A DNA stretch of 14,996 nt from a virus (taxonomy: Duplodnaviria; Heunggongvirae; Uroviricota; Caudoviricetes), in the IMG/VR virus record IMGVR_UViG_2713896798_000009. One strand, 5' to 3'. Each line of letters starts with the position of its first letter. Positions within the stretch are counted from its first letter, which is position 1. Made by a program: the position numbers and the translations under genes. The notes under the pieces are model-generated. The model did no database searches and was not told where the DNA came from. It worked only from the letters and a program-made list of their open reading frames with translations. This document shows positions 1 to 14,996 of the stretch, piece by piece.

Positions 1-165
1 ATGGCAAAGCCGATCATCACGCTCAATGGCCTAAAAATCGTCATTATGTTGGGAATGCTGGTCATTATTCTCTGCGGTATCCGTTTTGCCGCCGAGATCA
101 TCGTGCCGTTTATTCTCGCATTATTTATTGCTGTTATATATAACTTATTTAACTTAACTAATTGA
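1..165 (+). pseudogene. tqsA: 5' fragment of an AI-2E family transporter gene (TqsA-like). About 45 codons of a membrane-protein N-terminus ([45 protein letters not shown]), then the frame runs into AT-rich non-coding sequence and stops at 163-165.
   Basis: ATG at 1-3; hydrophobic N-terminus that I recall as TqsA/YdgG (recalled, not searched); reading frame ends after 9 unrelated codons; abrupt switch to AT-rich sequence at about 135-200. Confidence 0.45.
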
Positions 166-244
166 TTTAATTAAATAATTTGCACCACAAAAAGTGCCAA
201 AAATCGCAAAATGACTACACCAGTGACTACACCGTTCGGTGCAC

Positions 245-275
245 TGTATGAAACAACGTGGAACAAATAGACACA
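245..275 (-). promoter_or_regulatory. Copy L of a repeated motif (core AACAACGTGGAAC on the plus strand; reads TTGTTCCACGTTGTT on the minus strand) with flanking TTGT-type repeats
   Basis: Exact 13-nt core at 252-264 is identical to 7749-7761 and to the reverse complement of 13699-13711; flanks are also similar. Confidence 0.4.
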
Positions 276-596
276 AGAAATATAAAGGCGGGTCATCTTT
301 CCAGGGGGAAGCGCACCAATTCATGAGGGGCGTTAATGTCGATATGGGGATCCCCACCTACCGGAATTTTTTTCCGGTTAAACGTTAATCAGGCTGGTGG
401 GCTTTACATACCCTTGATCACGGTAATGATGATTCAGGTGCGTACCTTTTCCCCAGTGGGGTAAAAGCTCCAACCGTAACGATGTTCGTTGTGGTTGCCT
501 TGATGGTCTGCGTGGTCATTATGACCATTCAGAATTTGAAGGGTGATGTTTCCGATCTCCTCAAATTGAGGTTGCCGGAAATATCAACGGGTTAGG

Positions 597-889
597 CCAG
601 AGTGCAAATTTGCACTCTGGAACAATTCCAACCAGTAATCAGCGCAATTTTGCGCTTTGCTTTAAGTTCAGCGAGTAACCGAAGGCGGAATTCCGCCCTC
701 GGTACTCACATATGAGAAACGATATTTCTTCCACCGATACCCTTTATTTGGGTATCGCGAGTAAGCCCCAAAATCTGGGTGTTACTCTTACTACCCAAAC
801 TACGGGTATTTTCCGTAATTTCATGGTCGAGTTGCAGATCTGCAACTCACCCACCAGCCAACGCAATTTTGCGCTTTGCTTTAAGTTCA
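597..889. repeat. Cluster of distinct palindromes plus a 28-bp direct repeat, lying between the last packaging gene and the left junction
   Basis: Perfect 24-bp palindrome 597-620 (ccagagtgcaaatttgcactctgg); near-perfect 24-bp palindrome 679-702; hairpin 735-757 (cgataccc/gggtatcg); perfect 20-bp palindrome 829-848 (gagttgcagatctgcaactc); 28-bp direct repeat cgcaattttgcgctttgctttaagttca at 643-670 and 862-889. Confidence 0.6.
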
Positions 890-894
890 ACCAG

Positions 895-1176
895 TTACCG
901 CCGTAACCGCTCCGGCTTCTTCCAGTGGTACGTAATTTTTGCTTTTTCCCTGTACGTCTGCACGCGGCGACGGTAGGCCAGCATTTCAAGAACGCGGATC
1001 CGTATGTTGCGCATATCCACATCATTAAGCTGGATACCATCACGGCGCATCACCTCAGCAACAACTCGCGCATAATTTTCGGCGGTCACGCTGTCCGGCT
1101 GCGTGGCCTGTTCGTCATGCTGCTGGCTGATTCCAGAGACGCGGCGGATTAATCGCAGTATTTCGGCTTCTGTCAT
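895..1176 (-). CDS. hypothetical protein (93 aa), last gene of the packaging operon
   Basis: ATG at 1176 with GAGGT RBS about 7 nt upstream; 13 nt downstream of the terL stop; no family recognised. Confidence 0.5.
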   Translation of the reverse strand: MTEAEILRLIRRVSGISQQHDEQATQPDSVTAENYARVVAEVMRRDGIQLNDVDMRNIRIRVLEMLAYRRRVQTYREKAKITYHWKKPERLRR

Positions 1177-1189
1177 GCTGCTGACCTCA

Positions 1190-2851
1190 TTACACCCCGC
1201 TAAATTCTTCCAGTTTCTGGCGGTGGCTGTCGCTTATATCAAAAGCAAAATTCTCATGCTCTGCCTGGAATGTACCAAACGCCATCAGCGCCGCTACGCT
1301 CGGGTCTATCTTGTTCGGTGATTTTTTCTTGTTCGGCTTGATATTGGCGTTCGCGTCACTCTGCATCACGACGTTACTCATCGACCAGGACAACACCGGA
1401 TCGCCACGATGCACAATCACCCTGCGGTTAACAAAAACTTCGAACGATTTCGCCGCCGGACTGAATCTGAGGTAGGTTTGCGGGAACGGCTCCACCTCAA
1501 AACCAGCCCCCTGTAATTGCGTTCTCAGGTGCGTGGCGTTCCACGTATCAAAGCCCACCAGCCTGATATTAAATTTCTCCGCATCCTGCATGATGTCATC
1601 TCTGATCCGGTCGTAATCAATGCAGTCACCTGGCGTTGTGCGTATCCAGCCCGCTTTAGCCCACTGGCGATAGACAGCGCGGTTTTTATTGGCGGGGTTC
1701 TGTAGCTGGAACTCCGGCAGATAATGACGGGAAATCAGCATAATGGTTTTACCAACCGGAAAGGCATAGCACACGCTGGAAATATCGCTGGTTGATGATA
1801 AGTCCAGCCCCGCGTAACACTCCTGCCCGTGTAAATCTTCCTCCGTGAACGTTCCGGCACACTCAGCCCATGCGCCGTAACCCATCCACGGGGTAGCCCC
1901 CTGGCACCAGATATTAAATCGCTTTGTCATCATCTCCACCCATTGCGACGGAATACCCCGCGCTTTCTGGATGGTTGAGGCCAGTTTTTCACGATCCACG
2001 GAAACATCGATGTTAGGGTTAGCCTTTATCCACATCGCCGGATCATCAACCTCGTTTTCGTCGTCCAGCTCGTAAATCAGCACAAAAATTGAATCGTTGA
2101 CCTCTTCGCCGTCCAGGATCTGGCAGCAATAATCATAGTGCTGTTTACAGGCTGAAACGACGTTACTGCCCGATGTGGTAATGGCAAATAACAGCCCTTC
2201 GGGACGTGCGCCCATCCCCAGCTCAAGCGCGGAATAAACGCCGTTATCGGGGTGTAGGTGGTATTCGTCCACGATGGAAAGGCTTGGGTTTGTGCCCTCG
2301 ATGGTTGCCGCTTTTGCTGCCAGCGGCTTTAACAGGCTGTTGCTTTTCGGGTGCATCACCTTGTGGGCCTGAATATTCACCCGCCTGCGTAACGGTCGGG
2401 ATAAAAGGCACATCTGACGCGCATCATCAAAAACGATCCGCGCCTGGTCACGGCTCACCGCTGCGGTGTAGATATCCTGCTGCCCGTTCTCCATAATCAG
2501 AAACCAGTTAGCCAGAATCGCGGCGGTCGTGGATTTCGCATTTTTGCGCGGCACTTCGATAAAGGCGCTCGTGTATTTGCGCCGTCCGGTGGCCTTAACC
2601 TTAAAGCCGAGGATGCACGCAAAGGCGAACTGCTGCCACGGCTCCAGCTCAATGGGTCTGCCACGCATCGGCCCTTTTACGTGCGGGCACACCCTGGAAA
2701 AGGCAATAAACCGCTCCACGACCTCACGATCGAACGTATAAAGGGGGTTTTTAAGGTCAGAAAAGTACCGTTTAACGGCCTGTTTCAGCCGTTTACAGGC
2801 CGGAATTTTGCCCGTTTTTACGTCTTCTGCGTACTTATTCCAGGCGGTCAA
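1190..2851 (-). CDS. terL: terminase large subunit (HK97-like Terminase_1 type)
   Basis: 553-aa ORF; Walker A-like VPRKNAKST; typical TerL N-terminus and C-terminal nuclease region; TTG start at 2851 overlapping terS by 17 nt with a purine-rich RBS. Confidence 0.9.
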   Translation of the reverse strand: MTAWNKYAEDVKTGKIPACKRLKQAVKRYFSDLKNPLYTFDREVVERFIAFSRVCPHVKGPMRGRPIELEPWQQFAFACILGFKVKATGRRKYTSAFIEVPRKNAKSTTAAILANWFLIMENGQQDIYTAAVSRDQARIVFDDARQMCLLSRPLRRRVNIQAHKVMHPKSNSLLKPLAAKAATIEGTNPSLSIVDEYHLHPDNGVYSALELGMGARPEGLLFAITTSGSNVVSACKQHYDYCCQILDGEEVNDSIFVLIYELDDENEVDDPAMWIKANPNIDVSVDREKLASTIQKARGIPSQWVEMMTKRFNIWCQGATPWMGYGAWAECAGTFTEEDLHGQECYAGLDLSSTSDISSVCYAFPVGKTIMLISRHYLPEFQLQNPANKNRAVYRQWAKAGWIRTTPGDCIDYDRIRDDIMQDAEKFNIRLVGFDTWNATHLRTQLQGAGFEVEPFPQTYLRFSPAAKSFEVFVNRRVIVHRGDPVLSWSMSNVVMQSDANANIKPNKKKSPNKIDPSVAALMAFGTFQAEHENFAFDISDSHRQKLEEFSGV

Positions 2852-3191
2852 GCTCGTCCTCTTCTTCTGTTTCCGGTGGATTTTTACGGCGGCTTATCGG
2901 GTCAAAACCGAGCAAAGAGGCCATTTTTATCATCACTCTTTCCGCGTCGGATTTCGCGCTTAATGCGGGGTTTCTGCTCTCGCCGCCCTGACTGTTAACA
3001 ATGCTGAACCCGCGCGCCGCAAGGTCTGCGACGGCTTTCCGGTATATTGAGTAATTGACGCAATACAGTTCCAGATTACTCCAGTCGGCAGGGGTCAGGT
3101 CTCCCCGTTCCGCAAGCTGCCGCGATTTTTCCCGCCACTGCTTCACGGCGATATCATCCAGGTAGGCGGGGGCTTTCGGTGGTCTTGCCAT
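2835..3191 (-). CDS. terS: terminase small subunit (P27-family-like)
   Basis: 118-aa ORF with ATG start immediately upstream of and overlapping terL; sequence resembles P27-family TerS; acidic C-terminus. Confidence 0.75.
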   Translation of the reverse strand: MARPPKAPAYLDDIAVKQWREKSRQLAERGDLTPADWSNLELYCVNYSIYRKAVADLAARGFSIVNSQGGESRNPALSAKSDAERVMIKMASLLGFDPISRRKNPPETEEEDELDRLE

Positions 3192-3480
3192 GCTTATTTT
3201 TTCGCCAGATTATTTTTCAAAAAATTACCGTGCATAAAAATTTGGGGAGGCGGTCGGTTCTGGGCGGGGTCGGGTTCGTCCTGAAAACTCCCCCCACCCC
3301 GTCCGGCTGCCTCATCAGCGATTGCGGAAACATTCCATAACCTCGCGGTCACGGTCGTTTAATCGCGTCGCTGTGATGCGTTCTGCGCGTCCTGATGCTT
3401 TATCTTTATGCCCTGTTTCCTGTGCCTTCCATGCGTCACGCTGCCTTATAAGTCCACGGATAAGGCGGTTTTGTTCCCGC
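3192..3480. other. candidate cos / packaging-initiation region between the HNH and terS genes
   Basis: 289-bp non-coding gap in an otherwise tightly packed, overlapping operon; G-tract-rich segment about 3240-3310 (ggggaggcggtcgg...gggcggggtcggg...ccccccacccc); the HNH-cos-TerS-TerL arrangement is typical of HK97-like cos packaging. Confidence 0.3.
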
Positions 3481-3921
3481 TCATTCATCAGCGCCATACA
3501 TCCAGTTATTGCGGTTAGCGCCCCGTTCTTCCTCCTCACGGAATCCACCCGCAGCACGCTTGTTTTTTGTGGACGGATCAAGCCATTTCGTTTTCTGGTT
3601 ATGACACGCCTGGCACAATGGCTGATGATTCCACTCAGGCCAGAAGAGAACATCATTACCGCCATCGATTGGGATAATGTGATCCACCACCACGGCGGGC
3701 GTGTATATTCCTTTTTCCAGGCAATGCGCACATAACGGGTTTTTACTCAGATACATGGCGCGGTATTTCTCCCACTGCCTCGTATACCCTCGCTCCCTGC
3801 TGCTGCCTCTCCGGCTGTCCTGCTGCTGGCGTGCGCTGCGTCTGTGCTCCTCACACTTGCCGGACTTCACGCGCCTGTTGCAGCCTGGTTCTGTACATCG
3901 TCTTAATGGTTGCCACGGCAT
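3481..3921 (-). CDS. HNH endonuclease (terminase-associated)
   Basis: 146-aa ORF; Cys-rich N-terminus (CTEPGCNRRV...CEEH) and HNH core (VVVDHIIPI...GGND...N.QPLCQACHNQKT); ATG at 3921 shares one base with the upstream stop (TGATG). Confidence 0.85.
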   Translation of the reverse strand: MPWQPLRRCTEPGCNRRVKSGKCEEHRRSARQQQDSRRGSSRERGYTRQWEKYRAMYLSKNPLCAHCLEKGIYTPAVVVDHIIPIDGGNDVLFWPEWNHQPLCQACHNQKTKWLDPSTKNKRAAGGFREEEERGANRNNWMYGADE

Positions 3922-4217
3922 CAGTACACCCCCACATCACGGTAAGCCGTCCAGAGTGCGCCAATCGTCATGGGTACGTGTGTTTTTGCGTTATCCGCGA
4001 CAATCTGGCGATTCTCATACAGGTGAGCGATAAACATCATGCAGCCAATCTTTATGGCTGGCGTGAACTCCAGCCCGTCATCAAAGCGCCTGCCTATGTG
4101 TATCTGGCACGCCTCAAGCGATGCGGCAATGTATCCGCTGATTAACTGGTCTTCCTCGTCGCCATCGATGCGGCAATGGAGTTTCACTTCTTCCAGGGTG
4201 ATAAGTTCTTCTGTCAT
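3921..4217 (-). CDS. head-tail connector protein (gp6-like head completion)
   Basis: 98-aa ORF; N-terminus MTEELITLEEVKLHCRIDGDEEDQLISGYIAA typical of gp6-like connector proteins; ATGA overlap with the upstream gene. Confidence 0.7.
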   Translation of the reverse strand: MTEELITLEEVKLHCRIDGDEEDQLISGYIAASLEACQIHIGRRFDDGLEFTPAIKIGCMMFIAHLYENRQIVADNAKTHVPMTIGALWTAYRDVGVY

Positions 4218-4552
4218 TTTTCCGCGCCCTCACGACAAAGAATTTCAAGGCGTGTCCTGGCGGCATCCGGCAGCGGCTGCCCGATGATATTCAGTACACG
4301 CCCCGCCAGCGGCCCCGTATTGACCTTTATCCGGCTGGTGGCGTTGATGTCCTTCCGGTACCGTATCCAGATCCTTACGGTACCAATCGCCAGCTCTGCA
4401 CCCGATGAAATGGCCTCCTTGCTGCTGACCATGTTCACGCTTGCCCAGAGTGTGTGACCGTCCTCCCACGTTTCGAGTATTTCTCCCGTCATGGCTCTGG
4501 TCTGTTTCAGGGTCTGAATCGTTACCCTGTCACGCAGTCGCCCTATGTTCAT
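4214..4552 (-). CDS. head-tail joining / head closure protein
   Basis: Start chosen at ATG 4552 (MNIGRLRDRVTIQ...), which overlaps the portal stop as ATGA; the N-terminal motif is typical of phage head-tail joining proteins. The longer ORF-track start at 4594 would overlap the portal gene by 46 nt. Confidence 0.65.
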   Translation of the reverse strand: MNIGRLRDRVTIQTLKQTRAMTGEILETWEDGHTLWASVNMVSSKEAISSGAELAIGTVRIWIRYRKDINATSRIKVNTGPLAGRVLNIIGQPLPDAARTRLEILCREGAEK

Positions 4553-5760
4553 TCCGGTTTTTCTCCCTCGCTGATTTTTACTTCCTGTTTCCATGCCTGG
4601 CTGAACTCATCACCACCATCACGCGGAGACAACCCTTCTCGTTCGCGGGCTTCGTTCGGGCACATAACACCGGATTTGATGCCTCGCTCATAGGTGGCAA
4701 AGCGTTCGCCAGGTGTGGCCCGTAACAGGTCCGCGCTGTCAAACTCCACCTGATACCGGATACCAGGTACAGGCGAGACCACCAGCAAAGCGTTTTTTAT
4801 CTGCTGCTCAAAGTTCGCCAGCCACGGGCGCATCGTCATGGTGAGAAATGCGCGGCTTGCCTCGCTGAAATTGCTGTAGGTGCTGTTGCTGTATTCCTGC
4901 AGAAAAATCGGCGAGACGTTGAACATTCGGGCGATGTCTTCAATGGTGAAGCGACGGGAGGCCAGCCATTCGGCGTCCTGGTTACTCATGCCCAGCTGCT
5001 GGTAACTCATGCCCCCTTCAAGGATGGGCGTTTTTCCGGCGTTTTTGGCCCCTTTATAGCGTTCCAGTGCGGCTAATGCCTGTTTGCCTTTCACGCCGTC
5101 CAGCCATTCGCCTGACGTGATAACCCCTGCCGCCATCATGCCATCACGCATCACGCTCGCGCCGTGGCGTTGTTGGGCCAGCCCAAGCCCCAGCGATTCG
5201 CGGCAGATGGTTACGGGTGAGCGCCCCATAAAGCCGTCATCCGTGGAGTAACGAAGGTGAAGTACTTCCCACGGTAAATAGTTGCGGGTGTTTCCGGTGT
5301 AGGCGTCAGTGATGCAATAGCGCCAGTTGTGTTCTCCTGTCTGCTCCACGTTCACCGACTGCGGCGGGTAAGGATGTAAAGCCGCCGGAAAACCATCACG
5401 CCCCCACTGAATCACCGCGTAAGCATTACCGTTTAACAGGCAGTGGCGGATCATCATTCGCTTAAACTGGTAGGGAGTCTGCCACGCGTTCGGGCGCTCG
5501 TTGAGGATGTGATCGACCGGATGAGAATCAAGCCACTCGCGGGCCTCCTTCCCCTTCTCATTGCGTACCAGGTACAGGTAACACGGCATAGTAGCCACCG
5601 CCTCAGAGATGACCGTGACGGCGTTCATGACGGCGGGCAGTGATTCCGCTGTCCCCGATGATACATACTCACCCGCCCCCGTGTTTAATGTACCAGCCAG
5701 CGCCATAAATTCATCAAGCGTCATGCTGCGCTGCTCTTTTTTTCTTCTGAAAGGCCACAT
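4549..5760 (-). CDS. portal protein (HK97 family)
   Basis: 403-aa ORF with portal-like sequence and acidic C-terminus; ATG at 5760 with GGGGG RBS about 8 nt upstream; follows the protease gene with a 1-nt gap. Confidence 0.9.
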   Translation of the reverse strand: MWPFRRKKEQRSMTLDEFMALAGTLNTGAGEYVSSGTAESLPAVMNAVTVISEAVATMPCYLYLVRNEKGKEAREWLDSHPVDHILNERPNAWQTPYQFKRMMIRHCLLNGNAYAVIQWGRDGFPAALHPYPPQSVNVEQTGEHNWRYCITDAYTGNTRNYLPWEVLHLRYSTDDGFMGRSPVTICRESLGLGLAQQRHGASVMRDGMMAAGVITSGEWLDGVKGKQALAALERYKGAKNAGKTPILEGGMSYQQLGMSNQDAEWLASRRFTIEDIARMFNVSPIFLQEYSNSTYSNFSEASRAFLTMTMRPWLANFEQQIKNALLVVSPVPGIRYQVEFDSADLLRATPGERFATYERGIKSGVMCPNEAREREGLSPRDGGDEFSQAWKQEVKISEGEKPE

Positions 5761-5761
5761 A

Positions 5762-6319
5762 TCACACCCCCGCTAAATCCACCCACCAGCGGCGATTATC
5801 CGCACGCGGCATTTTTTCGGGGTGCTGCTCATACAGGGAACGGCGGACCAGCTCCACACCGGAATCGGGGTAAGCCGGTACGGATGTGACGGTAATTTCG
5901 TACAGTTCCGCAACCAGCACGGTGCGCACGCATGGATCTGTTGTGGTATCCCATACATCCTTACGGGAACGAAAGCCAAAGCTCATGCCGGATATATCAC
6001 CACGCTTAACCAGTTCGATAACGTCCCGCCCTGTACTGGTATCCGGTGGCGTCAGTTCAAAGCGTAACCCTGTGTCGTCCTCTTCCAGTTTCAGCGAGCC
6101 GGAACGGGTGCGCCCCAGTAACATGCTGTGGTCATGCTCATACAGGCCGCGAACGTCATTACCCGCCGCAAGCCACTCAGTAAACGCCCCCCGCTGAAAT
6201 TTTTCGTAAAACTCACCCCATAGCAGATCAGAAAGGTTATTCCAGCGAACAACGTAACCCGTCAGCGTGTTGCTGGCGCTGGTGGTGATTTCCGATGACC
6301 GGATTTCCATACTCTTCAT
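5762..6319 (-). CDS. prohead maturation protease (HK97 family)
   Basis: Start set at ATG 6319 (MKSMEIRSSEIT...) rather than the ORF-track 6433, which would overlap the capsid gene; motifs GAFTEWL and RGDISGMSFGF. Confidence 0.85.
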   Translation of the reverse strand: MKSMEIRSSEITTSASNTLTGYVVRWNNLSDLLWGEFYEKFQRGAFTEWLAAGNDVRGLYEHDHSMLLGRTRSGSLKLEEDDTGLRFELTPPDTSTGRDVIELVKRGDISGMSFGFRSRKDVWDTTTDPCVRTVLVAELYEITVTSVPAYPDSGVELVRRSLYEQHPEKMPRADNRRWWVDLAGV

Positions 6320-6344
6320 AATTTTTTTCACCCATAAAACACTA

Positions 6345-6364
6345 AAGGGGCTTTTTAGCCCCTT
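6345..6364 (-). terminator. hairpin between the capsid and protease genes, possibly a partial terminator/attenuator
   Basis: Minus-strand RNA has a 7-bp stem (aaggggc/gcccctt) followed by a U-rich tract, 18 nt after the capsid stop and about 25 nt before the protease start. Confidence 0.35.
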
Positions 6365-6374
6365 CTGTATGCTG

Positions 6375-7532
6375 TTAATCGTCGTCCTGTGGCAGTTCCA
6401 GAATCTTGATCGCGTTCGAATCCACCACGCCACCGCCTAAATATTTCTGCGTGAAAATTTTGATGAATCCTGGTTCTGTCAGGTTGTCCGGTCTGGTGCG
6501 AACACCCGTTTCGTGATCAACAATGTAGTAACCGCGTTTGAAGTCACCCAGGGCAATAACGTTATCCGGCATAAACTCCAGATATTCGACCGGAAGGCCC
6601 AGCAACGTATCAGGATCACCAGCCTGTAAACGGTCGCGCCAGATGTAATCACCGTTCGCGTTCTTCACCTTCTGAAGTTTTGCCGCCGTCGTGGAGTTAA
6701 CCACCCAGACCGCGTTTTTGCGGTATTTTTTACGTAATGCAAATTTCAGGTCGATCAGCGGGTCCGCAGATGTCCACGCAAGAGACTCAGAAGGCTTAAT
6801 TACCTGCAACGTACCAAAATCACGCTCTTTGTCGTTCTTCTCTGCACGGGGTACGGATAAAAAGCCTTTTGCTTTTTTGTCACCGTCGCCCACAACCAGA
6901 TCGCTTTCTTCGATTTCCGTGAAGGTGTCGCCAATCTCGCCCGTCAGCCATGAAAGGATGTCCACATCGGAAAAATCCACGATTTCCTGTGTGGTGCGCG
7001 GGTACGCATAGACCGGATACAGCTTAATGCTCACCTCGTTAATCTGCGGGGTGCTGGTCTGTTCGCGTGACTTACCCTCTTCACCGTGGTTAACGGTCGC
7101 ACCGCCAGCGGAAACAAGCTGCTTAAACTCGTTGCTGCTGATTTTCTTCACGGTACAGATGCGGCGCATGGTGGATTCATCCGCCAGCATTCGCATGATT
7201 TCGGTGTTCAGTTCAGGGATAACGGTATAACCACCATCAGCGGGGACACCTGTACTTAATGCGCGGGTTTCACCTGTCAGGATGTAGTTGCGGAGTTCTG
7301 CCGGGTCAGTGGTCTGGCTGCTTTTACCTGGCTTGCTGCGATCTTCGTCTGCAATGGCTTCAAGGCGGGAAATGTCTTTATCGAGGGATTCAGCTTTAGC
7401 GCGTAATTCGTCAAATTTTGCGCCCTCTGCATCGTTAAGGCTGCGGTTTTCTTTTTCCGCGTTCTCCAGCATGTCGCGCATCTGATTTTTAATGGCGGTT
7501 TTCTGCTGGCGTAATTCGATTATTCTCGGCAT
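6375..7532 (-). CDS. major capsid protein (HK97 fold) with N-terminal coiled-coil scaffolding (delta) domain
   Basis: Start set at ATG 7532 (MPRIIELRQQKTAIKNQ...); the ORF-track start at 7577 is TTG and lies inside a hairpin; charged coiled-coil-like N-terminal region followed by a capsid-like body. Confidence 0.9.
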   Translation of the reverse strand: MPRIIELRQQKTAIKNQMRDMLENAEKENRSLNDAEGAKFDELRAKAESLDKDISRLEAIADEDRSKPGKSSQTTDPAELRNYILTGETRALSTGVPADGGYTVIPELNTEIMRMLADESTMRRICTVKKISSNEFKQLVSAGGATVNHGEEGKSREQTSTPQINEVSIKLYPVYAYPRTTQEIVDFSDVDILSWLTGEIGDTFTEIEESDLVVGDGDKKAKGFLSVPRAEKNDKERDFGTLQVIKPSESLAWTSADPLIDLKFALRKKYRKNAVWVVNSTTAAKLQKVKNANGDYIWRDRLQAGDPDTLLGLPVEYLEFMPDNVIALGDFKRGYYIVDHETGVRTRPDNLTEPGFIKIFTQKYLGGGVVDSNAIKILELPQDDD

Positions 7533-7570
7533 AAAAAAAAGTCCTGGGGTTAAGTAAGGAACTCCAGGAC
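7533..7570 (-). promoter_or_regulatory. terminator-like hairpin plus U8 directly abutting the capsid start codon
   Basis: Minus-strand RNA: GUCCUGG, 16-nt loop, CCAGGAC, then UUUUUUUU, then AUG; no Shine-Dalgarno sequence between structure and start codon. Confidence 0.45.
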
Positions 7571-7740
7571 GCGGCAAAAACTCAACCGTTTTTCATAAGG
7601 AAATCAGCAATCGCACCGATCGTTTTCCCGCCTGGTAATGAATATTGGTGAGCACATTAACAGGCGGGAAAGTGGCCCCAGCGTCCTGGCACCACTGGCG
7701 AGAATAATCATGATTCAGGGCGGGTAAAATATGCCGATCC

Positions 7741-7775
7741 GGTCAATGAACAACGTGGAACGACCACGAACAAAT
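7741..7775 (-). promoter_or_regulatory. Copy M of the repeated TTGTTCCACGTTGTT motif, about 215 bp upstream of the capsid start
   Basis: 13-nt core at 7749-7761 matches 252-264 and the reverse complement of 13699-13711; an extended match of about 25 nt to copy R. Confidence 0.4.
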
Positions 7776-7790
7776 AATTTACAAAAAATT

Positions 7791-7814
7791 ACAAAAAGCC
7801 GGATTGCTCCGGCT
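7791..7814 (-). terminator. rho-independent terminator after the 74-aa gene
   Basis: Minus-strand stem agccgga/tccggcu with 4-nt loop followed by UUUUU; nearly identical to the hairpin at 8151-8168. Confidence 0.6.
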
Positions 7815-7824
7815 GTATGGGTGC

Positions 7825-14996: not shown

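Follow-up and report, generated by a model that had tools for sequence, protein, structure and literature searches.

The tqsA attachment junction of a capsid-forming PICI in Escherichia coli, with putative integrase and AlpA sites

Overview

Positions 1–360 of the window (the whole 14,996-nt stretch of DNA analyzed here, IMG/VR virus record IMGVR_UViG_2713896798_000009) very probably represent the int-distal attachment junction of a capsid-forming PICI (cf-PICI) of about 15 kb, inserted by its own tyrosine integrase at codon 45/46 of tqsA. Judged by its sequence features, the structure is a normal and apparently working att junction, and the satellite family it belongs to is already known.

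The junction in tqsA

The window opens with the 5′ fragment of tqsA (1–137, + strand; codons 1–45/46), recognized by its identity to intact TqsA and annotated by PGAP as a partial “pheromone autoinducer 2 transporter.” The first-pass annotation had described a TqsA-like frame of about 45 codons running into unrelated AT-rich DNA and stopping at 163–165, and this description is accurate. In the ORF at 1–165 (+ strand), residues 1–46 are identical to TqsA of an island-free strain and are followed by eight unrelated codons and then TGA at 163–165, while G+C content is 44% in 1–136 and 20% in 137–200, compared to 50% for the whole window. Island DNA begins at position 138.

A three-way alignment of the intact tqsA of strain CEC15, the window junction, and the int-side junction yields a 9-bp identity block, TGCTGTTAT, at 129–137. 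It is common to attB and both junctions, which bears out the attachment-site junction proposed in the first-pass annotation and sets the core duplication at 9 bp. The int-side junction of the window's own island lies beyond the window and was read from two genomes, E. coli SCPM-O-B-9504 (locus L001) and FORC_028 (locus L005), which have an identical Int protein accession and each of which is a 100% match to one window end. The second copy of TGCTGTTAT is at window-equivalent 15187–15195 (L001 35187–35195), 191–199 bp past the window end; the other att site is thus beyond 14996, as had been expected with int at the opposite end. The core copies at the two island ends are identical, and the distance between them is 15,058 bp (an island of ~15.06 kb).

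The occupied site was surveyed with a 171-nt probe across the int-side junction, compared to 5,426 complete E. coli genomes. The full junction is present in about 247 of these (about 4.6%); in the rest, more than 5,000 genomes with K-12 MG1655 among them, the alignment begins only at probe position 83, where the block starts. It had been considered that 136–360 might be native host DNA, found also in an island-free strain, but 138–360 was not found in any island-free tqsA locus of the complete E. coli genomes searched. Sequence like window 161–420 occurs at other loci only within related islands at other att sites. The insertion position and the TGCTGTTAT boundary are the same in L001, L005, L129, and L130, and the three independent tqsA islands among these are of differing type, L001/L005 and L130 being cf-PICIs and L129 a classical PICI. 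An O157:H7 genome has the same cf-PICI architecture and the same tqsA junction.

As read from both junctions, tqsA is simply split, and the island brings no substitute 5′ end. The suggestion that the 5′ end of the gene might be reconstituted at the far junction did not hold, because in-frame TGA TAA precedes the tqsA 3′ part there (translated as K, two stops, and NAVILNPLVQHM). A rebuilt or fused 5′ end was rejected for the same reason: the arm ORF is in frame, but closed by these stops. The next in-frame Met at the int side is residue 54, past the first hydrophobic segment, and a consensus scan of the int-proximal arm found no sigma-70-like promoter. Disruption of the coding sequence without an attP-borne replacement is seen in several independent tqsA elements, both cf-PICI and classical PICI. 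Precise excision would be expected to restore tqsA, as implied by the identity block; the attB sequence expected across the core of an uninterrupted tqsA is ...TTATTGCTGTTATTCTTAAC....

Two ORF calls overlap the arms. In L001, PGAP predicts a 60-aa “hypothetical protein” (34999–35181) that spans the int-proximal arm in full and overlaps the start of int; this is probably a false gene call in DNA that serves for protein binding. The 67-aa ORF at 154–357 (− strand), overlapping the int-distal arm, was also judged spurious, since it matches no Pfam or PHROG family and is un-annotated by PGAP in related genomes.

The island and its variants

The gene order in both L001 and FORC_028 is mdtJI, ydgV, tqsA 5′ fragment, 15-kb island, tqsA 3′ part, and pntBA. 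Within the island (L001, L005), all genes except two small ones are transcribed toward the left junction. PGAP annotation of the near-identical islands gives, in order, an integrase, an AlpA-family HTH protein, an Icd-like protein, primase, SSB, and PerC; an HK97-type major capsid protein, prohead protease, portal, and head closure and connector proteins; and an HNH endonuclease, TerS, TerL, and a 93-aa protein. It includes no tail or lysis genes. By its size and predicted gene set the island is a cf-PICI, an assignment made because the gene set matches that of capsid-forming PICIs (bioRxiv 10.1101/2022.09.08.507074).

Window 1–1200 is 100% identical to L001, and FORC_028 is 100% identical to window 11800–14996. 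Identity of the window with NZ_CP144930 was rejected, as the sequences part ways after position 12365. Because the match to L001 is lost after that position and FORC_028 differs from the window at about 160–190, the window is, on these alignments, a mosaic variant of one ~15-kb cf-PICI, the third after the L001 and FORC_028 versions. The accessory segment at 12365–13170, which lies between the Icd-like gene and alpA, varies among these otherwise near-identical islands (window, L001, and L005). A 340-aa ORF at 12146–13168 was considered as a possible defense gene and rejected: PADLOC gave no match, and the small Icd-like gene of the annotation makes up the C-terminus of the ORF.

Toward the left end, the 93-aa protein (895–1176, − strand) belongs to PHROG 1561 (E = 1e-56) and has no Pfam match; its gene is the final one ahead of the int-distal arm in all five islands checked, classical and cf-PICI. 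Window 585–905 is densely packed with strong hairpins, at least six of them, and has a perfect 12+12 palindrome at 597–620, a 53-nt direct repeat at 629–681 and 848–900, and RNA fold z-scores of −10.3 (+ strand) and −9.4 (− strand). Two of the hairpins resemble + strand terminators. The region is mosaic among related islands and gave no Rfam or phage match; possibly the hairpins are terminators insulating the island operon and the host tqsA promoter from one another. A structured RNA in 1–1300 was rejected, with no Rfam family at gathering score (tfoR reached 16.5 bits, against a 70-bit cut-off).

Core sites and spacer

The attP arms can be aligned in all related islands, and the 25–35 bp around the crossover differ. 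Placed in a common register, which rests on comparing four site classes, every attP has inverted A/T-rich sites about a 7-bp spacer: TGATAAAA-TATGTCC-TTTTATCA for phoQ/roxA, GTTATAAAA-ATCCGCT-ATTTATAAC for yifB, and TGATAAAA-TGCTGTT-ATATATAAC for tqsA. The probable overlap (crossover) region in the window is thus TGCTGTT, at 129–135. A putative core-type integrase site C′ (ATATATAAC) follows at 136–144 (+ strand); it is proposed as the inverted partner of TGATAAAA across the overlap in attP.

The spacer of 20% G+C between the core and the arm motif contains an exact match (AATCAATTAGTTA) to the IHF consensus WATCAANNNNTTR, at 155–167 on the − strand. This consensus has five matches in the 41.2-kb locus, where 1.9 are expected, so the match is weak evidence when taken alone; its TTGAT core is conserved in related islands.

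Doubled motifs in the two arms

The first-pass annotation had noted a tandem repeat near 212–235 and read it as part of a junction with short direct repeats. The repeat is there, as two exact copies of TGACTACACC at 212–221 and 224–233 with a 12-nt period, but it is not a target duplication; it is an arm motif some 80 bp from the core. In the full form ATGACTACACC-AGTGACTACACC (211–233, + strand), the doubled motif provides putative arm-type Int sites for the int-distal arm. Only four exact copies of TGACTACACC occur in the 41.2-kb locus, as two pairs, one per island end and co-oriented. With one mismatch allowed there are six matches (1.35 expected), a number reached in none of 100 shuffles. 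The second pair sits 25–47 bp upstream of the int start. Measured from the core center, the copies of the window arm start at +81 and +93; those of the other arm start at −152 and −140, and the inner one ends at −133; by motif centers the distances are about 90 and 144 bp. The doubled motif of EcCICFT073 is at the same distances from its core.

The conserved arm block around the motif (199–277, + strand) is nearly invariant in islands of four att-site classes, with diverged neighboring sequence, and some genomes (H72–H74) match solely this block within the region, at 91%. A scan of genome contigs with ACTACACCNNNNACTACACC returned, among the matches listed, only scattered chance matches in unrelated phyla, its 16 specified bases being too few for 596 Gb.

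A doubled motif has been described in the attP of HE-PICIs, at 81 and 132 bp from the center, with the Int arm domains or AlpA proposed as binders; the binder (Int, AlpA, or another protein) was left open (PMC10111431). In the tqsA-type island, the most likely role of the pair is that of putative arm-type integrase sites.

RAACAA units and AlpA

A further motif copy (L) noted in the first-pass annotation was also found; we take it to be the pair ATGAAACAA/GTGGAACAA at 248–266 (+ strand), two units with 10-bp phasing that are putative sites at which an AlpA-family protein would act in regulation, in excision, or in both. Exact matches to GTGRAACAA number four in the 41.2-kb locus (0.87 expected), a count reached in one of 100 shuffles, and all of them are either in the two att arms or 50–80 bp downstream of the int stop. 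In the window, an array of three to four nnGnAACAA units, again with 10-bp phasing, is found at 13688–13733 (− strand), directly past the int stop and upstream of alpA. All six related islands compared have an equivalent array (L003, L004, L006, L007, and L129 among them), which makes it a candidate AlpA operator and/or recombination-directionality site.

The AlpA-family gene itself (13229–13417, − strand) encodes 62 aa and matches PF05930 (E = 1.3e-16). The AlpA of EcCICFT073 acts as an activator of its own promoter and, when overexpressed, leads to int-dependent excision and replication (PMC6092414); the AlpA family also includes bona fide excisionases (PMC11773190). From these two precedents we infer, by analogy, that the RAACAA units of the att arms, like those at the alpA promoter, may be bound by AlpA.

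Integrase and target switching

The integrase gene (13779–14996, − strand) encodes a tyrosine integrase with an N-terminal arm-binding domain (PF13356, E = 7e-19; PF00589, E = 2e-15). Its ORF is intact, with Arm-DNA-bind_3 (PF13356, residues 8–95), central, and catalytic domains. PGAP places the GTG start 15 nt past the window end, and the start is about 184–190 bp from the int-side core.

Integrases 82–92% identical to this one occupy three other targets: the phoQ/roxA intergenic region (EcCICFT073 and O157:H7), yifB (L006), and an IS110 transposase gene (L007). The set shows one PICI integrase lineage, retargeted several times with its arm architecture retained. Residues 1–60 of Int are 100% identical among three tqsA-type islands and 68–73% identical to those of the phoQ, yifB, and IS110 types; outside these residues, Int of the tqsA type is 94–95% identical to that of the phoQ type. 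The segment encoding these residues (window ~14830–14996 and beyond; compared in L001, L003, L006, L007, L128, and L129) behaves as a swapped module. The flank of the arm motif changes along with the Int N-terminus, from GTGACTACACC in the tqsA type to TTAACTACACC in the phoQ, yifB, and IS110 types; this co-variation, which amounts to a single evolutionary split between two groups, is suggestive of Int as the binder.

A circular form with an intact attP

IMG/VR contains a single exact match to the attP junction as predicted, GATAAAATGCTGTTATATATAAC, on the 11,098-nt contig UViG_3300045988_152974 (L128). A direct repeat of 119 nt at its termini marks the assembly as circular, and the contig represents a circular classical PICI of ~10,979 bp whose int is of the tqsA type and whose attP is intact. 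Here int, the int-proximal arm, core, and int-distal arm run uninterrupted, and they align to the 347-nt attP reconstructed from L001 at 97.1% identity, colinear and gapless. A recombined attP is thus, by its assembly, present in nature as a circular element in this sibling tqsA-type island. The contig ends coincide exactly with TGCTGTTAT, which is where a branching of the assembly graph between integrated and excised forms would have put them.

Proposed mechanism and other readings

The arrangement suggests a mechanism in which strand exchange would take place within the 7 bp TGCTGTT, with TGATAAAA and ATATATAAC as inverted core-type sites on either side in attP. Bending of the DNA by the AT-rich spacer, with its IHF consensus, would let the Arm-DNA-bind_3 domains hold the doubled GTGACTACACC motifs, at ~80 bp from the core in the window arm and ~133–152 bp in the int-proximal one, while the catalytic domains act at the core. 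An AlpA-family protein on the RAACAA units, in both arms and upstream of alpA, would couple island induction to excision, and precise excision would leave tqsA restored. An int-attP segment of EcCICFT073, with an Int 92% identical to that of the window, does integrate (PMC6092414).

The roles of the two motifs could be distributed differently. It is possible, but rather unlikely, that the doubled TGACTACACC is bound by AlpA or some other DNA-bending factor and that the RAACAA units have another use, for example as transcriptional operators. AlpA or an unknown protein has been offered for the analogous HE-PICI motif (PMC10111431), AlpA-family proteins can be excisionases (PMC11773190), and a doubled motif 25–47 bp upstream of the int start is in a place that would suit a regulator too. 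The flank of the doubled motif, however, co-varies with the N-terminal domain of Int, and tandem sites on either side of the core are classic for heterobivalent integrases. Further, it is the RAACAA units and not the doubled motif that recur upstream of alpA, where AlpA acts in EcCICFT073 (PMC6092414). Assigning the doubled motif to Int and the RAACAA units to AlpA seems the better reading.

Whether the junction is still in use can also be asked. A pseudogene is present in the accessory region of L001, the closest complete genome, as might be seen in an island that has become fixed, its repeats functionless relics. Such a fossil is very improbable, given an intact int ORF with all domains, identical core copies at both ends, an arm block invariant across diverged islands, as under purifying selection, and the circular attP form of a sibling island in IMG/VR; the site, filled in just about 4.6% of genomes, has occupants of several types, which points to repeated recent integrations. 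The repeats at 212–266 might instead be thought to belong to a replication origin or a packaging (cos/pac) signal, since iterons are typically short phased repeats and classical PICIs have cos sites toward this end of the island. That idea is scarcely credible, because in every island the repeats flank the core on either side, and their distances from it are constant. PICI origins, moreover, adjoin pri-rep (PMC6092414), and a lambda-type cosN is missing from the window; in EcCICFT073 it is about 900 and 1,640 bp further in. Window 325–400 was considered as a lambda-type cos and rejected, with no phage-record match and no cosN-like 12-mer anywhere in the window at two mismatches. By analogy with HK97, the cos site of a cf-PICI is presumably between the HNH and terS genes, around 3192–3314.

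Relation to known systems

The attP sites of lambda, P4, and KplE1 serve heterobivalent integrases and combine arm sites and IHF sites with sites for Xis, Vis, or TorI. The junction shares with them a 7-bp overlap between inverted core sites, a spacer that is AT-rich and IHF-like, tandem repeats in each arm, and phased units that are putative sites for a small winged-helix factor; its arm sites also overlap the region upstream of int, as they do in KplE1. It differs in that the site sequences are dissimilar and that binding and directionality control are, for the window, predicted.

EcCICFT073 (PMC6092414) is a closer comparison. Its arms are ~90% identical from about window 161 on, with the same layout of doubled motifs and the same RAACAA array upstream of alpA. 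It differs in its phoQ-roxA site, its core (AAATATGTCC), the flank TTAACTACACC, the first 60 residues of Int (73% identical), and the lack of a capsid-forming module. The HE-PICI motif (PMC10111431) is likewise a tandem doubled motif of 8–11 nt, present twice, co-oriented and asymmetric, at 81/132 bp compared to about +80/−133 bp near edges here, although this agreement varies with the reference points chosen. It is unlike the window's in sequence (TGTATTGC vs. ACTACACC), integrase clade, and targets. The same study reports the HE-PICI motif to be absent from other PICIs; the window's motif is not described in it.

The prototype cf-PICI is EcCIEDL933, for which phage HK106 is a helper. The members of this family (bioRxiv 10.1101/2022.09.08.507074) are similar to the island in size (~15 kb), in gene set, and in having no tail or lysis genes. 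EcCIEDL933 is induced in a helper-dependent manner and forms its own small capsids, which are joined to helper tails (same preprint). The name tqsA does not appear as a target in the PICI literature searched. Two surveys (TIGER, PMC7192596; Bobay et al., PMC3603311) do list it, along with yifB, with the conserved genes that integrative elements split and leave unrestored, and both genes have been put forward as candidates for “regulated gene integrity” (PMC7192596). The unrestored splitting in these surveys (PMC7192596, PMC3603311) is like that seen here and in the yifB island; unlike here, the arms were not dissected and the elements were not assigned to cf-PICIs. The cf-PICI family and tqsA as a disrupted target are therefore both already published. 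The details of the arm sites appear to be unpublished for this integrase group, as a variation on a published theme.

A more comprehensive scheme can be put forward only tentatively, and is doubtful as a whole. The layout of doubled motifs (~80/~133 bp) and phased RAACAA units could be an attP blueprint that the PICI integrases of enterobacteria have in common whatever their clade, in which arm specificity is swapped along with the first ~60 residues of Int; AlpA could be both master activator and recombination directionality factor via the same units; and insertion into and excision from tqsA could form a reversible switch of AI-2 export, tied to helper-phage induction.

Current understanding is unchanged by these results. 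What they add is an exact boundary for a cf-PICI, in an AI-2 exporter gene that the island knocks out in about 5% of the E. coli sequenced, Shiga-toxin-producing lineages among them, and concrete candidates for the sites of AlpA and for the arm and core sites of the integrase in a satellite family that is used for engineering (PICI-based delivery).

Follow-up and report, generated by a model that had tools for sequence, protein, structure and literature searches.

A gene-free tail of repeated units and a conserved core beyond the packaging operon of a cf-PICI-type satellite in Escherichia coli

The island and the end of its late operon

What purpose might a dense cluster of unrelated palindromes serve when it lies directly beyond the packaging genes of a phage satellite? 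The question was raised by a first-pass annotation of a 14,996-nt stretch of DNA (hereafter the window), in which such a cluster was marked at positions 597-889. The window is a phage satellite of the capsid-forming PICI (cf-PICI) type, integrated in the E. coli gene tqsA. cf-PICIs have been defined as elements of approximately 10-15 kb which encode an integrase (int), an alpA-type regulator, a primase, their own capsid, portal, protease and connector proteins, an HNH protein, TerS and TerL, and which carry no tail or lysis genes (10.1101/2022.09.08.507074). Annotation of locus L001, which is identical to the window, agrees with this definition, with TerS and the HNH protein also identified by Pfam. 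The only recombinase annotated in the island is a P4-type tyrosine integrase, with no IntI. The late operon ends with the following genes:

3191-2835, minus strand: TerS
2851-1190, minus strand: TerL
1176-895 (895-1176), minus strand: gene for a basic, helical protein of 93 amino acids (phrog_1561), the last gene of the late operon

All three genes are located on the minus strand and the palindrome cluster lies beyond them, so that its description as downstream of the packaging operon is upheld. The stop codon of the 93-aa gene is the TTA at 895-897 (TAA on the minus strand), and the gene-free tail, approximately 750 bp in length, is bounded by this gene and the attachment-site arm. Searches of the 93-aa protein against Pfam, NCBIfam and the PDB returned no match, and its sole family match is a PHROG of unknown function, phrog_1561. 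An AlphaFold2 model comprises three helices at low confidence (pLDDT 65), with no recognisable DNA-binding fold found in this model or by the PDB search.

Palindromes and hairpins of the tail

The tail is a mosaic of a repeated unit of approximately 45 nt and a conserved core of approximately 130 nt, across which the following palindromes and hairpins are distributed:

361-377, strandless: hairpin CCGGAATTTTTTTCCGG in the att-proximal part of the tail, conserved in L003 and L085
559-571, plus strand: hairpin CCTCAAATTGAGG, at the start of unit 1
597-620, strandless: perfect 24-bp palindrome CCAGAGTGCAAATTTGCACTCTGG, of which the central 14 bp (GTGCAAATTTGCAC) alone recur elsewhere; L096 has a 14-bp version
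678-703, minus strand: GC-rich 26-bp near-palindrome ACCGAAGGCGGAATTCCGCCCTCGGT with one A/C mismatch (92% complementary), closing the core on the att side
735-757, strandless: hairpin with an 8-bp stem (CGATACCC/GGGTATCG) and a variable 7-nt loop, within the core
737-770/776-809, strandless: imperfect 34-nt inverted repeat (74% complementary), overlapping the hairpin at 735-757
829-848, strandless: perfect 20-bp palindrome GAGTTGCAGATCTGCAACTC, within the core

Four long palindromes had been described within 300 bp. The palindromes at 597-620 and 829-848 are indeed perfect and the hairpin at 735-757 has its 8-bp stem, but the second 24-bp palindrome proved to be imperfect. The hairpin-rich stretch also extends to the left of position 597, to the hairpins at 559-571 and 361-377. 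The whole 15-kb window contains nine different perfect hairpins with arms of 8 or more, three of which, together with the near-perfect one, fall in these 300 bp, while first-order Markov random sequences average 2.3 per window. With arms of at least 10, seven are observed against 0.2 in the random sequences. Compared with dinucleotide shuffles, the fold of 674-882 has a z-score of -8.8 on the plus strand and -8.3 on the minus strand. The palindrome at 678-703 has 11-13 pairs. The elements at 829-848 and 735-757 are likewise stable in the folds, and in that of the minus strand (-90.6 kcal/mol) the inverted repeat at 737-809 gives a long nested hairpin. Conservation of the palindromes is uneven: that at 829-848 is present in all core-bearing relatives and that at 678-703 in approximately 71% (62/87), while the centre of the palindrome at 597-620 occurs in only four of approximately 97 loci.

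The direct repeat and its unit family

The reported exact 28-nt direct repeat was recovered at 643-670 and 862-889 (offset 219 bp), as was the inverted repeat inside each copy, which forms a (G/A)CGCAATTTTGCGC hairpin. The repeat can be lengthened to 53 nt at 83% identity (629-681 and 848-900), and its two copies belong, with a third segment, to a common family:

559-596, plus strand: unit 1, made up of hairpin CCTCAAATTGAGG (559-571), spacer TTGCCGGAAA and TATCAACGGGTTA (582-594), which matches the IHF consensus exactly
629-681, plus strand: direct-repeat copy 1, a degenerate unit with hairpin AGCGCAATTTTGCGCT (641-656), a T-rich tail and AGTTCAGCGAGTAA replacing the IHF consensus
848-900, plus strand: direct-repeat copy 2, the gene-proximal unit, with hairpin ACGCAATTTTGCGC (861-874) and tail AGTTCAACCAGTTA, which overlaps the stop codon of the 93-aa gene

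The unit consists of a short hairpin with a variable stem and, beyond a fixed spacer, an IHF-consensus motif in constant orientation, with an A-rich tract immediately upstream of this motif. Between one and five units are present per relative, in a single orientation, and the 28-bp repeat represents two degenerate copies. In unit 1 the predicted IHF site at 582-594 is an exact match to the consensus WATCARNNNNTTR and is preceded by GGAAA, while both direct-repeat copies lack the consensus and carry AGTTCA in place of WATCAR (degenerate at 664-677 and 884-897). The window contains five matches to the consensus where 0.96 are expected, the other four being positioned at att, ori and the int-side regulatory region. 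Furthermore, across 77 kb of tails from 93 loci the motif is enriched approximately 60-fold, with 168 matches on the plus strand and 21 on the minus strand. A perfect hairpin of at least 5 bp is found at a fixed distance from the motif in 33 of 57 unique units, against 1.8 in shuffled sequences, and 11 different stems are represented. These hairpins are weak (4-6 bp; 13-15 nt), the operon strand shows no U-tract after them, and the T tail is poor in most relatives. As the 28-bp repeat is a member of this oriented family, one shared protein site probably exists beside the hairpins.

The unit was found in 1,311 of 5,426 E. coli genomes, at no more than six places in each, and all contexts that were checked are satellites. 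A counterpart of unit 1 (88% identical) directly follows the gene in the core-less satellite L096. Some codons of the 3' end of the 93-aa gene are kept in internal units.

The conserved core and its distribution

Two further features concern the core:

728-858, strandless: core block of approximately 130 nt, containing the hairpin at 735-757 and the palindrome at 829-848
443-499, plus strand: remnant of a 'type B' left flank, including CCCCAGTGGGG, identified by alignment with L003 and L008-type variants and derived from a second, truncated core copy

The core is present in 709 of 5,426 E. coli genomes (13% of complete genomes), mostly at 90-99% identity, and in approximately 90 of 93 loci it lies 39-530 nt past the stop of the 93-aa gene in a fixed orientation. 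It is better conserved than this neighbouring gene, with identities of 76-100% for the core against 62-100% for the protein (in one example 98.5% of nucleotides against 79.6% of amino acids). Both the core and the gene recur in satellites that use three different packaging modules and are integrated at four or more sites, and the module also spans satellites with different integrases. The tail is a module common to phage satellites of several kinds in E. coli and Shigella. In satellites L006 and L096 the gene and units are kept and the core is absent, showing that it is dispensable for those satellites, in which alternative cassettes (a GTCAC-repeat cassette) occupy its place. Three unrelated types of upstream flank, including 'type B' and 'type C', adjoin the core, and tandem core copies approximately 434 bp apart were observed in four loci. 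An Abi gene adjoins the tail in L005 and L086.

Beyond E. coli, a profile scan of genome contigs with the 93-aa protein reached only Shigella, with gene and units and no core, and Pluralibacter, with 41% identity and no tail. No match to the window was found in Rfam 15 at the gathering threshold, with positions 100-1000 giving two chance-level matches (E = 0.35 and 1.4), and neither a tRNA/tmRNA search nor a blastn comparison of 560-1180 against 50,697 phage records produced a match.

Evidence for folding

Across 40 variants, the positions of four hairpins are paired in 88.5% of cases, against 27-45% when the partner is slid. Changes on both sides of a stem were counted at 10 pairs against 3.5 in shuffles, a count drawn from few independent events in closely related E. 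coli sequences and limited by the core search pattern, which held positions 765-800 fixed. Covariation rests on E. coli-level diversity since the contig scan reached only Shigella and Pluralibacter. The hairpin at 735-757 (helix 3; 93.8% paired) shows one compensated stem change (GATCCCC/GGGGATC) and loop variants TTTATTT, CAAATTT and TGTATTT. The palindrome at 829-848 (helix 4) is 100% paired, with a stem invariant in all relatives and a centre that alone varies (AGATCT, AAATCT or AAATTT), while the stem of the unit hairpin at 861-874 (helix 5) covaries among relatives. Mismatch types are contradictory with respect to the strand, A683/C698 being consistent with the minus strand and the C846T change of the L016 type with the plus strand.

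In the fold and covariance comparison across related islands that the first-pass annotation had proposed, stems were kept, loops drifted and folds exceeded shuffles on both strands. Stems that are kept while loops and centres change, with some compensation, speak for single strands that fold rather than for a set of protein sites read by sequence. The earlier argument against one repeated binding site holds insofar as the palindromes are unrelated and behave as hairpins, but must be modified in that a shared IHF-type motif recurs beside the hairpins.

A candidate 3' tail of the late operon and its alternatives

The preferred, if tentative, reading of these sequence features is that the palindrome cluster constitutes a structured non-coding 3' tail (3' untranslated region, terminator and insulator) of the late capsid and packaging operon, with additional IHF sites. 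Late minus-strand transcription would continue beyond the stop codon at 895, traverse both units and core, and stop at the 703-678 hairpin. In the RNA the hairpins may act together as terminator, barrier to 3' exonucleases and insulator, so that in the excised circle late transcripts would not continue past attP into int, nor would transcription of the host tqsA enter in antisense. The core would represent a conserved 3' untranslated RNA element, perhaps released as a small RNA, and the oriented IHF-type motifs would add a DNA-level layer of bending. In L002, the commonest arrangement, the copy of 678-703 scores as terminator-like on the minus strand (11 pairs, 8 of them GC, tail TACTTATTGT). 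A T-rich minus-strand tail (at least 5 T in 8) follows this element in 46 of 62 relatives, compared with 3 T in 8 in the window, where the sole terminator-like calls are on the plus strand (641-656 and 792-808). A plain terminator would require neither a core conserved almost throughout nor the non-hairpin motif that is conserved in the units.

The IHF-type motifs could alternatively be primary. The motifs, and possibly the perfect palindromes as dimer sites, would then organise bent DNA beside attP that serves the excised satellite in recombination, packaging or replication, perhaps with the basic 93-aa protein. We consider this unlikely, although it would accommodate the exact consensus at 582-594, the other window matches in places typical of IHF sites (att, ori and the int-side region), the enrichment and strict orientation of the motif behind an A-rich tract, the perfect and loopless palindromes at 597-620 and 829-848 and the constant adjacency of the 93-aa gene to the tail. 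The stems beside the motif nevertheless differ and the palindrome centres drift, unlike a sequence-specific dimer site, and neither unit of the direct repeat retains the consensus. The region also lies 400-750 bp from the att core, past the usual arm sites, with arm-type repeats TGACTACACC at 212-233, while cos and ori are located elsewhere and the model of the 93-aa protein is of low confidence. An att arm was rejected as an identity for the cluster, as the arm-type repeats and the att-proximal IHF site (155-167) lie at least 350 bp to the left. A packaging (cos/pac) or replication (ori/crr) site in the tail itself is highly improbable. The tail does adjoin the terminase genes near the junction of the excised circle and, like lambda cosB and P1 pac, is palindrome-rich with an IHF-type site. 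However, GGGCGGCGACCT, the cohesive-end sequence of lambda cosN, was recovered exactly in satellites of the L002 type, which share this core, but at a site upstream of terS rather than within the tail; it has no match within two mismatches anywhere in the window, which removes a lambda-type cos from consideration. Three different terminase systems furthermore share one tail. Nine exact iterons TGTTCACC of a P4-type ori/crr are positioned at 9478-9698 beside the primase gene, with none in 150-900.

It is also improbable that the core is an independent plus-strand gene convergent with the operon and antisense to its end, encoding either a small RNA that ends at the unit hairpin (861-876) or a 64-aa protein (ORF 712-906). 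The plus-strand terminator-like hairpins at 641-656 and 792-808 have T-rich tails, the second repeat copy shares the hairpin and tail of 641-656, and the plus-strand frame is open through TDTLYLGI...ELQICNSP in nearly all of approximately 50 variants. Moreover, all three changes to the palindrome 829-848 in the L016 type (79% identical) are synonymous in this frame, and third codon positions hold 8 of 16 differences between the common and L016 types by hand count. Against this, no start codon lies in frame in the 'type C' flank, a Shine-Dalgarno sequence is lacking, and the codons of the C-terminus fall in the variable unit hairpin. L016 shows roughly neutral substitution (approximately 10 amino-acid and 4 silent changes, hand estimate), and 9-nt deletions are accounted for by the direct repeat GTAGTTTC. 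The minus strand is open too, with a minus-strand ORF once called there by PGAP; PHROG and NCBIfam searches returned no match, promoter scans gave nothing above chance, and the T tail of the unit hairpin is poor in most relatives. A small protein-coding gene was as such rejected on its unconserved start (three flank types), variable C-terminus, near-neutral substitutions and two open strands. The earlier statement that no convincing ORF spans the region stands, given that one frame per strand stays open with starts and ends unconserved and family searches empty. The tail might, lastly, be a largely non-functional mosaic at the variable accessory end of the satellites, its repeats and palindromes being scars left where the 3' end of the last gene repeatedly underwent recombination and duplication, and spread by recent horizontal transfer. 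Such an origin, which we regard as doubtful, is consistent with strong mosaicism (variable unit number, gaps of 39-530 nt), the appearance of 682-900, in comparison with L096, as an inserted or duplicated segment of 219 bp between copies of the 53-nt repeat, the alternative cassettes in L006 and L096, the tandem and truncated core copies (the latter at 443-499), the gene-derived codons in the units and the Abi gene in L005 and L086. It is at odds with a core more conserved than the neighbouring protein gene, hairpins maintained through compensatory and loop-only changes, strictly kept motif orientation and the persistence of the module across satellites with different integrases and packaging genes.

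Possible significance for phage satellites

Roles that the core may play include late transcription control, insulation from the interrupted host gene, coupling to int across attP and IHF-dependent architecture. Studies of PICIs and cf-PICIs have so far centred on the proteins of these satellites. The cos sites and packaging genes are described in the EcCICFT073 and EcCIEDL933 papers. A term search of the two cf-PICI preprints found nothing on the tail, and literature searches on cf-PICI cos sites, SpLE2 small RNAs and PICI hotspots returned no description of it. Being present in 13% of complete E. coli genomes, shared across unrelated packaging machines and integrases and better conserved than the adjacent gene, the core is a good candidate for an RNA or DNA element acting in cis or trans. 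More speculatively, and with low probability, it could be a regulatory RNA (derived from the 3' untranslated region or antisense) for the late genes or int of the satellite, for the helper phage or for the host, or the hairpin and IHF units could be structure-defined recombination boundaries at which satellites swap short non-coding cassettes, such as the core or the GTCAC-repeat cassette, beyond the late genes; either would be a satellite-specific, undescribed module. Even a mere stack of terminators would remain useful for annotation, marking the operon end and a recombination-prone accessory junction.

Comparison with known systems

The tail resembles intrinsic terminators and structured 3' untranslated regions, including those that give rise to small RNAs, in the GC-rich stem-loops that directly follow the last gene of a long operon, in the distal hairpin, which scores as a terminator in most relatives, and in stems that are kept while loops drift. 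It differs in combining several different hairpins with a block of approximately 130 nt conserved at nearly every base, and in the poor U-tract in the window. The lambda sib element, which mediates retroregulation, lies across att from int and downstream of it. The tail is likewise placed across att from int in the excised form, but in the circle its hairpins are upstream of int, in contrast to sib.

BIME-1/RIP elements share with the units a short palindromic unit with an IHF-consensus site, variable copy number and an intergenic or 3' location. The REP hairpin is, however, a longer, GC-rich imperfect palindrome compared with the 13-15 nt of the tail-unit hairpins, and the tail units are oriented relative to one gene. 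A REP/BIME-1 assignment was rejected, as the units are confined to at most six places per genome, in satellites wherever the context was checked, rather than dispersed, and no REP consensus was seen on reading. In F sopC and P1 parS, the latter with an IHF site, centromere arrays follow the last partition gene. The tail is similar in its array of approximately 45-nt units, with small inverted repeats and an IHF-type site, after the gene of a small basic protein. In such centromeres the inverted repeats are recognised by a protein and so do not vary in sequence, whereas the stems of the tail units differ (11 types), the island has no ParA/ParB-like gene and the 93-aa protein has no recognisable DNA-binding fold.

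Integron attC sites were also considered and rejected, given that the island has no IntI and that no inverse core was seen by eye in the units. The tail hairpins are far shorter than those of attC, and most unit ends (GTTACCG, GTTAGCG) do not fit GTTRRRY. Common to both are sites set by structure, each ending in a short conserved motif, with GTTAGGC at 590-596 fitting GTTRRRY; furthermore, the tail units flank interchangeable segments, and a copy of the 53-nt repeat lies on both sides of the core in the window.

Gene order and the non-coding tail of the satellite

The 5′ part of tqsA, an AI-2 transporter gene, makes up bases 1-144 of the window, and the remainder is island, all of whose genes lie on the minus strand:

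14996-13779, minus: integrase
11545-9713, minus: P4-alpha-type primase
island, minus: SSB and PerC-family regulator
island, minus: major capsid, prohead protease, portal, head closure and connector proteins
3921-3481, minus: HNH endonuclease
3191-2835, minus: TerS, P27-family
2851-1190, minus: TerL
1176-895, minus: last gene, 93 aa

No tail or lysis genes are found in the window annotation, and the gene content matches the architecture of the capsid-forming PICIs (cf-PICIs) as defined in 10.1101/2022.09.08.507074. The palindrome cluster at 597-889 sits within 750 bp without an annotated gene (145-894), here called the tail, between the last gene, for whose 93-aa product no functional clue was found, and the attachment-site (att) junction.

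At this junction (145-260), homology to tqsA stops near 144, an IHF-consensus match is located at 155-167 on the minus strand, and the direct repeat TGACTACACC occurs at 212-221 and 224-233. The repeat is present three times in the related satellite L003, its counterpart TTAACTACACC is found twice in both L004 and L096, and these repeats probably serve as arm-type sites for the integrase. Perfect palindromes also cluster at 13564-13761, in the interval separating the regulatory genes from the integrase gene, and are probably terminator and operator sites of the control region:

13564-13592: palindrome AAAGGCATAAAATCTCGTTTTATGCCTTT
13597-13614: palindrome TCACGCTTTAAAGCGTGA
13746-13761: palindrome CAGTATGCGCATACTG
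13650-13662: IHF-consensus match within this cluster

Palindromes and direct repeats

The palindromes reported in the first-pass annotation are all present, with those of 24 bp at 597-620 and 20 bp at 829-848 being perfect and the hairpin with an 8-bp stem located at 735-757, but the other 24-bp palindrome, at 678-703, carries one mismatch and is thus not perfect as described. The exact 28-nt direct repeat was likewise recovered (643-670 and 862-889; spacing: 219 bp) and forms part of a longer repeat (629-681 and 848-900), 53 nt in length and 83% identical, while further hairpins continue leftwards of the cluster at 559-571 and 361-377. Hairpin density here is far above chance: with arms of 8 or more, the 15-kb window has nine distinct perfect hairpins, three of them within these 300 bp, whereas same-composition random sequences gave a mean of 2.3 such hits per window. 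The 674-882 segment folds with z-scores of about -8 to -9 on both strands.

Conservation and distribution

BLAST matched the region, as mosaic pieces, in 959 of the 5,426 complete E. coli genomes searched. When four other loci (at tRNA-Ile beside mug, at clpS, again at tqsA and inside a prophage) were aligned with it, different satellites proved to have the 93-aa gene and a central block in common. These carry one of three packaging sets, namely P27 TerS with TerL and HNH, a Nu1-size TerS with lambda-like capsid and decoration genes, or DUF1441 with a protease-capsid fusion. The block alone (728-858), here termed the core, is present in 709 of the E. coli genomes, mostly at 90-99% identity and in up to six places per genome, and a further 86 loci came from two pattern scans of IMG/VR. 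Of the 93 loci that carry the core, about 90 have it 39-530 nt past the 93-aa gene's stop codon, in an invariable relative orientation, and it is more conserved than this gene (for example, 98.5% nucleotide identity versus 79.6% for the protein). No homologue was found in the phage collection. A scan for the 93-aa protein across species' genomes identified only Shigella and a distant Pluralibacter relative, both of which lack the core, and the module appears limited to E. coli and Shigella satellites.

The core, its flanks and the repeated unit

The conserved core extends from about CCACCGATACCC (730) to CAACTCACCCA (~856). The 829-848 palindrome is present in every core locus, and the centre of that at 597-620 occurs in only four loci. 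Three unrelated alternative sequences occur on the att side, the commonest of which ('type A') is the GC-rich palindrome 678-703, carried by 62 of the 87 oriented core loci. This distal hairpin is terminator-like in most relatives, with 46/62 having a T-rich tail (at least five T in the first 8 nt); in L002, a satellite with the same core, it is followed by TACTTATTGT on the minus strand and scores as intrinsic-terminator-like (11 pairs, 8 GC). The window-type tail has only 3 T in 8 because a repeat copy has replaced it.

Between the core and the gene lie one to five copies of a unit of ~45 nt, the last of which overlaps the gene's stop codon. Each comprises a short hairpin whose loop is A/T-rich, a spacer near TTTCCGAAAA and the motif TATCA(A/G)CNNGTTA, which matches the IHF consensus WATCARNNNNTTR exactly. 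The tails of 93 loci, 77 kb in total, contain 168 plus-strand and 21 minus-strand occurrences of this consensus, against a chance expectation of ~2-3 per strand. In 33 of 57 unique units (1.8 in shuffled controls) the motif is preceded, at 7-13 nt, by the end of a perfect hairpin of 5 bp or more, with 11 different stems, including CCTCA/TGAGG, ACGCA/TGCGT, CAGCC/GGCTG, CCCCC/GGGGG, GTGCA/TGCAC and TCGCC/GGCGA, such that the stem is free to vary while hairpin and motif are maintained. Unit 1 (window 559-596) has the exact consensus at 582-594, and the 53-nt direct repeat represents two more units (629-681, 848-900) with the motif decayed to AGTTCA.... The unit is present in 1,311 genomes, in up to six places each, and all checked contexts were satellites, so that it is not a genome-wide repeat like REP.

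In the core-less cf-PICI L096, located at clpS, a unit follows the gene stop, then GTGCAAATTTGCAC and a second unit, an arrangement homologous to window 559-681. By this comparison window 682-900 resembles a 219-bp stretch that was inserted or duplicated, with the 53-nt repeat at either end. Recombination is also indicated by cores repeated in tandem at a distance of ~434 bp in four loci (L012, L020, L037 and L057) and by a truncated second copy at window 443-499.

The second tandem copy has a third att-side flank, 'type C' (ACCCGCAACC...CCAGTGATGCCACC). A different short cassette occupies the position of the core in L096 (3952-3990) and in the likewise core-less tail of L006, where four GTCAC repeats spaced ~10-11 bp (TGTCACGGCGTGTCACTGGTTGTCACCCTCCGTCAC) look like a phased protein-binding array. 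In L005 (1653-2414) and L086 (1606-2367), the most divergent core lineage (76-79% identical), an 'abortive infection family protein' gene lies directly att-side of the tail, which suggests that the att-proximal end of these satellites is an accessory or defence-gene slot.

Maintenance of the hairpins

Pairing was counted for the four window hairpins on 40 distinct variants. Paired cells amounted to 88.5%, versus 27-45% with the partners slid, and ten pairs had changed on both sides, versus 3.5 in shuffles (0/500 as high), although these sequences are close relatives representing few independent events. The covariation score was 0.103 versus 0.065, with helix 1 partly aligned to non-homologous flanks and positions 765-800 fixed by the search pattern. 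The AGATCT centre of 829-848 varies to AAATCT or AAATTT while its 8-bp stem is kept, except for one G-T pair in the L016 type, and an outer stem around it is TAGT/ACTA instead of TGGT/ACCA in the 79%-identical lineage. The loop of 735-757 has at least five forms, the post-core unit hairpin at least five stem sequences, and one lineage has the compensated stem GATCCCC/GGGGATC. The first-pass annotation offered RNA hairpins or several distinct protein sites; this pattern is better explained by single strands that fold than by a set of sequence-specific dimer sites. Palindromes fold alike on both strands and the G-T versus A-C evidence is contradictory, so that the hairpins may act on either strand.

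Candidate packaging and replication sites

No near-match to lambda cosN was found in the window. L002 has an exact lambda cosN (GGGCGGCGACCT, flanked by CGGGGCGGCGACCTTGCGG; ~4046, minus strand) located upstream of the Nu1-size terS, in a satellite encoding capsid and decoration proteins, and because of this site the L002 type would package via lambda-like cohesive ends. For the HNH/P27 system of the window, cos would be expected between HNH and terS, by analogy with HK97-type phages and the cf-PICI preprint discussion; this place (3192-3497) comprises a ~120-bp gap and a 60-aa ORF.

Just downstream of the primase gene, copies of TGTTCACC, the P4 alpha-protein iteron, occur on both strands, among them the 29-bp palindrome (GGTGAACAGTTCATAAATAACTGTTCACC; 9617-9645). 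Their cluster, which has an IHF-consensus match inside it (9649-9661), is very likely the satellite replication origin.

Proposed function and alternatives

We tentatively propose, as the likeliest of the readings, that the tail is a structured 3′ end combining a terminator, a 3′UTR element and an insulator with IHF sites. Minus-strand late transcription would run on past the stop codon (895-897), through the units and core, and end at the hairpin 703-678, with the hairpins serving as terminator, 3′ exonuclease barriers and insulator. In the excised circle they would lie between the packaging operon and attP/int, with int on the same strand, and in the integrated state they would confront transcription arriving from the interrupted tqsA. 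As the core is conserved beyond the needs of a plain terminator, it may be a cis-acting or processed 3′UTR RNA, while the IHF-type motifs probably bind IHF on DNA.

A DNA-level IHF nucleoprotein array is a somewhat unlikely alternative. Scars of recombination at an accessory junction, for the most part neutral, would account for the mosaic make-up and the tandem copies, and are quite unlikely given the constant orientation of the motifs and a core more conserved than the neighbouring gene. An independent plus-strand RNA or peptide gene is improbable to the same degree. Nearly all variants keep the plus-strand ORF 712-906 open, with some silent changes; its start is unconserved, no in-frame start being available in one flank type, the variable unit hairpin encodes its C-terminus, its substitutions appear close to neutral and the minus strand is open to the same degree, in agreement with the initial view that no convincing ORF spans the region. 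The 9-nt deletions, which recur in two lineages (L016 and L034 types), are explained by the GTAGTTTC direct repeat; this repeat, GTA(T/G)TTTCC GTA(A/G)TTTC (802-822), accounts for them through replication slippage. PGAP annotated a minus-strand ORF across the core once (L085 1473-1631; a hypothetical protein of 52 aa in RefSeq, WP_001364204.1), probably an over-call, because this frame has no start codon in the window. No Rfam family match was obtained. A packaging or replication site is highly improbable: cos was rejected as the exact site of L002, with the same core, lies upstream of terS and outside the tail, and an ori/crr as the nine exact copies of the TGTTCACC iteron are confined to 9478-9698, with none of them in the tail.

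Comparison with known systems

No description of the tail was found in the satellite literature searched. It represents a widespread, strongly conserved non-coding phage-satellite module, the function of which is directly testable. The units are alike in architecture to BIME-1/RIP elements (palindrome plus IHF site), but fail the dispersal test of that family, and no REP consensus was apparent in them by eye. They also recall sopC/parS centromere arrays, from which they differ in lacking identical repeat palindromes and ParB-type genes, and structure-defined sites such as attC, from which they differ in lacking IntI and, as judged by eye, paired core sites. The tail as a whole recalls lambda sib in its place across att from int, and in its proposed working is most like a structured operon end, with an intrinsic terminator and a 3′UTR element.

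Follow-up and report, generated by a model that had tools for sequence, protein, structure and literature searches.

An element in tqsA with the head-gene order of cf-PICIs and a predicted cos interval between its HNH and terS genes

The prototype capsid-forming phage-inducible chromosomal island (cf-PICI), EcCIEDL933 of E. coli O157:H7 EDL933, has been shown by experiment to be induced by a helper phage, to form small capsids, to package its own DNA exclusively through its own HNH-TerS-TerL machine and to be transferred via helper tails; each of its packaging genes is needed for transfer, and a conserved cf-PICI gene order has been stated (Alqurainy et al., bioRxiv 10.1101/2022.09.08.507074). 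The cf-PICI gene list has served as a search criterion, a 9-gene packaging module was reported, and cohesive cos ends were reported for another element, KpCIDSM30104 (He et al., bioRxiv 10.1101/2025.02.11.637232), which is the "phage" vB_KppS-Ant, LR881103.1 (He et al.; Townsend et al., PMC8006926). A SatelliteFinder survey, which lists the cf-PICI core components, found cf-PICIs in about 13% of Enterobacteriaceae genomes; tail, holin and lysis genes are forbidden components for cf-PICIs in SatelliteFinder. The HK97 record runs TerS (50-535), TerL, portal, protease, capsid, Ad1, Hc1, with HNH at 39054-39413 of 39732, and the records of SfV and YeP1 have the same gene order.

We analysed a stretch of 14,996 nucleotides, here called the window. 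The features of its packaging region, all on the minus strand, are listed from the highest coordinates downward.

7797-7814, minus strand: terminator-like hairpin upstream of the capsid gene, marking the upstream limit of the packaging cassette
6375-7532, minus strand: major capsid protein of the HK97 fold, first gene of the operon (Pfam PF05065 Phage_capsid, E value 5.5e-61)
6344-6365, minus strand: terminator-like site, a GC-rich hairpin with a T-rich tail past the capsid stop and ahead of the protease start
5762-6319, minus strand: prohead serine protease, S78 (PF04586 Peptidase_S78, E value 2.8e-47; start from PGAP in L001)
4549-5760, minus strand: portal protein (PF04860 Phage_portal, E value 3e-90; HK97 portal 8cez, E value 2.4e-30)
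4214-4552, minus strand: head closure protein Hc1, HK97 gp7-like (PF05521 Phage_HCP, E value 1e-22; PDB 2kz4, E value 3e-68, full length)
3921-4217, minus strand: head-tail adaptor Ad1, gp6-like (PF05135 Phage_connect_1, E value 3.2e-12; phrog_40 "head-tail adaptor Ad1", E value 2.8e-35)
3481-3921, minus strand: HNH endonuclease, terminase accessory, placed beside terS and the predicted cos, like the HNH genes of HK97 and SfV (PF01844, E value 9.4e-8)
3315-3497, minus strand: 60-aa ORF (phrog_3173, E value 9.6e-35; PGAP-annotated in L001 and EDL933)
3192-3314, minus strand: non-coding, putative cos region, with a G-run at 3290-3300, TTTTCAGGAC at 3278-3287, a C-rich box at 3244-3257 and CAAATTTTTATGCACGGTAATTTTTTGAAAAATAA at 3210-3244
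3210-3277, minus strand: predicted interval of cos cleavage and packaged ends, by homology to the 69 nt missing from LR881103.1
2835-3191, minus strand: small terminase TerS, P27 family (PF05119 Terminase_4, E value 1.3e-23)
1190-2851, minus strand: large terminase TerL, ATPase and nuclease (PF03354, E value 1.3e-25; PF20441, E value 1.3e-50; PGAP annotation)
895-1176, minus strand: 93-aa ORF (no Pfam match; phrog_1561, E value 1.4e-56)

The minus-strand run is thus capsid, protease, portal, head closure, head-tail adaptor, HNH, 60-aa ORF, a 123-nt non-coding gap, TerS, TerL and 93-aa ORF, and all ten ORFs are intact. The unusual head-gene order that an earlier note had read from the sequence is real, since Pfam supports every assignment. 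Capsid, prohead protease, portal, head-tail adaptor and connector all score above the Pfam gathering thresholds, the adaptor also matching Ad1 in PHROG, and Pfam likewise identifies the element's own HNH, TerS and TerL. The capsid is nearly identical to PDB 9gyi_B, "Major head protein" (E value 1.8e-254, 385/385 aa). The 60-aa ORF overlaps the HNH stop by 17 nt and has tblastn matches in many but not all relatives. For the published "hypothetical gene 1792", a possible counterpart of one of the small ORFs, the text does not number the genes beside it. TerS has an accession, WP_000113645.1, common to L001 and EcCIEDL933, and is 31% identical to YeP1 TerS (E value 9e-17); the TTG start of TerL overlaps terS. 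A sigma-70 promoter scan over the operon gave no excess of sites over shuffled sequence, so we claim no promoter.

The window very probably represents a cf-PICI of the EcCIEDL933 type inserted in tqsA, with its packaging operon at 895-7577. In L001, which is 99.4% identical to the window, the island of about 15 kb is flanked by tqsA fragments (4001-4144 and 19188-20093). This size falls within the 10-18 kb used for cf-PICIs, and a tyrosine integrase (window 13779-14996) occupies one end of the element. An AlpA-type regulator (Phage_AlpA, E value 1.3e-16) lies at 13229-13417 and a D5_N / DUF5906 / Pox_D5 primase-helicase at 9713-11545. Tail, holin and lysis genes had no Pfam or PHROG match among the window ORFs scanned, and PGAP annotates none anywhere in the island. 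The gene order capsid-protease-portal-connectors-hnh-terS-terL by which proteobacterial cf-PICIs are recognised is the order of the window, so that the layout is an already published, conserved organisation and its value as a discovery is small. For annotation it means that this "cryptic prophage" is very probably a self-packaging satellite that could move DNA with borrowed tails only.

EcCIEDL933 has the same genes in the same order, including small ORFs between HNH and terS and after terL. Shared as well are the TerS accession and a capsid all but identical to the solved structure 9gyi. Window positions 887-5655 are 95.4% identical to it at the DNA level, in a comparison that covers EcCIEDL933 from mid-portal through TerL and orf93 to the phoQ side. 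It differs in its site, next to phoQ rather than in tqsA, and at several positions of the non-coding gap. This near-identity suggests that the window element would package itself and use helper tails. KpCIDSM30104 is more distant (65% identity for capsid, 83% for TerS, 81% for TerL) and carries a large extra gene after terL, but has the module and order of the window and, upstream of terS, the same block of G-run, C-run and T-tract.

The packaging genes occupy a defined slot in a backbone common to classical PICIs. O157:H7 TW14359 carries, at the EcCIEDL933 site next to phoQ, a classical PICI rather than a cf-PICI, and its backbone is shared with the window at 76-93% DNA identity over the int/alpA side, part of the replicase/DUF4222 region, the PerC-SSB segment, and the 93-aa ORF with downstream DNA. 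The similarity resumes at window position 7793; the stem of the hairpin at 7797-7814 is repeated at 8151-8168. The 93-aa ORF also has an 86-91% DNA match at the end of the classical PICIs of TW14359 and CFT073, and from these matches is part of the common PICI backbone, not of the head/terminase cassette. The packaging block fills the slot between the PerC/SSB backbone segment and the 93-aa ORF near the attachment site. In TW14359 this slot holds a 3.2-kb module encoding a capsid-like protein, a decoration protein and TerS, without portal, protease, adaptors, HNH or TerL, whereas the window has a 6.6-kb self-sufficient module; in both, morphogenesis genes come first and terS near the end. Since the packaging block and the classical "capsid-like ... 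terS" module share the slot, the block behaves as an exchangeable cassette.

The claim that this order departs from that of HK97-like phages held against the HK97, SfV and YeP1 records. These phages share with cf-PICIs the HNH-cos-terS-terL adjacency and homologous capsid, protease, portal, Ad1 and Hc1, but place the head genes after terL as portal-protease-capsid-Ad1-Hc1, possess tail, lysis and lysogeny genes, and have genomes of 37-40 kb; window proteins are only about 30-37% identical to those of HK97-type phages. The HNH-cos-terS-terL arrangement would be that of the HNH-dependent cos phages HK97 and SfV. The difference lies in the head genes, which precede HNH rather than following terL and have their internal order reversed. 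The rearrangement exceeds a circular permutation, with portal-protease-capsid becoming capsid-protease-portal and Ad1-Hc1 becoming Hc1-Ad1 while one transcription direction is kept throughout.

That the order might mark a satellite family, as the earlier note proposed, was borne out among relatives. We compared gene order in 164 related loci, of which 130 reach TerL and are complete, 29 are cut by a sequence end and five are internally truncated, and found no counterexample among the complete ones. Order and strand are unchanged in all 130, which come from Enterobacterales, Orbales and Pasteurella, across many genera and at capsid identities of 57-99%. Two records alone depart from the order, both of them linear, derived from virions and interrupted between HNH and terS.

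One of these records bears directly on the packaged ends. LR881103.1 is a de novo assembly (Nextera XT / SPAdes) of KpCIDSM30104 virion DNA and matches part of K. pneumoniae DSM 30104 at >99% identity; it is the linear packaged form and hence starts at terS. It begins 22 nt before terS (terS at 23), and HNH and the small ORF end at 16511 of 16548, 37 nt before the end of the record. The 69 nt between its ends are absent there and present in the contiguous copies L169, L174 and L181, a loss that may reflect tagmentation, which is known to cover the ends of molecules poorly. The second record, PQ569648.1, is broken in the same gap. The earlier note had suggested a cos site in a gap at 3192-3480 that would place terS-terL at one end of the packaged DNA and the head genes with HNH at the other. 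This is the structure of LR881103.1, and a cos site in the HNH-terS gap is supported; the interval itself had to be narrowed, as it is partly coding (the 60-aa ORF at 3315-3497) and the non-coding gap is 3192-3314. By homology to KpCIDSM30104, the packaged ends of the window element are predicted to fall in 3210-3277. HNH adjoins the predicted cos and terS-terL in the window, and fixed ends there are inferred from the relative's virion assembly.

Ahead of terS, the non-coding block equals coding positions in its degree of conservation: across 119 unique sequences the core majority fraction is 0.846, against 0.59 at terS third codon positions. Its G-run / C-run / T-tract architecture is also found around the termini of HK97, YeP1 and SfV, and these HK97-type cos phages have a post-capsid hairpin as cf-PICIs do. 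In the alignment, the records of HK97 and YeP1 terminate at about 3247|3246; that of SfV terminates between the G-run and C-run, some 20 nt farther upstream when measured from the shared motifs. Because of this offset the nick positions are uncertain within about 70 nt. In pairwise local alignments against 2000 dinucleotide shuffles, the HK97 cos junction matched the cf-PICI gap no better than shuffled controls (z 0 to 1.4), and the YeP1 junction was marginal at best (z 1.4 to 2.5; 56 of 2000 shuffles at 2.5). We therefore dropped sequence homology between HK97 cos and the cf-PICI gap and claim only a shared architecture. The HK97 TerS binding site, mapped at positions 15-29 after the cut, cannot simply be transferred to cf-PICIs either, since HK97 TerS has no detectable similarity to window TerS, for which a PDB search gave no match. 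The ends of IMG/VR contigs were rejected as a map of packaged ends, nearly all matches being prophage predictions in isolate genomes or contigs crossing cos. In the cf-PICI literature, as far as accessible, we found no statement of the cos location; window 3210-3277 is thus a small addition, a concrete and testable location for the family that may be useful for engineering cf-PICIs or calling their ends in virome data.

Three other explanations of the layout were weighed. The permutation could be only apparent, if the element were an HK97-like prophage whose integrated map is the canonical one rotated. The canonical map, drawn as a circle, does contain HNH-cos-terS-terL, and the virion-derived record L082 opens with terS-terL as phages do; but on a circle the element has att/int, regulation and replication genes after terL, not portal. 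Both capsid-protease-portal and Hc1-Ad1 have the reverse of their HK97 and SfV order on an unchanged strand, which no rotation yields, and the element is about 15 kb long and lacks the tail and lysis genes of a complete prophage. The gene order on the linear record L082 ruled this reading out, and we assign it practically no probability. Hardly more plausible is a decaying remnant whose order is a functionless accident of deletions and rearrangements. Elements of this kind were once annotated as cryptic prophages, one capsid homologue still being named after "prophage CP-933C", and decayed copies do exist, among them the five truncated loci and a Shigella copy (L002) in which the cos core is gone and terS has lost its 5' end. 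Against this stand the intact ORFs of the window, the order common to the 130 loci, the occurrence of 80% or more of the module in 413 out of 5426 complete E. coli genomes, the requirement of every gene of the 95%-identical EcCIEDL933 for transfer, and the sequenced particles of a relative.

It is also unlikely, though somewhat less so, that the conserved block ahead of terS serves terS-terL as a promoter or in the control of translation, with the packaging site elsewhere or packaging by the headful. The block is AT-rich and lies beside the terS ribosome-binding site, and its pairwise similarity to HK97 cos is statistically non-significant; a crude consensus scan showed no strong minus-strand promoter in it. 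However, the HNH–terS gap is precisely where two linear, virion-derived records break, independently of each other; the relative KpCIDSM30104 reportedly has cohesive ends; HNH-dependent terminases are of the cos type with cos next to HNH and terS; and terS overlaps terL and closely trails HNH and the small ORF, as within an operon.

We consider it highly likely that the whole element works as a cf-PICI with its own packaging machine, a cut within 3210-3277 and helper tails only. It would make its own small HK97-fold capsids and package only its own DNA by its own HNH-TerS-TerL machine, the helper phage supplying nothing but tails. Capsid, hairpin, protease, portal, head closure, adaptor, HNH, 60-aa ORF, cos, terS and terL would form one co-directional block, cut by the terminase within the predicted interval. 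In its linear packaged form the DNA would then carry terS-terL at its start and the head genes, HNH and the small ORF at its far end, and the operon would be whole only in the integrated, circular or concatemeric form.

It is tempting to speculate further that the order is a functional design rather than a historical accident, with cos inside the operon and a conserved box as TerS site, a joint reading that we regard as possible rather than probable. Under such a design, capsid and the conserved hairpin could come first and the other genes follow in roughly descending copy-number need, that is protease, portal, neck proteins and, last, the catalytic HNH, TerS and TerL, a single promoter with attenuation could set stoichiometry, and incoming linear DNA could have terS-terL cut off from the promoter until the ends join. 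TerS could recognise the highly conserved CAAATTTTTAYGCACGG-N2-T6-7 box (3219-3244); if so, the box would give cf-PICIs exclusive self-packaging across genera. The post-capsid hairpin at 6344-6365 is a candidate attenuator or mRNA-stabilising stem, and a hairpin with a T run occurs at the equivalent spot in most of 121 unique relatives, with differing stem sequences. Putative terminators are also annotated 3' of the capsid gene in the HK97 and SfV records.

The packaging genes of the window are all co-directional on the minus strand, and their Pfam assignments carry no ambiguity; the gene list and order that the earlier note had read from this DNA were right. Together with two small ORFs and the putative cos region, they are:

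6375-7532, minus strand: capsid (Pfam)
5762-6319, minus strand: S78 prohead protease (Pfam)
4549-5760, minus strand: portal (Pfam)
4214-4552, minus strand: head-closure protein, Hc1 (Pfam)
3921-4217, minus strand: gp6-like head-tail adaptor, Ad1 (Pfam)
3481-3921, minus strand: HNH endonuclease (Pfam)
3315-3497, minus strand: 60-aa ORF, orf60 (phrog_3173, E 9.6e-35; PGAP-annotated in close relatives; overlaps the HNH stop)
boxes CAAATTTTTATGC / ACGGTAATTTTTT, minus strand: putative cos region
2835-3191, minus strand: P27-type small terminase, TerS (Pfam)
1190-2851, minus strand: large terminase, TerL (Pfam)
895-1176, minus strand: 93-aa ORF after terL (phrog_1561)

The stretch at 3192-3480, previously described as a gap, is truly non-coding from 3192 to 3314, but the remainder holds orf60. 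The capsid matched PDB 9gyi_B over its full length (E 1.8e-254), and Hc1 is all but identical to PDB 2kz4, whose title says only 'Putative head-tail adaptor'. On its own, the 93-aa ORF is much more widespread among E. coli genomes than the packaging module is, with CFT073 and many O157:H7 strains among its carriers; it seems to be a general end gene of phage-inducible chromosomal islands (PICIs).

Upstream of the packaging genes, on the same strand, the window encodes PerC, SSB, a D5-type primase-helicase, AlpA and a tyrosine integrase; it contains no tRNA gene. All 11 of the 11 core components of a capsid-forming PICI (cf-PICI) were found, and the forbidden components were absent. In E. coli SCPM-O-B-9504, tqsA is interrupted by an island of about 15 kb without tail or lysis genes, to which the window is 99.4% identical. 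The window also shares 95.4% DNA identity over 887-5655 with EcCIEDL933, which adjoins phoQ in E. coli O157:H7 EDL933; the EDL933 stretch compared begins inside the portal gene, so that capsid and protease lie outside this DNA alignment. The TerS of EcCIEDL933 has the same protein accession as that of the SCPM-O-B-9504 island. By sequence, the window element is a near-copy of EcCIEDL933, the prototype cf-PICI. At 12146-13168, where the window has a mechanical 340-aa ORF, the PGAP annotation of the SCPM-O-B-9504 island shows a short Icd-like gene, a pseudogene and, on the other strand, a YlcI/YnfO gene; the island may be degraded here.

The phoQ-adjacent site holds EcCIEDL933 in EDL933 and a classical PICI in another O157:H7 strain, TW14359. 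The classical PICI has backbone DNA in common with the window, including 161-595, 856-1176, 7793-8879 and 12722-14993, but between the segments flanking the module it carries a 3.2-kb 'capsid-like ... terS' module, whereas the window carries a self-sufficient module of 6.6 kb. The satellites of TW14359 and EDL933 have a common backbone with the packaging cassette swapped, and the packaging module is probably a cassette.

In order to see how widely the gene order is kept, 14 capsid homologues were aligned, the alignment was used to retrieve loci from species-representative genomes and from IMG/VR (80 each), and the window proteins were mapped onto them by tblastn. With the SCPM-O-B-9504 island and three 'phage' records from similarity searches, the tally was 164 loci. 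The 130 that reached terL all (130/130) had the order capsid-protease-portal-(Hc1)-Ad1-HNH-(orf60)-terS-terL on one strand, while 29 ended with the available DNA and five were internally truncated. Hosts included Escherichia, Shigella, Citrobacter, Proteus, Providencia, Xenorhabdus, Photorhabdus, Serratia, Erwinia, Pantoea, Kosakonia, Gilliamella, Frischella and Pasteurella. The order had been suggested as a signature of a satellite family, and so it is, although it is already published: it is the defining layout of a known family. Mutation of each gene of the EcCIEDL933 module abolished transfer, the one exception being a hypothetical gene without which transfer was severely reduced (bioRxiv 10.1101/2022.09.08.507074). 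He et al. used the same gene list as a cf-PICI search criterion, and described the packaging module as having nine genes and the cos ends as cohesive (bioRxiv 10.1101/2025.02.11.637232). Single Xenorhabdus genomes can hold many separate cf-PICI loci, on at least five contigs each in X. anantnagensis XENO-2 and X. innexi DSM 16336, which suggests unusually high satellite loads.

Only two records had another linear order, LR881103.1 and PQ569648.1. In both, terS-terL comes first and HNH last, so that the circle is the same but opened between HNH and terS. LR881103.1 (vB_KppS-Ant), which its authors placed in a novel genus and took for a filamentous ssDNA prophage (PMC8006926), is by its gene content the packaged form of a cf-PICI; as it matches part of K. 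pneumoniae DSM 30104 at >99% identity, it corresponds to KpCIDSM30104. The record labels a 765-aa gene downstream of terL (2036-4333) as 'tail length tape measure protein', yet this gene lies in the variable accessory slot. PQ569648.1 (106.5-kb 'Klebsiella phage P12620-1'; positions 88000-106503) appears to be chimeric: unrelated sequence is joined to ~16 kb of cf-PICI at the end of the record, beginning with the terS ATG and stopping 5 nt short of the stop codon of the small ORF after HNH.

Comparison with the HK97, SfV and YeP1 records confirmed that the order differs from that of HK97-like phages. HK97 has TerS, TerL, portal, protease, capsid, Ad1 and Hc1, with HNH at 39054-39413 of 39732, and the order of SfV and YeP1 is no different, with an HNH gene lying at the right end. 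The window retains the local arrangement HNH, putative cos, terS, terL, but its head genes sit upstream of HNH, and the capsid-protease-portal and Hc1-Ad1 sub-blocks are reversed with strand unchanged. Since no rotation of a circular map can yield this order, it is a true rearrangement. In the phage collection, capsid and TerL matches above 57% identity were only small 'phages' that are really cf-PICIs, the next best being 29-40% identical. The three true phages inspected in full (YeP1, HK97 and SfV) have the canonical layout, and most other top phage matches have the capsid or TerL where that layout predicts.

On the minus strand, a terminator-like hairpin occurs twice just ahead of the capsid operon, at 7797-7814 and 8151-8168; one copy comes after PerC and the other after a 74-aa ORF, and both have the stem AGCCGGAG(A/C)AATCCGGCT with a T run behind it. 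A third hairpin, which has a T-rich tail, lies past the capsid stop (6344-6365) and recurs in most relatives with varying stem sequences; HK97 and SfV likewise have a hairpin annotated after the capsid gene. It would be reasonable to envisage a single late transcript, attenuated after the most abundant protein and reading through cos into terS-terL, from an operon that would be whole only in the integrated, circular or concatemeric element.

The proposal of a cos site in the HNH-terS gap gained support from three directions. The non-coding block directly upstream of terS, comprising a G-run, a C-rich box and CAAATTTTTAYGCACGG-N2-T6-7-GAAAATAA, is conserved among 119 unique sequences, with a mean majority fraction of 0.846, compared with 0.82, 0.88 and 0.59 at terS codon positions 1, 2 and 3. 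For LR881103.1, virion DNA was sequenced from Nextera XT libraries and assembled de novo with SPAdes. The resulting record opens 22 nt ahead of the terS ATG and finishes 37 nt past the small ORF; copies of this element in uninterrupted sequence have another 69 nt between these two points. Molecule ends are poorly covered in tagmentation libraries, and a fixed physical end inside the 69 nt would explain where the assembly stops. The homologous interval of the window is 3210-3277, and the cf-PICI part of PQ569648.1 breaks in the same gap. Finally, the HK97, YeP1 and SfV termini share the sequence architecture of the cf-PICI gap between HNH and terS. YeP1 TerS is related in sequence to that of the window, but HK97 TerS has no detectable sequence relation to it, the pairwise similarity of HK97 cos to the cf-PICI gap was not significant against shuffles, and the SfV terminus lies ~20 nt upstream of the position indicated by HK97 and YeP1. 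We therefore place the predicted terminase cut within 3210-3277 and claim no exact nicks; this bounded prediction is the sole, modest addition to the known layout. In a 98% identical Shigella flexneri copy (CP182556.1), a deletion joins CCCGACCCCGCC straight to terS codon 8, taking out the predicted cos core and the terS start, so that this copy is decayed and presumably non-packageable.

Follow-up and report, generated by a model that had tools for sequence, protein, structure and literature searches.

A putative cos site organised like that of HK97 in the gap upstream of terS of an Escherichia coli capsid-forming PICI

Introduction

Does a satellite that encodes its own terminase also carry its own packaging site, and where in its genome would the DNA then be cut? 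The question is raised by a stretch of 14,996 nucleotides (IMG/VR record IMGVR_UViG_2713896798_000009), called the window hereafter, in which an initial annotation placed a candidate cos site between an HNH endonuclease gene and terS. We found that assemblies of two related elements open in this gap, that blocks of its sequence are conserved and lie in register with the cos of phage HK97, that the element encodes an HK97-type TerL together with an HNH protein, and that the sequence differs from the cos of a known helper phage. On this basis the suggestion of a cos is upheld, and we propose, with a probability of roughly 0.8, that positions 3192-3314 are the satellite's own cos, organised like that of HK97 and with a mechanism sketched by analogy to HK97. 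It is very likely that the cos lies somewhere within 3192-3314, and probable that its exact 10-nt 3′ end falls at 3247-3256. We infer the polarity of the overhangs, the assignment of proteins to sequence blocks and the transfer of the site to the window's own element. The literature searched gives neither position nor sequence of a cf-PICI cos, and the predicted location and 10-nt end are deductions from public assemblies.

Results and Discussion

The element and its gene content

Every long open reading frame of the window lies on the minus strand, and the order of transcription is integrase, primase, major capsid protein, prohead protease, portal, head-closure, head-tail connector, HNH, terS and terL. 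The gene set of a cf-PICI is thereby complete (int, primase, capsid, protease, portal, head-closure, connector, HNH, TerS and TerL), the packaging genes all have Pfam matches, and Pfam and RefSeq annotation detected no tail or lysis genes in the island. By the definitions of bioRxiv 10.1101/2025.02.11.637232 and 10.1101/2022.09.08.507074, the element in the window is an E. coli capsid-forming PICI (cf-PICI). An identical island, for which the RefSeq annotation agrees, is inserted in a split tqsA gene of E. coli SCPM-O-B-9504, and of 5,426 complete E. coli genomes 382 carry sequence related to the proposed cos region. We also note that an element of this kind has appeared in the literature as a filamentous phage. 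The features that concern us here are the following:

13779-14996, minus strand: integrase
9713-11545, minus strand: primase
3481-3921, minus strand: HNH endonuclease gene (Pfam HNH PF01844, E=9.4e-8; phrog_144, E=7.6e-43; RefSeq)
3315-3497, minus strand: conserved 60-aa gene, function unassigned (RefSeq CDS WP_024166058.1; phrog_3173, E=9.6e-35)
3192-3314: proposed cos region, the true non-coding gap (diversity profile and coordinates)
2835-3191, minus strand: terS, P27-family small terminase (Pfam Terminase_4, E=1.3e-23; phrog_83)
1190-2851, minus strand: terL, HK97-type large terminase with ATPase and nuclease (Pfam TerL_ATPase and TerL_nuclease)

The HNH protein resembles PDB 5H0M, deposited as 'HNH endonuclease' (E=1.8e-17), and TerL matches PDB 6Z6D, which is HK97 TerL, over residues 46-534 (E=2.9e-41). 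The HNH protein is encoded by the last enzyme gene ahead of the proposed cos and is the presumed nicking partner of TerL.

The gap between HNH and terS

The distance of 289 bp between HNH and terS (3192-3480) was given correctly in the initial annotation, but the interval is not wholly non-coding, since most of the 60-aa gene lies inside it. This gene overlaps the end of the HNH gene by 17 nt, fills 166 bp of the interval and stops 123 nt ahead of terS. Its reading frame is intact, at a length of 54-61 aa, in 86 of 95 distinct related loci, and the protein has a conserved C-terminus, (D/E)R(D/E)RE(V/L)xEC(F/M)RNR. The non-coding part that is left, 123 bp at 3192-3314, is still the largest gap of the packaging operon, the second (55 bp) being that between capsid and protease; the remaining junctions overlap or abut, as had been described.

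The G/C tracts that first drew attention to the locus are all present on the plus strand, and all fall within the 123-bp gap. The tract GGGGAGGCGGTCGG (3244-3257, plus strand) contains the predicted cohesive end, GGGCGGGGTCGGG (3262-3274, plus strand) lies within a poorly conserved spacer, and CCCCCCACCCC (3290-3300, plus strand) coincides with a conserved upstream box. Within 65 nt there are four G/C runs measuring 4 nt or more; of about 14,900 sliding windows, only 29 reach this count.

Relatives opened within the gap

Two packaged-form relatives, LR881103 and IMGVR_UViG_3300022664_000095, open in the gap; their TerS and TerL are 81-83% identical to those of the window, and the ends of both are assembly ends. 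The first, LR881103.1 (vB_KppS-Ant), was found by tblastn with TerS against phage records and is a linear record of 16,548 bp with the order terS...int...HNH-small ORF, in which terS starts at base 23, preceded by 22 nt, and the small-ORF homologue comes last. It begins with ACGAAAAGG and ends with ...GGGGTGGGGGAGGTTTTCAGGAC, inside the upstream box; relative to integrated IMG/VR copies 69 bp of the gap are missing, including the equivalent of the 10-nt core. The loss of 69 bp between its two ends indicates that a linear molecule was opened within the gap and that terminal bases were lost, so that this record brackets the cut only to within 69 bp. The source of the vB_KppS-Ant assembly was a phage preparation grown on K. 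pneumoniae DSM 30104, a stretch of whose genome it matches at >99% identity (PMC8006926). Since KpCIDSM30104 is the single cf-PICI reported in DSM 30104 (bioRxiv 10.1101/2025.02.11.637232), vB_KppS-Ant is most likely its packaged form.

The second relative, a contig of 15,518 bp, has the order terS-terL-...-int-...-capsid-portal-HNH-small ORF, which is the gene order of the island circularly permuted and opened at the gap, and the permutation is the same as that of LR881103. Extracts that all begin at its first base read CTCAAATTTTT / CTCAAATTTTTACGC / CTCAAATTTTTACGCACGG, and it ends with ...CCGCAAGGCAC, the last bases being GGCAC. Its start (CTCAAATTTTTACG) is at the base equivalent to the position that we number +1 in the window, and it lacks the 10 nt that separate its end and start sequences in all integrated copies. 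As the distance from CAGGAC to CAAATTTT is 33 nt in 118 of 119 loci, the contig lacks exactly 10 nt, namely CACCCGCCCC or a close variant. The exact left-end sequence was found in 29 IMG/VR stretches and stands at position 1 in this contig only. A metagenome-wide scan for the left-end sequence returned 26 contigs, all with the site in their interior, and three further IMG/VR scans (83, 29 and 40 stretches) yielded no other contig ending at the site. Resolution to the base comes from one contig. The records of several phages with a P27-family TerS begin about 100-180 nt ahead of terS.

If 3′ overhangs were blunt-ended, the core would disappear from both ends, while filling in of 5′ overhangs would duplicate it. 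That the core is absent from the contig, and not duplicated, argues against filled-in 5′ overhangs. We predict that the bottom strand is nicked between 3257 and 3256 and the top strand between 3247 and 3246, so that +1 is position 3246 and the terS ATG, at 3191, is +56 from the predicted cut.

These assemblies also bear on whether packaging proceeds by the headful (pac) mechanism, in which case the gap would be at most a pac recognition region with no fixed cut. In many satellites, the pac SaPIs among them, headful packaging depends on TerS, and terS genes often adjoin pac sites, but an HK97-type TerL with an obligatory HNH partner is a hallmark of cos packaging (PMC9410871), and the two linear assemblies are of unit length and non-redundant, with both ends in the same 69-bp stretch. 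Moreover, the DNA of KpCIDSM30104 has been reported to have cohesive ends (bioRxiv 10.1101/2025.02.11.637232). Headful packaging is thus very improbable, and we retain the reading of the gap as a cos.

Conservation of blocks around the predicted cut

We measured mean pairwise diversity across 95 distinct loci that had been retrieved solely by the first 23 nt of terS, without selection on the gap. As a baseline, the diversity of terS is 0.35 at third, 0.085 at first and 0.066 at second codon positions. From the upstream side towards terS, the gap can be divided as follows:

3278-3300, minus strand: upstream box GGGGTGGGGGGAGTTTTCAGGAC, -55 to -33 from the top-strand nick; diversity 0.115
3259-3277, minus strand: spacer of variable sequence but fixed length, with the GGGCGGGGTCGGG tract; diversity 0.35, the neutral level
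3257-3258, minus strand: invariant AC directly 5′ of the predicted bottom-strand nick, the point at which the IMG/VR contig ends; diversity 0.00
3247-3256: predicted cohesive end (cosN), CGACCGCCTC on the minus (coding) strand and GAGGCGGTCG on the plus strand, placed by the contig ends and the HK97 position
3233-3246, minus strand: +1 to +14 of the left end, CCCAAATTTTTATG; diversity 0.078, the most conserved block of the gap
3218-3232, minus strand: +15 to +29, CACGGTAATTTTTTG, a G/C-containing core followed by a T-tract; diversity 0.117
3209-3217, minus strand: AT block AAAAATAAT, extending the putative cosB-like region; diversity 0.11

Three non-coding blocks around the inferred cut thus have a diversity of 0.08-0.12, about that of replacement sites in terS. 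The 10-nt core at 3247-3256 varies among relatives (0.22), and the final 17 nt ahead of the terS ATG (3192-3208) are at the neutral level (0.49). In loci with GCAAGGCAC, this sequence always stands 12 nt ahead of CAAATTTTT. The same boxes, at the same spacing of 21+10+2 nt, are found in the Pasteurella cf-PICI Pmp7, whose TerS is 66% identical: the upstream box GGTGGGGGTAATTTTAAAAAG is followed by 21 nt ending in AC, by CGCCCCCCCA and then by ATCAAATTTTTACGCAAGGCAATTTTTTAGAAAATAA. The upstream box is a candidate termination element (cosQ-like) or a candidate docking element for the nuclease or HNH protein, and the block at +15 to +29 is, by analogy with HK97, a candidate TerS-binding site (cosB-like).

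Conserved non-coding blocks ahead of a gene pair might also be signals for the expression of terS and terL, such as a promoter, a terminator or attenuator, an RNA structure or a G-quadruplex. An AT-rich stretch does adjoin terS upstream, the plus strand has several G runs, and the element in the window carries a 13-nt G/C inverted repeat (I5) spanning the upstream box and the spacer. A scan of 2900-3800 for promoters and terminators detected no terminator, and its promoter-like matches were weak and confined to the non-coding strand; a search of the gap against Rfam at a permissive threshold gave no family, the best match being a chance one to a miRNA family (E=0.31, far below the gathering score); and the predicted RNA fold of the gap was not better than that of shuffled sequences (z=-1.6). 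We rejected the inverted repeat as a hairpin or cruciform because relatives have not kept one of its arms, which falls within the variable spacer. Regulatory signals would leave the opening of packaged-form assemblies at the gap unexplained, and we give this explanation hardly any credence beside a cos.

Comparison with HK97 and the helper HK106

The ends of HK97 DNA are 10-nt 3′ overhangs (PMC9410871, Figure 1 legend; PMC11331095). The HK97 record ends with ...GGGCAGGGGGGGGGGATCAAATCTTCAAAACCTTTGCCCCAAATGACCGCCGCCAAA and starts with GTTTGAATTTAACGCTAACCCGATTTTTTTAG, with terS at base 50. When the two sites are superimposed at the cut, the HK97 left end GTTTGAATTTAACG aligns in register with +1 to +14 of the window, and the predicted 10-nt core occupies the same position as the final 10 nt of the HK97 record. 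We slid the cf-PICI sequence from -70 to +45 without gaps along the HK97 junction (361 registers) and compared the result with 20,000 shuffles. For the Klebsiella-type cf-PICI, the register that aligns the two cuts ranks first of 361, with identity at 50 of 115 positions, a score equalled by 7 of the 20,000 shuffles. The window's own sequence gives a weaker signal, ranking third of 361 and being equalled by 213 of 20,000 shuffles.

The likeness extends to the arrangement of the locus. In HK97, in HK106 and in the window, the site is flanked by the HNH gene region and terS, and in both phages a G-tract is found about 40-55 nt upstream of the cut, at the same distance as the box of the satellite. 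With HK97 the satellite further shares CAAAACC, a C/G-rich 10-nt core and an AATTT…ACGC motif at +7 to +15, and a T-tract runs from +24 to +30 in HK97, from +23 to +29 in the Klebsiella type and from +23 to +28 in the window. TerL is homologous and an HNH gene adjoins in both; the earlier statement that HNH endonucleases assist cos cleavage in HK97-like phages agrees with the published work, in which the HK97 HNH protein gp74 stimulates cleavage (PMC11331095, PMC9410871).

Given this register, how firmly can the cut itself be placed? A cos in the gap with some other geometry, whether in the nicks, the overhang length or a 5′ polarity, would make the 10-nt loss of the contig an accident of assembly or trimming. 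Such a reading draws on the resolution to the base from a single contig and on the 69-bp bracket given by vB_KppS-Ant, and PMC9410871 itself gives the HK97 overhang as 10 nt and, once, as 12 nt. However, the missing segment is a C-rich core bounded exactly by the invariant AC on one side and by the most conserved block on the other, its register is that of the mapped HK97 ends, and TerL is of the HK97 type. We therefore consider another geometry quite unlikely and keep the 10-nt 3′ end at 3247-3256 as our prediction, while the exact nick positions and the polarity are the main residual uncertainty.

Differences from HK97 concern the sequence that would be cut, the sequence that would be recognised, the small gene ahead of the site and the family of TerS. 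The core is CGACCGCCTC in the satellite and CGCCGCCAAA in HK97, and another small gene precedes the site. The minimal site of HK97 TerS spans +15 to +29 and comprises T16, a C:G pair at 21 and an essential A:T tract at 24-29 (PMC11331095); in the GenBank record, whose numbering agrees with that paper, it reads CTAACCCGATTTTTT, whereas the satellite has CACGGTAATTTTTTG, with A at +21 of the window in place of the C:G pair. TerS of the satellite has no detectable similarity to HK97 gp1 (BLASTP E=2.4) and no PDB match, the HK97 TerS structures included, so that the analogy between the two TerS sites is positional only. By that analogy, the site would work like that of HK97 with a recognition protein from a different family (Terminase_4/P27).

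HK106 is a helper of EcCIEDL933 (bioRxiv 10.1101/2022.09.08.507074), and its cos junction is identical to that of HK97. Since both the core and +15 to +29 differ from HK97 and HK106, the satellite cos has the same design with a different sequence. The idea put forward at the outset, that the satellite has a cos distinct from that of the helper, is thus consistent with what we found, and it fits autonomy from the helper.

Proposed mechanism and significance

By analogy with HK97, TerS would bind the conserved block at about +1 to +38 (3209-3246), with its T-tract at +23 to +28, and TerL with the adjacent HNH protein would introduce nicks that flank CGACCGCCTC, one in each strand and 10 nt from each other, leaving 10-nt 3′ cohesive ends. 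Packaging would then proceed from terS along the excised concatemeric element and halt at the next cos, where bound TerS would block the motor. In HK97, bound TerS is thought to halt the arriving motor and turn TerL to its nuclease mode (PMC10359639). At that moment the G-rich box at 3278-3300 would lie within or just behind the motor, and it may be a signal for termination or for positioning of the nuclease.

A bolder version of this idea is that cf-PICIs keep the HK97 cos geometry base for base despite an unrelated TerS family, with a G-rich box spanning roughly -55 to -33, a cut staggered by 10 nt and a T-tract spanning roughly +23 to +29 as the common elements. We consider it doubtful. If it were true, the geometry would be set by the machine of TerL, HNH and portal and not by TerS, and the near-invariant box GGGGTGGGGGAG(G)TTTTCAGGAC would be an element for termination or HNH docking, so far undescribed, that HK97-like packaging systems have in common. 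On the same reading, the phrog_3173 protein, encoded directly upstream, might be an accessory factor specific to cos, and its gene may correspond to 'hypothetical gene 1792', without which transfer of EcCIEDL933 drops severely.

Autonomous packaging of cf-PICIs by a TerS, TerL and HNH of their own has been published before (bioRxiv 10.1101/2022.09.08.507074), and an HK97-type cos is expected for such satellites; it is useful and not surprising, and it leaves the current view of cf-PICI DNA packaging unchanged. What is gained is a concrete cos prediction for a widespread satellite family, consisting of a 10-nt end at 3247-3256 and flanking recognition blocks, in a layout common to E. coli, Klebsiella and Pasteurella elements. 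Possible uses are the construction of cf-PICI-based transducing vectors and tests of why the packaging of satellite and of helper exclude one another although each relies on an HK97-type machine. With the site in hand, genome ends can also be annotated correctly in virome data.

Comparison with other cos systems

The element shares its type and gene set with EcCIEDL933 and KpCIDSM30104, and a blastn search of the gap against 50,697 phage records matched cf-PICI-derived records only, no phage having the site in its nucleotide sequence. The DNA of lambda has 12-nt 5′ overhangs, is cut by gpA/Nu1 without an HNH partner, and carries R sites and IHF sites. The overall layout that we propose nevertheless resembles cosQ-cosN-cosB of lambda, with an upstream element, a staggered nicking site and a putative TerS-binding region before the small-terminase gene. 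Unlike a lambda-type cos, the window has an HK97-type TerL and an HNH gene, and the core is absent from the contig, not duplicated. An IHF site was also considered for the satellites; the consensus fits the Pasteurella sequence by eye, but not those of E. coli or Klebsiella, and the candidate was dropped.

Among satellites, transfer of cf-PICIs needs the packaging genes of the island itself, TerS, TerL and HNH among them, and not the packaging module of the helper (bioRxiv 10.1101/2022.09.08.507074). In SaPIbov5/phi12, cos cleavage is HNH-dependent, according to a citing passage of the same preprint. The element studied here is like the cos-type SaPIs (SaPIbov5) and P4 in being, on our reading, a satellite packaged from a cos. 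In contrast to SaPIbov5 and P4, which copy the cos of their helper and use its terminase, it would have a distinct cos of its own, together with its own terminase and HNH protein.

A conserved small gene next to the predicted packaging site

The interval between HNH and terS is not the wholly non-coding DNA described in the initial annotation, which overlooked a conserved gene located within it, between HNH and cos, the predicted packaging cut site:

3315-3497, minus strand: conserved gene of 60 amino acids (phrog_3173)

The window's protein shares 40% identity with its Klebsiella-type homologue; the C-terminus, (D/E)R(D/E)RE(V/L)xEC(F/M)RNR, is conserved while the remainder is divergent. In the published cf-PICI EcCIEDL933, mutation of 'hypothetical gene 1792' severely reduced transfer, and the phrog_3173 gene may be the same gene. 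When we searched the gap upstream of terS in the 95 related loci, retrieved by terS start only, the small ORF was not found at the expected frame and position in nine:

L148, L167, L170, L172, L177, L189, L212, L214, L230: gap upstream of terS, loci without the small ORF

The conserved blocks of the gap (cos boxes) were nevertheless retained in all four of the gap sequences inspected among these (L148, L167, L170 and L172). The small protein may thus be dispensable, or substituted by something else, in some lineages.

On the terS side of this gene, the variable spacer of the window's element pairs with the conserved upstream box as a 13-nt G/C inverted repeat (3262-3274 / 3292-3304, 85% complementary) that occurs in this element only. 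Many relatives carry ACCCC in the spacer instead of the window's repeat arm, and this motif could pair with the GGGGT of the upstream box; the spacer of the vB_KppS-Ant type contains nothing comparable.

Organization of the island

Outside the cos region, the following features were recorded:

895-1176, minus strand: conserved hypothetical gene of 93 amino acids (phrog_1561, E=1.4e-56)
about 9450-9750, 11550-12150 and 13350-13800: low-GC stretches between gene blocks

Following terL at a distance of 13 nt, the phrog_1561 gene is the final packaging-operon gene before the island end. The low-GC stretches (GC 0.33-0.40 vs about 0.52 elsewhere), found upstream of primase, in the area of the small regulator genes and adjoining the integrase, may be regulatory or origin regions. 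Since two fragments of tqsA (AI-2 transporter) flank the identical island in E. coli SCPM-O-B-9504 (8902-9045 and 24089-24461 of the retrieved sequence L001), the cf-PICI is inserted in tqsA, which is thereby split.

Comparison with known systems

LR881103.1 (vB_KppS-Ant) has been described as a 'filamentous ssDNA phage' of a novel genus (PMC8006926); its gene content identifies it as a cf-PICI in packaged form, which is most likely KpCIDSM30104. Directly after terL it carries a 2.3-kb ORF (2036-4333), annotated 'tail length tape measure protein', which has no counterpart in the window's element.

Reading HK97 and HK106 by eye, we also noticed an ORF of ~67 codons (about 495-700 of L174 and 180-385 of L176, respectively), which is without an entry in the feature tables shown. 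It starts in an ATGA overlap with the stop of HNH (gp74) and ends ~140 nt before cos; its product bears no resemblance to the small protein of the cf-PICIs. Separation of HNH from cos by a small gene may be a trait that recurs in HK97-like and cf-PICI packaging systems.

Follow-up and report, generated by a model that had tools for sequence, protein, structure and literature searches.

The 14,996-nt window analysed here is an E. coli capsid-forming PICI (cf-PICI) of the CP-933C/EcCIEDL933 type. A 15-kb island inside the disrupted tqsA gene of E. coli FORC_028 is 100% identical to it. Pfam and PGAP annotation identified int, alpA and a primase gene as well as the island's own genes for an HK97-type capsid, protease, portal, connectors, HNH, TerS and TerL, and found no tail or lysis genes in the window. 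This gene content agrees with the published account of EcCIEDL933. Islands of this kind are reported to be very widespread and to spread via tail-less capsids and captured phage tails. Control of the packaging operon has not been described, the two main publications on cf-PICIs mention neither a promoter nor a terminator, and our literature search for transcriptome data on CP-933C or the capsid-leader locus yielded nothing usable.

The first gene of the packaging module encodes the HK97-type major capsid protein (6375-7532, minus strand). PGAP selects the ATG at 7532-7530 as its start, with a product of 385 aa, and the N-terminus read from it (M-x-[RK]-[IL]-[IL]-ELRQQK) is kept in more than 12 lineages. 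The in-frame sequence 5' of this ATG, including a TTG at 7577, shows no amino-acid-level conservation between lineages. Thus, the capsid start is secure, and the TTG was rejected as a start codon because conservation begins only from the ATG. A sequence-only reading of this stretch had placed the capsid start directly after a run of eight U residues, and both the PGAP call and the N-terminal conservation bear this out.

Layout of the capsid leader

All leader features described below lie on the minus strand, upstream of the capsid AUG. The preceding gene, encoding 74 aa, ends in a terminator-like hairpin, AGCCGGAGCAATCCGGCT followed by TTTTTG (7814-7797), which is predicted to insulate the leader from upstream transcription. 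Since the upstream gene has its own terminator, a control point within the leader, as had been supposed, is plausible. The leader itself begins with a conserved motif, TTTTGTAAATTAT (7786-7774), a candidate regulator or promoter element that is found in every lineage, Gilliamella and Photorhabdus included, and has a degenerate second copy at 7796-7784. It is followed by phased 10-bp repeats, TTGTTCGTGG TCGTTCCACG TTGTT (7773-7749). The repeats agree at about 26 of 28 positions with one segment (13687-13714, in the opposite orientation) of the array between int and alpA, and another copy is found at about 270-250. Their sequence is lineage-specific, and an island DNA-binding protein, either AlpA or Int, is a candidate to bind them. 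The alpA gene (13226-13414, minus strand) encodes a 62-aa protein with the Pfam Phage_AlpA domain, an island activator and the candidate repeat binder.

A scan for consensus sigma-70 promoters between 7533 and 7830 recognised none. Sequence inspection suggested a candidate -10 hexamer, TATTTT (7731-7726), and its counterparts elsewhere in the family read TATATT, TATTAT or GATAAT and are placed 19-30 nt before the first leader helix, stem A. The leader also has a TAAATT-like motif together with the repeats, in a layout unlike that of Q or Pseudomonas AlpA sites. The transcription start is probably within the leader, at a promoter under island control beside the 10-bp repeats, which the alpA regulatory region shares; both this promoter and the role of AlpA are suggested by the shared repeats.

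The packaged form of the island, LR881103.1, begins at terS, which places cos upstream of that gene. The leader was therefore rejected as a cos site, and also as a replication origin, which is likely to be the region at 9426-9712, downstream of the primase gene.

A conserved leader RNA in nine genera

The main feature of the locus, overlooked in the sequence-only reading, is a conserved, covarying leader RNA upstream of a hairpin, hairpin C, that precedes the capsid AUG. Homologous leaders of about 190-260 nt (about 190 nt in the window) were found in relatives from nine genera, with homologous blocks in E. coli, Shigella, Citrobacter, Salmonella, Erwinia, Rosenbergiella, Morganella, Proteus and Xenorhabdus. 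From 5' to 3' they carry the conserved motif, the 10-bp repeats, a pair of helices that abut each other (stems A and B) and hairpin C, and the gap upstream of the capsid gene is 220-280 nt irrespective of the upstream gene.

Stem A (7696-7671) has the form A-GUGGU-g-CCAG-GACG-CUGG-g-GCCAC-U. Its GACG tetraloop is invariant, and three of the four pairs of its inner helix covary between lineages. Stem B, UUCCCGCCUG...CAGGCGGGAA (7670-7625), follows with a gap of 0-1 nt and occurs in at least six distinct sequence versions across lineages, each a perfect helix of 8-12 bp. A further hairpin D, GAUCGGU...GCUGAUU (7621-7602), is part of an inserted segment of about 50 nt, which only the E. coli/Shigella type has.

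We evaluated the pairing of stems A and B across lineages. Stem B and hairpin C were registered by structure, as sequence-only alignment fails on both, and the pairing counts are inflated to that extent: 97.5% of cells were paired in stems A and B, compared with 77.7% in shuffles (the observed value was reached by 0 of 500) and 36-50% when the partners were slid, and 10 of 17 pairs had changed on both sides. RNAalifold on a plain MAFFT alignment of the leaders independently recovered the inner helix of stem A, again with three of four pairs changed on both sides. It was the only helix recovered from this sequence-only alignment, since neither stem B nor hairpin C shows sequence similarity from one lineage to another. 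We conclude that stems A and B are real helices. Several natural variants pair only as G.U on the sense (minus) strand, and the conserved structure is that of the sense-strand RNA.

A covariance model of stems A and B matched each island exactly once, in every case just in front of the capsid gene, with E-values from 5e-15 to 2e-6; the matches include six loci outside the seed. No Rfam family matched the leader at E <= 1. A search of true phages for both leader types found none, and the few matches were cf-PICIs deposited as phages, or fragments. The leader is previously undescribed and, with no Rfam match, one copy per island and a range of nine genera, is a clean candidate for a new RNA family.

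Two simpler descriptions of the leader were tried and rejected. A rule that would put one or more terminators between the 5' motif and the AUG in every lineage does not hold for L108/L059 or for L111. Leader-peptide attenuation would use an ORF that starts at a conserved TCATG in some lineages; this ORF has no ATG in Proteus, Xenorhabdus or Erwinia, and the covariation of stem A alters the residues it would encode.

Hairpin C and a possible alternative partner

Hairpin C (7570-7541) is formed by GUCCUGG (7570-7564) pairing with CCAGGAC (7547-7541), and the U8 tract (7540-7533) directly abuts the stem and adjoins the capsid AUG. This direct succession of stem, U8 and AUG had been noticed before and is confirmed from the sequence. 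The 7-bp stem also stands as described, while the proposed 16-nt loop does not: three inner pairs (GUU/AAC) form within the 16 nt between the arms (7563-7548) and leave an apical loop of 8 nt. The predicted stability is -12.7 kcal/mol for the hairpin alone and -14.1 kcal/mol in context. The built-in terminator scan missed hairpin C because it accepts only loops of up to 8 nt and disallows interrupted stems.

The T8 is the longest T-run of the window with both strands counted, and an equally stable closed hairpin ends at 4.7% of random window positions. Within a single sequence, hairpin C is thus only mildly unusual, and it is conservation that raises it above chance. The arms were kept at all 64 fetched loci, which carry T7 (48 loci) or T8 (16 loci). 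They are also kept, together with U8, in the divergent L061/L110 lineage, where the capsid is 68-69% identical and the loop is identical at 7 of 16 positions. A natural CC to TT variant, present at five loci, turns hairpin C into a perfect 11-bp stem with an 8-nt loop; the L017 variant has a perfect stem of this length. Across all lineages, the hairpin has a predicted stability of -12 to -17 kcal/mol, its arm spacing varies from 16 to 25 nt, and folding leaves the region from -13 to +3 mostly paired.

The U-run is confined to the E. coli/Shigella lineage, with U7 in most relatives, and is absent from the Citrobacter, Salmonella, Erwinia, Morganella, Proteus and Xenorhabdus lineages. Unlike the U-run, the hairpin-before-AUG architecture is family-wide. 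Where the U7-8 is present, hairpin C and the U-run have all the sequence hallmarks of an intrinsic terminator located exactly at the start codon, so hairpin C is predicted to be an intrinsic terminator in that lineage. As had been argued earlier, any capsid transcript must read through this structure.

The claim that the capsid gene has no Shine-Dalgarno sequence was inaccurate. The 3' arm of hairpin C contains a weak core, AGGA (7545-7542), at a distance of 9 nt from the AUG and with a predicted anti-SD pairing of -4.0 kcal/mol. As the hairpin buries this weak element, the suggestion of unusual translational control is reasonable. The variant in which the U-tract serves as an S1-dependent translational enhancer is weakened, since the U-tract is lineage-confined and the hairpin before the AUG is family-wide.

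The 5' arm of hairpin C has a second possible partner. The stem A apex, CCAGGACGC (7689-7681), is complementary to it, such that the extended arm, GCGUCCUGG (7572-7564), the predicted switching strand, can form either 9 bp with the apex or 7 bp with the 3' arm of hairpin C. The complementarity therefore defines two mutually exclusive folds. Its length is 9 nt (P = 0.0002) in the window type and, with a different sequence, 8 nt (P = 0.007) in the other type; these are the only two independent sequence versions, and a GACG/CGUC core is common to both.

We then compared the folding of nascent transcripts and complete leaders; all structural and kinetic statements given here are based on thermodynamic prediction. 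For 12 of 14 lineages or variants, the alternative pairing reached probabilities of 0.73-1.0 in nascent transcripts, compared with 0.37 or less in the complete leader. The exceptions were Xenorhabdus (L107), with P = 0.09, and L111, with a partial P = 0.50. Shuffle controls folded in this way in 3 of 300 and 10 of 300 cases. From these results, an anti-terminator is predicted to be the first structure to form as the RNA is made, and to be displaced afterwards. In the window type, the final fold exceeds the alternative in stability by 10.7 kcal/mol, a gap that may displace the anti-terminator too fast for it to matter. The Citrobacter type has two folds of almost equal energy (-51.8 and -50.5 kcal/mol).

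Proposed control of capsid expression by the leader

We tentatively favour a self-contained switch in the cis-acting leader RNA, in which hairpin C and the U-run form the output module that terminates transcription and sequesters the ribosome-binding site (RBS). The leader would probably switch capsid expression on and off by itself and not through a helper-phage factor. Stems A and B would be the conserved two-helix domain, and hairpin C before the AUG would bury the weak RBS. In the early fold, favoured while the RNA is still being synthesised, the stem A apex would pair with the 5' arm of hairpin C, leaving no terminator and a free RBS. The final fold, with stem A and hairpin C formed together, would be favoured once transcription has passed the 3' arm of hairpin C. 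In E. coli and Shigella islands, this fold would be an intrinsic terminator ending at the start codon, with transcription and translation both gated; in the other genera, where there is no U-run, the same architecture would gate translation only. The bias of the switch might be set by RNA polymerase speed or pausing, or by a protein or small ligand on stems A and B.

Features of attenuator-type systems are present, namely mutually exclusive pairings that have one strand in common and a conserved, covarying domain. The trp leader, T-box and pyr leaders, as attenuators or riboswitch platforms, similarly have a 5' leader with a conserved structured domain, one strand with two possible partners, and a terminator hairpin with a U-run directly before the regulated gene with the SD buried within; their anti-terminator also forms first during synthesis, as is predicted here. 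In contrast to these systems, most lineages of this leader have no U-run, so that only regulation of translation is possible, and the leader has no Rfam match and an unconserved candidate upstream ORF. P4 immunity (CI RNA with seqA, seqB and seqC) is another likeness: it belongs to a phage satellite and has three related leader segments, the middle one complementary to both others, and its outcome is premature termination, which is predicted here. However, the P4 system controls an early (replication) operon via a processed trans-acting RNA, whereas this leader precedes the capsid gene, has the geometry of a cis-acting switch and has no Rfam match of the C4/CI type.

A conserved, covarying leader that carries its own terminator/RBS switch would be the first element put forward as a candidate for the control of capsid production in satellites, and it may explain the reported basal, helper-independent capsid synthesis. 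A more speculative extension, which we rate as rather unlikely, is that stems A and B act as the sensor domain in a new riboregulator class specific to capsid-forming satellites. Their ligand would be a signal of cellular or phage origin, whether a protein, a metabolite or RNA polymerase itself, and the competition between the stem A apex and hairpin C would decide the commitment to capsid building. If true, this would be an RNA-level checkpoint and could explain why capsids are made with or without a helper.

A simpler explanation is a passive, leaky terminator or insulator, by which a fixed fraction of transcripts ends at hairpin C and translation is damped, giving a low constitutive level of the capsid operon with no switching. 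Stems A and B would then have another role, for example in RNA stability or processing. The canonical terminator characteristics of hairpin C, the strongly favoured final fold of the window type and the reported spontaneous, basal-level capsid formation by cf-PICIs (10.1101/2025.02.11.637232) are consistent with this explanation, as is the shifting position of other terminators of the leader region between lineages, which is insulator-like. However, it leaves unexplained the complementarity between the apex and the arm, kept with different sequences in two lineages, the RBS hairpin kept in lineages without the U-run, and the strong covariation and sequence invariance of stem A. We consider it unlikely on these grounds.

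Capsid expression had also been suggested to depend on a helper-encoded late antiterminator or activator. This is not supported, as cf-PICI capsids form without a helper: cf-PICIs, EcCIEDL933 and KpCIDSM30104 among them, are reported to make packaged capsids that lack tails when no inducing helper is present, even in a non-lysogen (10.1101/2025.02.11.637232). Helper dependence is also disfavoured by the candidate anti-terminator in the leader itself and by the island proteins, among which no Q-like family was found. More generally, a helper late regulator or the island AlpA could carry polymerase from a leader promoter through hairpin C and U8. A terminator lies immediately upstream of the first gene of the operon, as in the lambda Q (pR'-tR') and P. 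aeruginosa AlpA (PalpB-tB) systems, which likewise have a short leader before the first late or lysis gene and a DNA site array near the presumed promoter. The 10-bp repeats of the leader are common to the alpA regulatory region and one island end, and island induction requires alpA.

Against this, the island repeats sit differently relative to the -10-like element than in the Q and Pseudomonas AlpA systems, and they are kept in most lineages even though the U-run is missing there. The island AlpA is a 62-aa excisionase-type wHTH protein (PF05930). In a search of PDB sequences, its sole match was 8c3t, a 73-aa 'AlpA family' protein, with no Pseudomonas AlpA or Q chains. Pseudomonas AlpA is larger than 140 aa (about 150) and 21Q-like, with DNA-contact residues at 128-142 and a ring-forming N-terminal segment that it requires. 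The likeness is in name only, and the island AlpA was rejected as a Q-like antiterminator. Protein-dependent antitermination is therefore improbable. A role of AlpA as an ordinary activator of the leader promoter is plausible and compatible with a self-contained switch.

Processive antitermination of the HK022 put type would have stems A and B bind the transcribing polymerase, which would then resist hairpin C with U8 and later terminators. As in putL and putR, two adjacent stem-loops lie early in the transcript, upstream of an intrinsic terminator and in a packaging module derived from HK97/HK022-type phages, with no dedicated antiterminator protein gene; a further terminator-like site follows the capsid gene (6365-6344). 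We located putL and putR of HK022 via published primers. The covariance model of stems A and B (R1) had no match in HK022 at E <= 1, putL and putR included, and the leader has no Rfam match, no sequence resemblance to put and different helix sizes. The leader was therefore rejected as an HK022 put element. In the other island type, no sense-strand terminators were detected downstream of stems A and B, so that an antiterminator of this type would have nothing to act on there. Moreover, put works without alternative pairing to the terminator, unlike the predicted leader switch, and would leave the apex-arm complementarity unexplained. We give this mechanism little credence.

A stand-alone sRNA ending at hairpin C and U7-8, a terminus like that of Hfq-type sRNAs, would act in trans on transcripts of the helper or host, with the capsid expressed from read-through. 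A terminator hairpin with at least seven U residues is a canonical sRNA 3' end, the RNA body is highly structured and conserved, and one lineage encodes a ProQ/FinO-domain protein just upstream. Yet outside E. coli and Shigella the RNA is conserved with no terminator at this position, and in every case the element stays within 0-11 nt of the capsid AUG, which makes an sRNA very unlikely.

Finally, the inverted repeats might serve a dimeric regulator as DNA operators and not as RNA structure, given that CCAGGAC(GC) occurs three times in the leader (twice direct and once inverted), but the tolerance of G.U-only variants on the sense strand, the helices that stay paired while their sequences change completely and the variable spacing of the arms make this extremely improbable.

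Hairpin C and the start of the capsid gene

The hairpin and U-run upstream of the capsid gene form a real and functional-looking feature, which is best interpreted as the output hairpin of a cis-regulatory leader RNA newly recognised in capsid-forming PICIs (cf-PICIs). The window is a 15-kb cf-PICI whose main genes are all on the minus strand. Its sequence is that of the element inside the disrupted tqsA of E. coli FORC_028 (100% identity), and it shares ~97% identity with the copy in O157:H7, the element named CP-933C, OI-51 or EcCIEDL933. Pfam and PGAP assign genes for an integrase, AlpA, primase, SSB and a PerC-family regulator, followed by those for an HK97-type capsid, protease, portal, connectors, HNH, TerS and TerL. 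The packaging module opens with the capsid gene, preceded by a ~290-nt non-coding gap (7533-7824) that includes the terminator of the gene upstream of the leader (7814-7797, minus strand).

The positions assigned to the hairpin, T8 and ATG in the sequence-only reading were exact on sequence check. Hairpin C (7570-7541, minus strand) is followed by U8 (7540-7533) and the AUG (7532). This ATG is the true start, as it is used by PGAP and the N-terminus M-x-[RK]-[IL]-[IL]-ELRQQK is kept in every relative, while the in-frame upstream sequence is not. Folding added three inner pairs to hairpin C, leaving an 8-nt apical loop, with a free energy of −12.7 kcal/mol alone and −14.1 kcal/mol in context. 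The statement that no Shine-Dalgarno (SD) sequence is present needs correction, because a weak one, AGGA, is sequestered in the 3' arm, 9 nt 5' of the AUG (predicted anti-SD pairing, −4.0 kcal/mol). T8 is the longest T-run of the window. An equally stable closed hairpin ends at 4.7% of arbitrary window positions, and the evidence for hairpin C taken from this single sequence alone is weak.

Searches of genome, viral and metagenome collections, together with exact-protein look-ups, yielded ~110 loci encoding capsid relatives. Across the E. coli/Shigella lineage, both arms of hairpin C are essentially invariant, followed by U7 in 48 loci and U8 in 16, and a CC to TT variant (5 loci) makes the stem a perfect 11-bp helix. 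In L061 and L110, divergent E. coli loci with capsids 68-69% identical, the arms and U8 are kept with loop identity at 7 of 16 positions. A different hairpin, UGGUUUC...GAAACCA (−9 to −17 kcal/mol), is located at the same place in Citrobacter, Salmonella, Erwinia, Rosenbergiella, Morganella, Proteus, Xenorhabdus and another E. coli lineage. It likewise covers a weak ribosome-binding motif (GGA or GAGA), and CUCC, CAAC or CUUC stands between it and the AUG in place of a U-run. Thus, the conserved property is a hairpin over the ribosome-binding site, and the predicted terminator is an addition confined to one lineage. The Photorhabdus locus L109 (1870-2003) keeps the 5' motif and a terminator without stems A, B and C, and has another hairpin, GGUGUU...AACACC, whose last base directly precedes the AUG. 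Immediately 3' of the window capsid gene lies a terminator-like hairpin (6344-6365, minus strand), of which no equivalent was detected in two scanned islands of the Citrobacter type (L113 and L103).

A conserved leader RNA

Taken as a whole, the leader folds much better than shuffled versions of it (z = −5.2). In all lineages but Gilliamella and Photorhabdus, the elements occur in the same order: the TTTGTAAAT 5' motif, two to three phased 10-bp repeats, stem A (7671..7696), stem B (7625..7670) and hairpin C. The GACG tetraloop of stem A is invariant, and its inner helix, CCAG/CUGG in the window (E. coli/Shigella) type and CUCA/UGAG in the other (Citrobacter) type, was recovered by RNAalifold on an unbiased MAFFT alignment. 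The long stem B begins 0-1 nt 3' of stem A and exists in at least six unrelated sequence versions, each a perfect 8-12 bp helix. In a structure-registered alignment of 14 distinct leaders, stems A and B were paired in 97.5% of cells, compared with 77.7% in shuffles (0/500 as high) and 36-50% with partners slid, and both sides had changed in 10 of the 17 pairs; as stem B was registered by structure, these counts lean towards structure. Several natural single changes keep pairing only as G.U on the sense strand, indicating that the structure sits in the sense RNA.

A search with a covariance model built on stems A and B gave exactly one hit in each island, in every case just 5' of the capsid gene, including six loci outside the seed alignment. 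The rest of the window, HK022 and distant phage loci gave no hit. Rfam contained no match to the leader, and the leader was not found in true phages.

In L110 and L061, GUGG, the outer 5' strand of stem A, is missing from its normal position and recurs 14 nt further upstream, a change located ~45-75 nt 5' of the stem A loop. The outer helix is thus still able to form around the insertion, an unusual means of helix preservation. We also observed 11 nt of perfect complementarity between 7709-7699 (GAUUAUUCUCG, just 5' of stem A) and 7528-7518 (CGAGAAUAAUC, capsid codons 2-5). This pairing closes the entire leader in the predicted minimum-free-energy fold and is weakened to 7-8 bp in natural variants, without compensating changes.

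Predicted alternative pairing of the stem A apex and hairpin C

The stem A apex CCAGGACGC (7689-7681) is perfectly complementary to GCGUCCUGG (7572-7564), which is the 5' arm of hairpin C in its extended form; the first seven bases of the apex are also those of the hairpin's 3' arm. The other type keeps this relation with different sequences, stem A AGACGUGA pairing with hairpin C UCACGUCU. The complementarity exceeded that of shuffles in both the window type (P = 0.0002) and the other type (P = 0.007). When transcripts of increasing length were folded, the apex paired with the 5' arm at a probability of 0.73-1.0 in 12 of 14 lineages or variants, the exceptions being Xenorhabdus (0.09) and the E. 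coli locus L111 (0.50). This pairing is predicted to dominate from emergence of the 5' arm until the 3' arm is made, and to be superseded by stem A and hairpin C in the complete leader. Shuffling of the 5'-arm segment gave the same folding order in only 3/300 and 10/300 trials. The two complete folds are nearly isoenergetic in the Citrobacter type (−51.8 vs −50.5 kcal/mol), and the terminator fold is favoured by 10.7 kcal/mol in the window type.

The predicted arrangement is that of a terminator/anti-terminator (or sequestor/anti-sequestor) switch under kinetic control. In the E. coli lineage, hairpin C would be an intrinsic terminator and a sequestor of the ribosome-binding site at once, and the element opposing it would be encoded within the same RNA. 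The helper-encoded late regulator proposed previously conflicts with the report that cf-PICIs produce packaged tail-less capsids without an inducing helper, even in a non-lysogen (10.1101/2025.02.11.637232).

Two known systems with a similar layout, in which a terminator stands immediately before the first gene, are lambda Q at tR' and AlpA at tB in Pseudomonas. The proteins differ, however: the Pseudomonas one has >140 aa, a 21Q-like fold and an N-terminal segment that forms a ring, whereas the island AlpA has 62 aa (PF05930; sole match, PDB 8c3t). HK022 put shares the idea of two stem-loops but no sequence or model similarity, and no terminators were found 3' of stems A and B in the other island type. 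The three-part complementarity of the P4 CI RNA (seqA, seqB and seqC) follows a similar logic in a satellite, but that RNA controls early genes and acts in trans.

Two genes 5' of the capsid leader, one E. coli cf-PICI lineage (L111, 958-1488) encodes a ProQ/FinO-domain protein; members of this family of RNA chaperones bind terminator-type hairpins.

Putative leader promoter, repeats and other island features

No consensus sigma-70 promoter was found in the leader. Its 5' region carries the repeat TTGTTCGTGGTCGTTCCACGTTGTT (7773-7749), which matches ~26/28 positions of 13687-13714, in opposite orientation, within the int-alpA intergenic array of ~10-bp phased TTGTTnCACG repeats upstream of alpA (13687-13735). 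The array and the leader have a word in common at 7761-7749, and a 13-nt core of TTGTTCGTGGTCGTTCCACGTTGTT recurs at 264-252, near the other (attR) end of the island. A complete other-type island has an analogous arrangement with a different unit (TTCAT), and the phased repeat that comes after the conserved motif differs from lineage to lineage. The TTGTTnCACG-type repeats are candidate AlpA or Int sites. From these observations we infer that the leader contains a promoter under the control of an island-encoded protein, most likely AlpA. Only in the window island is the 5' motif tandemly duplicated, as TTTTGTAATTTTT (7784-7796) and then TTTTGTAAATTAT (7774-7786), 10 bp apart.

The best sigma-70-like promoter of the island, TTGACG-18-TATAGT (within 12430-12490, minus strand), heads the early replication operon. 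The perfect direct repeat GTGGGCCACACCT lies on either side of its −10 element and a hairpin follows, resembling an operator arrangement. Between int and alpA, a hairpin with A/T flanks (GGCATAAAACGAGATTTTATGCC) coincides in part with a weak Rfam match to the Brucella sRNA BSnc120 (13547-13628, minus strand; 29 bits vs a gathering score of 114, E = 0.002). This is probably a terminator acting in both directions rather than a homologue of the sRNA. The non-coding region 3' of the primase gene (9426-9712), where the PICI replication origin would be expected, gave miRNA-family matches at chance level only.

Within 8151-8447, the PerC-family (PchE-like) regulator gene has a canonical terminator (8168-8151) after it, with a stem almost identical to that of the next terminator, at 7814-7797. 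The O157 copy, OI-51, is known to modulate LEE expression via RgdR and Pch regulators. L113 (LR881103.1, 'Escherichia phage vB_KppS-Ant', 16.5 kb) is a cf-PICI recorded as the linear molecule that is packaged, with cos marked by its ends just 5' of terS. Its 766-aa gene after terL, annotated as tape measure, is probably accessory cargo or a misannotation.
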